Source of the DNA: a virus
Direction: 5' to 3' (one strand)
Virus genome (UHGV): UHGV-1946849
Length of the DNA stretch: 11,494 nt
Shown here one piece after another: positions 1 through 11,494 of the stretch. Made by a program: the position numbers and the translations under genes. The notes below the pieces were generated by a model. That model saw only the letters and a program-made list of their open reading frames with translations. It was not told where the DNA came from and did not search any database. How positions within the stretch are numbered: the stretch's first letter is position 1; every line of letters begins with the position of its first letter.

Positions 1-4
1 GCAT

Positions 5-81
5 CTAGCGAATCACTCTTTAAAGAGCGAGAAAAAAGGCATGGAACAATATTTTATGCCTTTGTATTAACATGAATTTAA
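5..81. repeat. Left attachment-site direct repeat (attL candidate)
   Basis: 77 bp identical base for base to 11418..11494; identity breaks sharply at position 4 versus 11417. Contains a 7-bp stem inverted repeat AAGGCAT/ATGCCTT. Confidence 0.8.
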
Positions 82-213
82 AAGATTTTATTCTTACTGT
101 TTCATTTTCTGTAAATCATATATCCTCAGTATTTGACATTCATCACTCTAGCGGGAACAATACGACACAATAAGACACCTGATGACTCTTTAAGAAACGA
201 AAGGGGGGCAATA

Positions 214-402
214 GTGTTAAGCACTGATCGGTTTATACGTGAAAAAGAATGCGAAAAACTAACCGGCCTTAGCCGTACGTGTCGCTACCGCCTGGAAAAG
301 GCCGGACAATTCCCATCACGTCGTAAACTTGGCGGTCGTTCCGTTGGCTGGTCTTTATCCGAGGTTCTGGCCTGGAAGGATAGCTGCAAGGCAGTTCATT
401 AA
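214..402 (+). CDS. alpA: AlpA-family winged-helix transcriptional regulator / excisionase-like protein (62 aa from GTG 214; the track ORF extends to TTG 133)
   Basis: Translation RFIREKECEKLTGLSRTCRYRLEKAGQFPSRRKLGGRSVGWSLSEVLAW aligns with E. coli CP4-57 AlpA as recalled. GTG at 214 follows the Shine-Dalgarno AAGGGGGG (201..208); the upstream TTG at 133 lies inside a TTGACA hexamer. Confidence 0.8.
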   Translation: MLSTDRFIREKECEKLTGLSRTCRYRLEKAGQFPSRRKLGGRSVGWSLSEVLAWKDSCKAVH

Positions 403-547
403 TCACGCTGGCGGCACGCAGCCGCCACACATCAATCATCTGAACACAGAGCTATAACCATGAAGATTGAATATACGCCAGAACGTGGGCGGGGATTCGT
501 TCGCCCTGGTGAAACTGAAAAACAACAAAATTGGGGTTTTTCAGGTA

Positions 548-582
548 TAAAAAAAGCGGCCCCGAAATGGAGCCGCCTTTCT
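548..582 (-). terminator. Hairpin terminator, mainly for the leftward operon, possibly bidirectional
   Basis: A-run 548..555, stem GCGGC 556..560 and GCCGC 572..576, then CTTTCT; on the minus strand the stem is followed by TTTTTTT. Confidence 0.45.
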
Positions 583-671
583 GAACAGATAACCCGCTGC
601 GCCGTTTGTGTGTGTGATCCCAAACATAAGCACGGGGATGATAGCCGTTATCAGGCTGGTGGGCAATGCAA

Positions 672-845
672 TCAGTCTGGTTCAGTTCGTTGCCATACCT
701 GCAATGAGCGCTTTTCCCTGTACTCTTTAAGGAATTGCTCAAGGGCAAAAGCACATGGCGCGAATCTTTCTGATTCATGCTCTATCTTTCTGCGCCGTCT
801 TTTCCGTGCCGGTGATAATGTTTTGGTCAATTCTTTATCGGTCAT
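672..845 (-). CDS. Hypothetical small basic protein (57 aa), second gene of the leftward operon
   Basis: Minus-strand ORF with AGGA 7 nt upstream of the ATG at 845; protein-like K/R/E-rich sequence MTDKELTKTLSPARKRRRRKIEH...; followed by the 548..582 terminator. The track start at 860 lacks a ribosome-binding site. Confidence 0.35.
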   Translation of the reverse strand: MTDKELTKTLSPARKRRRRKIEHESERFAPCAFALEQFLKEYREKRSLQVWQRTEPD

Positions 846-902
846 TGTGTTGTCCTGCATAGCAATGCGCCGTAATACCTTACACCACGGCGCTGATGGT
901 GA

Positions 903-1082
903 TTACTCTGGTTCTTTGGCCTTGCGCCGCTGGCGATATTCAACTTCTCGTTTTAATGCCGCAGTAACAAATTGCCCCGTACTTTCGCCAGGCATTTTTA
1001 CCGCCTCAACATTGTTCATAACTTCATGCGGAACCCTTGCCGCAACGGTTTGTGATTTTGCGTTTACCGCTTTTGTCGCCAT
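903..1082 (-). CDS. Ribbon-helix-helix (Arc/CopG-like) DNA-binding protein, 59 aa, candidate repressor
   Basis: Hand translation of the minus strand gives MATKAVNAKSQTVAARVPHEVMNNVEAVKMPGESTGQFVTAALKREVEYRQRRKAKEPE. It shows the R-V-P-x-E-V strand, helix, G-x-S-T turn, helix pattern; GAGGGG ribosome-binding site 8 nt upstream. Below the 60-aa cutoff, so absent from the ORF track. Confidence 0.5.
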   Translation of the reverse strand: MATKAVNAKSQTVAARVPHEVMNNVEAVKMPGESTGQFVTAALKREVEYRQRRKAKEPE

Positions 1083-1132
1083 GTGGTGTACCCCTCATAA
1101 AAAACAAATGCAGTATGCAGGAAAAAAAATAA

Positions 1133-1184
1133 GTGTTCAACACTTGACGTGTTTAACACCTGGGTTTAAATTGGTGTTCAACAC
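1133..1184. promoter_or_regulatory. Divergent promoter region with three palindromic operators GTGTT(C/T)AACAC
   Basis: 11-bp palindromes at 1133..1143, 1149..1159 and 1174..1184. Rightward -35 TTGACG at 1144..1149 and -10 TAAATT at 1167..1172 (17-bp spacer); operators overlap the -35 and the predicted start. Confidence 0.55.
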
Positions 1185-1281
1185 CTTGTTGGCGCAAGGT
1201 GCAGAAACGACGAAACCCGGCAGTGCGCTAACACTAACCGGGCTTCTAACCACCAACGATAGCGAAAGTATCGAGGTAGCT

Positions 1282-1482
1282 ATGAGAAATCATACCACAC
1301 ACCCGCAAGGGCGGGACTCGCACAACCTGAATAAATACATCTGGCGTTTTATCGCCCTGAGCACGGCACAACCGCGCGTGATTACCATTGAGGCCACCAG
1401 CGAACAGGAAGCACGCCAGCAATCTCCGGCTGGCTGCGTGATGGTATTTGCTGCCCGTATTCGTCAGGGGGTAGGCTTATGA
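1282..1482 (+). CDS. Hypothetical protein (66 aa), first gene of the rightward operon
   Basis: ATG at 1282 preceded by GAGGT; its stop overlaps the next start (ATGA). It is the 3' part of the 460..1482 track ORF, whose upstream portion looks non-coding. Confidence 0.4.
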   Translation: MRNHTTHPQGRDSHNLNKYIWRFIALSTAQPRVITIEATSEQEARQQSPAGCVMVFAARIRQGVGL

Positions 1483-1709
1483 GCCAGGAAATCACACTAC
1501 AACAGGCAGCAGAACGCGCCCACCAAATCGAAGTTATTTGCGCACTGGCAGAGGATTACCCTGGCATGATGACCGACAGCGAATCAGGGGCAATCATCGG
1601 CTTACTTAAACGCCTTAGCGGTGAGGTCTGCGTATTCCTGAGCGATGAACAGGAAAGAAGAACGCTTATTTCTAACGAAAAAAAATGCGGAGGGGTACAT
1701 GTGCAATAA
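1479..1709 (+). CDS. Hypothetical protein (76 aa)
   Basis: ATG with upstream GGGGGTAGG; start overlaps the upstream stop; same strand as the operon. Confidence 0.5.
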   Translation: MSQEITLQQAAERAHQIEVICALAEDYPGMMTDSESGAIIGLLKRLSGEVCVFLSDEQERRTLISNEKKCGGVHVQ

Positions 1710-1920
1710 AACCACACCGGACGCAGCCGCCGCCGCGCTCACTACGCTGATGCACGCGCTTATTGATATTTCTGTTATTGCTGACAGGGCGCATAAACAC
1801 GCAGCCAGAGAATCAGAATGCATCTTCCATTTAGCATTTGTGCAGCTAAAAGCCGATCAGGCACTGGATAAGGCCGGAAAAATTATCATGGCTGATGTGC
1901 AGGAGGTGCACCATGCATAA
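1699..1920 (+). CDS. Hypothetical protein (73 aa from ATG 1699; the track ORF starts at 1645)
   Basis: ATG 1699 follows GGAGGGG (1689..1695) with a 3-nt spacer; no recognisable motif. Confidence 0.45.
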   Translation: MCNKTTPDAAAAALTTLMHALIDISVIADRAHKHAARESECIFHLAFVQLKADQALDKAGKIIMADVQEVHHA

Positions 1921-2278
1921 TCTGTCAATTTCTGACCTTAACAGCATTCAGTTTGATGAGAAATTTACCGGGCAGTTGCTGGTCAATGTGGAGAACGGGC
2001 GCATAGTGCGTAATTATCACCTGCCGGATGGTGCAATTGCCGGAAGCGTTGAAGCATTGCTGGAACTGGCGGAACGTGCGCGACTGATTAAGCCGTCAAC
2101 GAGCCATCACGATGATGATCTGCATTTTACCGGATGTATGGTGAGTCACTACGAAAACGGCGTCGAGGTATCCTGTGAACGGCTGCGTGATGATTGCTGT
2201 TTCGGCACACTGCCGGAATTTATCGAGTTGCTGACCAGTTGCGGTTATCAGGTCATTCAGGGGGGTAAACATGCGTGA
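1913..2278 (+). CDS. Hypothetical protein (121 aa from ATG 1913; the track ORF starts at 1895)
   Basis: AGGAGG ribosome-binding site 6 nt upstream of ATG 1913; overlaps the preceding stop. Confidence 0.5.
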   Translation: MHNLSISDLNSIQFDEKFTGQLLVNVENGRIVRNYHLPDGAIAGSVEALLELAERARLIKPSTSHHDDDLHFTGCMVSHYENGVEVSCERLRDDCCFGTLPEFIELLTSCGYQVIQGGKHA

Positions 2279-2504
2279 TGATCGTTTTAATTCCCTGAAA
2301 CAGGAATTTTCCGGCGTTCCTGATGATGCGGCTGATGCGCTTTCGTCAATGCCAGAACTTATTAGAGCGGCTTTTTTCTTACTTTCCACGAGAGAATATA
2401 AATCAACGGGGCTTGATGTACTGAATATCGCCGCCGATTATGCGGAATATGTGGCAGAGGCGCGTTATAGAAGAAAATTTCCTGAGGATGTAAGCCATGC
2501 GTGA
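2271..2504 (+). CDS. Hypothetical protein (77 aa)
   Basis: ATG after GGGGGGTAAAC; ATGCGTGA start/stop overlap with the upstream gene. Confidence 0.5.
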   Translation: MRDDRFNSLKQEFSGVPDDAADALSSMPELIRAAFFLLSTREYKSTGLDVLNIAADYAEYVAEARYRRKFPEDVSHA

Positions 2505-2730
2505 TATTTACCACGAAACAATAGACCGCGCATTTCTTGCACTTTCTCACAGTGAAAACATGCTGGAAATATTGCGCATATGGCTTGAAACACTTGGCGA
2601 CAATGAACGCGACAAACAAAAATCAAGAATTGCCACGGCATTAATAACGCTTCTTGAGCCTGTAATAATGGAACTGCAAGAAATAGATCTATTGCACGAC
2701 AGATATAAAGAACAGCACACCGGAGAATAA
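2497..2730 (+). CDS. Hypothetical protein (77 aa)
   Basis: Same ATGCGTGA overlap junction as at 2271; acidic, helical-looking sequence. Confidence 0.5.
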   Translation: MRDIYHETIDRAFLALSHSENMLEILRIWLETLGDNERDKQKSRIATALITLLEPVIMELQEIDLLHDRYKEQHTGE

Positions 2731-2735
2731 AAATA

Positions 2736-3035
2736 ATGAAACTTAAATATTCTGGCTTAACTGCCAGTGGCAACACTCACCCTAAATTTACGCGCGGCGA
2801 TATTTACCGCGACCAGTACGGCGGCACGGTAATGATTAAGGGCGTGGAAGAACGGCGCGTAACCTACCGCCGTGAAGGTTACGAATATGATTGCGTGATG
2901 CCTGTTTATCAGTTCCGGCGTGATTTTTCTCTGGTACAGACCGCGCCGCATAACGTGTCCACCAGCAACGCCAGGGCACGGGCAAACATCCAGAAGCTGA
3001 AAACCATGATTAACGGATTCAGGGGTAAAAAATGA
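2736..3035 (+). CDS. Hypothetical protein (99 aa) immediately upstream of and coupled to the primase gene
   Basis: GGAGA ribosome-binding site; stop overlaps the primase ATG (ATGA). Confidence 0.55.
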   Translation: MKLKYSGLTASGNTHPKFTRGDIYRDQYGGTVMIKGVEERRVTYRREGYEYDCVMPVYQFRRDFSLVQTAPHNVSTSNARARANIQKLKTMINGFRGKK

Positions 3036-4786
3036 AACTGGCACCGAACGTAAAACAGCAGTCACGCGGCATAAAACACAAAGAAACAGAAGTCATTATT
3101 TTTGCGGGTAGTGATGCCTGGTCACACGCAAAACAATGGCAGGGACATGACGCGCGTATGGCCGGAGATAATGAGCCTCCTGTGTGGCTTGGGGAGCAGC
3201 AGTTATCCGAACTGGATAAGCTGCAAATTGTGCCGGAAGGCAGAAAATCCGTGCGCATATTCAGGGCCGGATATCTTGCGCCAGTAATGATAAAGGCGAT
3301 TGGTCAGAAGCTGGCGGCGGCAGGCGTACAGGATGCAAATTTTTACCCTGATGGTATGCACGGTCAGAAGGTGGAGAACTGGCGCGAATATCTGGCCCGT
3401 GAGCGCCAGAATCTTTCTGATGGTCTGGTCATTGAGCTTCCGGTAAAGCAAAAGGCGCAACTTTCGCAGATGGCGGACAGTGAGCGCGCGCAGCTGCTTG
3501 CCGATCGCTTTGATGGCGTTTGCGTACATCCTGAAAGTGAAATCGTTCACGTATGGCGCGGCGGGGTATGGTGTCCGGTCAGCACAATGGAACTTAGCCG
3601 CGAAATGGTGGCGATCTATTCAGAGCACAGGGCCACTTTCAGCAAGCGCGTAATCAATAACGCCGTGGAAGCGTTAAAAGTTATTGCCGAACCAATGGGC
3701 GAGCCGTCCGGCGATTTGTTGCCGTTCGCCAATGGTGCGCTTGACCTGAAAACGGGGGAATTTTCCCCGCACACGCCGGAGAACTGGATCACCACGCACA
3801 ACGGCATTGAGTACACGCCACCAGCACCAGGGGAGAACATCCGCGATAACGCGCCAAACTTTCATAAATGGCTTGAGCACGCAGCCGGAAAAGACCCGCG
3901 CAAGATGATGCGTATATGTGCCGCGCTGTACATGATTATGGCGAACCGGTACGACTGGCAGATGTTTATTGAGGCCACCGGAGACGGCGGGAGCGGTAAA
4001 AGTACATTCACACACATAGCCAGCCTTCTGGCAGGGAAACAGAACACGGTAAGCGCTGAAATGACATCGCTTGATGATGCTGGTGGACGTGCGCAGGTTG
4101 TCGGGAGTCGTCTTATCGTCCTGGCTGACCAGCCGAAATATACAGGCGAAGGAACGGGCATCAAGAAAATCACGGGCGGTGACCCCGTGGAAATTAACCC
4201 GAAATACGAAAAGCGTTTCACGGCGGTAATCAGGGCGGTGGTGCTGGCGACCAACAATAACCCGATGATATTCACCGAACGGGCCGGAGGTGTGGCACGT
4301 CGTCGCGTGATTTTCCGTTTCGACAATATCGTCAGTGAGGCCGAAAAAGACAGGGAGCTACCGGAAAAGATCGCGGCTGAAATCCCTGTCATTATCCGCC
4401 GATTGCTGGCGAACTTTACCGACCCTGAGAAGGCACGGGCTTTACTACTGGAACAGCGTGACGGTGATGAAGCTCTGGCAATAAAGCAACAGACGGATCC
4501 GGTTATTGAGTTTTGCCAGTTCCTGAATTTTCTGGAGGAAGCACGCGGCCTGATGATGGGCGGCGGTGGCGATTCAGTGAAGTACACGACCAGAAACAGC
4601 CTTTACCGCGTCTATCTGGCGTTTATGGCGTACGCAGGCAGGAGCAAACCGCTAAACGTAAATGACTTTGGCAAGGCTATGAAGCCAGCCGCGAAAGTTT
4701 ACGGACATGAATATATTACGCGGAAAGTTAAGGGAGTAACGCAGACTAACGCAATAACAACAGACGAGTGCGACGCGTTTTTATAA
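3032..4786 (+). CDS. Replication protein: P4-family primase C-terminal domain / D5-N plus SF3 helicase (584 aa)
   Basis: Walker A GDGGSGKST, a D5-N-like segment LPFANGALDLKTGEF...NGIEY and an SF3 motif C VVLATNNNP; size and layout match Pri-Rep proteins of P4-like elements and PICIs. Confidence 0.88.
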   Translation: MKLAPNVKQQSRGIKHKETEVIIFAGSDAWSHAKQWQGHDARMAGDNEPPVWLGEQQLSELDKLQIVPEGRKSVRIFRAGYLAPVMIKAIGQKLAAAGVQDANFYPDGMHGQKVENWREYLARERQNLSDGLVIELPVKQKAQLSQMADSERAQLLADRFDGVCVHPESEIVHVWRGGVWCPVSTMELSREMVAIYSEHRATFSKRVINNAVEALKVIAEPMGEPSGDLLPFANGALDLKTGEFSPHTPENWITTHNGIEYTPPAPGENIRDNAPNFHKWLEHAAGKDPRKMMRICAALYMIMANRYDWQMFIEATGDGGSGKSTFTHIASLLAGKQNTVSAEMTSLDDAGGRAQVVGSRLIVLADQPKYTGEGTGIKKITGGDPVEINPKYEKRFTAVIRAVVLATNNNPMIFTERAGGVARRRVIFRFDNIVSEAEKDRELPEKIAAEIPVIIRRLLANFTDPEKARALLLEQRDGDEALAIKQQTDPVIEFCQFLNFLEEARGLMMGGGGDSVKYTTRNSLYRVYLAFMAYAGRSKPLNVNDFGKAMKPAAKVYGHEYITRKVKGVTQTNAITTDECDAFL

Positions 4787-4800
4787 TTTTTTGTAATTGC

Positions 4801-5026
4801 TGTCTACCCTGTCTACCTGAGTAAAGAAAAATACATTTAATTCAGTGCATTAAGTTAGGTAGATAGCCTTTTTTTACTGTCTACCCACTATCTACCCTCT
4901 CTACCTGATTTTACCTGAATCAGACAGGGAGGTAGACACGGGGTAGATAGTGGATAAAAGCACTCTACCCCGCTGAAAGCCGCGCCATTACTGGTATGAG
5001 GGCCACTAAGGTAGATAAGGTAGACA
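4801..5026. repeat. Iteron cluster, candidate replication origin / cis replication region
   Basis: At least 11 copies of (G/T)TCTACC(C) in both orientations (forward at 4802, 4811, 4879, 4890, 4900, 4964; reverse GGTAGA at 4858, 4931, 4942, 5010, 5019), non-coding, directly downstream of the primase gene. Confidence 0.6.
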
Positions 5027-5074
5027 AGGGGAGGCACAACTCAAAACTTTTTAAACGAGGGGGTAAAAATAAAT

Positions 5075-5353
5075 ATGCACACTTCAGGGAAATTTAATAA
5101 ATCACTCAAAAAACGCAGAGACAGAACAGAACCGAAATATCGCGCGTTAGACATGACAGAGCACGCTTTAAAGGTGGCAATCAGAACGATAGACCGCCAC
5201 GCGGGGGAAGGATACGCGAAAGCACATCCCGAACTGATAAGCGCATTCATGACCACGACGGCGGCAAATTTTGCCACGCTGACAGAGCGGGAGATTGCCG
5301 AAGCGGAACAGGTAACAACCATCAACGTTAAAACCGGAGAGGTGGAATCATGA
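5075..5353 (+). CDS. Hypothetical protein (92 aa), coupled to the ssb-like gene
   Basis: GAGGGGG ribosome-binding site upstream; stop overlaps the next ATG (ATGA). Confidence 0.55.
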   Translation: MHTSGKFNKSLKKRRDRTEPKYRALDMTEHALKVAIRTIDRHAGEGYAKAHPELISAFMTTTAANFATLTEREIAEAEQVTTINVKTGEVES

Positions 5354-5772
5354 CAGCACAGATAGCAGCTTACGGGCGGCTGGTGGACGACCCGCAGGTA
5401 AAACAGACCAGCAAGGGCACACCGATGACGCTGGCGCGTATGGCGGTCCCCCTTCCGTGCAGCCAGGCAGATGACGGAACGGCGACGATGTGGTTATCCG
5501 TCCTGGCATTTGGCAGACAGGCCGAAGCACTGGAAAGGCACCGCAAGGGTGAACTCCTGAGCGTGGCGGGTAACATGCAGATCAGCCAGTGGACTGGGCA
5601 GAACGGAGAAACGCGGCAGGGCTGGCAGGTTATCGCAGACAGTGTAATCAGTGCGCGAACGGCGCGACTGGGCGGCAAAAAAGGTCAACAGGGCCAGGCT
5701 ACTGACGCGCTGAACAGGGCAAAACAACAGGCGGGGAATGATGATCCGTACGGGGATAACATACCGTTTTAA
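5350..5772 (+). CDS. ssb: Single-stranded DNA-binding protein homologue (140 aa)
   Basis: OB-fold segment WLSVLAFGRQAEALERHRKGELLSVAGNMQISQWTGQNGETRQGWQVIADSV aligns with E. coli SSB [52 protein letters not shown]; Gly/Gln-rich linker; C-terminal DDPYGDNIPF resembles the SSB acidic tip DDDIPF. Confidence 0.8.
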   Translation: MTAQIAAYGRLVDDPQVKQTSKGTPMTLARMAVPLPCSQADDGTATMWLSVLAFGRQAEALERHRKGELLSVAGNMQISQWTGQNGETRQGWQVIADSVISARTARLGGKKGQQGQATDALNRAKQQAGNDDPYGDNIPF

Positions 5773-5787
5773 GCGACGAGTGACAGA

Positions 5788-5811
5788 AGCCGGAGCAATC
5801 CGGCTTTTTTA
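5788..5811 (+). terminator. Rho-independent terminator after the ssb-like gene
   Basis: Stem GCCGGA (5789..5794), loop GCAA, stem TCCGGC (5799..5804), then TTTTTT. Confidence 0.7.
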
Positions 5812-5860
5812 CGGGTCCTCCTGGCGGGGTGGGCCTGAACACGGGGCGGGAAGCGCGGAA
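5811..5860 (+). other. Degenerate cos-like relic (cosQ-like with a disrupted cosN)
   Basis: ACGGGTCCTCCTGG...ACGGGGCGGGAAGCGCGG parallels the intact copy at 8253..8300 (ACGGGTCCTTTCCGG...ACGGGGCGGCGACCTCGCGG), and the preceding terminator hairpin is duplicated too. Confidence 0.5.
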
Positions 5861-5990
5861 AAAAGCGCATTTTTGTGATTTTATCGTCATCATCATCATG
5901 AGCGTAATTTATTGTTTTTAATTGTTTTGATGCAAAAAAGATGATGGTTGTGGTTAATTTTCGTTCGACATCTTTGCAGGCAGATAAAAA

Positions 5991-6027
5991 AGCCCGATAA
6001 GGTCAGAGGTGGCTTATCGGGCTTTTG
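5991..6027. terminator. Strong hairpin, bidirectional terminator-like
   Basis: Perfect 11-bp inverted repeat AGCCCGATAAG / CTTATCGGGCT with an 11-nt loop, flanked by an A-run upstream and TTTT downstream. Confidence 0.5.
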
Positions 6028-6103
6028 CATATGAGGCTTTTTGGTGCACTGACACACATGAGCGGGATCATCATTTCATAATTTGCAACACAACTCAATA
6101 TCA

Positions 6104-6152
6104 TTGCACAAAACGCAATCCTGATTATAATCAGAGCTGGATGAACATCCAG
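6104..6152 (+). promoter_or_regulatory. Candidate sigma-70 promoter of the capsid operon with a 16-bp palindrome at the predicted start
   Basis: -35 TTGCAC (6104..6109), 16-bp spacer, -10 TATAAT (6126..6131); perfect palindrome CTGGATGAACATCCAG at 6137..6152. Confidence 0.5.
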
Positions 6153-6187
6153 TTATGATTTTTTAAGTCGAAGAGGAATTTCTTACT

Positions 6188-6394
6188 ATGGCTGAAGAGA
6201 AAAAAGGCGGTGTTTCGGTGTACATAAGCCCCGAAATCGTGGAGGTGCTCAAGCAGCGCCACAAAAAAAACTATGAGGCTGGCGTGGCGGCTGGACTGGA
6301 TCCGCTGATGACGCCGGAGCCGTCGATAGGTTCACTTGTACGCTCTTATTTACTTGCGGCGCTTGGGATGCATAAAAATTATGGGGGTGAATAA
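6188..6394 (+). CDS. Hypothetical small protein (68 aa) translationally coupled to the capsid gene
   Basis: AAGAGGA ribosome-binding site; stop TAA overlaps the capsid ATG (TAATG). Confidence 0.6.
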   Translation: MAEEKKGGVSVYISPEIVEVLKQRHKKNYEAGVAAGLDPLMTPEPSIGSLVRSYLLAALGMHKNYGGE

Positions 6395-7449
6395 TGGCAG
6401 GCAAAGCAACGGCACTTAACACTAACCAGCTTTTCATGTACCTGAATCGCGGGGATATTGCGGATTTTAAATTCAGCCCTCTGTTTACTACGCTGTTTTT
6501 CCCGAACGTGGCGACATTCAGCACGCAAAACATCATGCTGGATACCCTGGACATTGAAGAAGTCACCATGTCGGCGTTTTGTTCGCCTATGGTGGGTAGC
6601 CAGGTTCAGCGCGATAAAGGGTACGAAACCAGCACGATTAAACCTGGCTACATGAAGCCAAAGCACGAAATCGATCCAACGAAAACCATCATGCGCATGG
6701 CTGGAGAAGATCCGGCACAGCTTAACGACCCTACCTATCGCCGTATGCGCCTGATTACTGGCAATATGCGCCGCCAGATAAACGCCATAAAAGCGCGCGT
6801 GGAATGGCTGGCGGTAAATGCGGTAACGACCGGAAAAAACATCATTGAGGGCGAAGGCATAGAGCGCTATGAAATCGACTGGAAGATACCGGAAAAAAAC
6901 ATCATAGAGCAGGCCGACGGGAAAAAATGGTCAGCGCAGGACAAAGAAACCCACGATCCAATCTATGATATCGAACTATACGCCGATCAGGCTGGTTGCC
7001 CCGCAAACGTCATGATTATGGGCGCTGAGGTATGGCGAACGTTACGCAGCTTTAAAAAATTCCGTGAGCTGTACGATCTTTCCCGTGGTTCAGAATCCGC
7101 CGCCGAACTGGCCTGTAAAAACCTGGGCGAAGTGGTGAGCTTTAAAGGCTATCTTGGTGATCTGGCCCTTATCGTCTATTCCGGCAAATACACTGACAGC
7201 GATGGTACCGAAAAATATTTCCTTGAGCCTGATTTGCTGGTCCTAGGTAACACCAACAATAAAGGGCTGGTGGCCTATGGTGCGATAATGGATCAGGAAG
7301 CGGTAAGAACGGGCGCAACACAAAACATGTTTTACCCGAAAAACTGGATTGAGGACGGCGATCCGGCGATTGAGTACGTGCAGACACACAGTGCACCGCA
7401 GCCGGTACCGGCAGATATTCGCAAATTTGTTACCGTCAAAATTGGTTAA
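6394..7449 (+). CDS. Major capsid protein, lambda gpE-like (351 aa)
   Basis: Colinear similarity to lambda E as recalled: FSPLF..LFF, KPGYMKPKHEIDP, DPTYRRMR, GSESAAELACKNLGEVVSFKGYLGDLALIVYSGKYTD, LVLGNT, YPKNW, GDPA. Confidence 0.9.
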   Translation: MAGKATALNTNQLFMYLNRGDIADFKFSPLFTTLFFPNVATFSTQNIMLDTLDIEEVTMSAFCSPMVGSQVQRDKGYETSTIKPGYMKPKHEIDPTKTIMRMAGEDPAQLNDPTYRRMRLITGNMRRQINAIKARVEWLAVNAVTTGKNIIEGEGIERYEIDWKIPEKNIIEQADGKKWSAQDKETHDPIYDIELYADQAGCPANVMIMGAEVWRTLRSFKKFRELYDLSRGSESAAELACKNLGEVVSFKGYLGDLALIVYSGKYTDSDGTEKYFLEPDLLVLGNTNNKGLVAYGAIMDQEAVRTGATQNMFYPKNWIEDGDPAIEYVQTHSAPQPVPADIRKFVTVKIG

Positions 7450-7461
7450 CGGGGGGATTCT

Positions 7462-7797
7462 ATGGACACTCCATACATTGAGTTATTTGCAGGCAGTCAG
7501 CGGGTCGCCACGACGCTGGTACATTTTGCCGCTGATGCTGGCGTTATTCAGGAATTTACCCCGCTGATGCTGGCAGACAATGGCGAGTTTAAGCCGTGGG
7601 ATGGTCAGGAATCTGGCAAGGCTGTTTATCTGACCTCGTACCCTGTGGACACGTCAAAGCAGAAATCAGCACAGTGTTACAAGACGGGGATTTTCAATAT
7701 TGCCGCCGTTAACTGGCCTGAGAGCGTCGACACCGATGCGAAAAAATGCGCCGCCTTTGCGGGTTCCGGCGTATCCGTTCAGCCGCTGGCCCGATAA
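7462..7797 (+). CDS. Head decoration protein, lambda gpD-like (111 aa)
   Basis: FTPLMLAD, WDG, YKTGIFN, WPES and KKCAAFAGSG match the lambda D motifs TPLMLDT, WDG, YKSGTFR, WPEA and KKRTAFAGT. Confidence 0.82.
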   Translation: MDTPYIELFAGSQRVATTLVHFAADAGVIQEFTPLMLADNGEFKPWDGQESGKAVYLTSYPVDTSKQKSAQCYKTGIFNIAAVNWPESVDTDAKKCAAFAGSGVSVQPLAR

Positions 7798-7809
7798 GCA
7801 GGGGGAACG

Positions 7810-8223
7810 ATGGCAACGAATGAAAGCGTCATGACGCTACCGCTGGCGAGTAAATTTAAAGCCGAAGCGCGGGCAATGGCTGACAGAGGTTTATCAACCT
7901 ACGAGGCCGTATATCAACTCAACAAACTGGAAGAGCAGGACAAGCCGCGCGCTGATGCGATTATGGCGCTTCATGAACATAACGACTATCAGCCGCTGTT
8001 ACGTGCAATGGCAAACGTGCCATGTATTAGCGTCGATAATGCTCGTGAAATCCTGAACATGACCATAGAGCAGGAGCGCCCAAAGGTTGCGCCGGAGCTT
8101 ACCGCAGCCTTTGAAAACTTTATGGACATGCACAGCCCGAAAGCCGTATCACCCGGCATGGCATACGACGGCAGAAACCAGGGCGATGAAGGCGACGTCG
8201 ATCGCATACTGAAAACCATCTGA
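7810..8223 (+). CDS. Hypothetical protein (137 aa), last gene of the capsid operon
   Basis: GGGGGAA ribosome-binding site; followed by the terminator at 8229..8252. Confidence 0.6.
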   Translation: MATNESVMTLPLASKFKAEARAMADRGLSTYEAVYQLNKLEEQDKPRADAIMALHEHNDYQPLLRAMANVPCISVDNAREILNMTIEQERPKVAPELTAAFENFMDMHSPKAVSPGMAYDGRNQGDEGDVDRILKTI

Positions 8224-8228
8224 CATAA

Positions 8229-8252
8229 GGCCGGAGAAATCCGGCTTTTTTT
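8229..8252 (+). terminator. Rho-independent terminator
   Basis: Stem GCCGGA (8230..8235), loop GAAA, stem TCCGGC (8240..8245), then TTTTTTT; near-identical to the terminator at 5788..5811. Confidence 0.7.
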
Positions 8253-8310
8253 ACGGGTCCTTTCCGGCATATGGACCCGTTACGGGGCGGCGACCTCGCG
8301 GGTTTTCGCT
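8253..8310 (+). other. Lambda-type cos site (cosQ and cosN with the 12-nt cohesive end GGGCGGCGACCT at 8285..8296) with a truncated cosB
   Basis: ACGGGTCCTTTCCGG...GTTACGGGGCGGCGACCTCGCGGGTTTTCGCTATTTATGA matches the lambda cos junction as recalled; it then diverges to CGTTTTTCCGTG, and the Nu1-like gene starts only about 90 bp downstream. Confidence 0.85.
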
Positions 8311-8385
8311 ATTTATGACGTTTTTCCGTGAAGGTGACACCACCACCACTTGATTAATATTTAACCATGCAGTTAAGGTAACATT

Positions 8386-8820
8386 ATGATTGATAAAGCT
8401 TGTTTTGTAAGTCAGCAGGAAATAGCTGAACATTTCAAGGTTAACAGAACCACTATTCGCGCATGGACCAAACAGGGGATGCCGTATCTTAATGCGGATC
8501 GCGGAAAGTCTGGCGGTTATCACATCGGGCATACATTGCTTTGGTCTTCAGGTAAAAGCCGTCTTGAGACCATCAGATATCACGTAGAAACCAGTGCGCT
8601 GGAAAAAATTATGTTTGCCAGGCTGCTTTCATCTGAGCGTGACGAGTACTCCAGTGAAGAAACAGAACATCGATTTGATGAAGGTTTGCAGATTTACGGC
8701 TATTCACCGGAAGATGTGAGCAAGGCACGAAATAAAATGGCTGGCTTTCTGGCTGGGTGGCGTCATGCCATAAGCGTTCGCCGTGCCAGCATGGAGCAAT
8801 CAGCCGATACAGAACAGTAA
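8386..8820 (+). CDS. Small terminase (lambda Nu1)-like protein, candidate Rpp-type packaging-redirection factor (144 aa)
   Basis: N-terminus VSQQEIAEHFKVNRTTIRAWTKQGMPYLNADRGKSGGYHIGHTLLWSSGKS aligns with lambda Nu1 VNKKQLADIFGASIRTIQNWQEQGMPVLRGGGKGNEVLYDSAAVIKWYAER; no large terminase gene follows. Confidence 0.78.
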   Translation: MIDKACFVSQQEIAEHFKVNRTTIRAWTKQGMPYLNADRGKSGGYHIGHTLLWSSGKSRLETIRYHVETSALEKIMFARLLSSERDEYSSEETEHRFDEGLQIYGYSPEDVSKARNKMAGFLAGWRHAISVRRASMEQSADTEQ

Positions 8821-8887
8821 AGCCGATAACTTGTTAATCACTCGCAGCAATGCATGTGATTTGTGCACACTTTCGGTTAACTGGTTC

Positions 8888-9066
8888 GATGTCCGGTTTT
8901 AGTGTCTGTTTTTTGCGCATGTCCGGTTCATGGAAAGCATGTTTTTATATTTTTCATATGGTTAACTTGCAGAGAAACCGGACATGGATCCCGAAAAATT
9001 TTCATAAATAGTGAAAACGCGCGAGGTCGCCGCCCCGTAACGGGCCATAATTCCAGGAAGGACCCG
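8888..9066 (-). other. Second lambda-type cos site in inverted orientation, with a distinct cosB made of three ATGTCCGGTT elements
   Basis: Reverse complement of 9001..9066 reads ACGGGTCCTTCCTGG...GTTACGGGGCGGCGACCTCGCGCGTTTTCACTATTTATGAA (cohesive end at 9024..9035); R-like elements at 8889..8898, 8919..8928 and inverted at 8976..8985, with an AT-rich spacer between. Confidence 0.75.
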
Positions 9067-9099
9067 ACGACACCAGACTATCAGAGCGATGGGGGCACA

Positions 9100-9381
9100 A
9101 TGACAGAAGCCGAACTACTGGGATTAATCCGCCGCGTTACCGGAATCAGCCAGCAGCATGACGAACAGGCCACGCAGCCGGACAGCGTGACCGCCGAAAA
9201 TTACGCGCGTGTGGTTGCTGAGGTGATGCGCCGTGATGGTATCCAGCTTAATGATGTGGATATGCGCAACATACGGATCCGCGTTCTTGAAATGCTGGCC
9301 TACAATCGCCGCGTGGCACTGTATCGGGAAACGGAGAAAATTACGTACCACTGGAAGAAGCCGGAGCGGTTACGGCGTTAA
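9100..9381 (+). CDS. Hypothetical protein (93 aa from ATG 9100; the track ORF starts at 8902 inside the cos sequence)
   Basis: ATG 9100 preceded by GGGGG; upstream in-frame sequence is the inverted cos site. Confidence 0.5.
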   Translation: MTEAELLGLIRRVTGISQQHDEQATQPDSVTAENYARVVAEVMRRDGIQLNDVDMRNIRIRVLEMLAYNRRVALYRETEKITYHWKKPERLRR

Positions 9382-9397
9382 CGAGTAGCGACATACC

Positions 9398-9556
9398 GTG
9401 ACGGAGAGTGACAACCAGTGACACGCCGTGACAAAAGACGGTTTAACCGTTAATTAAAAATTGACGGGATTTTGTGCTTTCCGGACGACGTGACCAACGT
9501 CATTTTTTAGCGAAAAGTTCTGATTAAGGTCATTGTCTGAATGGTCATAATGACCA
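9398..9556. promoter_or_regulatory. Array of GTGAC-family binding-site repeats
   Basis: Four GTGAC copies at exactly 10-bp phasing (9398, 9408, 9418, 9428), an inverted pair GTGACCAACGTCAT (9490..9503), and the palindrome TGGTCATAATGACCA (9542..9556). Confidence 0.5.
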
Positions 9557-9717
9557 CTCCTACAAAACAGGTAAAGCCCACCAGCCTGATTAACAGTTAA
9601 CCGGAAAAAAAATCCGGTAGCCCCGTTATGGGGATCCCCATATCAACATTAACGCCCCTCATGAATTAGCGCGCTTCCCCCTGGAAAGATGACCCGCCTG
9701 TATATTTCTTGTGTCTA

Positions 9718-10012
9718 TTTGTTCCACGTTGTTTCATACAGTGCACCGAACGGTGTAGTCACTGGTGTAGTCATTTTGCGATTTATGGCACTTTTTGTAG
9801 TGCAAATCATTTAATTAAATCAATGCGTTAAGTGAAATTAGTTATATATAACAGCATTTTATCATTTAGTGTTTTTTGCTGTTTCATAATGTTTCAGGCT
9901 GTGCATTATGTTTTTGATTATCAACAGATTTGTGATTTTCCTTGTTCCAGCTTGTTTCACGTTGTAGCCCTTTGTGCAACGATCGGTGTAGTCACTGGTG
10001 TAGTCACTTTTT
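9718..10012. repeat. Duplicated element of about 60 bp upstream of int, each copy ending in tandem GGTGTAGTCA repeats
   Basis: CGGTGTAGTCACTGGTGTAGTCA at 9751..9773 and 9984..10006 with similar upstream context, flanking an AT-rich stretch of about 200 bp. Confidence 0.6.
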
Positions 10013-10031
10013 CGTAAAGAGGGGGTAAAAC

Positions 10032-11261
10032 GTGAGCAGAGCAATGAACAAACTGAGCGATACCTTGCTAAGGAAACTTCATGGTAAGCCAGCGGAGAAA
10101 AACACGTTTTATAGTGATGGCGGAAACCTGAGCGTGAAATATTTAACATCAGGGAAATTGACCTGGTATTTCACATACAGGGCCGGAACGGGAAGGGAGA
10201 CACGACCCGAACGCATTAAGCTGGGAAGTTATCCTGATCTGAGCCTGAAAGCAGCCAGGGAAAAAGCCGCACAGTGTCGCACATGGCTGGCTGAGGGGAA
10301 AAATCCACGTCATGAGATGAATTACACCGTACAGGAAGCGTTAAAGCCCGTAACGGTTGGCGATGCGCTCACCTACTGGCTTGAGTATTACGTAAAGGAA
10401 AACCGCGTGGATTATATCGCCCTGAAAAGGCGACTTAATAATCACGTAATACAGCAGATTGGTGCTATGCCGCTGGATAAATGCGAGCTACGGCACTGGC
10501 TGGCCTGTTTTGACCAGGTGGTAAAGCGAACGCCTGTTACTGCCGGATTCGTGCTACAGGCGTGCAAACAGGCGCTTAAGTTCTGCCGTAGGCGGCGCTA
10601 TGCAATCAGCAACGTTCTGGACGATCTGAACGTTGCGGACGTTGGGAAAAAACCGGATATAAGCGAACGTGTCTTAAGTAACAAAGAACTTGGCGAATTA
10701 TTGCAGGCACTGGACAAAAAAATATTCTCCCCTTACTACGTCGCGTTAATCCGCCTCCTGATTGTCTTCGGAGCCAGAACGGTAGAACTGAGGTTATCGG
10801 AGATCGGGGAGTGGGATTTTACGGAAATGCTATGGACCGTTCCGAAGGAGCACAGCAAAACGAAGGTCGCAATATTCCGGCCCATACCGGAAGCGATCCT
10901 GCCGTTCGTCACGCAGCTGGTGGAGCAGAACAGGCACACGGGCTTATTGCTGGGGGAAGTGAAACAGGAGGCCAGCGTATCGCAGTATGGAAGATTAGCG
11001 CACAGGAGGCTTAATCACCCTCACTGGTCACTGCATGACATCCGGCGCACCTTTACAACCATGCTGAACGATTTAGGCGTTGATCCGCATGTCGTGGAGC
11101 AGCTTACAGGCCACCAGATGCCAGGAATGCAGCGAGTTTATAATCATTCCCGTTATCTGGATGCGAAACGCAATGCGCTGGATATGTGGACGGAGCGGTT
11201 AGGGATACTGGCGGGAACACATGAAAACGTAACCACGCTACCCGTAGCCAGAAGAAAATAA
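10032..11261 (+). CDS. int: Tyrosine recombinase, P4-type integrase with N-terminal arm-binding domain (409 aa)
   Basis: N-terminal arm-binding-domain pattern (DGGNLSVKYLTSGKLTWYFTYR...IKLGSYPDLSLKAAREKA); catalytic region with R..HDIRRT..LTGH..Y residues; GTG start after GAGGGGG. Confidence 0.93.
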   Translation: MSRAMNKLSDTLLRKLHGKPAEKNTFYSDGGNLSVKYLTSGKLTWYFTYRAGTGRETRPERIKLGSYPDLSLKAAREKAAQCRTWLAEGKNPRHEMNYTVQEALKPVTVGDALTYWLEYYVKENRVDYIALKRRLNNHVIQQIGAMPLDKCELRHWLACFDQVVKRTPVTAGFVLQACKQALKFCRRRRYAISNVLDDLNVADVGKKPDISERVLSNKELGELLQALDKKIFSPYYVALIRLLIVFGARTVELRLSEIGEWDFTEMLWTVPKEHSKTKVAIFRPIPEAILPFVTQLVEQNRHTGLLLGEVKQEASVSQYGRLAHRRLNHPHWSLHDIRRTFTTMLNDLGVDPHVVEQLTGHQMPGMQRVYNHSRYLDAKRNALDMWTERLGILAGTHENVTTLPVARRK

Positions 11262-11278
11262 TTTTTTTCGTGTTTTTT

Positions 11279-11355
11279 CAGTATGCGCATACTGGATATG
11301 CGAACAGATACAACGTGCAACAATGAGCAACAATGTGGAACAACTACGAACAAGA
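11279..11355. promoter_or_regulatory. Candidate integrase arm-type / accessory sites next to the right repeat
   Basis: Perfect 16-bp palindrome CAGTATGCGCATACTG (11279..11294) and (C/G)AACAA repeats at about 10-bp phasing (11302..11355, including GCAACAATG twice). Confidence 0.4.
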
Positions 11356-11417
11356 GGCGAAAAAGCGTACGGATTTATAAGTAGCTGATTTTTAATGTGT
11401 TACTGGTTTTTTGTACA

Positions 11418-11494
11418 CTAGCGAATCACTCTTTAAAGAGCGAGAAAAAAGGCATGGAACAATATTTTATGCCTTTGTATTAACATGAATTTAA
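11418..11494. repeat. Right attachment-site direct repeat (attR candidate)
   Basis: Identical to 5..81; the window ends at the repeat end, so the identity could extend further. Confidence 0.8.

Follow-up and report, generated by a model that had tools for sequence, protein, structure and literature searches.

A candidate ribbon-helix-helix repressor switch and a predicted SymR-like antisense RNA inside a long open reading frame of an EcCICFT073-type island

Do Gram-negative PICIs carry a repressor of their own, and if so, where in the island is it encoded? The question is raised by UHGV-1946849, a virus genome of 11,494 nucleotides that is here called the window and that is a Gram-negative PICI of the EcCICFT073 type. 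For Gram-negative PICIs, activation by AlpA is the only documented regulation, and the existence of a repressor has been described as 'unclear' (PMC6092414). In later surveys (PMC10111431), the islands appear as essentially unidirectional, and AlpA, Bro-type proteins and RNAs are named as their regulators. In the literature, we found no paper that gives Gram-negative PICIs a repressor, and YlcI/YnfO proteins appear in a 2026 survey merely as 'prophage-associated protein' (PMC13612085). An earlier note on the window, made from its letters, had proposed that a small ribbon-helix-helix (RHH) gene and a divergent promoter with three palindromes form the repression switch of the island, on the strand opposite a long open reading frame (ORF) taken to be spurious. 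The follow-up described here suggests that region 403-1482 is probably a regulatory hub, in which an RHH repressor, an antisense RNA and an eta-like override frame overlap on both strands. Within this proposed hub the RHH repressor is the best-supported layer and the antisense RNA is well supported, and the override is a step that we infer. The features are collected in Table 1.

Table 1. Features of the proposed regulatory region and its upstream neighbour, in window coordinates
Feature	Coordinates	Strand	Basis or remark
alpA, AlpA/Vis-family regulator, upstream neighbour	214..402	+	Pfam Phage_AlpA, E = 5e-17; PGAP
Eta-like long ORF, 340 codons, stop-free from 403	460..1482	+	ORF list; open frame in relatives
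Predicted intrinsic terminator of leftward operon, 8-9 bp GC-rich stem then U7	549..577	-	Fold and sequence reading
Second leftward gene, 57-aa basic protein, alternative ATG 860	672..845	-	Annotated in orthologous loci
Predicted hairpin between the two leftward genes, without U-run	867..893	-	-16.9 kcal/mol, z = -2.9
RHH repressor candidate, YlcI/YnfO family, 59 aa	903..1082	-	ORF, PGAP, RHH pattern and predicted fold
Candidate promoter P_L: TTGAAC (1140..1135), 17-nt spacer, CATACT (1117..1112)	1112..1140	-	Read from sequence
Candidate operator O1, GTGTTCAACAC	1133..1143		Abuts -35 of P_R, overlaps -35 of P_L
Predicted promoter P_R, TTGACG-17-TAAATT	1144..1172	+	Promoter scan
Candidate operator O2, GTGTTTAACAC	1149..1159		Starts at last base of P_R -35, fills spacer
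Candidate operator O3, GTGTTCAACAC	1174..1184		Directly after -10, over expected transcription start
Hairpin CACCUUG-UUGGCG-CAAGGUG, 5' end of predicted P_R transcript	1182..1201	+	Inverted repeat I4 and fold
Predicted SymR-like cis-antisense RNA, about 75-80 nt	1203..1283	-	Rfam, fold, covariation, model R1
Icd-like (P4 Kil-like) gene, 66 aa, first of rightward replication operon	1282..1482	+	NF033153, PGAP
Putative extended -10 (TGgTATGAT) of antisense RNA	1289..1297	-	Read from sequence

The regulatory module is common: it was found in 1,803 of 5,426 complete E. coli genomes, at up to 6 places per genome, and both EcCICFT073 itself, which was located by similarity search, and an island of the cf-PICI type with capsid and terminase genes of its own carry it too. 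In a phage collection, a DNA search gave no match to the module and a protein search gave one satellite-like record only; ordinary phages therefore do not share the module. For comparison, 31 related loci from about 12 genera were used, and kinship among these loci inflates the comparative statistics derived from them.

All three ORFs of the earlier note are present, encoding 59 aa (903..1082, minus), 62 aa (672..860, minus) and 340 aa (460..1482, plus). The 59-aa gene had been called unannotated, which does not hold for RefSeq, where PGAP has it as a YlcI/YnfO family protein (WP_000201461.1) with no function assigned; in older records, e.g. LR881103, the gene is hidden under the long ORF on the opposite strand. 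The family model NF041551 of NCBIfam, with a cutoff of 30 bits, matches it at 59.7 bits (E = 2e-16). That the product is an RHH protein is supported both by its sequence pattern and by its predicted fold. Alignment A1 has, in this order, a strand, a helix, an invariant G32-E33-S34 turn and a second helix, with conservation at K9..P18, H19-K29 and T35-R50; a strand and two helices joined by a G-x-S/T/N turn are what places a protein among the RHH (MetJ/Arc/CopG) proteins. A structure prediction, which the earlier note had asked for, gave an AlphaFold2 monomer with an extended N-terminus and helices at 19-28 and 35-56 (pLDDT > 90 in the helices), and structural similarity to solved RHH proteins was found. 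At the level of sequence, neither curated RHH models nor solved RHH chains match the protein, a profile search of the PDB returned nothing relevant, and in Pfam at E <= 1 there is no family, HTH-type or other repressor, apart from a chance hit to Med10. With hhalign, Arc (E = 0.0077, probability 5%) aligns in register across the strand and helix A, a similarity that is not significant, and Mnt gives E = 0.52. No sensor or cleavage domain is present in the protein.

The sequence supports leftward transcription of the RHH gene along with another small gene, ending at a strong predicted terminator. The hairpin with a T-run that had been reported at the end of this operon is indeed there, at 549-577 on the minus strand, with the sequence GGCGGCUCC-AUUUC-GGGGCCGC followed by U7. 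It was missed by a simple terminator scan. This hairpin is the dominant element when 530..600(-) is folded to minimum energy (71 nt, -28.1 kcal/mol in all, z = -3.4). The second gene encodes a small basic protein, as described before; in orthologues of the 62-aa ORF, annotation begins at the ATG corresponding to 845, which gives 57 aa. The protein matches PHROG 21027 (E = 1e-15), has a conserved core (ERFAPCAFxLExFLKEY) and is probably largely disordered. It falls into 36 protein clusters, the named ones being almost all from E. coli or Shigella, and is absent in other genera, as would be expected of a lineage-specific accessory gene. The hairpin between the two leftward genes is also found in E. 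coli relatives.

The three palindromes that were reported between the divergent operons are all present (O1 to O3 in Table 1). They are the only exact matches to GTGTTYAACAC in the 11,494 bp, and all of them lie within 1133-1184, where they bracket P_R. In dinucleotide shuffles, 0.03 copies are expected, and three copies were reached in none of 200 shuffles. The rightward promoter of the earlier note was recovered by a consensus scan at 1144..1172(+). Its counterpart P_L is proposed from reading the sequence, because its score of 8/12 is under the cutoff of the promoter scan. The -35 of P_L sits inside O1, and most relatives have TATACT as its -10, at the same offset. The geometry of the region is strongly conserved: in nearly all relatives the P_R -35 is found at a fixed 61 nt from the RHH start, and in the 31 loci the offsets from that start are 21 or 50 for the left site, 66 for O2 and 88-92 for O3.

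While the repeats keep their positions, their sequence changes together with the N-terminal arm and the beta-strand of the protein, and at least 10 classes can be distinguished in the 31 loci. As an example, proteins with SQT[VLI]AARVP pair with the operator GTGTTCAACAC, those with SQ[AS]LK[AS]RVP with GTGGGCCACAC, those with KKLEARVP with GTGGCTGACAC, and those with SQK[LV]Q[AT]RAP with GTGGAGTCCAC. In Mantel tests, in which the kinship of the loci inflates the values, operator distance correlates with residues 1-8 (r = 0.66, p = 2e-4), to a lesser degree with residues 9-18 (r = 0.30, p = 0.005), and at r < 0.2 with the helices. The best predictor of a shared operator is protein position 14 (0.65 vs 0.02). 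A direct comparison with EcCICFT073 gives a similar picture. The window is 100% identical to it at 661-870 and 1291-1620, and about 50-65% identical at about 880-1240; the difference amounts to a swapped cassette, the contents of which are the RHH gene and the operators only. That the palindromes are operators of the 59-aa protein at a divergent promoter pair, as the earlier note had supposed, is very likely in view of repeats that change with the arm and strand at fixed positions. The N-terminal arm and the beta-strand would set operator specificity, and the family would therefore be split into immunity classes.

It could be argued that the palindromes are bound by another protein, such as AlpA, the 57-aa protein or a regulator of the helper phage or host, and that the RHH protein is otherwise employed. 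These islands are regulated by AlpA, which binds DNA (PMC6092414), and a copy of the palindrome with one mismatch is found at the alpA start codon. The class of the operators, however, follows the RHH arm and strand and not the identity of AlpA or of the second protein. One relative (L007) has an AlpA that is 68% identical and the same operators, and another (L004) has different operators in spite of an AlpA that is 93.5% identical; the second leftward protein is identical in the window, L004 and L006. The swapped cassette, with nothing in it besides the RHH gene and the operators, also speaks against a different binder, which is very unlikely on this evidence. The copy at the alpA start codon (GTGTTAAGCAC, 214-224) was rejected as a fourth operator because EcCICFT073 keeps the same sequence there and yet has different operators. 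A further possibility is that the leftward pair is a type II toxin-antitoxin system, made up of an antitoxin of the RHH type that autoregulates at the palindromes and a 57-aa toxin, and that the RHH protein is no island repressor. An antitoxin of this kind would always be paired with a downstream toxin gene. Here, the second gene is missing in most genera, which leaves the RHH gene alone before a terminator-like hairpin; in loci from outside E. coli it is mostly monocistronic or followed by unrelated ORFs, and many of these loci run straight into such a hairpin. Moreover, the spacer and the start site that O2 and O3 occupy belong to P_R and not to the promoter of the RHH gene, alignment A1 has no C-terminal toxin-binding extension in the 59-aa protein, and the second gene is identical where RHH genes and operators differ. 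We rejected a toxin-antitoxin system, since conservation of the second gene does not extend beyond E. coli and Shigella, and give this explanation hardly any chance.

The DNA between P_R and the Icd-like gene deserves attention of its own. The earlier note had seen a promoter region here and had missed that 1203-1283 is more than promoter DNA. As is well supported by comparative analysis, this stretch appears to encode a conserved SymR-like antisense RNA. The predicted RNA consists of a 5' hairpin, a single-stranded UUGGUGGUUAGA, a 14-bp 3' hairpin and a U-rich tail, which is interrupted (UUUCGUCGUUUCU). It covers the Shine-Dalgarno and the start codon of the Icd-like gene; its predicted start at 1283 falls on that start codon (1282-1284), and the target would be the Icd-like gene and not symE. 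The symR model of Rfam (RF01809) matches the window with 33.3 bits (E = 0.0035), and matches in relatives reach 45.6 bits in the best case (L015) and 28-32 in the others. Every match is full-length and lies on the correct strand, and neither the window nor the relatives reach the 61 bits of the gathering threshold. The fold of 1203..1283(-) has z = -5.5. In alignment A2, 98% of the cells are paired and 15 of 18 pairs have compensatory changes, values that were reached in none of 500 shuffles. The search also works in the opposite direction: model R1, built from 28 loci and searched against 224 kb, scores 77.4 bits on the window and 29.6 bits on the annotated symR of K-12 (E = 7e-5 in 224 kb); elsewhere outside the family loci nothing scores higher than about 14 bits, and P4 and CFT073 control DNA give no hit. 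The two-hairpin architecture with its single-stranded linker is thus detectable both ways. Upstream of the RNA, the relatives have a TAnnnT hexamer at a fixed distance from the complement of the start codon.

The long ORF that holds the leftward operon, the promoters, the operators and the antisense RNA region had been dismissed as spurious. This does not hold for its last 66 codons, which are a real gene: the Icd-like gene lies in frame within the ORF and shares its end (NF033153, E = 1.4e-19), and PGAP annotates it as Icd-like protein. From there to the primase, the downstream genes either overlap or directly adjoin one another. The remainder of the frame is kept stop-free across the family. 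The description of this part as Cys/Ser-rich and of low complexity is half right, since it is enriched in Cys (10 C and 21 S in the 200 aa of 682-1281, i.e. 15.5% Cys+Ser) but not truly of low complexity. The product has no conserved motif beyond what the overlapping elements impose. The strings 'KTKAAP' and 'AGGQC' were considered as a protein motif of the long ORF and rejected; they map onto the opposite-strand terminator hairpin and neighbouring DNA, and therefore provide no evidence for a folded product.

Both the RNA and the long frame can be read differently. For the hairpins at 1203-1281, the alternative is that they act on the plus strand, as a leader of the mRNA that serves stability, attenuation or control of the ribosome-binding site, and that there is no separate antisense RNA. 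The plus-strand leader does fold (z = -2.9), and the proposed antisense promoter has only a -10, with no recognisable -35. Against this, 48 cells of the alignment are G-U pairs when read on the minus strand; on the plus strand they would turn into A-C mismatches, and cells of the reverse kind do not occur. RNAalifold gives -32.9 kcal/mol for the minus strand vs -6.9 for the plus strand, a U-rich tail follows the hairpin on the minus strand only, and the SymR match is reciprocal and on the correct strand. Given the G-U asymmetry, we rejected a structured leader on the plus strand as what keeps the hairpins conserved, and the reading as a whole is improbable. Somewhat stronger, although still unlikely, is the case for an RHH switch that is real and a 460..1281 that is a meaningless open 'shadow' frame, in frame with the Icd-like gene by chance. 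The first 274 codons match no protein family in Pfam or NCBIfam, their Cys-rich sequence is typical of antisense translation, conserved stretches of the translation map onto the opposite-strand RHH gene and terminator hairpin, the frame is broken by stops in its intergenic part in 7 of the 31 loci, and PGAP treats 460..907 as a pseudogene fragment. However, opposite the RHH gene, the frame of the long ORF (frame 1) has no stop in any of the 31 loci, whereas the other two frames have 96 and 106. When codons were resampled synonymously, the probability of finding no stop was 0.09-0.68 per locus, and the product over 19 loci was 4e-10, a value that is inflated by kinship. In the promoter and operator DNA, where nothing else codes through, the count is 5 stops vs 61 and 56, and all 5 come from one locus, the -35 of which is shifted by 1 nt. 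In many loci and genera, the frame opens just after alpA, and the arrangement of eta and kil in P4 is reproduced. The 340-aa ORF is, by the stop counts, probably not a chance ORF.

If the hub operates as proposed, RHH dimers would bind O1, which abuts the -35, O2 in the spacer and O3 at the start site, and so shut off P_R, from which the Icd-like gene and the replication operon would be driven. A dimer on O1 would also limit the leftward promoter of the RHH protein itself. From the extended -10 just inside the Icd-like gene, a SymR-like RNA of ~80 nt would be made. It could pair with the leader, the Shine-Dalgarno and the start codon of those P_R transcripts that escape repression, thereby blocking translation of the toxic Icd-like protein and, by polarity, of coupled downstream genes as well. 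The long ORF would be the counterpart of eta in P4. When a helper phage switches on alpA, rightward transcripts from the alpA side may cross the region, and translation of the open frame may carry ribosomes past the leftward operon, the operators and the antisense target into the Icd-like domain and beyond. In favour of this step, an AlpA homologue in P. aeruginosa is reported to be an antiterminator (PMC7969949). Such an override would bypass both repressive layers, and convergent transcription would at the same time damp synthesis of the repressor.

The RHH gene, the three operators and the antisense RNA look like a so far undescribed on/off switch of a common E. coli island family. A wider and more tentative generalisation, which is possible without being the more probable outcome, is that Gram-negative PICIs and cf-PICIs, including EcCICFT073, share an RHH master repressor with many cassette-swapped immunity classes, a SymR-type RNA as backup and an AlpA/eta-like override, and that this repressor was overlooked because its gene lies antisense inside a longer ORF. 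In that case, bacteria would offer a genuine example of antisense-overlapping reading frames that are functional; a frame that stays open across the family opposite a real gene is in itself a clean candidate for studies of antisense-overlapping genes. If the RHH protein is the repressor, immunity groups could account for the coexistence of several islands in a single cell, there would be a handle for engineering PICI-based delivery vehicles, and the model of induction would be one of 'override of a repressed state' instead of 'activation by AlpA'. Through the predicted SymR-like RNA, the regulation of satellites is linked to a type I toxin-antitoxin system of the chromosome.

Several known systems resemble parts of this locus. 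The immunity region of P4 has the same order, from alpA/vis to a long ORF with an early promoter and a nested Kil/Icd-like gene (~65 codons), and on to a primase operon. In P4, the ATG of eta (197-199 codons) overlaps the stop codon of vis, and Kil is 65 codons long. In the window, the alpA stop codon TAA (400-402) is the in-frame stop that opens the long frame, which runs from 403 to 1482 with P_R and the Icd-like gene inside it. According to Forti et al. 1999, as summarised in PMC10111431, the immunity of P4 is overridden when eta is translated from transcripts that come from upstream. Immunity in P4 is due to the same-strand CI RNA; a protein repressor is lacking, and between vis and PLE no gene lies on the opposite strand. 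The inner part of the long ORF of the window, by contrast, contains the RHH operon in antisense, the candidate operators and the predicted cis-antisense RNA. Rfam at E <= 1 finds no C4, isrK or c4-a1b1 in the window, though it detects all of them in P4, and a P4-type CI/C4 RNA is thus absent from the window. Some relatives (L002, L007) still have an extra insert of ~350 nt between leader and icd, which by eye is like the isrK/C4 region of P4. The SymE/SymR pair of K-12 (RF01809) has the same two hairpins and single-stranded motif (UUGUGGUUAGA in the window, UUGUGAUUAGC in SymR) and the same geometry as predicted here, with an RNA that begins at the target start codon and is antisense through the Shine-Dalgarno and the 5' UTR. 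The model matches are reciprocal, but the Rfam scores of 33-46 bits compare with the threshold of 61. It differs in that the target here is an Icd-like gene heading a replication operon, in a satellite locus beside a protein repressor candidate.

In the immI region of P22, the RHH repressors Mnt and Arc are found with the divergent promoters Pant and Pmnt and the antisense RNA sar. The logic is the same, with RHH operators at divergent promoters and an antisense RNA on the ribosome-binding site of the downstream gene. What is controlled differs, ant in P22 and icd with the replication genes in the window, and immI is not known to have an enclosing long ORF. YlcI/YnfO proteins of lambdoid prophages (DLP12, Qin) belong to the same NCBIfam family, and YlcI of K-12 has the pattern RNIRFP, helix, GSGNFS, second helix; unlike the gene in the window, ylcI is divergent from nohD and has no triple repeat upstream. 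Stl, the repressor of SaPIs, is an unrelated protein of the HTH type. It is relieved by binding a helper-phage protein, while for Gram-negative PICIs only activation by AlpA is documented. The Stl/Rpr repressors of SaPIs and Gram-positive PICIs (PMC6092414) have the same position and presumed role as the RHH protein, with a repressor gene that is divergent from the excision/replication operon and lies between int and pri. Position and operator placement would fit the 59-aa protein as a PICI master repressor like Stl/Rpr.

The window is an EcCICFT073-type phage satellite (Gram-negative PICI). The model island, EcCICFT073, which is located between roxA and phoQ in strain CFT073, matches 86% of the window at 93% identity with the same gene order, and the left 5.7 kb is common to a cf-PICI-type island. 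Positions 400-1500 are found at 100% identity in ~200 complete E. coli genomes, and the module is found in 1,803 of 5,426. In chromosomes the integrase gene (int) comes immediately before alpA, whereas the window has the two at opposite ends, int on the right and alpA on the left (with 1..213 upstream), and the best genome match falls into two pieces; the window therefore looks like a circularly permuted copy of the island (excised or assembled as a circle), with the attP junction between int and alpA. A long imperfect inverted repeat lies just 3' of the primase gene; a 'mir-135' match there is a chance Rfam score (23.9 bits, E = 0.28). Since origins of PICI replication have been reported to lie downstream of pri (PMC10111431), this repeat may be part of ori. 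The Rfam 'int-alpA RNA' (RF02996) is present in a Xenorhabdus relative (L024 5019..5087; 42.1 bits vs. a threshold of 35.8), and an Rfam scan of the window at E <= 1 gave none.

Features of the island (window positions)
Feature	Position	Strand
alpA	214..402	
Hairpin GGCGGC-ACGCA-GCCGCC	409..427	
Long ORF (340 aa, eta-like frame)	460..1482	+
Hairpin CTGAAAAACAACAA/TTGGGGTTTTTCAG	515..544	
Leftward terminator	549-577	-
Second leftward gene	672..845	-
Ribbon-helix-helix (RHH) gene, 59 aa	903..1082	-
Candidate operator O1	1133..1143	
Rightward promoter P_R, TTGACG-17-TAAATT	1144..1172	+
Candidate operator O2	1149..1159	
Candidate operator O3	1174..1184	
SymR-like RNA (Rfam match)	1209..1281	-
Icd-like gene	1282..1482	+
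Run of small rightward genes		+
P4-type primase	3032..4786	
Imperfect inverted repeat	4873..4954	
SSB, lambda-E-like capsid and decoration genes		
Integrase	10032..11261	

By sequence comparison, the RHH gene and its candidate operators form a co-evolving cassette at the predicted promoter that heads the string of genes from icd to the primase. The ORFs described in the earlier note are all confirmed. The RHH gene, which it had called unannotated, is named 'YlcI/YnfO family protein' by RefSeq PGAP, with 1282..1482 as an Icd-like protein and 460..907 as a pseudogene fragment; in other records it is buried beneath a long opposite-strand ORF. In LR881103 ('Escherichia phage vB_KppS-Ant'), a 975-nt hypothetical ORF (6997..7971) is annotated opposite an unannotated YlcI/YnfO homologue, the same masking that the earlier note had noticed. 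This induced 16.5-kb element looks like a cf-PICI-type satellite because it encodes capsid, portal and terminase genes.

The 59-aa protein matches NCBIfam YlcI_YnfO_N (59.7 bits, cutoff 30) and PHROG 949 (unknown function), and by sequence it matched no Pfam family and no solved chain. The RHH signature that had been read from the sequence holds in the alignment, which has a K9-S-x-x-x-x-x-R16-V-P18 strand, an H19..K29 helix, an invariant G32-E33-S34 and a T35..R50 helix, and AlphaFold2 predicts an extended N-terminus followed by two helices (mean pLDDT 80.7). On the alignment pattern and this model we accept the RHH fold, its scores being modest and low in absolute terms; the protein is thus a YlcI/YnfO member that is RHH by fold and by no curated sequence model. 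The family is narrow, with 74 homologous clusters and only 79 representatives at 50% identity in a profile search of 1.84 billion proteins, and the fetched loci are from Enterobacterales throughout. In E. coli O104:H21 (L002) the leftward operon has an extra 59-aa gene at 1813..1992(-), whose product (…PPFQFRLDPDLREKMEKAQQQDGDDSLAAWIKRIIRKEL…) looks like an Arc/MetJ-type RHH protein, which would give that island two RHH genes. In K-12, the DLP12 gene ylcI (L045 4752..4946) is divergent from nohD (5335..5880), a terminase small-subunit homologue, across a gap of 388 nt, and upstream of it there is no triple repeat like the PICI operators.

The three palindromes and the promoter proposed between the divergent operons are also present. 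The 11.5 kb contain exactly three copies of GTGTTYAACAC, all of which lie within 1133-1184 (chance expectation 0.03 from shuffles; three copies were reached in 0/200). The comparison covered seven more loci from E. coli and 31 from other genera (Edwardsiella, Pectobacterium, Kosakonia, Dryocola, Yokenella, Limnobaculum, Serratia, Xenorhabdus, Proteus, Klebsiella and others), with offsets counted from the RHH start codon. The layout is rigid: nearly all loci have the -35 (TTGAxx) at offset 61, one repeat begins at offset 66, another at 88-92 immediately 3' of the -10, and the third at offset 21, adjoining a conserved TATACT on the RHH strand, or at offset 50 in the window's class. The sequence of the repeat varies among loci, tracking the RHH protein.

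RHH N-terminal arm and strand, and the operator repeat found with each
Arm/strand	Repeat
SQT[VLI]AARVP	GTGTTCAACAC
SQ[AS]LK[AS]RVP	GTGGGCCACAC
K[SR]KKLEARVP	GTGGCTGACAC
SQK[LV]Q[AT]RAP	GTGGAGTCCAC
SQKMSARVP	(A/C)TGGGTGCCAG
SQKIQARAP	CTGGAATCCAG
SKRFDVRVP / SQKTSVRIP	GTGTCCGACAC
SQMTTVRIP	GTGTATTTCAC

Operator distance correlates with residues 1-8 (r = 0.66, p = 2e-4), less with residues 9-18 (r = 0.30, p = 0.005) and hardly at all with the helices, p-values that are inflated by the phylogenetic relatedness of the loci; the best single predictor is position 14. RHH proteins contact DNA through their N-terminal arm and strand. Between the window and EcCICFT073, identity is complete at 661-870 and 1291-1620 and only ~50-65% at about 880-1240, and this swapped piece contains precisely the RHH gene, the operators and the hairpin beside them. 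Operator class does not track AlpA identity or the second small protein, and a sequence close to the palindrome, at the start codon of alpA, was ruled out as an operator, as it does not covary. O2 starts on the final base of the -35 and occupies the spacer, O3 starts two bases past the -10 (in most relatives it overlaps the last two -10 bases), and O1 adjoins the -35 of P_R and provides a TTGAAC -35 for a leftward CATACT -10, 17 nt apart. These are repressing and not activating positions. The putative leftward promoter P_L, TTGAAC-17-CATACT, scores only 8/12, and promoters other than P_R are weak matches.

A predicted antisense RNA was missed in the earlier note. The alignments support a structured minus-strand RNA complementary to the leader and start codon of the rightward operon. 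The Rfam SymR match is full-length and sub-threshold (33.3 bits), and in four further loci the same model matched at the corresponding site and on the same strand, with at most 45.6 bits. In the minus-strand fold (-36.5 kcal/mol, z = -5.5), a 5' hairpin is joined by a single-stranded UUGGUGGUUAGA to a long 3' hairpin, after which comes a U-rich tail. In an RNA alignment of 28 loci, 98% of cells are paired on the minus strand vs. 88% on the plus strand, with compensatory changes in 15 of 18 pairs, values that 0/500 shuffles reach. The minus strand has 48 G-U cells and 0 A-C cells, which argues that the RNA structure is selected on this strand; RNAalifold gives -32.9 kcal/mol for it vs. -6.9 for the plus strand. 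A covariance model built from the family loci finds all members at 60-88 bits (LR881103 at 75 bits) and also recovers the annotated symR of K-12 (29.6 bits, E = 7e-5 in 224 kb); P4 and 95 kb of control DNA from CFT073 gave no match. In the relatives a minus-strand TAnnnT hexamer lies upstream of the complement of the start codon at a constant spacing, and its counterpart in the window, TGgTATGAT at 1297..1289, places the predicted 5' end at ~1283, at the Icd-like start codon.

The long ORF had been considered spurious, but this is probably not the case: its last 66 codons are the Icd-like gene, and the frame upstream appears to be kept open. It is open for 169 to >360 codons in 15 of 27 loci, and most of the others have a long open stretch in the same phase relative to the RHH gene. 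Opposite the RHH gene the three plus-strand frames contain 96, 0 and 106 stops (frame 1 has zero in 31/31 loci), and in the ~190 nt from the RHH start to the first rightward ATG 170, 21 and 161. The promoter/operator part alone, in 19 representative loci, has 61, 5 and 56, and all 5 in-frame stops come from one locus, where the -35 is displaced by 1 nt. Synonymous-codon resampling of RHH genes gives probabilities of no stop of 0.09-0.68 per locus and a product over 19 loci of 4e-10, a significance that is overstated by kinship among the loci. In the window the only upstream in-frame stop is the alpA stop codon. The translated product has no independent conserved motif, and it may be ribosome passage rather than a protein that is selected. 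In the relative L003, the first ATG of the long frame (968) is 8 nt before the antA stop codon (975), suggesting translational coupling. PHROGs labels the Icd-like family (phrog_6196, phrog_1743) 'transcriptional repressor'. The P4 RefSeq record has this product name on the old 'cI gene product (AA 1-137)' ORF, which overlaps the CI RNA gene and shares its stop codon with a nested Kil-like frame; the label on the Icd-like family is likely a propagated misannotation.

The leftward genes do end at a hairpin with a T-run, a strong terminator. The second one encodes a basic 57-aa protein (core SPxRKRRRRK...ERFAPCAFxLExFLKEY; PHROG 21027, unknown function) whose named clusters come almost exclusively from E. 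coli or Shigella. In other genera, what follows the RHH gene is mostly a terminator-like hairpin or unrelated ORFs, so the second gene is accessory and outside the core switch, and a toxin-antitoxin reading of the pair fails on its absence from most other genera. Between alpA and the leftward terminator there are two further hairpins lacking a plus-strand U-run, one directly after the alpA stop codon (z = -3.3), and these may modulate read-through from alpA.

In the resting state, RHH dimers would keep P_R shut and restrict their own synthesis, and the antisense RNA would stop translation of escaped P_R transcripts; because the downstream genes overlap start to stop, they would be silenced through polarity. 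A helper phage turns on alpA (PMC6092414), and AlpA-type proteins can be antiterminators (PMC7969949). On induction, alpA-side transcripts could run across the terminators, whose plus-strand face is weak; ribosomes translating the eta-like frame would pass the target of the antisense RNA and reach icd and the replication genes, and convergent transcription would lower repressor output. In some relatives, genes of the AntA/AntB and BRO-N antirepressor families separate alpA from the RHH module (L003 175..975, L005 1..1266), where the window has only about 270 nt; such genes could supply a protein-level route to derepression. We infer all functions in this switch from sequence, and the override particularly from analogy with P4.

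In the openly searchable literature, no paper came to light in which a repressor, RHH protein or antisense RNA is attributed to Gram-negative PICIs. A description from 2018 terms it 'unclear' whether a repressor exists (PMC6092414), a 2023 survey that considers the genes unidirectional names AlpA, Bro proteins and C4/isrK RNAs (PMC10111431), and a 2026 survey gives YlcI/YnfO merely as prophage-associated (PMC13612085).

The RHH gene has a position similar to that of the SaPI Stl repressor. In P22 immI, RHH repressors act at divergent promoters together with the sar antisense RNA, a logic similar to that of this region. For SymR/symE the RNA 5' end is at the start codon of the target, and the same geometry is predicted here for the SymR-like RNA, which fails Rfam's threshold. 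The region is related by ancestry to the vis-eta/kil region of P4. There, eta (197-199 codons) has the same design as the long ORF, with ATGs overlapping the vis stop codon and a path through PLE and the CI region to end in kil (65 codons). According to Forti et al. 1999, as summarised in PMC10111431, eta translated from upstream transcripts prevents immunity-specific termination. Two relatives have a ~350-nt insert between leader and icd (L002 2870..3238, L007 1950..2299; a PGAP 'ash family' pseudogene) that by eye is similar to the P4 isrK/C4 (seqA/CI) region, and because of this resemblance their islands may combine an RHH switch with P4-type RNA immunity. In the window, a protein repressor and a cis-antisense RNA, both predicted, would take the place of P4's RNA immunity or add to it.

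Follow-up and report, generated by a model that had tools for sequence, protein, structure and literature searches.

Positions 4787-5074 of the 11,494-bp stretch of DNA analysed here (the window) very probably serve as the vegetative origin of replication of a Gram-negative phage-inducible chromosomal island (PICI) of the EcCICFT073 type, acting by the mechanism proposed below. The assignment is supported by published experiments on a close homologue and by sequence comparison, and all defining features of such an origin that can be examined in sequence were found. The region contains a dense field of the hexamer TCTACC in both orientations and lies directly downstream of the gene for a P4-alpha/D5-like helicase (3032-4786, 584 aa).

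The initiator encoded in the window is identical to the EcCICFT073 protein in 580 of 584 positions (99%), and the intergenic regions of the two islands are approximately 97% identical, with all 11 TCTACC cores in the same positions. In EcCICFT073, the model PICI of Gram-negative hosts, which comes from E. coli CFT073, the pri-ori segment maintains a temperature-sensitive plasmid at the restrictive temperature (Fillol-Salom 2018, PMC6092414); in this plasmid assay, deletion of pri leaves no colonies and deletion of ori leaves significantly fewer. When the p15A origin of a cosmid was swapped for the PICI origin, the cosmid replicated only with the primase expressed in trans (Brödel 2024, PMC11338833). 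The homologous fragment, taken from the plasmid sequences in the supplement of that paper as transcribed from PDF text, maps to window positions 4787-5068. The original prediction, which named the repeat field as the likely site of action of the 3032-4786 protein, is thus supported by experiments on near-identical DNA, and the check that it proposed, replication with the primase supplied in trans, had already been published for the homologous fragment, with a primase-dependent outcome.

The layout agrees with what is known of this class of origins. The field begins 17 bp past the stop codon at 4786, in the position by which the class is defined (PMC6092414). PICI origins have been described as an AT-rich region flanked by iterons (PMC6092414; for SaPIs, PMC9371898), and here the + strand iterons at 4803 and 4812 and the - strand iteron at 4858 lie around an AT-rich spacer at 4818-4857.

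The island and its relatives

Comparison with sequenced genomes shows the window to be a tqsA-integrating Gram-negative PICI of 11.4 kb, in its circular (attP) or tandem form. Positions 5-9856 match the chromosome of E. coli EcPF5 with 98.5% identity, and positions 9848-11494 match the DNA just upstream in the same chromosome with 99.7% identity; the window is thus a circular permutation of the 11.4-kb island in tqsA. The 9-bp junction ATAACAGCA at 9848-9856, where the capsid-side end of the island meets its integrase side, has the sequence that is listed as the att core of the tqsA-integrating PICIs EcCI042 and EcCIK1516 (Table S1, PMC6092414). The two ends of the window are joined by a 77-nt direct repeat (5-81 and 11418-11494). 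This end repeat, together with the position of the att core, indicates a circular (attP) or tandem form and not an integrated copy with chromosomal flanks.

All island genes are on the + strand. The order is integrase (int, 10032-11261), HTH regulator, Icd-like gene, small ORFs, DUF4222, "DNA primase family protein" and the repeat field, followed by a small ORF, SSB, a lambda-E-type major capsid protein, a decoration protein and att. The properties by which PICIs are recognized, i.e., int, an alpA-type regulator, pri, a single direction of genes, an att site of their own, helper cos sites and a size of about 10-20 kb, were all found, the HTH regulator being annotated in the EcPF5 copy of the island. 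Two exact copies of the lambda cosN 12-mer GGGCGGCGACCT are present in opposite orientation, at 8285-8296 (+) and 9024-9035 (-); the pair fits the two putative cos sites of EcCICFT073 and packaging by a lambdoid helper. The 20-mer cos sequence given in the supplementary figure text of PMC6092414 has no match in the window. A distant-mode search of phage genomes with positions 4600-5200 returned no matches; the element is a chromosomal island and not a deposited phage.

EcCICFT073 and the present island agree in gene order and have the same neighbours around the origin (DUF4222, pri, ori, small ORF, SSB, capsid, decoration protein). Their origins differ by a handful of substitutions, mostly in the spacers and in the base adjacent to the core (GGTAGAT versus GGTAGAC). 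The integrase and the attachment site are different (ycfD-phoQ in CFT073, tqsA here), and perC, a gene of EcCICFT073, is absent here. With EcCIK1516 and EcCI042, the island shares the att core, the tqsA target and the size of 11-11.4 kb.

An ORF of 340 codons, defined mechanically at 460-1482, resembles Icd-like cell-division inhibitors in its last 50 or so residues only. In EcPF5, the corresponding DNA is annotated with two Icd-like features, a pseudogene and a short gene, and with a YlcI/YnfO gene on the other strand; the 340-aa ORF is probably not one real gene.

The repeat field

The features of the origin and of the flanking genes are as follows.

3032-4786, +: initiator gene, pri/rep of the PICI, annotated as 'DNA primase family protein', 584 aa; Pfam D5_N, DUF5906 (SF3 helicase core) and Pox_D5
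3032-3451, +: N-terminal ~140 codons, variable domain, no detectable primase signature
4493-4768, +: winged-helix origin-binding domain, codons 488-579; match to PDB 1KA8 (P4 alpha), E 6.7e-7
4787-5074, no strand: intergenic region, very probable ori of the island; ~97% identical to the EcCICFT073 region from pri to the next gene; published conditional-ori fragments map to 4787-5068
4803-4808 and 4812-4817, +: iterons 1 and 2, left outer pair, TCTACC; mirror partners 5019-5024 and 5010-5015; kept in relatives
4818-4857, no strand: AT-rich spacer, likely melting site; 90% A+T at 4822-4841
4858-4863, -: iteron 3, GGTAGA on the + strand; mirror partner 4964-4969
4880-4905, +: iterons 4, 5 and 6, TCTACC at 4880, 4891 and 4900; 4880 and 4891 mirror 4942 and 4931, 4900 is unpaired
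4905-4923, no strand: small palindrome CTGATT-N7-AATCAG, read from the sequence and also called as an inverted repeat; centre 4914
4931-4936 and 4942-4947, -: iterons 7 and 8, GGTAGA
4964-4969, +: iteron 9, TCTACC; within an invariant run, 4964-4970
4973-4993, no strand: conserved non-iteron block CTGAAAGCCGCGCCATTACTG, in the GC-rich right-hand spacer
5010-5015 and 5019-5024, -: iterons 10 and 11, right outer pair, GGTAGA
5075-5772, +: genes that follow in the replication module, coding for a 92-aa protein (phrog_1231) and an SSB homologue; same order in EcCICFT073

TCTACC occurs 12 times in the window, both strands counted, and 11 of these copies fall within 4803-5024; the only other one is an isolated copy at 10781, within int. 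In 200 dinucleotide-preserving shuffles of the whole window, the mean was 2.5 copies and the maximum 7, against the 12 observed. At the base composition of the window, a stretch of 222 bp should contain about 0.11 copies (Poisson P of at least 11 copies, 7e-19). Six copies are on the + strand (starts at 4803, 4812, 4880, 4891, 4900 and 4964) and five on the - strand (GGTAGA on the + strand, at 4858, 4931, 4942, 5010 and 5019), which bears out the claim that 4801-5026 is non-coding DNA with at least 11 copies in both orientations. The gap between the stop codon of the 584-aa gene at 4786 and the ATG of the next gene at 5075 is 288 bp, and positions 4787-5040 contain no ORF of 50 aa or longer.

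The conserved repeat unit is the hexamer TCTACC. The base on its 5' side is G in five copies, A in four, C in two and T in none, so the 7-mer (G/T)TCTACC that had been put forward describes just 5 of the 11 copies. The longer form TGTCTACC occurs five times, and core-flanking bases drift among variants, with, for example, CCTCTACC replacing TGTCTACC.

Ten of the 11 iterons form five +/- pairs with one exact dyad centre at 4913.5 (4803/5019, 4812/5010, 4858/4964, 4880/4942 and 4891/4931); the small central palindrome has its centre at 4914. When 11 oriented sites were placed at random, not one of 20,000 simulations gave even four pairs with a common centre. The spacers do not follow the same symmetry: the left-arm spacer 4818-4857 is rich in A+T and its mirror image, 4970-5009, is rich in G+C.

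Near-consensus DnaA boxes number 12, against 10.5 expected (chance level), and the only one of them that falls within the field, at 4949-4957, is not kept in relatives. No terminator was found by the promoter/terminator scan. A classical iteron plasmid origin of the pSC101/RK2/F type, with direct repeats of 17-22 bp and DnaA boxes, was considered and rejected: the units here are 6-8 bp long and occur in both orientations, and DnaA boxes are at chance frequency.

The initiator protein

Residues 141-579 of the initiator align with residues 324-762 of P4 alpha (40% identity, E 6e-113, BLASTP), and residues 194-432 match SaPI5 PriRep (PDB 7OLA, E 3.7e-15). The helicase and origin-binding functions of the protein are well supported by these similarities. 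The C-terminal winged helix would, by homology and by the covariation described below, be the part that recognizes TCTACC.

The N-terminal part of the protein is a different matter. Residues 1-140 give no BLASTP alignment with the primase region of P4 alpha (hhalign probability 0.9%) and no Pfam match even at E<=10, and a single-sequence structure model of low confidence (pLDDT 62) resembles generic alpha/beta folds only. These ~140 residues are also the most variable part of the initiator among relatives. The term 'primase', which the earlier reading had applied to the 3032-4786 product, is therefore an annotation label, as no primase domain is detectable.

Conservation of the iterons and covariation with the initiator

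An alignment of seven E. coli variants has 53 invariant columns out of 66 in the cores and 57 out of 160 outside them (Fisher p = 7.5e-10); the fields are ~80-100% identical, and the statistic is inflated by shared ancestry and by the core-anchored alignment. The block CTGAAAGCCGCGCCATTACTG at 4973-4993 is conserved outside the cores, with 20 of its 21 columns (runs 4973-4982 and 4984-4993) invariant in these seven variants, in which other spacers have diverged.

We also scanned one genome per species for relatives of the initiator and kept 80 loci from the 350 relatives obtained. For the covariation set, a locus was required to have one hexamer in at least six copies within 330 bp downstream of the stop codon; this set comprises 43 loci, among them the window, three E. 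coli variants and P4. The main repeat classes and the wing motifs of their initiators are as follows.

GGTAGA, 19 loci: wing motif G[VRK][TRK]QTN, with one exception
GGTGAA(CA), P4 and nine Xenorhabdus loci: wing motif KQGI[QR][TS]N
ATGAACAC, five loci (E. coli MB56, Buttiauxella, Escherichia sp., Edwardsiella, Rahnella): RG[VI]VTN in four
ACTGTCC, three Serratia loci: wing motif RGRIQSN

The GGTAGA loci come from the window, E. coli variants, Shigella, Rosenbergiella, Xenorhabdus, Symbiopectobacterium, Yersinia, Raoultella, Pantoea and Kluyvera. In each of four bins of helicase identity, binding domains are more similar between loci with the same repeat than between loci with different repeats (54.6 versus 37.6%, 50.7 versus 37.8%, 59.8 versus 43.7% and 90.9 versus 68.0%), a statistic that shared ancestry inflates. 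Across the 43 loci, the iteron sequence thus appears to track the C-terminal DNA-binding domain. Locus L090, of the GGTAGA class, has a differing wing motif and is an exception.

Two other loci, L019 and L020, are near-identical in the C-terminal 60 residues (RGMVTN versus RGVVTN in the wing) and have different dominant repeats, GGTATACA and ATGAACAC, respectively. This pair may be a natural specificity switch, or it may be an exception to the covariation.

The arrangement of the sites is conserved along with their sequence. Slightly varied, the layout ++ / AT-rich / - / +++ / -- / + / -- is seen again in several genera of Enterobacterales, namely Rosenbergiella, Xenorhabdus, Symbiopectobacterium and Raoultella. 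Stated more generally, the GGTAGA class has two direct iterons, an AT-rich spacer, one inverted, two to four direct, two to three inverted, one direct and two inverted iterons, and this order is kept in most of the loci mapped, down to 52% helicase identity. The AT-rich block between the first ++ pair and the first - iteron is found in most of the GGTAGA-class relatives mapped.

In E. coli ETEC1734 (L010:2488-2803), where the binding domain is 60% identical, 11 GGTAGA sites are present with the halves of the field swapped: the right half comes first, then the left half with the AT-rich spacer, then a RepA-helicase pseudogene. This suggests that the halves of the field are separable modules.

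In another 32 relatives (L030-L059 and others, mostly from Xenorhabdus, Proteus and Photorhabdus), no hexamer reaches six copies within 330 bp downstream of the initiator gene; most of them have the wing motif KKGYSYN. The origins of these elements may lie elsewhere, or may be built of longer, more degenerate repeats.

The covariation bears on another function that such an array could have. It might be mainly a transcriptional operator, bound by the initiator, AlpA or another regulator and serving the downstream SSB-capsid genes, with the origin activity secondary or located elsewhere. The field does lie directly upstream of the ribosome-binding site and start codon of the next gene, and iteron-binding initiators, such as those of iteron plasmids, often autoregulate. 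The genes of the island are, in addition, transcribed one way through the field (PMC6092414). However, no sigma-70-like promoter was found on the + strand of the field, the single match on the - strand being at chance level; the iteron varies with the C-terminal domain of the initiator itself; and the homologous fragment alone gives primase-dependent replication in the published assay. We consider a primarily regulatory role improbable.

Relationship to the origins of P4, SaPIs and other replicons

The field functions like the P4 alpha/iteron and SaPI Rep/ori systems and is evolutionarily related to them. The likeness to P4 lies, first, in the protein, with homologous helicase and origin-binding domains (40% identity over 440 residues, and the match to 1KA8), and, second, in the DNA, where short iterons of 6-8 bp occur in both orientations directly downstream of the initiator gene. 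The P4 type I iteron is indeed TGTTCACC, as the original prediction had it and as verified in NC_001609. It shares a 3' ACC with the iterons of the field, and a 5' TGT with five copies of them; the shared TG prefix is not conserved among relatives.

There are also differences from P4. The iteron is TGTTCACC in P4 and TCTACC here, and GGTGAA is present in fewer than six copies in the field. P4 needs two clusters, ori (9086-9809) and crr (4291-4590), about 4.5 kb apart, whereas there is a single cluster here. The P4 crr consists of two 120-bp direct repeats, and the present field is one array with dyad symmetry. P4 alpha has an N-terminal primase region of ~320 aa, of which no counterpart was found in the window protein. 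The rest of the element is also not P4-like, having a lambda-type capsid and cos and no sid, psu or delta. Because of the different iteron, the one cluster in place of two and the lack of an alpha-type primase domain, the field is not a P4 ori or crr. The proposed resemblance to the P4 cis replication region therefore holds in part: the homology of the helicase and origin-binding domains and the position of crr directly downstream of alpha stand, and the element itself is a PICI with one cluster in place of the P4 ori and crr.

The same comparison speaks against the view that the field is a cis enhancer of the crr kind, with the true origin in a second iteron cluster elsewhere in the island. 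A field directly downstream of an alpha homologue does occupy the position of crr in P4, and the homology of the initiators points the same way, but there is no second cluster in the window, where the only other TCTACC is the one at 10781, and a fragment of ~280 bp from the homologous island is sufficient for plasmid replication when the protein is provided in trans. An enhancer role is very unlikely.

In SaPI origins, which lie directly 3' of rep, 6-12 short iterons of opposite orientation flank an AT-rich region (PMC9371898). The iterons are bound by the C-terminal winged helix of SaPI Rep, and Rep and PriRep are self-loading helicases (PMC9371898). The likeness to the present system is in the arrangement of iterons 3' of rep and in the homologous helicase core (7OLA, E 3.7e-15); the iteron sequences are different and the protein is distant. 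The AT-rich region of SaPIs is roughly central, whereas here it is in the left arm and its mirror-image spacer is GC-rich.

The origins of SV40 (large T antigen) and papillomaviruses (E1) also combine inverted pairs of short sites with an SF3 helicase that carries its own origin-binding domain. The origin-binding domains and the sequences are unrelated to those described here, and the resemblance is an analogy only.

Nature of the symmetry and proposed mechanism

The array could also work as a folded single strand (for instance, a non-coding RNA, or a priming signal in hairpin or cruciform form) in place of a set of double-stranded binding sites. Long imperfect inverted repeats are present in the field, and as single-stranded DNA it folds better than its shuffles (z = -4.5). 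Yet mirror complementarity is perfect in the cores (30 of 30 positions) and is seen in only 33 of 83 positions elsewhere, which argues for a symmetry of binding sites and not for a true palindrome, and the inverted cores themselves account for the folding signal. The spacers diverge without compensation while the cores are kept. A search of Rfam at a lenient threshold gave only sub-threshold matches of the field to generic miRNA-hairpin models, and these are due to the inverted iterons. A structural element in place of binding sites is, we believe, highly improbable. Packaging signals (cos/pac) or integrase arm-type sites, which may come to mind because satellites carry helper cos sites and because short repeats in both orientations are found in P4 attP, are the least credible reading of all, as the cosN copies (8285-8296 and 9024-9035) and att (9848-9856) are 3-5 kb away from the field.

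The preferred reading is that of a replication origin, and its mechanism can be sketched as follows. The P4-alpha/D5-like SF3 helicase encoded at 3032-4786 would bind the 6-bp TCTACC iterons through its C-terminal winged helix, as homology and covariation suggest. The five mirror pairs around one centre would set initiator oligomers head to head, as at other origins served by SF3 helicases. Iterons 2 and 3 are separated by 40 bp of AT-rich DNA, which would then melt without ATP, according to the SaPI model, and the self-loaded helicase, by analogy with SaPI Rep and given the geometry of the sites, is expected to unwind the DNA in the 3' to 5' direction. The excised circle would be copied by the host polymerase before packaging via the lambda-type cos sites.

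Two observations complicate this scheme. The AT-rich spacer is off the dyad centre, so the picture of a head-to-head double hexamer may be too simple; and the initiator has no recognizable primase domain to account for the priming step. The recurrent layout, the AT-rich spacer in the left arm only, the conserved block in the mirror position and the lack of a primase domain allow a more elaborate version, which we offer as speculation and consider rather unlikely. In this version, the 11 sites would form a fixed layout for asymmetric loading, the block at 4973-4993 would recruit a host factor or mark the first priming site, and the primers would be made either by the DnaG of the host or by the variable N-terminal domain of the initiator, which would then have an undescribed fold.

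Implications

An origin of this type has already been described, and it is already used as a tool; the first reading of the field was correct and ordinary. In biotechnology, such an origin serves as a conditional origin for non-replicative DNA delivered by phage. The value of the present analysis is mainly in correct annotation, i.e., in recognizing the window as a known PICI and the field as its origin. To this may be added, modestly, the exact mirror geometry, the conserved non-iteron block, the link between iteron and DNA-binding domain across genera and the lack of a detectable primase domain. For the island itself, the origin allows amplification after induction by a helper phage, ahead of packaging via the lambda-type cos sites. 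The region comprising the end of the initiator gene and ori has matches in 588 of the 5,426 complete E. coli genomes searched, and the origin is central to the spread of these very common satellites of E. coli.

What the first reader, a model, noticed from the sequence alone, without database searches (positions are those of the whole stretch)
5350..5772. Satellite-encoded SSB with an altered C-terminal tip
A clear SSB OB-fold with Gly/Gln-rich linker ends in DDPYGDNIPF rather than DDDIPF. The tip is the interaction hub for host replication and repair proteins, so a variant tip could retarget partners or sequester helper or host factors during satellite replication.
Basis: partly seen in the sequence, partly recalled or inferred. 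Interest (0 to 1): 0.45.

Follow-up and report, generated by a model that had tools for sequence, protein, structure and literature searches.

The report
Ordinary SSB gene of a phage satellite
The ORF is a real single-stranded-DNA-binding protein in the replication module of a well-known E. coli phage satellite (an EcCICFT073-type PICI); its C-terminal tip is a mild, lineage-wide variant that keeps the residues needed to dock host replication proteins, so the finding is correct but ordinary.

Summary
Window 5350-5772(+) encodes a 140-aa SSB: the OB fold is confirmed by Pfam, TIGR00621, PDB sequence hits and an AlphaFold model matching only SSB structures. It has a disordered tail ending DDPYGDNIPF.

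The window is a circularly permuted, 11.4-kb EcCICFT073-like PICI. The ssb gene lies just downstream of the primase-helicase and a nine-copy iteron origin. It is translationally coupled to a small unknown ORF and followed by a strong terminator.

The same SSB clade occurs in about 30% of complete E. coli genomes, always in PICI or cf-PICI replication modules. It sits next to three unrelated replicase types and is under purifying selection (dN/dS 0.1-0.2).

Aligned without gaps to E. coli SSB (PMDFDDDIPF), the tip keeps Ile-Pro-Phe-COOH, Asp at -5 and the aromatic at -7. Three Asp become Pro, Gly and Asn, and two Asp appear upstream.

I read it as a satellite-supplied replication SSB that still docks host partners. 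Retargeting is neither shown nor excluded. SSB in Gram-negative PICI replication modules is already in the literature and in RefSeq, so interest is low. The only mildly unusual features are a hypervariable -4 residue and divergent tips (PPYDDDF) in related satellites.

The parts
5350..5772 (+). ssb CDS, 140 aa plus stop; identical to RefSeq WP_000126681.1, annotated 'single-stranded DNA-binding protein'
5350..5658 (+). OB-fold ssDNA-binding core (residues 1-103)
   Evidence: pLDDT about 90 and SSB-only fold matches; W48, F54 and W81 align to E. coli SSB W54, F60 and W88
5659..5739 (+). Short, basic, disordered linker (residues 104-130) carrying the family motif R-x-GGKKGQQGQATDALNRA
   Evidence: pLDDT below 50; composition; motif conserved across genera but deleted in the 136-aa EcCICFT073 form
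5740..5769 (+). C-terminal tip DDPYGDNIPF (residues 131-140)
   Evidence: D136, P139 and F140 invariant in 136 clade sequences; N137 hypervariable
5337..5346 (+). Shine-Dalgarno-like GGAGAGGTGG upstream of the ssb start
   Evidence: read from the sequence
5075..5353 (+). orf92, a small helical protein of unknown function (phrog_1231); its stop overlaps the ssb start (ATGA), so the two are probably translationally coupled
   Evidence: conserved upstream of ssb in D5-primase islands
4801..5026 (.). Replication origin: nine GGTAGAYA iterons in both orientations around A+T-rich stretches
   Evidence: All 9 window matches fall here, against 0.32 expected; repeats; the same nine iterons lie between the primase gene and orf/ssb in EcCICFT073, and Fillol-Salom 2018 place GN-PICI origins immediately 3' of the replication gene and tested EcCICFT073 pri-ori (PMC6092414)
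3032..4786 (+). Island primase-helicase (D5_N + DUF5906 + Pox_D5)
5780..5812 (+). Intrinsic terminator-like hairpin plus U-run closing the replication operon
   Evidence: -18.3 kcal/mol, z = -4.4, 0 of 200 shuffles as stable

Best explanation
This is the replication-module SSB of an EcCICFT073-type phage-inducible chromosomal island. When a helper phage induces the island, the early operon (alpA ... DUF4222, primase-helicase, ori, orf92, ssb, terminator) is transcribed.

Shown: the protein has a standard OB fold, three of the four stacking aromatics, and a disordered tail.

Inferred: it coats the ssDNA exposed when the island's primase-helicase opens the adjacent iteron origin. Its Ile-Pro-Phe-COOH tip, with Asp at -5 and an aromatic at -7, still fits the hydrophobic pocket and basic lip shared by host SSB-interacting proteins, chiefly the chi subunit of Pol III. 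The host polymerase can then replicate the island.

The island's own copy adds SSB capacity when helper and satellite both replicate heavily. It is helpful rather than essential. This last point is inferred from the EcCICFT073 pri-ori fragment driving plasmid replication on host SSB alone.

The PYGDN-for-DFDDD changes are a lineage-typical, lower-charge variant. They probably tune affinity without changing the partner set.
For: - SSB identity and fold.
- Position: ssb starts 324 bp after the last iteron of an origin that lies right after the primase gene. No terminator-like site on the coding strand was found between the primase gene and ssb, and a strong hairpin follows ssb.
- The order replicase, small ORF, ssb recurs in cf-PICIs, in E/D-capsid PICIs and in capsid-less PICIs.
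- In a survey of 158 loci, 78 carried a D5-type and 47 a DUF927-type replicase.
- Functional constraint: dN/dS is 0.08-0.20 overall. There are no nonsynonymous tip changes among relatives about 90% identical, despite synonymous ones. D136, P139 and F140 are invariant in 136 sequences.
- The tip keeps IPF, Asp at -5 and an aromatic at -7. The literature identifies these as the required or affinity-determining elements.
- The identical tip occurs with unrelated replicases.
- PMC10111431 already places SSB in the PICI replication category, co-localised with mapped origins.
- EcCICFT073 pri-ori replicates in DH5alpha.
Against: - No experiment on any PICI SSB was found.
- Three of the four Asp in the terminal octapeptide are lost, so its net charge is -1 against -4. 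Binding to host partners could be much weaker.
- Tips differ between genera although all hosts share DDDIPF. A purely host-docking role does not predict this.
- Tetramerisation and ssDNA binding are inferred from homology only.
- I did not check whether the cloned EcCICFT073 pri-ori fragment excluded ssb.
Confidence: 0.72

Rival explanations
1. Retargeted tip. The clade-specific DDP[YF]GD-x-IPF tail has evolved to recruit an element-encoded or helper-encoded partner (island primase-helicase, orf92, or a helper recombination or replication protein) rather than host SSB-interacting proteins. This would parallel phage HK620 SSB, whose NDYPPF tip recruits its cognate Sak4.
For: - The proximal motif DDP[YF]G is conserved in the clade and differs from the outgroup's PFDD.
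- orf92 is translationally coupled to ssb.
- The precedent of HK620 SSB-Sak4 depends on the last six residues (PMC5928155).
- Tips diverge between genera while host tips do not.
Against: - The same tip sits next to unrelated replicases and different upstream ORFs.
- The distal IPF-COOH, the part seen bound in partner structures, is unchanged.
- The island encodes no recombinase.
- The orf92 model is of low confidence and has no fold match.
Confidence: 0.13
2. Decoy or arms-race SSB. The protein mainly acts on conflict. It could sequester host nucleases or helicases (ExoI, RecQ, RecJ) away from satellite or helper DNA, or its tip could diversify to avoid SSB-sensing defence systems. The -4 position would then be under diversifying selection.
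For: - Residue 137 is the second most changeable column of the protein: 24 inferred changes against a mean of 4.7.
- It takes N, G, S or E on otherwise identical 14-residue tails.
- Related satellites have radically different tips, PPYDDDF and SIPL.
- Phage SSB-like proteins with an FDDDIPF tip are reported triggers of DRT10 (bioRxiv 10.64898/2026.04.29.721553).
Against: - Position -4 is also the least constrained tip position in the outgroup: E18, D13, P12, A10. Relaxed constraint explains the pattern.
- The Fitch counts are inflated by tail swapping between OB backbones.
- The gene sits in the replication operon, not among accessory or defence genes.
- No experimental link exists.
Confidence: 0.1
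3. Decaying or passenger gene with no current function.
For: Some database entries are truncated or frameshifted. The EcCICFT073 pri-ori fragment replicates with host factors.
Against: - dN/dS is 0.1-0.2.
- The full-length ORF is conserved, and the gene matches 1649 of 5426 complete E. coli genomes.
- OB-core residues and the terminal D..PF are invariant.
Confidence: 0.03

Closest known systems
SSB of the model Gram-negative PICI EcCICFT073 (WP_000126698.1, NC_004431.1 1384538-1384948)
   Same: Same gene slot: DUF4222, D5-type primase, nine GGTAGAYA iterons, small ORF, ssb. The island DNA is 94-96% identical over most of its length. The OB core is nearly identical and the tip is DDPYGDDIPF.
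   Different: 72% protein identity overall. The CFT073 protein is 136 aa, has a different linker (GGNRRKTTGTQGNQPPAGG), and has Asp rather than Asn at -4. DNA similarity breaks inside ssb at the OB/linker border. CFT073 has a PerC gene after ssb; the window has a terminator instead.
E. coli chromosomal SSB (PF00436 / TIGR00621; PDB 1EYG, 1EQQ, 4MZ9)
   Same: OB fold, W54/F60/W88 equivalents, a disordered tail, terminal Ile-Pro-Phe, Asp at -5 and an aromatic at -7.
   Different: 27% identity. 140 aa against 178 aa. The linker is half as long, basic and without Pro or PxxP. W40 is replaced by Cys and His55 by Leu. The octapeptide is PYGDNIPF against DFDDDIPF, charge -1 against -4.
Phage HK620 SSB, which works with its cognate Sak4 annealase (PMC5928155)
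   Same: An SSB encoded by a mobile element of E. coli, with a non-canonical acidic tip ending Pro-Phe (NDYPPF) that is required for partner recruitment.
   Different: HK620 SSB is a distant homologue encoded next to a recombinase. The PICI has no recombinase, its SSB sits in a replication module, and it keeps Ile-Pro-Phe.
SSBs of conjugative plasmids and phages such as F and P1 (from my own knowledge, not tested here)
   Same: Extra SSB copies carried by mobile elements. They are generally thought to supplement host SSB and can complement ssb mutants.
   Different: As I recall, those carry the canonical DDDIPF tip. No close relative of the PICI clade exists in the phage collection (best 32% identity). 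Plasmid hits above 60% identity, where inspected, were PICI-like elements.

Membership tests
Bacterial homotetrameric SSB family (Pfam PF00436 / TIGR00621) | Sequence match to the family profiles above the curated thresholds | tested here: met
   PF00436 55.9 bits (cutoff 26); TIGR00621 59.4 bits (cutoff 53.95)
Bacterial homotetrameric SSB family (Pfam PF00436 / TIGR00621) | N-terminal OB fold of about 100 residues | tested here: met
   AF2 model residues 1-103, pLDDT about 90; the listed Foldseek PDB hits are all SSB OB domains, target-normalised TM 0.63-0.81
Bacterial homotetrameric SSB family (Pfam PF00436 / TIGR00621) | Aromatic ssDNA-stacking residues (E. coli SSB W40, W54, F60, W88) | tested here: met
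   W48, F54 and W81 align to W54, F60 and W88 and are invariant in the clade; W40 is replaced by a nearly invariant Cys37. Three of four are kept.
Bacterial homotetrameric SSB family (Pfam PF00436 / TIGR00621) | Intrinsically disordered linker followed by an acidic tip ending hydrophobic-Pro-Phe | tested here: met
   Residues 104-140 have pLDDT below 50. The tip DDPYGDNIPF ends Ile-Pro-Phe and has three Asp. It departs from DFDDDIPF at three Asp positions.
Bacterial homotetrameric SSB family (Pfam PF00436 / TIGR00621) | Tetramer formation, cooperative ssDNA binding, and binding of host SSB-interacting proteins through the tip | not testable with these tools
   Needs purified protein (EMSA, AUC, ITC or FP with tip peptides). 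His55 of E. coli SSB is Leu here, which says nothing decisive.
Gram-negative phage-inducible chromosomal island (PICI), EcCICFT073 type | Gene order int, alpA, primase/rep, ori, small late/packaging module; about 10-15 kb; no tail or lysis genes | tested here: met
   The island is 11.4 kb and flanked by split tqsA in NZ_CP028320.1.
Gram-negative phage-inducible chromosomal island (PICI), EcCICFT073 type | Iteron origin immediately 3' of the replicase gene | tested here: met
   Nine GGTAGAYA copies at 4801-5026, against 0.32 expected. The same motif count lies at the equivalent position of EcCICFT073, and PMC6092414 places GN-PICI origins immediately 3' of the replication gene.
Gram-negative phage-inducible chromosomal island (PICI), EcCICFT073 type | Direct sequence relatedness to the experimentally characterised island | tested here: met
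   blastn gives 93.6-97% identity over about 7.5 kb of EcCICFT073.
Gram-negative phage-inducible chromosomal island (PICI), EcCICFT073 type | Helper-phage-dependent induction, replication and packaging | not testable with these tools
   Shown for EcCICFT073 with lambda and phi80 (PMC6092414), not for this island. The window's circular permutation fits an excised form.

The most novel reading that the evidence does not exclude
The tails of PICI SSBs may be fast-evolving specificity modules rather than a fixed host-docking peptide. Three observations fit this: a hypervariable -4 residue flanked by invariant Asp, Pro and Phe; tail swapping at the OB/linker border; and tips in sister satellites that drop Ile-Pro altogether (PPYDDDF). 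Such tails could select which host genome-maintenance enzymes are recruited or excluded on satellite ssDNA. Alternatively they could let the satellite escape defence systems that sense foreign SSBs.
Probability: 0.12. Interest if true: 0.55.

Novelty: already known. Interest (0 to 1): 0.18.

Why it matters
As it stands, the result mainly tidies the annotation. The gene is the replication SSB of a very common E. coli satellite family, and the 'altered tip' is not evidence of a new function.

No PICI SSB has been studied experimentally in the literature I could search. If the tip variants were shown to change partner choice, PICI SSBs would offer a natural panel of SSB-Ct variants (DNIPF, DGIPF, DDIPF, DEIPF, SIPL, PPYDDDF) on nearly identical OB cores. 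That panel could be used to dissect how the SSB hub discriminates among its partners, and how satellites compete with helpers for replication resources.

Tried and rejected
- The search for related loci with a family alignment failed because no stretch was conserved enough. The single-protein scan of genome contigs gave only 6 loci, so I used IMG/VR instead.
- The terminator scan missed the hairpin after ssb. Direct folding showed it.
- The first PHROG call had a wrong frame for orf93 and was repeated.
- Rfam found nothing in the window.
- orf92 had no Pfam hit, a narrow family that is all 'hypothetical' or unnamed, an AF2 model with pLDDT 66.5 and no PDB fold match. Its function remains unknown.
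- The literature search for P4 alpha in vitro requirements (SSB plus Pol III) found nothing usable, so I make that analogy from memory only.
- Searches for any experimental work on PICI SSBs were negative.
- I considered minus-strand ORFs under ssb (5348-5530, 5370-5678, 5494-5727) and rejected them as mechanical, given the strong coding signal on the + strand.
- I considered acquisition of the SSB from a phage. No phage in the collection exceeds 32% identity.
- 'Plasmid' hits turned out to be PICIs or a mis-assigned chromosomal segment.

Full report
**Observation.** The + strand ORF 5350-5772 encodes 140 aa ending DDPYGDNIPF. A GGAGAGGTGG ribosome-binding site precedes it, and its ATG overlaps the TGA of the upstream ORF (ATGA).
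- Pfam SSB: E=4.9e-15, 55.9 bits against a cutoff of 26.
- TIGR00621: 59.4 bits against a cutoff of 53.95.
- PHROG 44: E=3.3e-37.
- PDB sequences: 33 matches at E<=1, nearly all SSBs (the two weakest are RPA32), best 3.9e-11.
- An AlphaFold2 model built on 36 family sequences has a confident OB barrel at residues 1-103 (pLDDT about 90) and a disordered tail at 104-140. All 50 listed Foldseek PDB hits are SSB OB domains.
- Aligned with E. coli SSB (27% identity), W54, F60 and W88 are conserved as W48, F54 and W81. W40 is Cys and His55 is Leu.

The linker is about 28 aa, basic (+5), rich in Gly, Gln and Ala, and without proline. That is half the length of the host linker. Two qualifications apply: the linker is not host-like, and the tip is not an insertion variant.

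**The tip.** It aligns without gaps to the host decapeptide: PMDFDDDIPF against DDPYGDNIPF.
- Kept: Ile-Pro-Phe-COOH, Asp at -5 (host D174) and the aromatic at -7 (host F172, here Tyr).
- Changed: D171, D173 and D175 become Pro, Gly and Asn.
- Two Asp appear at -10 and -9.
- Charge: the decapeptide is -3 against -4, and the octapeptide is -1 against -4.

Partner structures resolve only the distal IPF or DIPF segment. IPF is required, and the Asp residues and Phe172 modulate affinity (PMC10143822; PMC3159472; PMC3632105). The essential determinants are therefore retained and the affinity-tuning ones are partly changed.

**Genomic context.** The window is a circular permutation of an 11.4-kb island inserted in tqsA of E. 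coli O18:H1 CFSAN067215. The junction is at window 9848-9856, and identity is 99.9%. The gene order is:
- int (10032-11261)
- alpA (133-402)
- small ORFs
- DUF4222
- D5_N/DUF5906 primase-helicase (3032-4786)
- a 288-bp spacer
- orf92
- ssb
- a hairpin terminator (-18.3 kcal/mol, z = -4.4)
- a lambda E-like major capsid gene, a gpD-like decoration gene, and a few small ORFs

All nine GGTAGAYA matches in the window lie at 4801-5026 (0.32 expected), in both orientations around A+T-rich DNA. This is the iteron-origin layout described for Gram-negative PICIs (PMC6092414).

The island is 94-96% identical at the DNA level to most of the model PICI EcCICFT073. That island has the same nine iterons and an SSB in the same slot: 136 aa, 72% identical, tip DDPYGDDIPF.

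**Distribution.**
- The ssb gene matches 1649 of 5426 complete E. coli genomes, with up to six copies per genome. The D5-type primase matches 1164.
- The protein search returned 603 relatives.
- No phage record exceeds 32% identity.
- The two plasmid hits I inspected are PICI-type elements: one in a mis-assigned chromosomal segment, one on a small Klebsiella replicon.

Neighbourhoods show the same cassette (replicase, small ORF overlapping the ssb start, ssb, often PerC) in several settings:
- capsid-forming PICIs with HK97 capsid, portal and terminase
- E/D-capsid PICIs like the window
- capsid-less PICIs with a DUF927 replicase and ProQ
- a Klebsiella element with a zinc-binding primase-helicase

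Among 158 loci, the identical tip DDPYGDNIPF occurs with both D5 and DUF927 replicases.

**Selection.** Pairwise dN/dS is 0.08-0.20 over the gene. Among relatives about 90% identical, the tip has synonymous but no nonsynonymous differences. In 136 clade sequences D136, P139 and F140 never change. N137 is the second most changeable column, with 24 inferred changes against a mean of 4.7.

That count is inflated by tail swapping. DNA similarity to EcCICFT073 breaks at codon ~102, the OB/linker border. Even so, N, G, S and E occur at -4 on otherwise identical 14-residue tails. In the nearest outgroup clusters the consensus tip is PFDD-x-[IL]PF, with -4 already the least constrained position: E18, D13, P12, A10. 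Relaxed constraint at -4 is therefore the economical reading.

**Mechanism.** The best-supported reading is a satellite-supplied replication SSB.
- Shown: fold, conservation, operon position next to the origin, and retention of the docking determinants.
- Inferred: it coats ssDNA made by the island primase-helicase and hands it to host Pol III through the chi-SSB tip contact.
- Also inferred: it supplements host SSB during simultaneous helper and island replication. This rests on the EcCICFT073 pri-ori fragment replicating a plasmid in DH5alpha. I could not verify the exact boundaries of that fragment.
- The analogy with P4 alpha-dependent replication using host SSB and Pol III comes from my own knowledge. 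The literature search for it failed.

**Rival explanations.**
- A tip retargeted to an island or helper partner. HK620 SSB (NDYPPF) and Sak4 provide a precedent. Against it, the same tip occurs with different replicases and different upstream ORFs.
- A decoy or arms-race role. This is suggested by the -4 variability, by divergent tips in sister satellites (PPYDDDF in 26 loci, SIPL in 9), and by reports that phage SSB-like proteins trigger defence systems. There is no direct support.
- Gene decay, which the purifying selection contradicts.

**Novelty.** The protein is an existing RefSeq entry annotated as SSB. PMC10111431 already lists SSB with primase and DUF5906 as the replication category of Gram-negative PICIs, co-localised with mapped origins. 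I found no functional study of a PICI SSB. The finding is therefore a correct reading of an already catalogued gene. The only mildly unusual aspects are the plasticity of the tail and a linker motif (RPGGKxGQQGQATDALxRA) that is conserved across genera yet deleted in the EcCICFT073 form.

Noticed in passing
window 9848-9856 (junction); whole window: The window is a circular permutation of the integrated island. Window 5-9856 maps to L001 4006-13857, and window 9848-11494 maps to L001 2436-4082, with a 9-bp overlap. This looks like an excised or circularised PICI. In the chromosome it splits tqsA.
   Followed up: partly
window 5654-5986 compared with L159 (EcCICFT073): DNA similarity to EcCICFT073 stops inside ssb at about codon 102, the OB/linker border, and resumes at 5986. 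The SSB tail and the downstream region have therefore been exchanged as a block. The PerC gene that follows ssb in EcCICFT073 is absent here and a terminator takes its place.
   Followed up: partly
window 5758-5760 (codon 137, Asn at -4 of the tip): This is the second most changeable residue of the whole protein in the clade (N71, D30, G20, E14, S1). It is flanked by invariant Asp136, Pro139 and Phe140. It varies N, G, S, E on otherwise identical 14-residue tails.
   Followed up: partly
L117, L127 and other IMG/VR loci (SSB 60-65% identical); L008-L012: Sister satellite SSBs, mostly next to DUF927 replicases, end in ...DQTPPYDDDF with no Ile-Pro (26 of 158 loci) or ...FDDSIPL (9 loci). Leclercia has ...PYDDQIPF. 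PICI SSB tips are far more diverse than chromosomal ones.
   Followed up: partly
window 5665-5721 (residues 106-124): The linker motif R-P-GGKxGQQGQATDALxRA is conserved from E. coli to Leclercia, Citrobacter and Klebsiella-type elements, and part of it is predicted helical at low confidence. It is entirely missing from the 136-aa form, including EcCICFT073. The window has Leu107 where at least 90% of relatives have Pro.
   Followed up: partly
window 5075-5353: orf92 (phrog_1231) is confined to E. coli and close relatives, and its stop overlaps the ssb start. It has an invariant core GYAK.HP.LISAFMTT.AANFATLTEREIAEAE. The AF2 model is helical (pLDDT 66.5) with no PDB fold match. Islands with other replicases have a different ORF in this slot.
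   Followed up: yes
window 7810-8223 and 8386-8820: orf137 matches only the C-terminal end of the head-maturation-protease PHROG (positions 495-567 of 583). In lambda this region corresponds to the Nu3 scaffold, so the island may encode capsid, decoration and scaffold-like proteins. The 144-aa HTH protein matches the N-terminus of small terminases.
   Followed up: no
L160 (CP088587.1, 'plasmid' pD17EC0246-3): A 32.6-kb record deposited as a plasmid carries the chromosomal genes pntB and mdtJ/mdtI, plus a capsid-forming PICI in the same tqsA site as the window's island. It is probably a mis-assigned or excised chromosomal segment. Different PICI types share this attachment site.
   Followed up: no
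window 5981-6042 and 6129-6160: Two further inverted repeats (21-nt arms, 86% complementary; 15-nt arms, 87%) lie in the 400-bp non-coding stretch between the ssb terminator and the capsid operon. They could be regulatory or cos-related sites. I did not analyse them.
   Followed up: no

Follow-up and report, generated by a model that had tools for sequence, protein, structure and literature searches.

A phage-type cos element as a probable third cos site in an EcCICFT073-type chromosomal island of Escherichia coli

The capsid operon of virus genome UHGV-1946849 (analysed over the whole stretch of 11,494 nucleotides, hereafter the window) is preceded by a cos element, cosX (copy A), which is probably an intact cos site and a route to a second type of helper phage in an EcCICFT073-type phage-inducible chromosomal island (PICI) with three cosB specificities. 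Judged from sequence comparison, the island holds three cos sites of three predicted specificities, a modest addition to what is known of satellites.

Island Identity and Gene Order

As a complete, circularly permuted PICI of the EcCICFT073 type, the window represents a satellite of E. coli. It carries the features of the EcCICFT073-type (Rpp) cos PICIs, namely int-alpA, pri/rep with an adjacent ori, homologues of the capsid genes E and D, and rpp between cos1 and an inverted cos2. Furthermore, its segment 5300-9400 shows 100% identity with an island inserted in tqsA of E. coli O18:H1 CFSAN067215. The island family and gene order are those of the prototype, EcCICFT073 (Fillol-Salom et al. 2018 ISME J, PMC6092414; 2019 Mol Cell, PMC6739421), to which cos1 (99.4%, 155/156), the cos2-containing rpp-to-p1561 interval (99.6%) and RppA (143/145 translated positions) are nearly identical. 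The capsid and decoration genes are also shared, their EcCICFT073 orthologues being c1499 and c1500 (PMC6092414). In contrast, perC is present and cosX missing in the prototype, while the island described here has a third site. The genes and hairpins of the region are:

5789..5810, + strand: intrinsic terminator H at the end of the replication/SSB operon (stem GCCGGA/TCCGGC, GCAA loop, T6)
5981..6033, no strand assigned: second strong hairpin (AAAAAAGCCCGATAAG...CTTATCGGGCTTTT), -25.6 kcal/mol
6188..8223, + strand: capsid operon (small ORF, gpE-like, gpD-like and scaffold-like genes)
6188-6394, + strand: small ORF of the capsid operon
6394-7449, + strand: lambda gpE-like major capsid protein (Phage_cap_E, 4.8e-52)
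7462-7797, + strand: gpD-like decoration protein (HDPD, 2.9e-17)
7810-8223, + strand: scaffold-like protein
8230..8252, + strand: intrinsic terminator H' at the end of the capsid operon (stem as in H, GAAA loop, T7)
8386..8820, + strand: rppA (redirecting phage packaging protein)
9100..9381, + strand: conserved right-end gene (phrog_1561), function unassigned

The capsid operon matches phrog_29, phrog_49 and phrog_1999, while the rppA product matches RppC (PDB 6HLK, E = 4.5e-31) and carries R21, T22 and W27. The phrog_1561 gene served as the anchor of the comparative island survey. An Rfam scan of the whole window returned zero matches and no tRNA genes were found in the window. The counts of a generic promoter/terminator scan equalled the shuffle expectation and its list did not contain hairpins H and H', which were confirmed by pattern search and folding.

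The Repeat Bracketing the Capsid Operon

The original prediction described a direct repeat of terminator plus cos around the capsid genes, with an inverted third element, and this arrangement is borne out. The unit, which combines a terminator hairpin and T-run with cosQ (GGGTCCT) and ACGGGGCGG, lies at 5789-5849 and again at 8230-8290; between the two direct copies (A and B) stand the promoter region and the capsid operon (6188-8223). Pattern searches located the hairpin part as GCCGGAGCAATCCGGC-T6 at 5789-5810 and GCCGGAGAAATCCGGC-T7 at 8230-8251 (two matches; none in 200 shuffles), and GGGTCCT-N-ACGGGGCGG at 5813-5849 (+), 8255-8290 (+) and, in the inverted copy, 9030-9065 (-) (three matches; none expected). 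Both hairpins are strong stems with GNRA loops, H folding at -15.4 kcal/mol (z = -5.95) and H' at -14.0 kcal/mol, and cosQ stands 23-24 nt before ACG-GGGCGG. The inverted third copy has 78-nt arms that are 82% complementary. The three elements and their parts are:

5805..5977, + strand: cosX (copy A), predicted cos site of the Stx2/VT1-Sakai/mEp460/mEp213 type
5813-5819, + strand: cosQ of cosX
5844-5855, + strand: predicted cohesive-end segment of cosX, GGGCGGGAAGCG
5885-5899, + strand: putative R3-like motif of cosX, CGTCATCATCATCAT
between the R3-like and R2-like motifs: A/T-rich spacer of cosX
5940-5953, inverted: putative R2-like motif of cosX, GATGATGGTTGTGG
5967-5975, direct: putative R1-like motif of cosX, CGACATCTTT
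8255..8385, + strand: cos1 (copy B), the published EcCICFT073 cos1
8255-8261, + strand: cosQ of cos1
8285-8296, + strand: lambda cohesive end of cos1, GGGCGGCGACCT
within 8255..8385, + strand: Rpp-specific cosB of cos1 (ACCACCACC)
8850..9066, - strand: cos2 (inverted copy C), equal to the published cos.2
9059-9065, - strand: cosQ of cos2
9024-9035, - strand: cohesive end of cos2
down to about 8850, - strand: phage-type cosB of cos2, with repeated ATGTCCGG motifs

In EcCICFT073, cos1 and cos2 flank rppA and are experimentally functional (PMC6092414; PMC6739421). The resemblance of cos1 to phages extends only through cosN to about +35. The same papers describe two cos sites with no identifiable phage cosB (PMC6092414; PMC6739421), whereas the cosB of cos2 in this island is 93% identical to the cos of PhiR12-like phages (93.3% over 179 nt to their Rz-Nu1 intergenic cos); in PhiR12_1, an element of the cos2 type lies between the lysis genes and terS. 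The ACCACCACC motif of cos1 resembles ATCATCATC of cosX, which prompted a comparison of Rpp with TerS; BLASTP against the Stx2d and mEp460 TerS proteins revealed no similarity, and a derivation of Rpp from the TerS of cosX phages was rejected.

cosX Retains the Conserved Positions of a Phage cos Family

The cosN of copy A had been regarded as destroyed and the copy as decayed, and neither description fits the element. Copy A reads ACG-GGGCGGGAAGCG-CGG, with the left half and both CG flanks kept and all differences confined to bp 7-12 (copies B and C read ACG-GGGCGGCGACCT-CGC). Natural cosN variation falls in bp 7-12, with cosQ, bp 1-6 and the CG flanks conserved (PMC4669245), and copy A fits this pattern exactly. 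GGGCGG and the conserved CGCGG stand 10 nt apart in copy A and 12 nt apart in lambda, the family as a whole ranging from 9 to 12, and the nick positions of cosX can therefore only be predicted. The putative R3-like CGTCATCATCATCAT occupies +42 to +56 and is followed by the inverted R2-like and direct R1-like motifs; TerS-binding R sites of a lambda-like cosB start about 45-65 bp from the nick. These three motifs are identical to those of the Stx2d phage region and are conserved in 50 sequences. Among these (29 phage and 21 PICI unique sequences), cosQ, ACGGGGCGG, GCGCGG and the R3/R2/R1-like motifs are invariant while the spacers vary, the cosQ GGGTCCT being the same in all members of the cosX family.

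Over 184 nt, copy A shares 87.5% identity with the stretch between Rz and terS in Stx2d phage LC567830 (68 nt before terS), and it is about 87% identical to VT1-Sakai. Window positions 5806-5975 show 87-90% identity to the cos position of phages, the matching records being mostly prophage-derived and not all of proven viability. Copies A and B are only 60.6% identical, which leaves copy A much nearer to the phage cos sites than to its direct partner. Together with the retention of every position that is invariant in the phage family, this opposes the reading of copy A as a decayed duplicate of the island's own cos, left as the scar of capsid insertion by recombination at cos.

In an IMG/VR scan, the cosQ-spacer signature of cosX was found directly upstream of DUF1441-type terS in 98 phage contigs, and the linear record of mEp460_4F5 begins and ends inside a cosX-type element, which lends indirect support to staggered nicking there; the published description of that isolate says nothing about its termini. 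The mEp213 version reads GGGCGGCGCGCT, a sequence given as the putative cos in a passage of PMC12315714, where it is credited to Vahanian et al. 2017 and M. Feiss (pers. comm.). The cosX lineage comprises lambdoid phages with a gpA-type TerL, a DUF1441-type TerS and a fused protease-capsid head gene (the long-tailed Stx phages, VT1-Sakai, mEp460 and mEp213). Since these phages pair a gpA-type TerL with a non-Nu1 TerS, an Rpp-independent site makes functional sense. With the lambda-like phages of variant cosN (mEp213/LLS and Gifsy-type; Feiss et al. 2015, PMC4669245, and PMC12315714), cosX shares the cosQ-cosN-cosB layout, the conserved GGGTCCT, GGGCGG and CG flanks, and the variable bp 7-12. 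The cos of those phages, however, lies between the lysis genes and terS, while cosX lies upstream of a capsid operon in a satellite island.

Distribution among Related Islands

Hairpin H occupies its place in 42 of 49 E-D islands, 30 of these 42 being without cosX, and H' is found in 46 of the 49. EcCICFT073 has the same capsid operon and hairpin pair, with the cosX cassette of ~175 nt precisely absent; there, the counterpart of hairpin 5981..6033, which in the window opens the segment common with EcCICFT073 upstream of the capsid operon, directly follows hairpin H. Because the capsid operon and hairpins occur without cosX, the hairpin and cos parts of the repeat unit have separate histories, and both observations speak against the claim that capsid genes entered at a cos and left copy A behind. 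That claim does draw support from the exact bracketing of the operon by direct repeats, as well as from module-level variation among related islands with cos units at the module junctions, which was observed. A gpE/gpD capsid module is followed by a lambda-type cos at 50/50 loci and a fused protease-capsid module by cosX at 5/5, the capsid module type agreeing with the downstream cos type in every case.

Capsid-less relatives with a single cos copy had also been anticipated, and these exist in the sister ProtMCP island type only. In that type, the fused protease-capsid gene lies between two direct cosX copies, and capsid-less derivatives with one hybrid cosX are represented by L031, NZ_CP075852 (sequence read) and NZ_CP132728 (judged by the same span and annotation in the match table only), in line with deletion between direct cos repeats. 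For the island type of the window, the predicted capsid-less A/B recombinant junction (SSB-hairpin-cos1-rpp) was absent from all 5,426 complete E. coli genomes searched, which again speaks against a scar. In the classical genetics of lambda derivatives with a duplicated cos, cutting or recombination can remove the segment between the direct repeats. Such segment loss fits the hybrid cosX of the capsid-less islands L031 and L209, whereas the cosX/cos1 pair has no deletion product in those 5,426 genomes.

Proposed Function and Alternative Explanations

We propose that, upon induction of a cosX-type helper, the TerS of that helper would bind the R3/R2/R1-like sites on the replicating island concatemer and position TerL, which would nick the variant cosN, and that island multimers would then be packaged rightwards from cosX, independently of RppA. 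Four island units amount to about 45.7 kb, a length close to the 44.5-46.3 kb of the records of several cosX-type phages. With this division of labour, cosX would offer a phage-like cosB to DUF1441-TerS helpers; cos1 has a private cosB, recognised by the heterodimer that RppA forms with the TerS of lambda/phi80-type helpers, and the inverted cos2 has a cosB resembling the one in Nu1 phages of the PhiR12 type. The A/B bracket probably reflects modular mosaicism: near-identical terminators stand on both sides of the operon in most islands of the EcCICFT073 type, cos1 follows the downstream terminator as part of a lambda-matched packaging module, and cosX is an optional cassette added after the upstream one. 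Packaging of satellites via a copy of the helper's cos is known from SaPIbov5, SaPIbov4 and the helper-embedded PICI 11capE, with a 258-bp stretch of 90% identity to the helper at the cos position in 11capE (PMC10111431) and two putative cos sites in SaPIbov4 (PMC6092414). Those satellites are reported with one or two sites, in contrast to the helper-type, Rpp-private and third sites of the present island.

The site is dispensable, since EcCICFT073 is transferred well in its absence and the majority of E-D islands do not carry it. Its patchy occurrence could also be that of a neutral passenger, an intact-looking phage cos fragment acquired by prophage recombination and playing no part in island transfer. 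Such a history, which we consider unlikely, is favoured by the presence or absence of cosX among otherwise near-identical islands, by its location in gpE/gpD islands in the same gap as perC (none has both), and by the host genomes, many of those with the window-type element showing no second cosX place, and hence no resident cosX prophage (a single place per record for several top matches). Nevertheless, islands with pri or repA replicons and different capsid modules retain cosX with every functional motif, and it is the sole cos found in islands L023, L069, L031 and L209. The identity of only 87-90% to the sampled phages further indicates that the acquisition was not very recent.

It is highly improbable that cosX is a decoy titrating the TerS of cosX-type phages, or an extra cosQ/cosN stop at which packaging never starts (in one variant, a lambda-type terminase started at cos1 halts at cosX). 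Termination needs cosQ and cosN and not cosB, and lambda TerL nicks right-half cosN variants (PMC4669245); moreover, cosX and cos1 are co-oriented. A stop site has no need, however, of the full cosB-like region whose R3/R2/R1-like motifs are conserved, and ends produced from cos1 and cosX would carry mismatched cohesive ends. Two points weigh against the packaging role proposed above for cosX: extra cos sites can be costly, deletion of cos2 having raised EcCICFT073 transfer (PMC6092414), and a cosX in direct orientation 2.4 kb upstream of cos1 could end packaging too early and leave cohesive ends that do not match. The decayed-duplicate scar is very improbable and, on the identities and island counts given above, already largely refuted.

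Implications for PICI Biology

A broader and decidedly doubtful generalisation is that E. coli PICIs assemble arrays of helper-terminase-matched cos sites together with matched capsid modules, and that the cos sites drive module loss and exchange. Terminase would cut two different direct cos copies, the unequal cohesive ends would anneal, the intervening module would be lost, and the hybrid cos sites left behind would have their junction in the cohesive end; such annealing would explain the 3-5-nt cosX cohesive-end stretch that varies in sequence and length among near-identical copies. If cosX works, the agreement between cos type and capsid-module type would provide a simple sequence rule by which helpers of uncharacterised islands could be predicted.

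If cosX works as an intact cos site, two unrelated systems of terminase recognition could mobilise islands of this kind: Nu1-type helpers would act via Rpp, and helpers with a DUF1441-type TerS, among them the long-tailed Stx phages, would act directly. The published view of two cos sites without a phage-like cosB would then be corrected, and a common E. coli PICI family would be predicted to have a wider range of helpers, with its spread tied to Stx-phage induction.

Island identity and gene content

The island under study is a circular permutation of a complete phage-inducible chromosomal island (PICI) of ~11.4 kb, as follows from a perfect 77-nt terminal redundancy (5-81 = 11418-11494) and from the gene order of the integrated copy at tqsA in E. 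coli O18:H1 CFSAN067215 (100% identity to window 5300-9400), where int-alpA come first and the phrog_1561 gene last, while in the window int lies at the right end and alpA at the left. The redundancy and the permuted gene order look like the product of circular or concatemer assembly; positions 1-4 (GCAT) differ from the bases preceding the second redundancy copy at 11418. The substantial genes are all encoded on the + strand:

133-402, +, alpA
2736-3035, +, DUF4222 gene
3032-4786, +, D5-type primase
5350-5772, +, SSB
6188-8223, +, capsid operon (small ORF, lambda gpE-like capsid protein, gpD-like decoration protein, scaffold-like protein)
8386-8820, +, HTH protein (RppA)
9100-9381, +, phrog_1561 protein (93 aa)
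10032-11261, +, tyrosine integrase

The HTH protein, which agrees with RppA of the prototype island EcCICFT073 at 143 of 145 translated positions and matches the solved RppC structure 6HLK (E = 4.5e-31), is RppA.

Three cos-type elements and their relatives

The arrangement GGGTCCT-N-ACGGGGCGG occurs in three copies (0 expected by chance), at 5813-5849 (+; copy A), 8255-8290 (+; copy B) and 9030-9065 (-; copy C). Two hairpins with T-runs, at 5789-5810 and 8230-8251, differ in one loop base (0 such pairs in shuffles) and form stable GNRA-loop stems of -15.4 and -14.0 kcal/mol, respectively. The direct copies A and B flank the promoter region and the capsid operon, as the original prediction had it. 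The cosN of copy A, which had been described as destroyed, reads ACG/GGGCGGGAAGCG/CGG; the description is wrong, since this is exactly the pattern of natural variation in lambda-like phages, in which cosQ, cohesive-end bp 1-6 and the CG pairs at the nicks are conserved, bp 7-12 are free to vary and such variants are nicked by lambda TerL (Feiss et al. 2015, PMC4669245).

Copy A (hereafter cosX) appears to belong with the cos sites of a different phage lineage. In BLAST against phage records, 5775-5990 matched long-tailed Stx2 phages and VT1-Sakai (87-90% identity, ~170 nt) and, more weakly, mEp460, mEp213 and mEp043. In the Stx2d phage LC567830, the Rz endopeptidase gene precedes the match and terS follows it after 68 nt; lambdoid genomes have their cos in this interval. 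The linear mEp460_4F5 record has ...GGGTCCTCCCGGTGGGGTGGCCTG at its end and CCACGGGGCGGGAGCGCGG at its start, which puts both termini within a cosX-type element. Furthermore, mEp213 has the cosX cosQ-spacer signature and reads GGGCGGCGCGCT, a 12-mer given as the putative mEp213 cos, from Vahanian et al. 2017 and a personal communication of M. Feiss, in PMC12315714. A scan of IMG/VR for GGGTCCTCCNGGNGGGGTGG, with neighbours classified, placed 98 instances directly 5' of a terS of the cosX-phage type. Phages of this type combine a gpA-type large terminase with a small subunit of the DUF1441 family, not of the Nu1 family, and their fused ClpP-capsid head gene is also found in related islands.

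In an alignment of unique sequences of the same cosB subtype, 29 from phages and 21 from PICIs, cosQ, ACGGGGCGG, GCGCGG, an R3-like GTCATCATCATCA, an inverted R2-like GATG core and an R1-like CATC were invariant, while the spacers varied. Pairwise, copy A is nearer the Stx2d phage cos (87.5% identity over 184 nt, with differences clustered in the R3-R2 spacer) than copy B (60.6%), contrary to what descent from a duplicated island cos had implied. The 3-5 nt following GGGCGG (window 5850-5853) differ in sequence and length among otherwise near-identical cosX copies (GAA, GAG, GCG, GCGG, AGGG, GTCG), and the spacing of GGGCGG and the conserved CGCGG varies between 9 and 12 nt within the family; the length of the cosX overhang is thus uncertain.

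Copies B and C correspond to the two cos sites of EcCICFT073, the sequences of which Fillol-Salom et al. 2018 give in their supplement (PMC6092414). Copy B is cos.1 (cos1), with 155 of 156 positions identical over the stretch that begins at the hairpin and reaches the start codon of rpp; the sole difference, ATGGGTCCT in EcCICFT073 (comparison locus L007, 11027-11029) versus ACGGGTCCT in the window (8253-8255), adjoins cosQ. Copy C is the reverse complement of cos.2 (cos2), and between rpp and the gene after it the window and CFT073 share 99.6% identity. Both EcCICFT073 sites are functional; cos1 is needed for transfer by lambda and phi80, and its cosB is read by an RppA-TerS heterodimer (PMC6092414, PMC6739421). 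Deletion of cos2 raises transfer (PMC6092414).

The phage similarity of cos1 ends ~35 nt beyond cosN. The reverse complement of 8830-9075, harbouring cos2, matches PhiR12-like phages at 93.3% identity over 179 nt, including the region past cosN, at a site between Rz and Nu1; its cosB contains three ATGTCCGG-type repeats and, in view of this match, is of phage type. In the EcCICFT073 papers, where lambda, phi80 and CFT073 phage 4 were the sole phages compared with cos2, a phage cosB was not identifiable (PMC6092414, PMC6739421); the phage-type cosB, not recognised there, is seen here via the PhiR12-like phages. Some cos1 copies among the loci L008-L087 have the cos2-typical cosQ-cosN spacer TTCCTGGAATTATGGCCCGTT behind the cos1 hairpin, which suggests gene conversion between the inverted cos1/cos2 repeats.

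Distribution of cos sites among related islands

Eighty IMG/VR loci were fetched via the phrog_1561 gene, and their genes and cos cores were mapped. The lambda-like gpE/gpD capsid module is followed by a lambda-type cos in 50/50 loci and the fused protease-capsid (ProtMCP) module by cosX in 5/5; an additional upstream cosX is optional (11 gpE/gpD and 3 ProtMCP islands). In 49 gpE/gpD islands, the SSB-capsid gap (window 5773-6187) held perC in 29, cosX in 11, neither in ~9 and both in none; perC and cosX occur together in ProtMCP islands (e.g. L002). In a further 25 loci, an ORF of large-terminase size sits just 5' of the phrog_1561 gene, and these loci look like candidate capsid-forming PICIs.

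EcCICFT073 has the same upstream hairpin with a second hairpin directly after it, the ~175-nt cosX cassette being precisely absent. Of the 49 gpE/gpD islands, 42 have the upstream hairpin (30 of these 42 without cosX) and 46 the downstream one. The terminator pair therefore frames the capsid operon as a constant feature, with cosX as an addition. A junction built to represent the operon-less A/B recombinant had 0 counterparts in 5,426 complete E. coli genomes. The proposal that the capsid genes were inserted at a cos region, leaving copy A as a scar, is not supported, in view of the EcCICFT073 layout, the 30 hairpin-bearing islands without cosX and this junction count. Of the capsid-less relatives with a single cos that the original check was to look for, none with this junction was seen for the gpE/gpD type in these genomes, and such relatives exist for the ProtMCP type (L031, NZ_CP075852).

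Two direct cosX copies surround the capsid gene in the ProtMCP islands L002, L011, L030 and L065. The capsid-less L031 and NZ_CP075852, of which the sequence was read, have just one cosX, with SSB or PerC on one side and the right-end gene on the other; NZ_CP132728 matches them by its span and annotation in the list of hits. The single cosX of L031 and NZ_CP075852 is a hybrid (upstream-type left context and AGGGG segment, downstream-type cosB), which is what would be left by deletion between direct cos repeats. The crossover, at most ~11 nt rightward of the variable segment (n = 2), fits homologous recombination and also terminase cutting at both sites with annealing of the ends.

Other features of the island

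The phrog_1561 gene is the conserved right end of every island type (L008-L087), directly after cos2, cosX or, in capsid-forming-PICI-like loci, the large-terminase-sized ORF; in minimal islands it is placed relative to cosX as terS is in phages. Its product had no Pfam or PDB matches. Just past it lie four GTGAC(A) motifs (9398-9440, 7-11 nt apart), and the start of this block, the part read there, recurs in L002, an island with an unrelated module. Direct and inverted CTGTCTACC(C/T)TGTCTACCTGA iterons just 3' of the primase gene (4800-4908 and 5005-5026) are probably the replication origin. An imperfect 76-nt direct repeat with GGTGTAGTCACTGGTGTAGTCA (9702-9777 and 9935-10010) lies upstream of int and TTGTTCCAC-type motifs are repeated inverted after it (11307-11355); both sets are candidate arm sites of the integrase around attP.

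Interpretation of the three cos sites

PICIs with helper cos sites, and the two sites of EcCICFT073, are already established; the third site, its phage lineage and the pairing of cos type with capsid module had no description in the searchable literature, the coverage of which is incomplete. The best explanation overall, which we regard as fairly probable, is that cosX is a phage-type cos for a second helper. The main rival takes cosX to be a neutral passenger, and the insertion scar falls well behind both. Several points speak against a role here: cosX is dispensable in EcCICFT073, extra cos sites can be costly, and a lambda-type terminase started at cos1 might stop at cosX.

Judged from sequence comparison, the island has three cos sites, each with a recognition module of its own: that of cosX would serve DUF1441-TerS helpers, that of cos1 serves the RppA-TerS complexes of Nu1-type helpers, and cos2 resembles the cos found in another group of Nu1-type phages. 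Rpp binds TerS of lambda, phi80 and the phage-21-type CFT073 prophage 4 (PMC6092414, PMC6739421), and the DUF1441 TerS family is unrelated to the TerS types known to bind Rpp. The most economical role for cosX would be Rpp-independent recognition and packaging of the island by cosX-type helpers.

Follow-up and report, generated by a model that had tools for sequence, protein, structure and literature searches.

The promoter of the capsid operon in an Escherichia coli phage-inducible chromosomal island (PICI) carries, just after its -10 hexamer, a 16-mer CTGGATGAACATCCAG that is probably an operator through which the host LexA protein controls the operon. The island makes up the whole of the 11,494-nt stretch of DNA analysed here (the window). 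The box is present, scores as a real SOS box, is conserved in a LexA-like manner among relatives, and recurs independently. We infer that LexA binds it, that transcription starts near position 6138 and that expression of the operon depends on the SOS response. Since SOS also induces lambdoid helpers, capsid expression could be coupled to helper induction. The original observation is confirmed in part. Its interpretation left a choice between an SOS box and the binding site of some other dimeric regulator; computationally the SOS box is the favoured option, supported by its score, its conservation, the direction of its substitutions and a canonical box in a Lelliottia element.

The mechanism that we propose would work as follows. 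In an undamaged cell, a LexA dimer lying over about +1 to +16 would exclude RNA polymerase from an otherwise competent TTGCAC-16-TATAAT promoter. Upon DNA damage RecA would be activated, LexA would cleave itself, and the capsid module would be derepressed, at about the time when SOS-inducible lambdoid helper prophages are induced.

The island and its capsid genes

The window is an E. coli PICI of the EcCICFT073 family. It has an int-alpA-primase/ori module, lambda-type cosN, an Rpp-like small-terminase mimic and homologues of gpE and gpD (c1499/c1500), and its gene set and cosN match the published description of EcCICFT073 (PMC6092414). The last 77 nt of the window (11418-11494) duplicate nt 5-81, which shows that what we have is a wrapped, circularly permuted copy of an ~11.4-kb island. 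An identical copy of the island occupies tqsA of E. coli O18:H1 CFSAN067215 (RefSeq context), and the promoter region of strain Nissle 1917 is 91.8% identical to that of the window over the surrounding 621 bp. Features are collected in Table 1.

Table 1. Genes and regulatory features of the window, in order of position.
Feature	Positions	Strand	Basis or remark
AlpA	133-402		Pfam
D5/primase	3032-4786		Pfam
SSB	5350-5772		Pfam
Strong bidirectional terminator-like inverted repeat with A-run and T-run, AAAAAAGCCCGATAAG...CTTATCGGGCTTTT	5981-6033	.	21-nt arms, 86% complementary
TTGCAA element, 21 nt before the -35 TTGCAC	6083-6088	+	belongs to a conserved set of TTGCA motifs; invariant in 53 haplotypes
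Inverted repeat ATTGCA-N5-CGCAAT over the -35	6103-6119	.	right arm is TGCAAT in most relatives
-35 hexamer TTGCAC	6104-6109	+	read directly; 3/6 to consensus TTGACA (TTG only)
14-bp perfect palindrome CTGATTATAATCAG, centred on the -10	6121-6134	.	read directly
-10 hexamer TATAAT, perfect	6126-6131	+	read directly; invariant in all but one haplotype
Extended inverted repeat	6129-6160	+	inverted-repeat scan; arms 6129-6143 and 6146-6160
Predicted LexA operator (SOS box), 20-mer AGCTGGATGAACATCCAGTT	6135-6154	.	weight matrix; core CTG-N10-CAG at 6137-6152
T6 run after the hairpin, in the conserved 5' leader	6159-6164	+	terminator-like scan match
Ribosome-binding site of the first gene, AAGAGGAA	6171-6178	+	read directly
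First operon gene, 68 aa	6188-6394	+	ORF list, PHROG match (phrog_3255), homologues
Major capsid protein, lambda gpE family	6394-7449	+	PF03864, E = 4.8e-52; RefSeq annotation as major capsid protein
Head decoration protein, lambda gpD family	7462-7797	+	PF02924, E = 2.9e-17
137-aa protein, like the C-terminal (scaffold) part of head maturation proteases	7810-8223	+	phrog_1999
lambda-type cosN, two copies, GGGCGGCGACCT	8285 and 9024
Rpp-like HTH protein	8386-8820
P4-type integrase	10032-11261		Pfam

The small first gene of the operon gave a two-helix model (pLDDT 70), which had no PDB fold match with E < 5, and its product had no Pfam match. The 137-aa reading frame at the other end of the operon aligns to positions 495-567 of the 583 positions of phrog_53 (E = 2.3e-9) and resembles a Nu3-like scaffold domain without the protease; this scaffold likeness indicates that the genes 3' of the LexA-like site form a true capsid module. 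The ribosome-binding site retains AGTCAAAGAGGAA in every family that has the small reading frame.

Three regions elsewhere in the window deserve mention. The segment 5787-5975, directly 3' of ssb, bears no annotation and opens with a hairpin (5787-5806) followed by a T-run; a query of 5780-6400 matched 1,653 E. coli records, and in many of them, far more than the 351 with the capsid promoter, the segment recurs with 75-88% identity. A long imperfect inverted repeat of CTACC-type short repeats (4873-4954) adjoins the 3' end of the primase gene, in the place expected for a PICI replication origin; it came to light through a spurious mir-135 match. Finally, the minus strand at 1209-1281, inside an Icd-like region downstream of alpA, matches the SymR antitoxin RNA family below threshold (E = 0.0035; 33 bits, where the gathering score is 61).

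The capsid promoter and its LexA-like box

The promoter had been described as a near-consensus sigma-70 promoter; its position and its perfect -10 hexamer stand, and its -35 hexamer falls short of that description (Table 1). The two hexamers are separated by the 16-nt spacer AAAACGCAATCCTGAT. A consensus promoter scan did not list TTGCAC-16-TATAAT, because only half of the -35 positions match. Despite this, the promoter appears credible from its conservation across families and from the terminator upstream of it. Four diverged promoter families (E. coli A, E. coli B, Salmonella and Edwardsiella) keep TTGC in the -35, a spacing of 16 nt and the -10, whose equivalent is TAAAAT in family B and Edwardsiella; the upstream TTGCAA element is also found in the Salmonella and family B promoters. 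The terminator-like repeat is kept in all related loci and ends the upstream alpA-pri-ssb operon; a new transcription unit must therefore begin in the gap before the capsid genes. We also considered an alternative promoter, TTCATA-18-TATCAT (6075-6104), which would transcribe the whole hairpin described below, and rejected it for the poor conservation of its -10-like hexamer, including the key second position.

The 16-mer begins 6 nt after the conserved TATAAT, and with the predicted start at about 6138 it would span about +1 to +16 of the transcript. CTG-N10-CAG lies where it was originally placed, has the spacing of a LexA site, and matches only once in the whole window. It had also been called a perfect palindrome; this does not hold, as its 7-nt arms CTGGATG and CATCCAG surround a non-symmetric AA, and the repeat is in fact longer, with 15-nt arms that pair at 13 of 15 positions in the window and at all 15 in most relatives. 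The T-run beyond these arms is also kept in families without the hairpin. The palindrome is no cos site; the cosN copies lie at 8285 and 9024 instead.

For scoring we built a symmetrised weight matrix from 18 SOS boxes located upstream of UV-induced genes (Table 4 of PMC3009722); this is our own matrix and not the published Lewis index. With it the 20-mer scores 18.9 bits with a heterology index (HI) of 8.4, and is the best site in the window. The 18 real boxes span leave-one-out HI values from 2.0 to 17.0 (ruvA 8.6, cho 8.0, lexA 8.1, recA 7.1), which places the window site in the middle of the validated range. From the exact score distribution, 18.9 bits has P = 2.5e-7 per position, so that 0.003 chance sites this good are expected per window and about one per 4.6 Mb, the size of an E. 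coli genome. Given any 7+2+7 inverted repeat, the probability of a LexA score this high is P = 1.3e-4. The score remains 18.1 bits when ruvA and cho are dropped from the training set.

The comparison with known boxes also removes the ground on which the site had been thought weak, namely that its inner bases are G/C. The boxes of ruvA (CTGGATATCTATCCAG) and cho (CTGGATAGATAACCAG) have the same CTGG/CCAG arms, and the recA box (CTGTATGAGCATACAG), with its G/C-containing centre (GAGC), resembles the window site there. The window site has 12 of 16 positions identical to ruvA and 13 of 16 to recA, sharing with them CTG-N10-CAG and AT at positions 5-6 and 11-12. Whereas the chromosomal boxes of E. 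coli control DNA repair genes, the predicted site in the window lies on a phage satellite, before capsid genes, and inside a 32-bp inverted repeat.

Conservation and alternative readings

We compared 84 copies of the promoter, from 80 IMG/VR loci, three RefSeq loci and the window, which make up 53 haplotypes. In the search for relatives, a first scan of genome contigs yielded none and a second only four family C loci. Among 5,426 complete E. coli genomes about 350 carry this type of promoter, and both Nissle 1917 and an O157:H7 strain have the box. At 83 of the 84 loci the box is kept at an HI of 6-10; the exception is L038, where a 1-nt insertion destroys the spacing. CTG and CAG, 10 bp apart in these 83 loci, are invariant in all 84, and the AT dinucleotides likewise never vary. 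Within the 16-mer the changes are confined to 6143 (G/A), 6149 (C/A) and the centre (AA replaced once by TT), leaving 12 of 16 positions invariant over the 53 haplotypes, while the most variable positions of the region, 6134-6136, lie immediately outside the core. The core substitutions G7A and C13A, along with C10A in Salmonella, each break a pair of the hairpin and keep or raise the LexA score, and none is compensatory; constraint on the core follows the protein-binding consensus and not base pairing.

More distant relatives extend this picture. The promoter is also kept in the Salmonella relatives (68-69% capsid identity), and the change in their box CTGGATGAAAATCCAG is pair-breaking and LexA-neutral. 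In a Lelliottia element (59% capsid identity) a canonical box, CACTGTTTTTTCATACAGTT, of 21.2 bits, stands 26 nt before the homologous small reading frame; this box (CTGTTTTTTCATACAG) shares only the LexA consensus with that of the window and has no capacity for a comparable hairpin. In E. coli family B the -35 palindrome, the -10, the outer arms and the leader are retained and the LexA-like core is missing. No LexA-like box was found in the Edwardsiella elements, in any of the family C elements examined, or in six further loci of the family C type, in which the capsid gene comes first. Its absence from family B, Edwardsiella and family C makes LexA control look like a lineage-specific trait, one that would have been acquired at least twice and would not be essential to the capsid module. 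As a separate matter, three loci (L108-L110) have capsid genes 86% identical to those of the window behind box-less family B promoters, which means that recombination has reshuffled promoter types with respect to capsid types.

A point against LexA is that the inverted repeat exceeds the 20-mer by 6 nt on each side, with some compensatory changes there, which a LexA site does not account for. One could suppose that the palindrome acts mainly as RNA, its likeness to a LexA site being incidental: either a hairpin and U-run would terminate or attenuate read-through from the alpA-pri-ssb operon, possibly bypassed by an AlpA/Q-type antiterminator, or a 5' stem-loop would stabilise the capsid mRNA. 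We consider this very unlikely, although several observations are in its favour. A scan flags 6135-6154 plus ATGATTTTTT as terminator-like; the extended hairpin has -13.4 kcal/mol in the window (z = -3.7), and in relatives with perfect arms a 101-nt segment containing it reaches -25.9 kcal/mol (z = -5.3). The outer arms show compensatory pairs (GGA/TCC, CAA/TTG and GAG/TTC), a weak signal confined to these arms, whose covariation score was reached by 7 of 500 shuffles, a lenient control for related sequences. Family B still has the T-run and the outer arms CATGAC/GTTATG, and AlpA-family proteins can antiterminate past a promoter-proximal terminator (PMC7969949). However, part of the left outer arm falls inside the -10 and the rest just after it, so that the promoter's own RNA lacks this arm; the long hairpin forms only in RNA starting upstream of the capsid promoter, and in such read-through RNA the base of the stem, beside the U-run, is A/U-rich. 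The promoter's own transcript would hold just the inner stem of 7-8 bp, with the U-run beginning 6 nt later, a geometry unlike that expected of a terminator. All changes inside the 16-mer are pair-breaking and uncompensated, a G-A mismatch at 6134/6155 is present in 23 of the 53 haplotypes (the window included), and the Lelliottia box stands at the equivalent place with no ability to form the hairpin. There is no significant fold in families B and Edwardsiella (z = 0.1 and 0.8), Rfam has no match in 5900-6200, and a random 7+2+7 repeat would seldom be this LexA-like. Constraint on the core thus appears to come from protein binding; the outer arms may in addition help to stop read-through from the early operon, or may reflect mere growth of the palindrome.

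If a protein is the more plausible ligand, it need not be LexA. Another dimeric regulator might recognise CTGGAT-N4-ATCCAG or the 32-bp palindrome as a whole, and could come from the island, from the helper phage (an S24-type repressor, for instance) or from the host. That the palindrome is longer than a LexA site fits such a regulator, and the two further palindromes of this promoter make dense use of operators by other proteins likely. We nevertheless regard it as quite unlikely: the conserved positions are all those of the LexA consensus and the variable ones all LexA-tolerated, and the Lelliottia and Salmonella boxes have only LexA features in common. The window offers no second copy of the motif for a dedicated regulator, and we found no candidate gene for a repressor; the model of the 68-aa first gene product gave no DNA-binding fold. 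Palindromes can also grow through template switching, and a quasi-palindrome of this origin, or one due to chance, would have no regulatory role. Such an explanation seems extremely improbable to us. The capsid and decoration genes of EcCICFT073 are dispensable for transfer and interference (PMC6092414), and selection on their control could accordingly be weak; against this, the core holds its invariant positions while 6134-6136 vary freely, the box is conserved into Salmonella at 68% capsid identity, and the chance expectation per window is far below one. Conservation, the direction of substitution and the Lelliottia box therefore favour LexA over an RNA hairpin or another protein.

Further inputs and parallels in other elements

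LexA would probably not be the only input to the capsid promoter, which is tiled by three palindromes: one over the -35, one over the -10 and the LexA-like box. The TTGCA inverted repeat over the -35 is kept in E. coli families A and B and in Salmonella, occurs in two copies in Edwardsiella, and is retained in all families with the small reading frame; it is probably the operator of some regulator. AlpA is unlikely to be its binder, as the palindrome is common to islands with three types of AlpA, and the AlpA-responsive alpA promoter of EcCICFT073 lacks it, having AAAACGGTG repeats instead. Nor could we support the first gene of the operon as a ribbon-helix-helix autoregulator, in view of its two-helix model and lack of a fold match. 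In the palindrome over the -10, positions 6121 and 6134 co-vary among haplotypes, C-G versus A-T (Fisher p = 0.016, with relatedness ignored).

We also looked for LexA-like sites beyond the capsid promoter. In 710 kb of fetched loci, the other matches of at least 15 bits all lie between int and alpA. One of them, a near-consensus box TACTGTATTTTAATCCAGTA of 25.2 bits, is found 49 nt upstream of alpA in the family B island L102 (8812-8831, minus-strand orientation; alpA ATG at 8762), whose capsid promoter has no box; its position suggests direct SOS control of the master activator alpA in family B. The window itself has a weaker LexA-like 20-mer, TACTGGATATGCGAACAGAT (11290-11309, 13 bits), between int and alpA. 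A second candidate, the conserved element TACTGGTTTTTTGTACACTA at 11401-11420, ~205 nt upstream of the window-type alpA, was rejected as a LexA site: all four variants have CAC or CAT as the right arm in place of CAG, and the motif is probably of another kind.

According to PMC6092414, induction of Gram-negative PICIs depends on AlpA and a helper signal, with no known repressor, and the alpA of EcCICFT073 is reported there to be switched on by the helper, SOS alone having no such effect. For the island, SOS can therefore be at most a part of the induction signal. LexA control of the capsid module would supply a second input, one that comes from the host, as would LexA acting on alpA in the sister family; it would also explain the silence of the capsid genes in a resident island. 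We predict that SOS-inducing antibiotics would switch on the capsid genes in strains carrying this promoter.

Our literature search found no description of the capsid-operon promoter, the box sequence or LexA control in Gram-negative PICIs; a LexA-controlled capsid operon is thus undescribed for these islands in the literature searched, and its mechanism is not of a new kind. LexA boxes at or just after the -10 of a mobile-element promoter are familiar from the colicin operons and from tum of coliphage 186, whose cargo consists of toxins or antirepressors, in contrast to the capsid, decoration and scaffold homologues of the window. The Gram-positive LexA motif, CGAAC-N4-GTTCG, is unlike that of E. 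coli. In Staphylococcus aureus, operon I of the SaPIs, a module for packaging and capsid remodelling, is LexA-controlled (Ubeda 2007, as cited in PMC6092414). There, as is proposed for the window, a satellite's morphogenesis or packaging module is placed under the host SOS repressor, apart from the helper-sensing master switch. The genes are unrelated and the SaPIs use the Stl repressor, whereas the island in the window relies on activation by AlpA, making this an analogy and not a homology; if LexA does act on the capsid operon, the likeness would represent convergent regulatory logic in phage satellites.

The arrangement of a promoter followed by a hairpin and a U-run also recalls the antitermination cassettes of AlpA and Q (alpB; lambda PR'-qut-tR'), and the master regulator of the island in the window belongs to the AlpA family. 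The alpB promoter of Pseudomonas aeruginosa has an AlpA-binding element, GGGACG-N5-GGTA, between its -35 and -10, plus a downstream terminator (PMC7969949). This element is absent from the window spacer, and the left arm of the window hairpin overlaps the -10, upstream of the predicted start; the window thus does not have the makings of an AlpA-dependent antitermination cassette of the P. aeruginosa type. A more elaborate proposal would combine these elements into a composite switch of three abutting palindromes. The LexA box would be an SOS operator in DNA and also the top of a 15-bp hairpin with U-run which, in RNA of the alpA operon, insulates the capsid module unless an AlpA-type antiterminator acts. 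Taken with the strong LexA box before alpA in the sister family, this would mean that Gram-negative PICIs have repeatedly connected various nodes of their cycle straight to host SOS and combine this input with a signal from the helper, in place of dependence on the helper alone. We think it unlikely that all of this holds.

Family C islands differ in layout: the capsid gene comes first and an AlpA-family gene follows the decoration gene. In four of them (L084 2335-2365, L086 2378-2407, L087 24-54 and L111 about 1425-1455) we observed three direct TTGC(A)/TTGTGC repeats, ~10-11 bp apart, 5' of the capsid gene; the first three of these islands have the spacing TTGC-N6-TTGC-N6-TTGC, which is of the lambda CII type.

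Follow-up and report, generated by a model that had tools for sequence, protein, structure and literature searches.

The window analyzed here (the whole 11,494-nt stretch of UHGV virus genome UHGV-1946849) is the excised circular form of a classical, cos-packaged PICI of the EcCICFT073 type, 11,417 bp in unit length. Positions 6188-8223 hold four genes on one strand with little space between them, preceded by a conserved control region of their own: a gene for a 68-aa protein, a lambda gpE-family capsid gene (E), a gpD-family decoration gene (D), and a gene for a 137-aa candidate scaffold. This capsid block is kept by purifying selection, and its genes are real, conserved, and previously described in an EcCICFT073-type PICI. 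As the best overall explanation, we lean slightly toward the island carrying the c1498-c1501 block of such a PICI as an accessory shell kit that would be used on a helper portal; the mechanism that we outline for the kit is tentative.

A Circular Satellite of the EcCICFT073 Family

Similarity searches leave little doubt that the element belongs to the EcCICFT073 family of PICIs and that its genes are assigned correctly. Its general features are:

5..81 (no strand): 77-nt terminal overlap of the circular assembly, equal to the last 77 nt of the window (11418-11494)
214..402 (+): alpA, AlpA-family regulator/excisionase (PF05930, 1.5e-16; start taken from the RefSeq CDS in a 99.9% identical island)
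3032..4786 (+): pri, D5_N/DUF5906 primase-helicase (D5_N, 1.3e-15; phrog_864, 1.2e-175)
4787..5075 (no strand): probable replication origin with iterons TCTACC/GGTAGA, recognized by hexamer clustering
5350..5772 (+): single-strand DNA-binding protein, SSB (PF00436, 4.9e-15)
9100..9381 (+): 93-aa conserved hypothetical protein, after rppA (phrog_1561, 5.9e-56; 91% identical to the CFT073 counterpart)
9848..9856 (no strand): attP core ATAACAGCA, where the right island end is joined to the left end
10032..11261 (+): tyrosine integrase (Arm-DNA-bind_3, 1.5e-18; Phage_integrase, 2.9e-16)

The 77-nt copies at the ends form a 100% direct repeat with a spacing of 11,413, and both correspond to a single site of the chromosomal island. 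They were rejected as att sites and are the overlap of the assembly. The 9-nt core is found instead at attL, attR, and attP, and the window reads from the left flank of attR into the right flank of attL of a chromosomal copy in tqsA. Such a copy, 99.9% identical to the window and with host genes on both sides, is present in tqsA of Escherichia coli CFSAN067215. The attP junction of the excised form is carried by the window and by one IMG/VR contig (L019). Circularity of the sequence and the host flanks of the chromosomal copy lead us to reject the case that the original prediction had named against itself, that of a fragment of a larger prophage.

Eleven of the 12 copies of the hexamer TCTACC/GGTAGA in the window lie inside the 289-nt gap after pri, which makes up 2.5% of the window. 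This gap is a probable origin, and published PICI origins likewise lie 3' of pri (PMC6092414). The 93-aa gene is the one that follows rppA in EcCICFT073. The window further shows the sequence features of a classical enterobacterial PICI (SatelliteFinder "Type A"): an integrase gene with a short att repeat, AlpA next to int, a primase with a 3' origin, a capsid-family gene, Rpp, cos, and a size within ~10-15 kb without tail, lysis, portal, or large-terminase genes. Circularity and gene matches thus bear out the prediction of a complete integrase/alpA/primase satellite of ~11.4 kb with a partial head module. For EcCICFT073, helper-driven induction, replication, and transfer have been shown experimentally (PMC6092414).

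Genes and Boundaries of the Capsid Block

The block and its surroundings consist of:

5776..5860 (+): hairpin and T-run with a degenerate cos-like segment after them, directly repeating the cos1 region
6060..6187 (+): capsid-block upstream control region, with dyad ATTGCA-N7-GCAAT, the -10-like TGATTATAAT, and a hairpin with T-run (6135-6164)
6188..6394 (+): 68-aa protein, c1498 equivalent (phrog_3255, 8.5e-46)
6394..7449 (+): lambda gpE-family major capsid protein, 351 aa, c1499 equivalent (PF03864, 4.8e-52)
7462..7797 (+): lambda gpD-family head decoration protein, 111 aa, c1500 equivalent (PF02924, HDPD, 2.9e-17)
7810..8223 (+): 137-aa homologue of the C-terminal domain common to lambda gpC and Nu3, c1501 equivalent, candidate scaffold
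8230..8251 (+): terminator-like hairpin and T-run at the block end, GCCGGAGAAATCCGGCTTTTTT, a 95% repeat of 5789-5810

E belongs to the lambda gpE major capsid family PF03864 (HK97 fold), which it matches over its full length (177.5 bits against a gathering cut-off of 22.9). It also matches phrog_29 (4.4e-108), lambda gpE (44% identity over 327 aa, E-value 6e-94), the lambda gpE cryo-EM chains of 7VI9 (2e-82), and, at ~98% identity, PDB 3BQW ("putative capsid protein of prophage"; E-value 5e-235), which is CFT073 c1499. D is a member of the gpD decoration family PF02924 (63.3 bits, gathering cut-off 29.1), is 36% identical to lambda gpD (3.5e-9), and matches the decoration-protein chain 1TD0 (1.9e-13). 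Both assignments agree with the original prediction, which had named a lambda E-like and a D-like gene at these positions. It had also placed D downstream of E, opposite to lambda, and the coordinates concur (in lambda, D is at 5747-6079 and E at 6135-7160); the order in the CFT073 helper prophage is likewise opposite to that of the island. E and D do lie in 6188-8223, which had been described as the range of these two genes, but we count four genes there.

No homologues of portal, protease, large terminase, W, FI, or FII were found in the window, as had been predicted for the first three. When head proteins of lambda and CFT073 phage 4 (A, W, B, C, FI, FII, D, and E) were searched by tblastn, only D and E matched, and Pfam and PHROG scans of 20 window ORFs gave no portal, protease, connector, HNH, or TerL.

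The further claim that the island has no scaffold is probably wrong. The 137-aa protein matches phrog_1999 over its whole length (1.4e-61) and the tail of phrog_53 (2.3e-9). The phrog_1999 profile also matches residues 117-200 of lambda Nu3 (2.7e-26) and residues 365-501 of the CFT073 phage-4 gpC-type S49 protease/scaffold protein (1.5e-68). BLASTP aligns the 137-aa protein directly with residues 416-493 of gpC of the natural helper of CFT073 (36% identity over 83 aa, E-value 6.6e-10), and motifs common to it and the gpC/Nu3 C-terminal domain are visible in the alignment. BLASTP against lambda Nu3 and lambda gpC was not significant, and the link to Nu3 therefore needed the gpC of the natural helper and the PHROG profiles. 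From the gpC side, tblastn at E-value <= 0.01 did not recover the gene, and word-indexed and exhaustive protein searches with the 137-aa protein gave almost only close relatives. A single-sequence AF2 model was all-helical, with a pLDDT (42) too low for use. By these matches, the protein is a homologue of the gpC/Nu3 C-terminal domain and a candidate scaffold.

The stop codon of the 68-aa gene overlaps the start codon of E (TAATG). An AF2 model of the 68-aa protein has two helices (pLDDT 72), and a PDB fold search with it gave no match (best E-value 2.2), which leaves the guess of a ribbon-helix-helix regulator unsupported. The region 6060-6187 is kept, in an alignment, in E. coli PICIs and one Salmonella PICI and includes a terminator-like match at 6135-6154. 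We infer that it is the control region of the block. It has no similarity to the late-promoter region of the helper prophage. When 5776-5860 is aligned with 8217-8321 and with the reverse complement of cos2, ACGGGTCCT and ACGGGGCGG are common to them, and the right half of cosN diverges.

Conservation, Selection, and Distribution

Selection was compared across seven diverged copies, all of the same length. Estimates of dN/dS in E lie at 0.06-0.17 in most pairs and at 0.25 in the closest one, at dS values of up to 1.0. Those for D are 0.06-0.42, and those for the 68-aa gene are 0.1-0.4 for most pairs, rising to 0.76 where few changes were counted. Across 80 IMG/VR loci picked as best E matches, E is intact in every one, a figure that is partly circular because the loci were chosen by E match; this does not apply to D (78 of 80), the 68-aa gene (79 of 80), or the 137-aa gene (69 of 80). 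The types of rpp, int, and pri vary among these loci, and in this mosaic satellite family, which spans four genera, no part is more conserved than the capsid block. A decaying remnant of a captured lambdoid head module, without present function, might account for the failure to find a c1499 phenotype, and the degenerate cos-like repeat upstream hints at past recombination. However, dN/dS well below 1 at high dS, the intact E of all 80 loci, and the conservation of the block across genera argue against it; we consider this reading highly improbable and reject a decaying relic.

Of 5,426 complete E. coli genomes, 598 (~11%) contain the block, and the E-then-D pair occurs only in int-alpA-rep satellites of E. 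coli, Salmonella, Serratia, and Edwardsiella. Among satellites, E proteins share 51-98% identity, and they share 39-48% with E of phages, those of their own helpers included; the best phage record reaches at most 48% identity to E of the island. By these comparisons, satellite E is a satellite-specific lineage that does not track helpers. A scan of genome contigs with E, covering one genome per species with exact peptide seeds, found no relative.

Relatives of the island are known that integrate in late genes of helpers, most often E, and satellite E and D could replace the function lost by integration, an idea proposed by Mageeney 2023 (PMC10111431). The genes would then be carry-over in the present, chromosomally integrated island. 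Integration inside the helper E gene (L015), inside the portal gene (L018), and in tail regions (L006 and L017) is consistent with a backup copy. Yet the window island and EcCICFT073 are in chromosomal sites and selection on them is equally strong, satellites whose integration disrupts portal or tail genes retain the E-D pair too, and satellite D is kept even though helper D is uninterrupted. A backup role is thus an improbable explanation for the block.

Genes of the block have been treated before. Fillol-Salom 2018 (PMC6092414) described the equivalents of E and D in EcCICFT073, c1499 and c1500, and made deletion mutants of them. Of 29 reference Gram-negative PICIs, 21 have a capsid gene (Mageeney 2023, PMC10111431), and a capsid-family ("capsid morphogenesis") gene is a core component of enterobacterial PICIs in SatelliteFinder (de Sousa 2023, PMC10085698). 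A capsid gene of its own therefore does not set the island apart from classical PICIs, contrary to what had been proposed.

Packaging and Head Size

Downstream of the block are the packaging features:

8285..8296 (+): cosN (cos1), an exact GGGCGGCGACCT
8386..8820 (+): rppA, redirecting phage packaging protein, 98.6% identical to CFT073 c1503
9024..9035 (-): cosN (cos2), inverted relative to cos1, an exact minus-strand match

Two matches to GGGCGGCGACCT in the window compare with 0.03 expected by chance. They are part of a 78-nt inverted repeat (8254-8331 and 8989-9066), and rppA lies between them; its product matches PDB RppC 6HLK (4.5e-31). The prediction of cos packaging is well founded, given two exact cosN sites that flank an rppA 98.6% identical to a characterized one. 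In EcCICFT073, RppA and cos redirect helper TerS/TerL to satellite DNA (PMC6739421).

The original prediction also suggested that the satellite builds small capsids. In the form weighed here, satellite E, D, and the Nu3-like protein would assemble on the helper portal around one 11.4-kb genome and exclude helper DNA, in the manner of SaPIbov5 Ccm or PmCI172. The island is P4-sized (11,417 bp), and besides a capsid protein it encodes a cognate decoration protein and a homologue of a scaffold domain. Small heads are made by PmCI172, another Gram-negative PICI that has a capsid homologue (PMC6092414). The published capsid-size test was negative; it was done on the c1499::cat island, and the negative evidence in general came from islands without c1499 or with c1501 disrupted. 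Against small capsids, packaged DNA was phage-sized, no PICI-monomer band appeared on induction of CFT073 derivatives (PMC6092414), and an island size at an exact fraction of the helper genome gave better transfer (PMC6092414, PMC10530653). Four copies of the island (4 x 11,417 = 45.7 kb) fit a lambda-sized (T=7) head. With volume scaled as T to the power 1.5, our own estimate puts the capacity of a T=4 lambda-type shell at ~21 kb, a poor match to one copy or to two; a single copy would go with a T=3 shell only (~13.6 kb). The sequence itself holds no indication of size. We consider small capsids quite unlikely.

A Proposed Accessory Shell Kit

An accessory shell kit would most likely use heads of helper size. 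After helper induction, E, D, and the Nu3-like protein would act together: satellite E, guided by the Nu3-like protein, would polymerize on the helper portal, and the helper would supply protease, terminase, and tail. DNA entry and shell expansion would allow cognate D to lock the shell, which would most likely be T=7 with about four island copies. The kit would be accessory in that helper E and D would suffice with lambda, phi80, or CFT073 phage 4, so that loss of the block would not abolish laboratory transfer. In lambda, gpD binds only the expanded E lattice. A cognate D that is under selection and co-inherited with E and the Nu3-like protein is thus an argument that satellite E assembles into shells that expand and contain DNA.

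Several observations count against the shell kit. Transfer is largely intact after deletion of c1499 or c1500 or replacement of c1498-c1501 by cas9 (PMC6092414, PMC10530653), and the original authors found no phenotype for c1499 (PMC6092414). The third gene is not universal, being missing or replaced by an AlpA-like gene in more distant satellites. E is only 44-47% identical to helper E, its fit with helper portal, protease, and FI is putative, and the link to Nu3 is profile-based.

The intact four-gene block might alternatively be self-contained, a kit that makes satellite heads, possibly of non-helper size, on the helper portal. The published EcCICFT073 tests used a marker inside the block (c1499::cat or c1501::tetA), and the only lambda lysogen listed carried EcCICFT073-c1499::cat. 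Because c1499 was replaced or c1501 interrupted in every marked derivative studied, a self-contained kit would be missed; we nevertheless regard it as unlikely.

Block proteins could instead poison or titrate the assembly of capsids by lambdoid phages, whether helpers or competitors, for example if the Nu3-like tail occupied the sites on helper E used by gpC/Nu3, or they could divert host capsid-sensing defenses. That the 137-aa protein resembles the ~137 C-terminal residues of natural helper gpC, and that satellite E has diverged far from helper E, is consistent with such roles, and PICIs commonly interfere with helpers (PMC6092414). But among the EcCICFT073 genes located downstream of ori, c1503 (rppA) alone cut lambda or phi80 plaques when each was expressed by itself from pBAD18, and deletion of rppA restored plating almost fully (PMC6739421). 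Mutants without c1499 or c1500 still interfered with the helper (PMC6092414), and a poison would need no conserved cognate decoration protein. Interference or decoy activity is accordingly a doubtful function for the block.

A self-contained kit, if real, would represent a strategy between classical PICIs, with all-helper capsids, and capsid-forming PICIs, with a full head set. About 11% of complete E. coli genomes carry this satellite family, of which E and D are the most conserved part. Strong purifying selection, c1501 as a homologue of a Nu3-type scaffold domain, and reference markers inside the block make the question of their role directly testable. Formation of satellite-specific heads would change the view of PICI-helper dependence, host range, and PICI-based delivery vectors, and current engineered PICI vectors delete exactly the capsid block. 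If no such heads form, the finding is that of a textbook Type A PICI.

Comparison with Known Systems

EcCICFT073 has the same gene order as the island: int, alpA, small ORFs, DUF4222, pri, ori, ssb, 68-aa gene, E, D, 137-aa gene, cos1, rppA, cos2, and 93-aa gene. Products shared with it are 99.3% (Pri), 98.6% (RppA), 98.2% (D, c1500), 97.7% (E, c1499), and 89.8% (137-aa protein) identical to those of the island, with lower identities for Int (91%), SSB (72%), and the 68-aa protein (68%). EcCICFT073 is attached between roxA and phoQ, whereas the window island is in tqsA and has no PerC gene. Helper-embedded PICIs (11capE, Mageeney 2023; L015, L018, L006, and L017) have the same layout with E-then-D. 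Unlike the window island, they sit inside helper late genes; their E proteins are 53-64% identical to that of the island (85% in L006), and their third gene is often AlpA-like rather than Nu3-like.

Capsid-forming PICIs (EcCIEDL933; Alqurainy 2023) have a related int/alpA/rep left half and their own HK97-fold capsid protein. They add protease, portal, head-tail connectors, HNH, TerS, and TerL, none of which is in the window, and demonstrably build their own small capsids. Similarity to SaPIbov5 Ccm and PmCI172 lies in having a lone homologue of the helper capsid protein without portal or terminase, and SaPIbov5, like the window island, is packaged by cos helpers. Ccm has been shown to redirect capsid size and shape. 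Relative to Ccm and PmCI172, the island adds a cognate decoration protein and a scaffold-domain homologue, and the comparison, drawn from the literature, involves no sequence relationship.

P4 (11.6 kb, against 11.4 kb for the island) shares cos packaging, an integrase, an AlpA-like regulator, and a D5-type primase. It has no capsid protein and uses Sid (an external scaffold) and Psu (decoration) on P2 gpN; Pfam and PHROG scans found no P4-type Sid, Psu, Delta, or Ash/epsilon in the window. Lambda has homologous head genes, with E at 44% and D at 36% identity and the Nu3 C-terminal domain recognizable at the profile level. The order is Nu3-D-E in lambda and E-D-Nu3C in the island, where the Nu3-like protein is a free-standing 137 aa without a protease, in contrast to C/Nu3 of lambda. 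Relative to lambda, the satellite head genes form a separate, deep lineage.

Identity and form of the island

Gene order and sequences of the window match those of EcCICFT073, the prototype Gram-negative PICI of Escherichia coli CFT073 (identities of 97.7% for capsid protein E, 98.2% for decoration protein D, 98.6% for redirecting phage packaging protein RppA, 99.3% for Pri, and 91% for Int), upholding the original prediction of a satellite.

Features of the island
6188–6394, 68-aa gene; stop overlaps the start of E
6394–7449, E, 351-aa product; full-length match to Pfam Phage_cap_E (4.8e-52)
7462–7797, D, 111-aa product; HDPD family (2.9e-17)
7810–8223, 137-aa gene; phrog_1999 (1.4e-61)
8285–8296, + strand, cosN (cos1), exact
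8386–8820, RppA gene, 144-aa product; matches the RppC crystal structure (4.5e-31)
9024–9035, − strand, cosN (cos2), exact
9848–9856, attP core, 9 nt, ATAACAGCA; junction of attR-left and attL-right flanks

Compared with the E. coli O18:H1 CFSAN067215 chromosome (99.9% identity), the two matching pieces are swapped: window 9848–11494 is leftmost in the integrated island, and 5–9856 makes up the remainder. A 77-nt exact repeat at the window ends (5–81 and 11418–11494) maps in both copies to one chromosomal position. This overlap, the swapped pieces, and the attP junction show that the window represents an 11,417-bp island in excised, circular form. The end repeats were rejected as att sites because they map to one place and are the assembly overlap of a circular sequence. 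An identical attP junction was found in a second assembly in IMG/VR. The chromosomal copy splits tqsA and is flanked by ordinary host genes (pntAB and mdtJI) rather than head genes.

The attP core lies between the two copies of a 76-nt direct repeat (76% identity; 9702–9777 and 9935–10010), both of which terminate in a doubled GGTGTAGTCA(C) motif and probably serve as integrase arm-binding sites. The gap 3' of pri (4787–5075) has 11 TCTACC/GGTAGA iterons in both orientations and is likely a replication origin. A 340-aa ORF listed at 460–1482 is probably spurious; RefSeq has an Icd-like pseudogene, an opposite-strand YlcI/YnfO gene, and a second Icd-like gene there.

The capsid block

Profile searches confirmed the lambda E-like and D-like genes at exactly the predicted coordinates. 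The E protein is 44% identical to lambda gpE and ∼98% identical to solved structure 3BQW, a "putative capsid protein of prophage," and D has relatives in lambda gpD and 1TD0, a decoration-protein chain of solved structure. As predicted, D is downstream of E, whereas in lambda and the CFT073 helper prophage D precedes E. The predicted absence of portal, protease, and large terminase also stands, as Pfam and PHROG scans and tblastn yielded no match to these, or to W, FI, or FII, among the window's other ORFs.

The claim that no scaffold is present is probably wrong. The range it described (6188–8223) does contain E and D, but also the 68-aa and 137-aa genes, and the 137-aa protein belongs to phrog_1999, a profile common to lambda Nu3 (residues 117–200; 2.7e-26) and, over its full length, to residues 365–501 of the S49 protease/scaffold protein (gpC type) encoded by the natural helper of EcCICFT073 (1.5e-68). 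BLASTP aligns the 137-aa and helper gpC-type proteins directly (36% identity over 83 residues; 6.6e-10), and tblastn against all phage records recovered the same alignment in one lambdoid phage (8e-5). An alignment shows two shared motifs, RIMA..EA....L...P.MTV..AR.IL and F..FM..HSP.AV. A further match (2.3e-9) links the 137-aa protein to the tail of phrog_53, the "head maturation protease" family. Direct pairwise comparison with lambda Nu3 was not significant, so that link is at the level of profiles. Based on these matches, the island most likely carries a scaffold-domain homologue.

The observation of E and D in a satellite is thus real, with one error, the scaffold, and is not novel, both genes having been described in EcCICFT073 (PMC6092414). 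That classical PICIs have no capsid protein, the premise of the prediction, is incorrect for this group: Mageeney 2023 (PMC10111431) noted a capsid gene in 21 of the 29 Gram-negative reference PICIs, and de Sousa 2023 (PMC10085698) counts "capsid morphogenesis," typical of the enterobacterial elements, among the five core components of PICIs.

Conservation and lineage of the block

The capsid block is present, nearly always at full length, in 598 of 5,426 complete E. coli genomes. Across seven diverged copies, lengths of all four genes are constant, except that the most divergent copy has a third gene of 115 aa, and dN/dS is 0.06–0.17 for most pairs of E (0.25 for the closest pair; dS up to ∼1), 0.06–0.42 for D, mostly 0.1–0.4 for the 68-aa gene, and mostly 0.2–0.5 for the 137-aa gene. 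Of 80 IMG/VR loci, all have an intact E, 79 an intact 68-aa gene, 78 an intact D, and 69 an intact 137-aa gene; loci were chosen as best E matches, making the E count, though not the other three, partly circular. Genes that are not intact are mostly at contig ends. Only 18 of these 80 have the RppA type, and integrase and replication modules vary. The family is a mosaic, and the block is its most conserved part.

Satellites of the int-alpA-rep type with the E-then-D pair occur in E. coli (at several att sites), Salmonella, Serratia, and Edwardsiella, and some of these satellites lie within a helper's E, portal, or tail genes. Satellite E proteins are 51–98% identical to each other and 39–48% identical to those of phages, including the helper hosting the satellite; no phage record with an E more than 48% identical was found. 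D shows the same pattern. Satellite E and D form a lineage that is old, specific to satellites, and maintained by selection, and are neither a recent capture nor a relic.

Relatives of the island split the helper's E gene (locus L015, 2511–14073) or portal gene (L018, 765–12681) or are among helper tail genes (L006 and L017); all four have their own E-then-D pair.

Packaging module and control region

The window has two exact cosN sites versus 0.03 expected by chance, and these, with the near-identical RppA, support the predicted filling through cos sites. The cos regions (8254–8331 and 8989–9066) are 82% complementary as a 78-nt inverted repeat and contain one exact cosN apiece; the oppositely pointing sites bracket rppA. 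A third, degenerate cos-like segment (5776–5860), oriented as cos1, is just upstream of the capsid block and consists of a hairpin and T-run followed by ACGGGTCCT and ACGGGGCGG, and then divergence. The capsid block is therefore flanked by direct repeats of a terminator-cos motif, perhaps a trace of its acquisition.

The region upstream of the 68-aa gene (6060–6187) is strongly conserved, including in a Salmonella PICI, and contains a dyad (ATTGCA-N7-GCAAT), TGATTATAAT, and a leader hairpin with T-run. These features suggest activator- or antitermination-type control of the block.

In many relatives (loci L007–L010, L014, and L012), the slot after the capsid block, corresponding to window 8386–8820, holds a gene for an ∼180-aa Nu1-family "terminase small subunit," on the opposite strand in L012, and no 144-aa RppA. 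The packaging module is exchangeable among relatives while the capsid block stays.

Capsid size and comparison with EcCICFT073

A helper-like shell size is most likely because four island copies amount to 45.7 kb and transfer improves when the helper genome is kept an exact multiple of island size (PMC6092414, PMC10530653). By our volume scaling, the capacity of a T=4 lambda-type shell would be ∼21 kb, which suits neither one nor two copies. That small capsids are built from satellite shell protein, as originally predicted, is quite improbable. Phage-sized packaged DNA was reported for EcCICFT073, and deletion of c1499 (E) and c1500 (D) affected neither interference nor transfer (Fillol-Salom 2018; PMC6092414); both results were restated by Dokland 2019 (PMC6893505). 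Transducing particles were still produced when c1498–c1501 were swapped for cas9 (Ibarra-Chavez 2020; PMC10530653).

However, the 2018 supplementary strain list (PMC6092414) places the tetA marker in c1501, the unannotated 137-aa gene, with the c1499 and c1500 deletions made in that background, and the sole lambda and phi80 lysogens with the island carry c1499::cat, an island also used in the Fillol-Salom 2019 study. The phage-sized DNA and lack of phenotype thus come from islands without the capsid gene or with the scaffold-like gene interrupted, and published tests were apparently all on islands with a disrupted block. This origin of the data lends small capsids no support but leaves them a small probability; satellite-encoded heads of any kind are somewhat more probable, though still unlikely. 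The remaining interest is the role of a block so strongly conserved.

We propose that E, D, and the Nu3-like protein would form a shell kit acting on the portal supplied by the helper. It is established for lambda that gpD attaches to the E lattice only once DNA has entered and the lattice has expanded. A cognate D that is co-inherited with E and under selection would thus make sense only if satellite E assembles into shells that expand and retain DNA, and our analysis favors real capsid formation over a purely poison or decoy role. The island is near-identical to EcCICFT073, for which it was demonstrated that a lambdoid helper induces the element in an AlpA-dependent manner, that the element replicates itself, and that RppA steers helper TerS to its cos sites (PMC6092414, PMC6739421).

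Follow-up and report, generated by a model that had tools for sequence, protein, structure and literature searches.

In the satellite SaPI1, CpmB (gp6) is a small internal scaffold that sets small-capsid size, and the late operon of the SaPIs is reportedly under LexA control (Ubeda 2007, cited in PMC6092414). SaPI1 uses the capsid protein of its helper, whereas the satellite that we analyze here has lambda E-like and D-like genes of its own. Its closest described relative is the Gram-negative PICI EcCICFT073, in which c1499 encodes the capsid protein and c1500 the decoration protein and their deletion was without effect on interference or transfer (PMC6092414). The EcCICFT073 DNA that is packaged with lambda is phage-sized (PMC6092414), two cos sites have been described in the element, and only c1503 (RppA) interferes when expressed alone (PMC6739421). 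Derivatives in which cas9 or melA replaced c1498-c1501 were still transduced by phi80 (PMC10530653, PMC10460865), and across the GN-PICIs capsid genes occur in 21 of 29 reference elements, and transfer does not depend on them (PMC10111431). No more recent study of the capsid module in these PICIs came up in a literature search. The subject of this report is an uncharacterized small gene in this known type of satellite, and no function has been described for either of its alleles.

The window, by which we mean the whole stretch of 11,494 nucleotides that was analyzed, is, judged by its sequence, a circularly permuted Gram-negative PICI of the EcCICFT073 type, an 11.4-kb element of a kind common in E. 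coli. All of the features that mark this type are present within about 11 kb: a tyrosine integrase gene (10032-11261), an AlpA-type ORF (133-402), a D5-type primase gene (D5_N, 3032-4786), cos sites, and rppA (redirecting phage packaging). An SSB gene lies at 5350-5772. The lambda-E-like major capsid gene (6394..7449, plus strand, 351 aa; PF03864, E = 4.8e-52; phrog_29) is followed by a lambda-D-like head decoration gene (7462..7797, plus strand; PF02924, E = 2.9e-17; phrog_49), by a 137-aa ORF that is the equivalent of c1501 (7810..8223, plus strand), and by rppA (8386..8820, plus strand, 144 aa), whose product is 99% identical to that of EcCICFT073 c1503 and to which the c1503 primers map. 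The lambda cosN 12-mer GGGCGGCGACCT is found as an exact match at 8285..8296 (plus strand) and in a second copy at 9024-9035 (minus strand); these two copies flank rppA in opposite orientation and match cos1 and cos2 of EcCICFT073. The gene order of the window is that of EcCICFT073 in strain CFT073, and the capsid protein is 98% identical to the c1499 product. The capsid, decoration, scaffold-like, and rppA genes, with the small gene leading, make up the late operon of the element. The satellite encodes shell, decoration, and scaffold proteins; it has no portal, protease, or large terminase.

An island in tqsA of E. coli O18:H1 CFSAN067215 is 99.9% identical to the window. Positions 5-9856 correspond to the right part of that integrated island and positions 9848-11494 to its left part, and the attR and attL sides meet at a 9-bp core, ATAACAGCA (9848-9856). 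Since the two parts are circularly permuted and joined at this core, the sequence comes from an excised circle or a concatemer and not from the integrated form. The last 60 bases of the window are those of positions 22-81, and alignments put the overlap of the two ends (1-81 and 11414-11494) at about 81 bases, so that the unit is 11,413 bp. Four such units come to 45.7 kb, about one lambdoid headful.

The small gene (6188..6394, plus strand) starts with ATG, encodes a 68-aa protein of phrog_3255, and heads the late/capsid operon. Its Shine-Dalgarno sequence, read from the sequence as AAGAGGAA (6171..6178, plus strand), stands 9 nt from the ATG, is rated good to strong, and is kept in four relatives (L003, L004, L088, and L091). 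The stop codon (TAA, 6392-6394) and the capsid start codon (ATG, 6394-6396) have one base in common, giving the TAATG from which the initial annotation had proposed translational coupling and co-expression with the capsid gene. This arrangement is very strongly conserved: TAA and ATG overlap in 83 of 83 related E. coli loci, the overlap is TAATG in a Salmonella relative, and it reads TGATG and TAATG in two helper-embedded relatives. The two genes are also inherited together. In a survey of 5,426 complete E. coli genomes, 632 places in 597 of them carried the small ORF and 633 places in 598 carried the satellite capsid gene, and the single capsid copy without a blastn match to the small ORF has a third, more divergent allele of it that likewise overlaps the capsid start. 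Co-occurrence of the two genes is one to one and far beyond chance.

Within each allele of the small gene the changes are mostly synonymous, with ratios of synonymous to non-synonymous polymorphisms of 13:3 in one and 33:13 in the other (pN/pS ~0.07-0.12), and the small ORF is therefore a real coding gene under purifying selection. This result bears directly on the least probable of the explanations that we weighed, namely, that the peptide is unimportant and the ORF serves only as a leader whose translation brings ribosomes to the start of the capsid gene. A leader would be consistent with the TAATG overlap and with the capsid Shine-Dalgarno sequence, GGGGGTG, buried in the 3' end of the ORF, but strong purifying selection on the amino acids makes it highly improbable, as do homologues recognizable down to 43% identity and 25 columns that are invariant across the E. 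coli and Salmonella members, the invariant residues being grouped in G-G-V-x-V-Y-I-S-P, G-L-D-P-L, and P-S-x-G-x-x-V-R.

The whole 68-aa protein matches phrog_3255 (E = 8.5e-46; residues 1-68 on profile positions 12-79 of 79), and a distant member, P0035, still does so with E = 4.7e-10. On the evidence of these searches, phrog_3255 is a tiny, satellite-only, and strain-variable family of uncharacterized proteins. It comprises 25 clusters in a collection of 5.8 billion proteins, with the source names listed all being E. coli or Salmonella, and 16 matches among 1.84 billion cluster representatives. A tblastn search of 50,697 phage genomes with the 68-aa protein gave no match, and two scans of species-representative genomes gave no relative of the small gene. 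The initial annotation had seen no sequence evidence for a specific family, and our searches agree: neither the protein nor its relatives matched any family significantly in Pfam, NCBIfam, or PADLOC, and sequence searches of the PDB with two family profiles returned chance-level matches only. Two large repetitive proteins among the profile matches, P0029 and P0033, were rejected as uninformative low-complexity or short-motif matches. Another protein, P0023, consists of a PerC-family N-terminus fused to the last 25 residues of one of the two alleles (allele A, below), evidently through a deletion between perC and the small gene (L003 29960-30208); perC precedes the small gene in CFT073 and is absent from the window.

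All of the E. coli loci have the small gene followed by E and then D, usually with the 137-aa gene and in some cases with rppA. A Salmonella element (L004) has another replication module, with an AAA_25 helicase, yet it retains the small gene, E, and D. The same three genes form the conserved unit, without the 137-aa gene, in two kinds of helper-embedded PICI (L088 6001-8428; L091 6001-11838); in one of these the FI and tail genes of the helper follow directly, and the other adjoins a portal fragment, protease, D, and E of the helper. The most distant relative, P0035 (43% identity), belongs to a different satellite architecture (L087 710-4296). There, the small gene opens the late cluster after a replication gene, and it is followed by two small ORFs, a phrog_617 capsid gene of another family, which is three genes away and ~500 nt downstream, and a tailspike gene. 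Finally, one satellite (L117) has a 54%-identical E-like capsid, D, and Rpp and no small gene.

By analogy with CpmB, the initial annotation had suggested that the small protein directs assembly of the satellite capsid protein or sets capsid size. The broader form of this idea, a capsid-assembly partner that acts as a mini-scaffold or chaperone, binds the satellite E-like protein, and perhaps makes a smaller shell on the helper portal and protease, we regard as possible, if on balance unlikely. One-to-one inheritance with the satellite capsid gene (632 against 633 places) and a stop/start overlap kept in all loci are what such a partner would lead one to expect, and even in L087 the small gene lies ~500 nt upstream of a capsid gene. 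In L004 and L088-L093, which are without the Nu3-like gene, the small protein would be the sole satellite candidate for a scaffold. Its helix-loop-helix size class also resembles that of CpmB, which is likewise small (~70 aa), largely helical, satellite encoded, and part of a late operon. The two differ in that no sequence or profile similarity and no PDB match connects them, and a CpmB-style resemblance to the C-terminus of the helper scaffold was looked for in the 68-aa protein and not seen. Comparisons with the C-terminal end of lambdoid gpC/Nu3, with the capsid, decoration, and Rpp proteins, and with the element's own Nu3-like protein all gave no similarity.

The element, moreover, already has a Nu3 homologue. 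Lambda and this satellite share an E/D-type head module, and what corresponds to the lambda Nu3/gpC scaffold is the 137-aa ORF, not the 68-aa protein. The 137-aa ORF matches phrog_53 (head-maturation protease) at positions 495-567 of 583, and BLASTP aligns it with the last 90 residues of the S49 protease/scaffold protein of a CFT073 lambdoid prophage (E = 7e-10); because the alignment falls on the C-terminal end of gpC, the ORF is a Nu3 homologue. Placed two genes past the capsid gene that neighbors the small gene, it is a better scaffold candidate than the 68-aa protein. An assembly partner is also at odds with L117, which lacks the small gene despite encoding E, D, and Rpp, with the continued transduction of EcCICFT073 carrying cargo in place of c1498-c1501 (PMC10530653, PMC10460865), and with the phage-sized packaged DNA (PMC6092414). 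Small capsids have not been seen for EcCICFT073, in constructs that had capsid-module lesions (PMC6092414). The CpmB-like role as scaffold or size factor is thus not supported, in view of the dissimilarity to scaffold, capsid, and decoration proteins, the Nu3 homologue elsewhere in the operon, the satellite without the small gene, alleles that do not co-vary with the capsid N-terminus, and fold signals that point weakly to another class; a CpmB-like size factor is possible, and we have found no positive evidence for it.

By gene order, the small gene is probably the counterpart of c1498, the ORF that precedes c1499 in EcCICFT073. That ORF (WP_000796960.1, phrog_3255) has the same position, the same length of 68 aa, the same TAATG overlap, and the same promoter and palindromes. 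The neighboring genes of the two elements are 98-99% identical, but the small protein is just 68% identical, because the window carries allele A of an internal cassette (6235..6380, plus strand; codons ~16-65) of which CFT073 carries allele B. At the nucleotide level, the window and the EcCICFT073 module are ~97% identical except at 6226-6435 and 7996-8085, and identity between the alleles drops to ~70% in the cassette compared with ~97% in its flanks. Codons 15-68 differ between alleles with a dS of 0.72 and a dN of 0.27 (dN/dS ~0.38), against a dS of 0.04 for the capsid gene. The N-terminal strand region is identical in both alleles, and the helices have diverged. In complete E. coli genomes the alleles are nearly balanced (319 versus 278, or ~53:47); a third allele is present in L086, and there are others in L114 and L116.

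Among 70 loci, association with allele class is ~1.0 only within 6235-6380 and is at background on either side. The cassette showed no linkage to any site within -300 to +2100 nt. It is old and freely recombining, and its divergence is ancient. Co-variation of the alleles with the capsid N-terminus or with a patch in the Nu3-like gene, which would have suggested a physical partnership, was looked for in the same 70 loci and was not seen, which counts against an assembly partner. That patch, at 7996-8085, is itself a second divergent stretch (~70% identity versus ~97% around it) and is unlinked to the small-gene allele. With no co-variation in the late module, any partner of the cassette is not encoded there.

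Such a pattern would be expected if the small gene determined specificity for a partner encoded elsewhere than in the module, and it argues for a helper-directed adaptor or interference factor. The conserved N-terminus would bind DNA or a partner from the satellite, and the di-allelic helices would recognize one of two variants of a helper protein, for example, the portal, protease, scaffold, or late regulator. Two anciently diverged alleles (dS 0.72) at ~53:47, confined to codons 16-65 and unlinked from -300 to +2100 nt, and a family found only in satellites are consistent with this proposal. We nonetheless judge it improbable: the dimorphism could simply be an old recombination import, and only c1503 among the cloned genes interfered with lambda, in a clone set that did not include c1498. 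Of comparably low probability is a combined reading in which the protein is a satellite-specific specificity factor of the capsid module. Its N-terminus and GLDPL loop would dock on the E-like shell, and each of its two helical alleles would fit one of two classes of head machinery in the helpers, so that the satellite would build its own, possibly smaller (T=3/T=4), E/D shell on a portal and protease taken from the helper. Published work would not have detected this activity, since the marked EcCICFT073 derivatives had c1499 or c1501 disrupted and c1498 was not expressed alone.

The region upstream of the small gene is rich in palindromes. A hairpin follows ssb at 5981-6033, upstream of the putative operon promoter. 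This promoter, TTGCAC-16-TATAAT, has a -35 hexamer, TTGCAC, that is overlapped by the inverted repeat TTGCACAAAACGCAA (6104..6118, plus strand, read from the sequence) and, 16 nt on, a -10 hexamer, TATAAT (6126..6131, plus strand), that lies inside the palindrome GATTATAATC, whose CFT073 counterpart is ATGATTATAATCAT. The promoter scan, under whose rules the first hexamer has 4 of 6 matches, did not list it. At about +1 there is a LexA-box-like palindrome, AGCTGGATGAACATCCAGTT (also CTGGATGAACATCCAG), of the form CTG-N10-CAG (6135..6154, without assigned strand). It is the sole match to CTGKAT-N4-ATMCAG in the window, where 0 are expected by chance, and, on a hand-built LexA matrix of SOS boxes, it has the top score in the window (19.6 bits), which exceeds 100 of 100 shuffles and is in the range of real SOS boxes. 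CFT073, the Salmonella relative L004, and the helper-embedded relative L088 all retain the palindrome; L087 and L091 do not have it. Alternatively, with the run of T that follows it, it would form a hairpin, and the scan flagged it as terminator-like. We did not find a LexA-like box at this position mentioned in the EcCICFT073 papers. A LexA-like box at the late promoter would have a counterpart in SaPI operon I, which LexA controls. Further matches to the LexA matrix occur between int and alpA at 11401-11420 and 11290-11309 (18.2 and 14.8 bits); according to published work, induction of alpA is helper dependent, not SOS dependent.

The inverted repeat over the -35 hexamer, which has the form TTGC-N6-YGCAA, is found 84 nt upstream of the small-gene ATG in almost all relatives (L003, L004, and L086-L093) and at -79 in L087; it is duplicated in L091-L093, the second copy in L091 being at -116. 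We considered it as an operator of the small protein itself. TTGCA repeats, however, also precede the capsid gene in L117, the satellite without the small gene, and the repeat is therefore probably not the small protein's private operator.

From sequence and predicted fold, we tentatively favor a reading of the 68-aa protein as a ribbon-helix-helix (RHH)-like DNA-binding regulator of its own operon. AlphaFold2, given an alignment of 12 sequences, predicts an extended N-terminus, a helix at residues 15-34, a loop, and a helix at residues 47-58 (pLDDT 74). When the members were searched singly against Pfam at E values up to 10, three faint matches were returned, of which two are to RHH families and one is unrelated. 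The two, RHH_1 (E = 0.2; residues 9-26 on HMM positions 2-19) and BrnA (E = 0.017), are both sub-threshold, and both align the strand and the start of helix A in register. An hhalign comparison with 13 hand-entered RHH cores aligned residues 7-24 (18 columns) with a score of 16, which 1 of 200 column shuffles reached and which compares with 7.9 for a reversed control. Foldseek searches of the predicted fold against the PDB and BFVD gave nothing significant. The RHH signals agree with one another, although each is weak and none is significant alone.

Several further observations are compatible with an RHH-like regulator. No other gene stands between TTGCAC-16-TATAAT and the small gene, and conserved palindromes lie at -35, -10, and +1. 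Divergence between the two alleles affects the helices and leaves the strand unchanged. In L087 the small gene still opens the late cluster even though the capsid is of another family, and its absence from 50,697 phage genomes implies that it is no general requirement of E-type capsids. CopG, Arc/Mnt, BrnA, and the N-terminal domain of TraM are alike in size to the 68-aa protein, and RHH repressors share with it an N-terminus of the form V-x-V-x-I-S-P-D/E-I-V-x-x-L followed by two helices. Where such repressors are first genes, they also share its place at the head of an operon behind a palindrome-rich promoter and its overlap with the next gene.

Other observations count against the RHH-like regulator. 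All of the fold signals fall below significance, Foldseek was empty, and the RHH reference set was a hand-entered one. RHH proteins do not typically have a 12-residue loop such as the conserved GLDPL...PS insertion or a first helix of 20 residues, and the next gene encodes a capsid protein, unlike the toxin or replication gene that follows an RHH repressor. The position immediately ahead of the capsid gene is occupied in most tailed phages by a scaffold gene. The TTGCA-type repeats are also present in L117, which is without the small gene, and a strong Shine-Dalgarno sequence, coupling to the most abundant structural gene, and one-to-one co-inheritance would fit a stoichiometric structural partner equally well. 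We rate the RHH-like regulator as slightly likelier than the assembly partner because of the weak fold signals and the first-gene position; the helper-directed adaptor ranks third.

As a regulator, the 68-aa protein would be a small dimeric RHH-like DNA binder with a strand at residues 8-14, then helix A, the conserved GLDPL...PS loop, and helix B. Coproduced with the capsid proteins, it would act back on the palindrome-rich, probably LexA-controlled promoter upstream, and this feedback would tune or time the late operon, as the first genes of CopG, Arc, and antitoxin type do. The TAATG overlap would then represent ordinary operon coupling and would not be proof of a physical partnership with the capsid.

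Published constructs test neither a regulatory nor a capsid role of the small gene. The marked EcCICFT073 derivatives used in transfer and packaging tests were all c1501::tetA or c1499::cat (PMC6092414 Table 1; PMC6739421 Tables S4/S5), and c1501, the gene interrupted by tetA in the standard marked element (PMC6092414), is the Nu3-like gene. The pBAD clones begin at c1499, and the forward primer used for them lies within the small ORF (PMC6739421 Tables S4/S5), so the small gene was not expressed alone in published work. For an assembly partner, this means that the published negatives came from elements with c1501::tetA or c1499::cat.

About 1 in 9 complete E. coli genomes carries the satellite capsid module, whose capsid gene has been described as being without phenotype. 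That capsid gene has a single invariant companion, the small gene, which heads the operon and which alone in the module occurs in two deeply diverged allelic forms. If the small gene encodes a regulator, it would explain how the late genes are timed relative to the SOS response and to the helper. If it encodes an assembly or specificity factor, it would reveal a novel means by which satellites exploit the shell proteins that they encode.

Follow-up and report, generated by a model that had tools for sequence, protein, structure and literature searches.

In this study, we identify a lambda-type cos site, and the gene that directly follows it, as the published cos1 site and rppA gene (c1503) of a cos-type Gram-negative PICI of the EcCICFT073 family, captured in its excised (circular or concatemeric) form; we put the probability of this reading at about 94%. 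The site and the gene were found in an 11,494-nt stretch of viral DNA, the whole of which is referred to here as the window. The cos1/rppA feature is already known and is in itself no new biology; it is a rediscovery of a well-studied case of satellite–helper piracy, and indicates that the Rpp architecture can be recovered by a reading of the sequence alone. The modest new contribution concerns cos2, the second and inverted cos of the island, which carries a full three-R-box cosB matching that of PhiR12-type lambdoid phages, with an alternative module in related islands that matches a second phage cosB class with a different TerS DNA-binding domain.

Table 1. Features of the cos1–rppA–cos2 region of the window (bp numbers are cosN-anchored)
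Feature	Position	Strand	Remarks
Terminator-like hairpin, GGCCGGA-GAAA-TCCGGCT and T7 run	8229–8252	+	after the preceding ORF; abuts cosQ
cosQ of cos1, ACGGGTCCTTTCCGG	8253–8267	+	exact lambda 15-mer, 15/15
cosN of cos1, 12-nt cohesive end GGGCGGCGACCT	8285–8296	+	exact match
12-mer CGTTTTTCCGTG	8319–8330	+	bp 35–46; positional homologue of lambda spacer/I2 AAATTTTCCGGT
cosB of cos1, experimentally defined	8326–8466	+	segment moved into the phi80 chimera; overlaps first 81 nt of rppA
Proposed R3-PICI, AGGTGACACCACCACCAC	8332–8349	+	bp 48–65; core ACCACCACC at 8339–8347 (bp 55–63)
TTGATTAA	8350–8357	+	directly 3′ of R3-PICI; invariant in all islands
rppA (c1503 orthologue)	8386–8820	+	144 aa; N-terminal wHTH like the TerS DNA-binding domain; without TerL-binding C-terminus
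cosB of cos2, three R-like ATGTCCGGTT boxes	8889–8985	−	lambda-like R3/R2/R1 spacing
R boxes of cos2	R1 8889–8898; R2 8919–8928; R3 8976–8985	R1 +; R2 +; R3 −	starts near bp 51 (R3), 108 (R2) and 138 (R1) from cosN
cosN of cos2, GGGCGGCGACCT	9024–9035	−	exact; published as EcCICFT073 cos2 (PMC6739421)
cosQ core of cos2, GGGTCCTT	9058–9065	−	sequence match

Identity of the island

The window is an excised, circularly permuted PICI of the EcCICFT073 family with a unit of 11,413 bp. The length of the unit follows from a terminal overlap of 77 nt (5–81 = 11418–11494), and this overlap, taken together with an attP-type junction at 9848–9856, indicates that the contig is an excised circle or a concatemer. 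The 9-bp core of the junction, ATAACAGCA, is common to attL and attR of the EcPF5 tqsA island, and with respect to this island locus (L002) window 5–9856 equals 3807–13657 and window 9848–11494 equals 2238–3883. Between 8200 and 9400 the window matches several E. coli chromosomes, that of EcPF5 among them, at 100% identity and CFT073 at 98.3%; the counterpart in CFT073 is EcCICFT073, the Gram-negative PICI that serves as the model, which lies between roxA and phoQ and has int, alpA, primase, ssb, major capsid and head-decoration genes. Based on Pfam matches and ORFs, the island in the window encodes an integrase, AlpA, a D5-type primase and SSB; terL, portal and tail genes were seen neither in the Pfam and ORF content of the window nor in the annotation of the twin islands. 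The context is that of a PICI: int, alpA and pri-rep are there, excision was observed, and genes for TerL, portal and tail are missing.

The element and EcCICFT073 are alike in gene order and in the inverted type I cos2, and both have E-like and D-like capsid genes upstream. They differ in the integrase allele (about 87% nucleotide identity), in the attachment site, which is tqsA as in EcPF5 and not roxA/phoQ, in the perC segment, which is replaced here, and in that the element is seen here in its excised form. The different integrase and attachment site, together with two substitutions in RppA relative to CFT073 (T62A and I129V), were counted against the main reading. Window 5655–5985 (gene-free gap 5773–6187) has no match in CFT073, which has a PerC-family regulator gene at the equivalent place; the EcPF5 annotation has no CDS in this segment, and Rfam returned no match there or anywhere else in the window.

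A capsid module is located just upstream of cos1 (ORFs 6394–7449, 7462–7797 and 7810–8223), in which Pfam recognises a major capsid protein like E of lambda (E=5e-52) and a decoration protein like D (E=3e-17). A further product of the module, 137 aa long, matches the C-terminal part only (495–567) of the 'head maturation protease' family PHROG 53, at E=2e-9, and for this reason may be the remnant of a Nu3-like scaffold. In published work, deletions of c1499 and c1500 had no phenotype with lambda.

The cos1 site and its private cosB

In a preliminary description of this DNA, made from the sequence alone, cosQ and the 12-nt cohesive end had been matched to those of lambda, and both were confirmed: the 15-mer of cosQ and, on the + strand, the 12-mer of cosN are exact, and a 40-nt run that spans cosN (8279–8318) is identical to lambda bp −5 to 35. 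By chance, about 0.001 exact 12-mers would be expected in 2 × 11.5 kb, which places the cos observation far beyond chance. Both cos1 and cos2 combine a cosQ with a 12-nt cosN at the right spacing, and none of 20 distinct cos1 sequences from islands departs from the cosQ core GGGTCCTT. From about 8250 onward, the window equals the 'EcCICFT073 cos1' shown in Fig. S1A of PMC6739421. Since the sole difference from CFT073 within 8240–8480 is at position 8254 in cosQ, the cosB is identical to that of CFT073.

Lambda and cos1 share cosQ and the cosN run, and in both a gene lies directly downstream of cos; the R3-I1-R2-R1 array of lambda, however, is absent from cos1. When the two sites are aligned from cosN, 12/12 positions are identical at bp 1–12 and 29/35 at bp 13–47, but just 3/18 at bp 48–65, the slot of lambda R3. 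Matches of cos1 to phages stop at about bp 52, and cos1 has no repeats that could be three R boxes at the R3, R2 and R1 positions. The cosB, which had been thought to be truncated, is in fact replaced, because the R3 position has so low an identity to lambda and because the published cosB segment reaches into rppA. The latter segment is delimited by the primers phi80quimera-cosB-3m/4c (supplement of PMC6739421), which map to 8326–8347 and 8445–8466 and enclose 141 bp. A 143-bp stretch (8326–8468) is 100% identical in E. coli islands including those of strain 042 and EcPF5, although within the 5′ end of rppA this conservation is inseparable from coding constraint. The 12-mer CGTTTTTCCGTG, previously taken as the one R3-like element left, was rejected as an R3 remnant; it lies at the place of the lambda spacer and not at that of R3 (bp 50–65), and agrees with lambda R3, R2 and R1 at 5/12 positions in ungapped comparison.

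It has been proposed by Murialdo & Feiss (2022; PMC9026076) that Rpp reads an 'R3-PICI' at bp 48–65, within which four PICIs do not differ at bp 55–63, and that the Rpp complex retains TerS in order to recruit TerL. The window has the conserved core at exactly these positions, and when 20 distinct island sequences are aligned, CACCACCACCAC hardly varies and the adjoining TTGATTAA does not vary at all, which agrees with the R3-PICI proposal. Both motifs are kept even in RppB-like islands with a different cosN and in a locus whose Rpp is just 70% identical. R3-PICI, the position of which is a proposal from the literature, is a candidate binding site for the RppA wHTH. The bottom strand of TTGATTAA reads AATCAAgtggTGG, which, by inspection, resembles the IHF core consensus. 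The cosB of N15 has, as cos1 does, a lone candidate site at the R3 position without I1, R2 and R1 (Murialdo & Feiss), but the two sequences are unrelated and recognition of cos1 needs a heterodimer of a satellite protein and the helper TerS.

The hairpin that precedes cosQ has a predicted RNA fold of −14 kcal/mol (z = −4.5), and 0/200 shuffles were as stable. Promoter and terminator scans around cos gave background levels, the simple terminator scan did not report this hairpin, and the sigma-70-like matches near the rppA start (8334–8390) are weak ones only. The hairpin may limit read-through into rppA, which in that case may need a promoter of its own.

The rppA gene and its product

The small-terminase-like gene that had been noticed after cos without a large terminase is an ORF of 144 aa with no terL downstream, and it encodes RppA. 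The protein is identical to CFT073 c1503 at 142/144 residues, its residues 1–50 are those given for RppA by Fillol-Salom et al. (2019) in their Fig. S1, and the published 'c1503' primer maps within the ORF at 8697–8745. The earlier suggestion of a satellite that borrows a helper terminase by means of its own Rpp-like protein has thus turned out to be the published case itself. RppA matches the RppC crystal structure 6HLK over residues 2–125 (E=4.5e-31), and PHROG 57, 'terminase small subunit', over residues 7–46 only (E=4e-8). Matches to the lambda Nu1 chains are weak (E=0.06–0.2), and Pfam gave no Phage_Nu1 match to RppA, just sub-threshold generic HTH matches. RppA has the features of an Rpp protein, with a length within 139–154 aa, an N-terminal TerS-like wHTH and homology to RppA/B/C, and it is without the TerL-binding C-terminal domain, as an alignment with TerS shows no RppA counterpart to the TerS C-terminus. 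The gene is also placed as an rpp gene, immediately after a cos in which cosQ/cosN are of helper type and cosB is not that of a phage, and 101 nt separate cosN from the rpp ATG in the window as well as in 21 IMG/VR loci.

Lambda gpNu1 has an N-terminal winged HTH fold that is alike (published RMSD 1.6 Å for RppC versus 1J9I), but it is 181 aa long, versus 144 aa for RppA, which has no TerL-binding C-terminus. A small terminase of the lambda Nu1 type is also not indicated by the family searches, which gave no whole-protein match, or by the gene order, in which rppA is followed by cos2, a 93-aa ORF, attP and int, and no large terminase (gpA) gene is found downstream. A scan of genome contigs with RppA alone gave no confirmed relative. 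In one 59.8-kb contig (L032, IMGVR_UViG_2840363982_000001) the Rpp is 70% identical, the cosN of cos1 reads GGGCGACGACCT, and CCACCACCAC/TTGATTAA are conserved; no cos2 was found within 420 nt downstream. As the contig is phage-sized, the locus may represent an island beside or inside a prophage.

Model for packaging of the island

It has been reported that c1503 (RppA) blocks lambda and phi80, and that it does so by binding the helper TerS, which blocks phage packaging and redirects the terminase to the private cosB of the island (Fillol-Salom et al. 2018, ISME J; 2019, Mol Cell). RppC has a Nu1-like wHTH and forms a heterodimer with TerS, the DNA-binding domain of which should read another sequence. 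In published experiments, island transfer needs RppA and the helper TerS: deletion of phi80 terS abolishes it, and it is poor with escape mutants in which TerS has lost its binding to Rpp. RppA lowers the transfer of a phage-cos plasmid, raises that of a cos1 plasmid and does not raise that of a cos2 plasmid. Dependence on RppA is conferred solely by the cos1 cosB, and a phi80 chimera with this cosB needs RppA. The packaged island DNA is reported to be phage-sized.

According to the model that we favour, cos1 retains helper-type cosQ and cosN, so that the large terminase of the helper can nick and terminate there, and the phage R3-I1-R2-R1 array has been swapped for a private cosB with the conserved core ACCACCACC. 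RppA, with its TerS-like winged-helix DNA-binding domain and without a TerL-binding tail, would heterodimerize with the helper TerS, and the resulting hybrid would be blind to the phage cosB, which would account for interference, and would read the island cosB, with TerS supplying the contact to TerL. Helper capsids would then be filled with island DNA cut from concatemers at cos1. By arithmetic, four units of 11.4 kb would amount to about 45.7 kb, or 94% of lambda, which is within the lambda packaging range. The RppA allele of the window probably acts like that of CFT073 in TerS binding, interference and island packaging; we infer the exact bases contacted by RppA and packaging as a 4-mer.

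Two other readings of cos1 and rppA were weighed and rejected. The feature could be the end of a decayed prophage, that is, a lambda-like cos and, after it, a Nu1 pseudogene that is cut short, does not function and has no role in mobilisation, and it would fit this idea that the product is TerS-like at the N-terminus only, and weakly so, and that no terL comes after it. However, the ORF is uninterrupted and is conserved at 70–100% over 25 IMG/VR loci, in which the geometry of cos1 is constant; the PICI gene set is complete and the element was seen excised; and the published deletions in CFT073 demonstrate that cos1 and rppA are both needed for transfer. The deletion phenotypes refute the prophage-remnant reading, which we regard as extremely improbable. 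It is also very improbable that RppA works on its own as the small terminase of a single-R cosB like that of N15, binding TerL directly and without the helper TerS. Such a role would be in keeping with the TerS-type wHTH of RppA and with the one candidate R site that cos1 has in common with N15, but RppA does not have the C-terminal part that binds TerL, as seen both in the alignment and in the restriction of the PHROG match to residues 7–46, and the phi80 terS deletion and TerS escape mutants described above show that the helper TerS is required. It was on the missing C-terminus and on the terS genetics that this reading was rejected, and RppA acting through a heterodimer with the helper TerS remains the reading preferred here.

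The cosB of the inverted cos2 site

The second exact cosN lies on the minus strand within a 78-nt inverted repeat of cos1 (8254–8331/8989–9066, 82% complementary) and was absent from the preliminary description. It has been published that a phage cosB is recognisable in neither island cos, and that deletion of cos2 does not reduce, but rather increases, lambda- and phi80-mediated transfer. Murialdo & Feiss (2022; PMC9026076) do not mention cos2, and in the literature that we searched it appears only as a site that lambda and phi80 can do without, its cosB being unassigned. In our analysis, cos2 has what cos1 lacks, namely three R boxes (ATGTCCGGTT) at the R3, R2 and R1 positions. These boxes resemble the CATGTCGG boxes of phage 21, yet differ from them.

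Over 179 nt (9067–8889, minus strand) cos2 is 93.3% identical to the cos of Escherichia phages PhiR12_1/2/4/5. In a cosN-anchored comparison with PhiR12_1, 99/100 positions are identical at bp 48–147 and 9/53 at bp 148–200, with the homology ending exactly after R1. A literature search for the PhiR12 phages returned nothing relevant. The cos2-type cosB is found directly upstream of Nu1-A-W-B in PhiR12_1 as well as in O104:H4 and strain 2011C-4251 prophages, and among 5426 complete E. coli genomes it is present in 226, versus 94 with the cos1 cosB. PhiR12-type phages and the O104:H4 prophage (TerS WP_000235436.1) have cosQ, cosN and three R boxes in common with cos2 of the island, which differs from their cos in being inverted relative to rppA and in having no terminase genes after it.

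Among 27 islands, cos2 has three ATGTCCGGTT boxes in 14 and three GGTTGTTGT boxes (type II) in 12. A pattern scan of IMG/VR gave 120 hits to the type II motif, of which 76 precede a Nu1-like TerS and TerL by about 115 nt and 12 adjoin rpp, and the type II R boxes and the intervening TTGATAAGTAAG are conserved between the IMG/VR phages and the islands. When a curated phage collection was searched with the type II cos2 of one island (L028), cosQ/cosN only were matched, and cognate phages were found only among the IMG/VR contigs. By megablast this module is present at ≥95% identity in 35 E. coli genomes and, where checked, adjoins the island cos1 cosB. In the phage sequences compared, the class of TerS co-varies with the type of cosB: the two TerS classes are 64–85% identical after the DNA-binding domain (80–85% in three of four) and 11% identical within it, as would be anticipated if specificity had been swapped in the lambda/21 manner.

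Variants of cosN are common to cos1 and cos2 within an island. In L028 both sites have GGGCGTCGACCT (L028 1400/2159), and in the RppB-like islands L029–L031 both have a different cosN region (CCGGGGGTA...ACGCGC), which resembles that of the phage contig L059. That the same variant is found at both sites of an island suggests that both track the helper TerL.

The comparisons of cos2 bear on the possibility, to which we assign about even odds, that the two cos sites serve different helpers. This idea complements the main explanation: cos1 would be the Rpp-dependent private site for helpers with a TerS that RppA can capture (lambda, phi80 and 21 type), and cos2, with the chances for and against evenly balanced, would be the captured cognate cos of another lambdoid lineage (PhiR12 or O104:H4-prophage type), predicted to be recognised directly by its TerS and independently of RppA. 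With PhiR12-type helpers the island would then be packaged in the opposite direction and without Rpp, a prediction on which we lean neither way. It is likewise about as probable as not that cos2 acts as an interchangeable module, a copy of the whole cosB of either of two specificity classes (ATGTCCGGTT or GGTTGTTGT boxes) found in another lambdoid terminase lineage; in phages, each class is paired with a TerS DNA-binding domain of its own. In favour are the near identity to the PhiR12_1 cosB up to the end of R1, the position of this cosB upstream of terminase genes in phages and prophages, its greater number of E. coli genomes, the two alternative modules in related islands, the type II module ahead of TerS and TerL, and the divergence of the TerS classes mainly in the DNA-binding domain. 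It also speaks for separate helpers that the cos2 cosB was unresponsive to RppA in the published work, and the cost of cos2 with lambda and phi80 argues for a benefit elsewhere. On the other hand, CFT073 has the cos2-type cosB in one place only, the island, and 8/10 sampled genomes with an island-type (99–100%) match also show a single place, so that, as a rule, no matching prophage is resident. RppA could, moreover, also bind and poison the PhiR12-type TerS, and for the type II module it has to be considered that the phage counterparts come from IMG/VR contigs and not from the curated collection.

Packaging by way of a copy of the helper cos has precedents in other satellites, namely SaPIbov5, SaPIbov4 and the helper-embedded PICI 11capE. 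Two putative cos sites are also present in SaPIbov4, and 11capE, a related precedent, shares with its helper, at cos, 258 bp that are 90% identical. These satellites differ from the island described here in that they use cos mimicry alone, whereas the island adds to mimicry (cos2) a redirecting protein and, at cos1, a private cosB.

If the proposed role of cos2 is true, it would explain the published oddity of a second cos that is functional, dispensable and, with lambda, even costly, and it would widen the range of helpers to those that Rpp cannot capture. It would also predict further helper phages for an island family that is clinically widespread in E. coli, and the cos2 modules would provide natural pairs of cosB and TerS DNA-binding domain specificity for studies on terminase recognition.

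Additional features of the island

Between the 93-aa ORF and attP, four GTGAC repeats are arranged at an exact 10-nt spacing (9398, 9408, 9418 and 9428) and are preceded by GCGAC at 9388, so that the array spans 9388–9432. It looks like a helically phased protein-binding array, perhaps of Int arm sites or of sites for AlpA/Xis. A YlcI/YnfO-family gene is located in the regulatory region of the island (903–1082, minus strand), and genes of the same family are also found just upstream of cos, on the opposite strand, in prophages with the cos2-type cosB (L007 2567–2752 and L008 2565–2759).

Follow-up and report, generated by a model that had tools for sequence, protein, structure and literature searches.

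Within the window, by which we mean the whole analysed stretch of 11,494 nucleotides (UHGV-1946849), two lambda-type cos sites face each other across a single gene in the layout cosQ1-cosN1-cosB1 > rppA < cosB2-cosN2-cosQ2 (Table 1). According to Pfam and RefSeq annotation, the surrounding element encodes, in this order, an integrase, an AlpA-like HTH protein, Icd-like genes, a D5-type primase and an SSB, followed by homologs of the lambda capsid protein E and decoration protein D and by proteins of 137, 144 and 93 amino acids. Bases 5-81 of the window recur at 11418-11494 as a 77-nt terminal direct repeat, which leaves a unit of 11,413 nt. The sequence is a circular permutation of one chromosomal island of EcPF5 (E. 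coli), and its two parts, 5-9856 and 9848-11494, join at an attachment core near 9848-9856. Based on the terminal repeat and the permutation, the window represents an 11.4-kb element as a contig that is circular or was derived from a concatemer, and its source is an excised, replicating or packaged form.

The EcPF5 copy lies within tqsA. In CFT073, the same module adjoins phoQ; its identity with the window is 96% over 5986-9382. No tRNA genes were detected in the window, and the island sits in tqsA or beside phoQ, not at a tRNA. The window is an EcCICFT073-type PICI of 11.4 kb in circularly permuted form, EcCICFT073 being the model Gram-negative cos PICI. The homologs of the major capsid protein E and of decoration protein D are encoded at 6394-7797; for the corresponding genes c1499 and c1500, no phenotype was found in the literature, and the packaged DNA described there is phage-sized only.

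The 144-aa protein encoded between the cos sites is identical to RppA of CFT073 at 142/144 positions, matches RppC in the PDB (6HLK, E=4.5e-31) and has an N-terminal domain resembling the DNA-binding domain of lambda Nu1 (30% over 64 residues, E=2e-6). The original prediction of a Nu1-like gene flanked by both cos sites was correct as to position; on these matches, however, we identify the gene as rppA (redirecting phage packaging protein) and not as a terminase gene. The 93-aa ORF on the other side of cos2 showed no Pfam match, and a comparison with 50,697 phage records gave no homolog; it is therefore regarded as specific to the island family. For the same reason, its reading together with cos2 as one phage module was rejected, and the phage-like part is the cos alone. 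Matches from O157:H7 to positions 8991-9382 were considered as prophage cos regions and discarded, since their annotation is that of a same-family island at phoQ. The stretch 9387-9432, located between the 93-aa ORF and the attachment site, contains three direct repeats of 16 nt, each with GTGAC at its end (AGCGACATACCGTGAC, AGTGACAACCAGTGAC and AGTGACACGCCGTGAC). Among the relatives, L013 and L015, for example, have conserved these repeats, which may be integrase or excisionase arm-type sites.

Anatomy of the two convergent cos sites

The cosN sequence GGGCGGCGACCT occurs exactly twice in the window, once on each strand, against a chance expectation of 0.03. The starts of the two copies are 739 nt apart, in line with the predicted recurrence of cosQ and cosN about 730 bp further on and on the opposite strand. 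Both copies are enclosed by an inverted repeat of 78 nt (8254-8331 / 8989-9066, 82% complementary), and each is preceded at about 30 nt by the cosQ GGGTCCT, an offset similar to that of lambda. Because cosB1 and cosB2 both lie between the two cosN copies, the cos sites converge on the Nu1-like gene at 8386-8820. The cosB regions themselves are unrelated, with 34/110 identical positions, which is about chance level. The pair thus consists of two opposed cos sites with different cosB, as had been proposed, and cosB2 is not of the cos1 type recognised by RppA-TerS.

Table 1. Features of the cos cassette and its right flank, with positions counted in the window
Feature	Position	Strand	Remarks
cosQ of cos1, GGGTCCT	8254..8260	+	starts 31 nt before cosN (lambda 30 nt)
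cosN of cos1, GGGCGGCGACCT	8285..8296	+	exact lambda cosN; identical to published EcCICFT073 cos1
I2-like cosN-proximal stretch and island-specific cosB1 (GGTGACACCACCACCAC...)	8297..8385	+	ends at the rppA start codon
rppA, 144 aa	8386..8820	+	between both cos sites
R1-like element of cos2	8889..8898	-	ATGTCCGGTT on the + strand; invariant in 17 distinct P-type cosB
R2-like element of cos2	8919..8928	-	+108 from cosN (lambda R2 +114)
AT-rich spacer of cos2, 47 nt	8929..8975	-	at the position of lambda I1; core TGAAAAATA invariant in the P-type alignment
R3-like element of cos2	8976..8985	-	ATGTCCGGTT on the - strand; +51 (lambda R3 +53)
I2-like cosN-proximal stretch of cos2	9002..9023	-	20/22 identical to lambda
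cosN of cos2	9024..9035	-	exact GGGCGGCGACCT, identical to lambda NC_001416
cosQ of cos2	9060..9066	-	GGGTCCT, 30 nt upstream of cosN, read in cos orientation
Whole cos2	8889..9067	-	published EcCICFT073 cos2
93-aa ORF	9100..9381	+	right flank of the cos cassette; conserved beside cos2 in all family members examined

Three exact copies of the 10-nt repeat ATGTCCGGTT, putative TerS-binding elements, are arranged at lambda-like positions around the 47-nt AT-rich spacer of cos2. As predicted, two are direct and one is inverted (8889 and 8919 on the plus strand, 8976 on the minus strand), and no further exact copy was found elsewhere in the window. Counted from the start of cosN2, they are located at +51 (forward), +108 (reverse) and +138 (reverse), compared with +53 (forward), +114 (reverse) and +155 (forward) for R3, R2 and R1 of lambda. 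Judging from these positions, the geometry of R3-like element, AT-rich spacer and R2-like element is lambda-like, whereas the R1-like element is opposite in orientation and lies closer in, so that the lambda-like cosB order read by the original prediction applies to the former part and not to R1. In contrast to lambda, with its motif CGTTTCC, cos2 uses ATGTCCGGTT. Moreover, a small-terminase gene directly downstream of cosB2 is absent from the island, where the neighbour of cosB2 is the 3' end of rppA, encoded on the other strand. No IHF consensus with one mismatch or fewer was detected in the AT-rich spacer of cos2. With cosQ, cosN, an I2-like stretch, three repeat elements and the AT-rich spacer, cos2 reads, from its sequence, as a complete lambda-type cos.

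The inverted copy had also been described as closer to lambda in its cosN-proximal sequence than the direct copy. This was not observed: over the first 22 nt after cosN, cos1 matches lambda at 22/22 and cos2 at 20/22 positions; the first 40 nt give 30 matches for cos1 and 31 for cos2, and the 40 nt upstream 28 versus 22. Within 8297..8385, it is only the remainder of cos1 beyond these first 22 nt that is unrelated to lambda.

The existence of the inverted second cos is confirmed; it has, however, already been published as cos2 of the E. coli satellite EcCICFT073. Over 292 nt around cosN it is identical to CFT073 (NC_004431), and it takes the same position between rppA and the next island ORF; cos1 differs over the same length by one base, which lies upstream of cosQ. 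Allowing for machine-reading errors, both sites match the sequences in Fig. S1A of PMC6739421, where the direct copy preceding rppA is printed as cos1 and the reverse complement of positions 8850-9066 as cos2. The original prediction is therefore partly supported overall: the anatomy was read correctly, but the published cos2 of a known satellite was missed.

Previous studies addressed the function of both sites. Each cloned cos lets lambda and phi80 transfer a plasmid; island transfer falls upon deletion of cos1, rises upon deletion of cos2 (significantly for lambda) and is abolished in the double deletion (PMC6092414; Fillol-Salom et al. 2018, ISME J). The RppA-TerS heterodimer recognises the cosB of cos1 and not that of cos2; RppA stimulates cos1 only, and among chimeras only those with cosB1 respond (PMC6739421; Fillol-Salom et al. 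2019, Mol Cell). Both papers state that a phage cosB is not identifiable in either cos, neither main text mentions the orientation of cos2 or its repeat elements, and the reason for two cos sites was left open in the published work on EcCICFT073. A search of the available literature for PhiR12 phages and later cos2 work returned nothing relevant. While the object is the same, two things are new beyond both main texts: the phage identity of cosB2, matched here to PhiR12-type phages, and an inversion polymorphism. For a further satellite, SaPIbov4, two putative cos sites have been mentioned (cited in PMC6092414); it shares this feature with the island described here, but it resides in a Gram-positive host and the sequences are unrelated.

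Phage counterparts of cosB2

Positions 8889-9067 are 93.3% identical to the phages PhiR12_1, PhiR12_2, PhiR12_2_star, PhiR12_4 and PhiR12_5, and in PhiR12_1 the matching sequence directly precedes the Nu1 and gpA genes of the phage itself. The alignment of the island with the PhiR12-type cos (PV340549 and relatives) extends from cosQ through the third repeat (R1), including the three repeats and the spacer, and the homology ends right after R1; the phage site, in contrast, continues into Nu1 and gpA. Based on this match, we identify cosB2 as the native cosB of PhiR12-type lambdoid phages (P type) and not as an island-specific sequence. Across 17 distinct P-type cosB copies, the three repeats are invariant or nearly so, whereas the flanks vary. 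The phage module, defined as cosN, cosB and the first 300 nt of Nu1 at a coverage of at least 80% and annotated as terminase small subunit, was present in 1154/5426 complete E. coli genomes. With about a fifth of complete genomes, the PhiR12 type is a very common E. coli prophage class.

The corresponding small terminases were compared as well. Nu1 of PhiR12 and Nu1 of lambda align in their C-terminal halves only (46% identity), while their N-terminal DNA-binding domains do not align. RppA showed no likeness to the PhiR12 DNA-binding domain (E=0.05). TerS of the O103:H2 prophage combines the C-terminal half of PhiR12 Nu1 with yet another N-terminal domain and is preceded by the motif GGTTGTTGT. 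Across these phages, the DNA-binding domain of TerS and the cosB repeats change together, which is the signature expected of a recognition pair. From the Feiss laboratory, lambda and phage 21 are reportedly known to have a common cosN and differing cosB repeats that are read by differing TerS DNA-binding domains. These specificity classes recur in the island family, where some relatives carry a 21-like cosB at cos2; different from the lambda/21 case, two classes are found here on one replicon, in convergent orientation and within a satellite.

The prophage at icd in CFT073, which was named as helper prophage of EcCICFT073 (PMC10111431), has a 21-like cosB and not one of the P type.

Conservation, cosB exchange and inversion among related islands

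In order to assess the conservation of the pair, we collected 80 IMG/VR loci encoding the 137-aa protein together with chromosomal loci, of which 74 were informative; contigs representing one genome per species, scanned with the same protein, yielded no relatives. Two convergent cos sites were present in 58/74 informative relatives, a count which overstates the support because the related loci are not phylogenetically independent. In the remaining loci, cos2 is cleanly absent (6/74), reduced to a relic of cosQ and half of cosN (1/74) or disrupted (1/74); in 7/74, rpp is missing and a single direct cos is present, with a P-type cosB and a truncated start of a PhiR12-type Nu1, and in 1/74 the 137-aa gene is joined to a P-type cos with full terminase genes. 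The inverted copy is hence kept in most of the related islands that were informative. Its dismissal as a relic of recombination, which the original prediction had made dependent on poor conservation and on cleavage of the direct cos alone, does not agree with this distribution or with the reported function of both sites (PMC6092414).

The relatives differ in the combination of their cosB regions. Sites of the RppA type at cos1 are paired with a P-type cos2 in 14 loci and with a cos2 of the GGTTGTTGT ('C') type in 8 loci. A cos1 of the TerS-like type is accompanied by a cos2 of the CAGATCC type (13 loci), by a 21/lambda hybrid (8 loci) or by a 21-like site (2 loci), and 10 loci without rpp have P and C sites, both phage-type. 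L064 is a ninth locus with the hybrid cos2, and the cosB of its cos1 falls outside the classes. Overall, at least five phage-like types of cosB (P, C, 21-like, hybrid and lambda-like) occur at cos2 between the same flanks, indicating that the cosB of cos2 is replaced as a unit. The 21-like type aligns with the cosB of phage 21 over 95% of its length at 77-83% identity. The C type is 77% identical to the cosB of the O103:H2 prophage, with near identity in the rpp-less islands. It had first been taken as island-specific for want of a match in the phage collection, and this was rejected once the sequence was found upstream of TerS/TerL in the O103:H2 prophage. For the CAGATCC type, comparison with lambdoid cos regions revealed partial similarity only (72-79%). 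Exchange also takes place between the two copies of one island, as indicated by L072, which has the same cosN variant GGGCGTCGACCT in both copies, and by several islands in which cos1 contains the cosQ-cosN spacer of the cos2 type.

Several further loci deviate from the common arrangement. The single direct cos with P-type cosB in L041, L044, L045 and L077-L080 (about 4470-4800) has a differing cosN, GGGCGGGAGCGGCG; these loci lack rpp and contain the initial ~30 codons of a PhiR12-type Nu1. L067 and L083 contain an inverted second cos whose variant cosN is related to GGGCGGGAGCGGCG. In L085 (3530-4614), the 137-aa gene is joined to a P-type cos with the cosN variant GGGCGTCGACCT, which is followed by a full-length Nu1 and the start of gpA. 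The 137-aa gene is thus part either of a hybrid between phage and island or of a phage. In L002, L005 and more than 20 IMG/VR loci, rppA is replaced by a gene for a 180-aa protein annotated as terminase small subunit, the N-terminus of which resembles TerS of the O103:H2 prophage. The cosB upstream of this gene (GGTGGTGG...CACCAACC) looks like a diverged copy of the GGTTGTTGT...CAACAACC cosB of the same prophage.

Natural islands contain the inter-cos segment in either orientation. Among islands with rppA, 65 genomes show the orientation of the window and 15 complete genomes the flipped one; the latter were found with a query in which the inter-cos segment of the window type was inverted, and they matched it end to end (100% coverage, 97.4% identity). 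Islands without rpp have the order C/P in 4 loci and P/C in 6 loci. According to the annotation of two flipped genomes, an intact rppA lies between the 137-aa and the 93-aa genes, encoded on the opposite strand. These two genomes have identical island proteins at the same site, and with all 15 at 97.4% identity the flipped rppA islands may go back to one event.

No invertase gene was found in or beside the cassette; the sole recombinase is the tyrosine integrase of the island, about 1 kb away across attP. The inversion fits with homologous recombination in the 25-50 nt around cosN over which the two copies are identical. It would likewise fit with cutting of both cos sites by terminase, after which the identical 5'-GGGCGGCGACCT overhangs could religate either way: going by the chemistry of lambda cos, the segment would have identical 12-nt overhangs at both ends, and religation in either orientation would be chemically possible.

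Possible roles of the second cos site

Considering these data, we regard it as probable that cos2 serves a second helper class as a packaging site independent of Rpp, the link to the PhiR12 terminase being drawn from sequence identity and context. With helpers of the lambda or phi80 type, the RppA-TerS heterodimer binds cosB1 and packaging starts at cos1, as shown in the literature for the identical sequence. PhiR12-type helpers would instead use their unmodified terminase, which is predicted to bind the three ATGTCCGGTT elements and to nick cosN2. Packaging begun at cos2 would run in the opposite direction and end at the next cos2 in the concatemer. Phages of this type, whose TerS DNA-binding domain RppA does not resemble, would be served without Rpp. 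Among the functions originally offered for the pair, the use of two helper specificities is the one favoured by the evidence, since cosB2 is native to PhiR12-type phages and RppA-TerS reads cos1 only (PMC6739421).

Several observations count against a second-helper role. The cos2 site is dispensable and lacks an intact copy in 8 relatives (6 absent, 1 relic, 1 disrupted), and its deletion improves transfer by lambda (PMC6092414). The 21-like cosB of the icd helper prophage in CFT073 counts against it as well, as does the missing IHF consensus in the spacer. The increased transfer by lambda could follow from the convergent arrangement, as cutting of both sites in one unit would release a 0.74-kb fragment with rppA and abort both packaging runs. 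Such double cutting would explain the published rise after deletion of cos2. In an inverted arrangement, moreover, recombination between the repeats leads to inversion and not to the loss of rppA, and both orientations have indeed been observed.

A broader reading, which we put forward tentatively and consider less likely than not, is that cos1, rppA and cos2 form a modular, exchangeable packaging cassette of dual specificity, in which cos2 recruits the unmodified terminase of a second prophage class and the convergent orientation preserves rppA. The partner class of cos2 would be the PhiR12 type here and a GGTTGTTGT-type, 21-like or lambda-like class in the relatives, enabling the satellite to ride helpers whose TerS cannot be hijacked by RppA. 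The convergent layout would be retained for the reason that recombination of the repeats, or double terminase cuts followed by religation of the identical 12-nt overhangs, would end in harmless inversions and not in the loss of rppA.

It appears unlikely, by comparison, that cos2 arose when island and lambdoid phages recombined at their common cosQ/cosN and has been tolerated since, being cuttable by terminase, without benefit and slowly lost. The 8 relatives with an absent, relic or disrupted cos2 would agree with such a loss, the transfer by cos1 alone and the higher lambda-mediated transfer after cos2 deletion (PMC6092414) with the missing benefit, and the cosB types do look like repeated captures from phages. 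However, a complete cosQ-cosN-cosB has been kept in 58/74 relatives across several Rpp/TerS types and integration sites, and its repeats are invariant while the flanks vary. The repeated swaps to other intact cosB cassettes, instead of decay, argue for selection, and islands without rpp keep two phage-type sites.

Even less probable is a main function of the convergent pair as an invertible switch of rppA expression or packaging polarity, or as a decoy in which high-copy cos2 titrates the helper terminase. Both orientations do occur (65 versus 15 genomes with rppA, 4 versus 6 loci without rpp), and the identical 12-nt overhangs left by double cutting could allow religation either way. Yet neither the cassette nor its immediate surroundings encode an invertase, and the flipped rppA genomes suggest a single event. 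Each state keeps one complete cos per type, so that a flip would alter little beyond polarity and the orientation of rppA. As for a decoy, the published interference maps to RppA and not to cos2 (PMC6739421).

Finally, a role as termination site for packaging begun at cos1 had been among the suggested options. Termination in lambda needs cosQ-cosN in the direction of translocation as well as a nearly full head. Although cosQ and cosN, the elements lambda needs to terminate, are present, this role is highly implausible and was rejected on orientation, since cos2 lies 739 nt downstream of cos1 in the opposite orientation, each site would be met in the wrong orientation by packaging from the other, and islands lacking cos2 transfer better, not worse (PMC6092414).

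The proposed function of cos2 as an Rpp-independent site for a second helper class thus provides a testable answer to the question of why these satellites carry two cos sites. It can be addressed directly, as the PhiR12 phages, whose native cosB is present at cos2, have already been isolated and can be grown on laboratory E. coli, as their terminase class occurs in about a fifth of complete E. coli genomes and as the relatives swap this cosB among phage specificity types. If cos2 widens the helper range, this range would be determined not by Rpp alone but also by a small DNA cassette that can be swapped. If true, this would bear on the prediction of the phages that spread virulence-associated islands and on the engineering of PICI-based delivery vehicles.

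Follow-up and report, generated by a model that had tools for sequence, protein, structure and literature searches.

A putative attachment site with doubled arm units at the joined ends of an Escherichia coli PICI

The closest described relatives of the locus analysed here are the attPI–int segments of the phage-inducible chromosomal islands (PICIs) EcCICFT073 and EcCIO42 (Fillol-Salom et al. 2018, PMC6092414). EcCICFT073 excises, integrates, replicates and transfers; a plasmid carrying its int–attPI segment integrates, and circular forms are detected; its AlpA switches on its own promoter; and expression of a Pint–lacZ fusion is unchanged by AlpA (PMC6092414). EcCICFT073 also carries two exact lambda cosN sites (PMC6092414, PMC6739421). 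The fine structure of the attPI arms is not described in the text consulted here (PMC6092414). In helper-embedded PICIs (HE-PICIs), attP contains a doubled motif, tgTGTATTGCantgTGTATTGCa, which lies 81 bp before the centre and again 132 bp after it; the arm domains of Int or AlpA have been proposed as its binder, and the doubled motif was stated not to have been found in other PICIs (PMC10111431).

Here we analyse positions 9398–10031 of the virus genome UHGV-1946849, the whole 11,494-nucleotide (nt) stretch of which we refer to as the window. The window carries, in circularly permuted form, an 11.4-kb PICI from the EcCICFT073/EcCIO42 family, an E. coli phage satellite that integrates in tqsA. 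An initial annotation had described the stretch as a repeat-rich regulatory region upstream of int. Its view of the region as non-coding, with protein-binding-type repeats in helical phase, is supported, and it missed that much of the region is an attachment site: the best explanation of the whole, which we consider very probable, is a variable non-coding spacer followed by attP, in which the right end of the PICI is joined to its left end. The proper label for the stretch would be attP plus 3′ spacer, in place of regulatory operator or origin. Such a feature is for the most part already known in kind, and the refinements of known biology are incremental.

Genome organization

The gene content is that of a PICI, with genes for AlpA, a D5-type primase, SSB, capsid E, decoration protein D, a 144-amino-acid (aa) RppA and Int. 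The window contains two exact lambda cosN sites; GGGCGGCGACCT is present exactly only at 8285–8296 (plus strand) and 9024–9035 (minus strand), and not in 9383–10031. As in EcCICFT073 and EcCIO42, int is the first gene and is followed by alpA. Membership of the same family is also seen in the ends: the right end is 100% identical to that of the 042 island and the arms are common to CFT073 and the window, whereas the core lies in tqsA in the window and at roxA/phoQ in CFT073. The window is thus a mosaic, with a CFT073-like replication module and a 042-like right end.

In the tqsA island of E. coli CFSAN067215, window positions 5–9856 and 9848–11494 map onto a single integrated copy (99.9%). The final 75 nt of the window repeat nt 5–79, and GCAT (nt 1–4) does not match a simple circular overlap, so that a tandem copy, an assembly artefact and a true circle are not distinguishable; ends joined in this way arise in a circle after excision, in a concatemer or in a tandem copy. 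A search of genome contigs with Int found one locus only. A tRNA scan and an Rfam search (at the gathering score and also at E ≤ 1) gave no match, and therefore no RNA-gene integration target and no known RNA. No homologue was found when a phage collection was searched with the region. The sole match in that collection, between 9467–9526 and the lysis regions of Stx phages, was weak (60 nt, 77%, E of about 1e-3).

Attachment site

We place attP at 9566–10031. It comprises a P arm (9566–9847, plus strand), which is the right end of the island and the attR side once integrated, a core, and a P′ arm (9857–10031, plus strand), which is the left end and the attL side. The crossover core ATAACAGCA (9848–9856, no strand assigned) was located by a four-way alignment of attP, attB, attL and attR. 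It is the only block common to the window, K-12 tqsA, 042 attL and 042 attR; the flanks are recombinant as expected, and the match boundaries fall at 9848 and 9856. On this alignment, strand exchange with chromosomal tqsA is shown to fall within ATAACAGCA.

Conservation of the arms extends beyond islands that share this target. The P arm is 100% identical to E. coli 042 attR through 9856, and is kept to about 23 bp from the crossover in CFT073 (phoQ site), in the capsid-forming PICI (cf-PICI) of EC444, and in yifB and phoQ cf-PICIs. CFT073 has a different integration site, yet both of its arms are kept to about 23 bp from the core.

The duplicated element that had been noted upstream of int is present as described (9702–9777 and 9935–10010; 76 nt, 76% identical, 233 bp apart), tandem units included, and is a pair of attP arms. 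Each arm holds three TTGTnnC boxes at 10-bp phase and a doubled 12-bp unit, GGTGTAGTnnnT, and these arm repeats are unchanged in islands with different replication and packaging modules. A block of attB identity, an adjacent two-domain Int and two-sided arm repeats are all found here, as in the attP of a heterobivalent tyrosine integrase.

Further features of the P arm are a Chi site (9578–9585, minus strand), a hairpin CCGGA...TCCGG (9601–9617), a 16-bp palindrome TATGGGGATCCCCATA (9627–9642) and a candidate site for IHF, AATCAATGCGTTA (9818–9830, plus strand), 22–34 bp left of the crossover. The last of these is the single exact match to WATCAANNNNTTR in the window, and is a consensus match only; counted from where the second half of the doubled motif starts, it follows at 53–54 bp in five relatives and at 64 bp in the relative L008. 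An IHF-type bend at this position would help to fold the P arm back onto the core. The P′ arm begins with a conserved core-proximal segment, TTTTATCATTTAGTG (9857–9871), followed by two copies of TGTTTCA (9880 and 9890). The spacing from TTTATCA to the doubled motif in this arm is 127 bp in all nine sequences compared, which cover at least five att sites and Int identities of 75–100%.

Doubled arm units

The motif GGTGTAGT occurs four times in the whole window, at 9752, 9764, 9985 and 9997, always on the plus strand and always within the duplicated elements. In the P arm, the doubled motif reads GGTGTAGTCACT GGTGTAGTCATT (9752–9775, plus strand, 12-bp period); in the P′ arm it consists of two copies of GGTGTAGTCACT (9985–10008, plus strand; TRF period 12, 2.0 copies, 100% match), 24–47 bp upstream of the GTG start codon of int. 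These are candidate arm-type sites for Int. In related islands the tandem unit is GGTGTAGTTAAT, which is without GTCAC, and GGTGTAGT is the invariant part.

In reconstructed attPs, with positions given as unit starts relative to the core centre, the units lie at −100/−88 in the P arm and +133/+145 in the P′ arm of the tqsA group (which includes the window) and of the yifB group, at −103/−91 and +130/+142 in the phoQ group, and at −100/−88 and +132/+144 in the clpS group. A tRNA-Pro/yejO island with an unrelated P4-type Int has the unit GCTAYACG at −86/−74 and +134/+146. The geometry is therefore constant within 3 bp across four att-site groups, and is accompanied by a different unit in a second Int family.

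The variable end of the unit follows the integrase. Islands with the Int N-domain allele SVKYLTSGK have units ending in CACT, CATT or TACT on both arms, and those with SVRHSTSGL have units ending in TAAT or CAAT on both arms; for the P-arm copies, this co-variation comes from four independent att groups. Because the last four bases co-vary with the N-domain allele, we infer that the arm domains of Int are the likeliest binder of the doubled unit, and the four half-sites would then be arm-type sites for the N-terminal domains of an Int tetramer. The P′ unit lies only about 25–150 bp from the Int N-domain codons, and linkage alone could explain some of the co-variation.

The roles could be reversed, with AlpA or another island protein binding the doubled GGTGTAGT as a recombination directionality factor (RDF) and the TTGTnnC boxes serving as arm sites for Int. 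The HE-PICI study leaves Int, AlpA and an unknown protein as possible binders of its doubled motif (PMC10111431), several phased arm-type sites on both arms are typical of lambda-type integrases, and a clade with a divergent AlpA still has TTGT boxes in its arms. However, the GGTGTAGT unit is constant despite a markedly different AlpA while its end tracks the Int allele, and a different Int family comes with a different doubled unit in unchanged geometry. In addition, TTGT-type boxes cover the alpA promoter, a known AlpA target (PMC6092414). We consider the reversed assignment unlikely, and retain Int as the favoured reader of the doubled unit.

Phased boxes in the arms

The TTGTnnC boxes start 43 bp before the doubled motif in both arms and are phased at 10 bp: a trio at 9709, 9719 and 9729 in the P arm (9709–9735, plus strand), and boxes at 9942, 9952 and 9962 followed by TTGTGCA at 9972 in the P′ arm (9942–9978, plus strand). 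Six of the ten plus-strand TTGTnnC in the window are in the arms, an enrichment that is inflated because the pattern was defined after viewing the sequence. At the position of the P-arm trio, a clade with a 75%-identical Int has three copies of TTGTTCG.

Similar boxes are found around alpA. Five of TTGTnnC type, phased at 10 bp, lie between int and alpA (11307–11355, minus strand), and two or three more cover the putative alpA −10 element (152–178). The TTGTTCG variant of the divergent clade likewise occurs both in the arms and upstream of alpA. With boxes of this type also present in the int–alpA interval and over the alpA promoter, AlpA, an excisionase-family activator, is the likelier binder, with Int as the alternative. 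If AlpA is bound to boxes in both attP and the alpA promoter, excision would be coupled with induction. A single-binder model is complicated by the divergent clade, where int is directly followed by four copies of GATATTT in place of TTGT boxes.

The Pseudomonas AlpA element GGGACG was rejected as a guide to AlpA sites, as that AlpA is much larger and has a Q-like fold. A pairing of boxes between the right-end spacer and the int–alpA spacer (GATATTT-type with GnnACAA-type) was dropped as inconsistent across islands.

The integrase gene

The int gene (10032–11261, plus strand; phrog_1) encodes a tyrosine recombinase with the domains Arm-DNA-bind_3 (residues 8–95, 1.5e-18) and Phage_integrase (residues 214–375, 2.9e-16); Int of EcCICFT073 is 91% identical. 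Its ribosome-binding site, AGAGGGGG (10019–10026), is in the P′ arm. As int starts 24 bp past the P′ doubled unit, its promoter must presumably lie inside this arm, and the stretch upstream of int almost certainly contains it. A sigma-70 scan of 9300–10100 found no consensus promoter, and Pint was not placed. With the promoter in the P′ arm, recombination proteins that occupy the arm would be expected to influence expression of int, as happens in KplE1 and P4. In EcCICFT073, no such effect of AlpA on Pint–lacZ was seen (PMC6092414).

Two open reading frames listed here, 9832..10017 and 9862..10149, had been judged probably non-coding. Neither has family support, and a minus-strand open frame is broken (63 aa) in the clade with the 75%-identical Int, compared with about 98–99 aa in closer relatives, while the DNA motifs are kept. 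These observations make a non-coding status plausible; against it, NCBI PGAP annotates a 60-aa hypothetical protein at the site.

The right-end spacer

A variable 3′ spacer (9383–9565) follows the last gene of the island. EcCICFT073 is without this whole module and has unrelated sequence instead. Judging from close relatives, in which it is swapped, the module is dispensable for recombination.

The spacer opens with the GTGAC array (9388–9432, plus strand), in which GTGAC occurs at 9398, 9408, 9418 and 9428 and a degenerate GCGAC at 9388 is in phase. The exact 10-bp phasing claimed for it holds; in 2000 dinucleotide-preserving shuffles of the window, no 5-mer was present as four copies in exact 10-bp phase. 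Compared across islands, the array is a non-random module of about 55 bp that is portable between them; its position varies within the right-end spacers of PICIs and cf-PICIs, and it is absent from CFT073, EC444 and TUM9803, the last of which is without the array only.

Could the array be a neutral, functionless remnant of a 10-bp tandem duplication? Relatives do without it, and phased 5-mer arrays of any sequence are common in viral contigs of IMG/VR, with 45 loci for four copies of GAGTC, 106 for GTCAG and at least 120 for GTGAC. However, the GTGAC cores are identical whereas the intervening 5-mers (ATACC, GGAGA, AACCA and ACGCC) have a mutual identity of about 30% by count, which is near random. 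Natural variants, with four substitutions in the spacers and one change in the degenerate first copy, leave all four GTGAC untouched, and transfers between PICI and cf-PICI backgrounds have left the module whole. A neutral remnant seems improbable to us. We are similarly doubtful that the array serves as a dedicated platform on which a DNA-binding protein of the island or of its helper phage docks. On the minus strand, its units read TTGTCAC, GTGTCAC and the like, which loosely match TTGTnnC and are oriented like the boxes after int and at the alpA promoter. The array could therefore be an extra cluster of AlpA-type sites, and such a cluster could link the end of the operon to excision or induction, sequester a factor by titration, or have a part in the segregation or packaging of the excised circle.

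Other candidate roles for the array were rejected or lacked support. A universal GTGAC-binding factor does not fit the 45 and 106 loci of the control 5-mers in IMG/VR; only six of the loci listed for GTGAC (at least 120) are PICIs. The matS site of MatP (GTGACRNYGTCAC, a 13-bp palindrome with GTGAC half-sites) had no match in the region at up to two mismatches. A cosB for RppA–TerS was discarded, as more than 1 kb separates the array from cosN and cf-PICIs without Rpp have the array too. A site for the adjacent 93-aa protein was unsupported, as islands that lack the array encode this protein too; its single-sequence AlphaFold model has three helices (pLDDT 72.7) and gave no fold match in the PDB at E < 1.

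Downstream of the array are two terminator-like hairpins on the plus strand, the first at 9447–9467 and the second, GACGT-GACCA-ACGTC followed by T6, at 9487–9501. The GTGAC/GTCAT inverted pair of the initial annotation is present (9490 and 9499), as part of the second hairpin. Three terminator-like sites were found compared with 0.9 expected, the RNA fold z score of 9375–9660 is −3.7, and relatives have a longer stem, ATGACGTggccaACGTCAT, followed by T6. From these features, the hairpins at 9447–9508 probably end the long rightward operon from alpA to p93. The perfect 15-bp palindrome TGGTCATAATGACCA, also noted before, is confirmed at 9542–9556 (no strand assigned); it is conserved within the spacer module and has a compensatory variant, TGGTGATAATCACCA, in L008.

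Alternative explanations

The initial annotation saw a common half-site, GTGAC/GTCAC, in the array, in the inverted pair, in the palindrome and in the tandem GGTGTAGTCA, and proposed that one regulator binds it cooperatively, possibly to control int or a second origin. All of the listed repeats exist where they were reported and their phasing is exact; GTGAC/GTCAC is literally present in the array (9398–9432) and at 9490, three of the four tandem units contain it as well, and GTCACTGGT, the reverse complement of one array unit, is also found in the arm unit. The half-site does not hold up among relatives, however: in CFT073-type, clpS-type and other islands the arm unit has the GGTGTAGTTAAT form, and L008 and L012 have GTTAA-type arms, without GTCAC, alongside an unchanged GTGAC array. 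A hairpin with a T-run behind it accounts for the inverted pair, and the array, hairpin and palindrome sit in a module absent from EcCICFT073, which is functional with its closely related Int (PMC6092414). Whether the repeats can be dispensed with is answered in part by natural variants: EcCICFT073 still functions without 9383–9565 (PMC6092414), and TUM9803 is without the array alone. There are at least four unrelated classes of repeat, which differ from one another in how they are conserved, and a single cooperative regulator is very unlikely.

Least credible, and very unlikely, is a second origin or cis-replication region like P4 ori/crr with the phased repeats as iterons of the primase–helicase. 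In its favour, boxes of the TGTTCCAC type are similar to TGTTCACC, the type I iteron of P4; the duplication of about 76 nt brings to mind the crr of P4, with its two 120-bp repeats; and the right-end spacer of the yifB cf-PICI has an origin-like arrangement of three copies of GCGGGTTA, an AT-rich stretch and three copies of TAACCCGC. The origin-type structure of the window is instead the AT-rich 4790–5030, flanked by unrelated CTGTCTACC iterons beside the primase gene, a layout that agrees with that published for PICI origins (PMC6092414). Identical arm repeats follow int across three replication proteins, a RepA-type helicase (042 and the clpS island), a D5-type primase (the window and CFT073) and DUF927 (the yifB island), and their distance is fixed to the crossover, not to any replication gene.

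Relation to known attachment sites

The attP of lambda is built of a P arm, a core and a P′ arm, with arm-type Int sites (P1, P2 and P′1–3) and sites for IHF and Xis. The window shares with lambda a heterobivalent tyrosine integrase with an N-terminal arm-binding domain, two-sided arm repeats, a short core, a candidate IHF site (a consensus match) by the core and an AT-rich region of about 300–450 bp. It differs from lambda in that the arm domain is of the P4 type (Pfam Arm-DNA-bind_3), in having two doubled units rather than P1, P2 and P′1–3, and in that int is downstream of attP and transcribed away from it.

The excisionase-regulators Cox of P2 and Apl of 186 bind helically phased direct-repeat arrays at attP and at promoters. 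The TTGTnnC boxes of the window are likewise short, directly repeated and phased at 10 bp, and occur both in attP and at the alpA promoter or upstream of it. AlpA belongs to a different family (Pfam Phage_AlpA), by contrast, and its candidate boxes are on both arms. Should AlpA bind both sets of boxes, the shared sites would tie excision directly to induction.

In KplE1 attL/PintS and P4 int (Panis et al. 2010, PMC2951348), the int promoter is within attL or the P′ arm, as is expected for the window. On this likeness, sites for Int and the RDF would overlap the int promoter region, and negative autoregulation of int is predicted by analogy. Unlike in KplE1 and P4, the target of the window is a protein-coding gene and not a tRNA gene.

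The doubled units provide a structural parallel to HE-PICIs. In the window, their nearest edges lie 77 bp from the centre on the upstream side and 133 bp from it on the downstream side; both systems have a tandem 12-bp unit in two co-oriented copies at matching distances, and share gTGTAnT. The HE-PICI core TGTATTGC is not found: only gTGTAnT is common to it and the window unit GGTGTAGTCACT, which makes the window a variant of the architecture with a different motif. The doubled layout, reported only for HE-PICIs, thus extends to EcCICFT073/EcCIO42, to cf-PICIs and to the tRNA-Pro island, and its geometry is the same at no fewer than five chromosomal targets, between which the core specificity differs. 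It offers a simple rule by which PICI attPs can be located and the arm unit that goes with a given integrase allele can be predicted; both uses are of value in the engineering of PICI-based delivery vectors. Unlike the published description of HE-PICIs, the doubled units of the window are flanked by phased TTGTnnC boxes.

Organization of the island

Pfam and PHROG scans of the window identified AlpA (214–402), a D5-type primase (3032–4786), SSB, lambda-type capsid E, decoration protein D, a 144-amino-acid N-terminal HTH protein (8386–8820), a conserved 93-amino-acid protein (phrog_1561; 9100–9381) and a tyrosine integrase with an Arm-DNA-bind_3 domain (int; 10032–11261). Exact lambda cosN occurs twice in opposite orientation, at 8285–8296 (+) and 9024–9035 (−). 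The E. coli phage-inducible chromosomal islands (PICIs) EcCICFT073 and EcCIO42 have a matching organization, including cos1, cos2 and the 144-residue RppA (PMC6092414, PMC6739421). In EcCICFT073-type islands the counterparts of this cosN pair are cos1, which precedes rppA, and cos2; the cos2 of the window falls within a longer mechanical ORF (8902–9381), upstream of the annotated 93-amino-acid gene.

Positions 8300–9856 match, at 100% identity, the E. coli 042 island at its right end, next to a truncated tqsA, and positions 9848–11494 are 99.9% identical to the left (int-side) end of tqsA islands such as that of FORC_069. Because a single 11.4-kb island of E. coli CFSAN067215 contains both parts, and the last 75 nt (11420–11494) repeat nt 5–79, the window is, judged from sequence, a circular permutation of the 11.4-kb island (an excised circle, concatemer or tandem copy). 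The window opens with four bases, GCAT, that match neither the terminal repeat nor the integrated island. A tandem capsid-forming PICI (cf-PICI) with a like junction is present in the assembly of strain EC444; that chromosome (L001) has two or more copies in tandem, and terL/p93 is joined to int there by an attP-type junction.

The 93-amino-acid protein is the last gene product in both classical and capsid-forming PICIs examined. Its predicted model has three helices and gave no informative fold match, and no family was assigned. An origin-type structure lies 3′ of the primase gene (4790–5030); in it, an AT-rich stretch separates direct CTGTCTACC-type iterons from inverted ones of the GGTAGAC type.

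The region upstream of int contains attP

The initial annotation treated 9398–10031 as a regulatory region; protein-binding-type repeats do lie upstream of int, but that the region is attP was missed. In a four-way alignment of the window, the empty tqsA site of K-12 and attL and attR of 042, only ATAACAGCA (9848–9856) is common to all, and its flanks are swapped as attP × attB → attL + attR predicts. This shared core with exchanged flanks identifies the region, at the level of nucleotide comparison, as containing attP, a feature of a known kind. Islands with different targets have unrelated cores (ATAACAGCA, GGACATATTT, ATGATAGTTAT and AATAGCGGAT). One IMG/VR contig (L288) has int and core ATAACAGCA as in the window and a left flank unlike E. 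coli tqsA, and may lie in a second target or in an allele of tqsA that has diverged. The region was ruled out as matS, as cosB and as a known RNA.

Architecture of the attP arms

The duplicated element with tandem copies that had been noted is borne out: its two copies (9702–9777 and 9935–10010; 76 nt, 76% identical) enclose all four occurrences of GGTGTAGT in the window. Sequence from 9566 to the int start is kept in islands at tqsA, roxA/phoQ, clpS/cspD, yifB and further sites, with conservation stopping around 23 bp from the core on each side. The doubled unit GGTGTAGTnnnT has a 12-bp period; counted from the core centre (9852), its starts lie at −100/−88 and +133/+145 in the window, and the reconstructed attP sites place it at −103/−91 and +130/+142 (phoQ), −100/−88 and +132/+144 (clpS) and −100/−88 and +133/+145 (yifB). 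A different doubled unit, GCTACACGnnnnGCTATACG, occurs at −86/−74 and +134/+146 in a tRNA-Pro/yejO island with an unrelated P4-type integrase. Trios of TTGTnnC in exact 10-bp phase (9709/9719/9729 and 9942/9952/9962) start 43 bp before each doubled unit, and TGTTTCA occurs at +28 and +38. The single exact match to the IHF consensus in the window (9818–9830) keeps its distance to the doubled unit in relatives.

The P arm also holds a 16-bp perfect palindrome, TATGGGGATCCCCATA (9627–9642), around 215 bp left of the core and kept in most relatives, including capsid-forming PICIs. Exact Chi (GCTGGTGG) occurs nine times in 11.5 kb (655, 1394, 2959, 3818, 4079, 5379, 7266, 9578 and 10916; five on the plus and four on the minus strand), for which shuffles predict 0.29; this density seems well in excess of the average for the E. 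coli genome. The copy at 9578–9585 (−) sits at the beginning of the conserved P arm and is present twice in some relatives; it may shield satellite DNA in linear or concatemeric form from RecBCD.

Candidate binders of the arm repeats

The 5′ eight bases of the doubled unit are invariant, and the last four co-vary in both arms with the allele of the Int N-domain, bearing in mind the close linkage between the P′ copy and the codons of that domain. SVKYLTSGK accompanies CACT, CATT or TACT ends (window, related loci L283 and L304, yifB island), and SVRHSTSGL accompanies TAAT or CAAT ends (CFT073, clpS island, L305–L362, L335/336, L350/352). The unit is unchanged across AlpA alleles, replication proteins and packaging modules. 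We infer that the doubled units are candidate arm-type sites of Int; with four half-sites, they would offer one to each arm domain of an Int tetramer.

In EcCICFT073, AlpA activates its own promoter (PMC6092414). Between int and alpA, the minus strand carries five TTGTnnC-type boxes (GnnACAA) at 10-bp spacing (11307–11355), which follow a 16-bp perfect palindrome, CAGTATGCGCATACTG (11279–11294), just 3′ of the int stop. Two or three more (152–178) lie over the putative alpA −10 element (TTGACA-N17-AACAAT, 133–161), which GGAACAA, GACACAA and GACACC overlap. In a clade with divergent AlpA, the boxes of the arms and those preceding alpA alike read TTGTTCG. The AlpA family includes excisionases, and Cox and Apl boxes are phased and found at attP and at promoters. 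By analogy, given the self-activation and the excisionases in its family, AlpA seems the likelier binder of the TTGTnnC boxes, with Int a possible one. The AlpA-box model does not cover a phased array of four GATATTT copies just 3′ of int in the divergent-AlpA clade. Arrays of this type, with three or four copies at 10-bp spacing, replace the GnnACAA boxes in islands with a divergent AlpA allele (L350, L352, L338 and the clpS island L364), and similar TGATATTTTCG motifs turn up again in the spacers at the right end of CFT073, EC444 and other islands.

The GTGAC array belongs to a variable spacer

GTGAC is present at 9398, 9408, 9418 and 9428, in the exact 10-bp phase first described, with a degenerate fifth copy (GCGAC) in phase at 9388; 2,000 shuffles of the window, with dinucleotides preserved, gave no case of a 5-mer present four times at this spacing. 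The palindrome TGGTCATAATGACCA was likewise found (9542–9556). The GTGAC/GTCAT inverted pair exists (9490/9499) but is part of a hairpin, GACGT-GACCA-ACGTC, followed by T6, with a terminator-like score; a second terminator-like hairpin lies at 9447–9467.

Homology to CFT073 (between roxA and phoQ), EC444, TUM9803 and others breaks from the stop codon of the 93-amino-acid gene to around 9565, with unrelated sequence in the spacer's place (around 250 bp in CFT073 and 490 bp in EC444). TUM9803 keeps the hairpins and palindrome without the array, which is a discrete module of around 55 bp, variably positioned in right-end spacers of other PICIs and cf-PICIs (L008, L010, L011 and L012) and present in six IMG/VR contigs. 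Its 5-nt spacers are mutually unrelated, and the substitutions observed lie in these spacers or in the degenerate first copy, a pattern that points to selection on phased GTGAC. At most 267 of 5,426 E. coli genomes carry the spacer module, and 1,414 carry the island right end. EcCICFT073 lacks the module yet experimentally excises, integrates, replicates and transfers (PMC6092414); the module (9383–9565) is thus accessory. The array within it is real and probably functional, though likewise accessory.

A second replication origin at the repeats, as initially suggested, has a parallel in one relative, the yifB cf-PICI L011, in which the spacer position that holds the GTGAC array carries an origin-like iteron module (around 1045–1215; three GCGGGTTA, an AT-rich stretch and three TAACCCGC). 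The proposal is contradicted by the origin-type structure already present at 4790–5030, the iterons of which are unrelated, and by islands that differ in initiator yet have the same arms. A common GTGAC/GTCAC half-site for one regulator merges unrelated elements, and relatives contradict it by separating the array, the spacer hairpin and palindrome, and the arm units.

Four unrelated IMG/VR viral contigs (L023, L034, L043 and L051) have 10-bp-phased GTGAC arrays within around 0.4–0.8 kb of an SSB gene; these probably serve other elements as origin iterons. The reading of GTGAC as a special iteron was rejected: phased GTGAC arrays in viral contigs are not clearly commoner than those of control 5-mers.

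Comparison with known systems

The P′ doubled unit lies 24 bp upstream of the GTG (10032) with which int starts, and the ribosome-binding site is at 10019–10026. In the integrated state the sequence upstream of 9848 is tqsA, so the int promoter (Pint) must lie inside the P′ arm (9857–10031); a sigma-70 promoter scan of 9300–10100 placed no consensus promoter for int. KplE1 and P4 have this same arrangement, and int is repressed there by Int and the directionality factor (PMC2951348); a Pint fusion of EcCICFT073 was unaffected by AlpA (PMC6092414).

Three modest points are new: the doubled unit co-varies with the Int N-domain, TTGT boxes connect attP and the alpA promoter, and the classical PICI and cf-PICI integrase clade also has the doubled arm-unit architecture. 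The arm layout of the window is that published for helper-embedded PICIs, in which the doubled motif tgTGTATTGCantgTGTATTGCa, reported as absent from other PICIs, lies 81 ± 2 bp upstream of the attP centre with a co-oriented copy 132 ± 2 bp downstream (PMC10111431).
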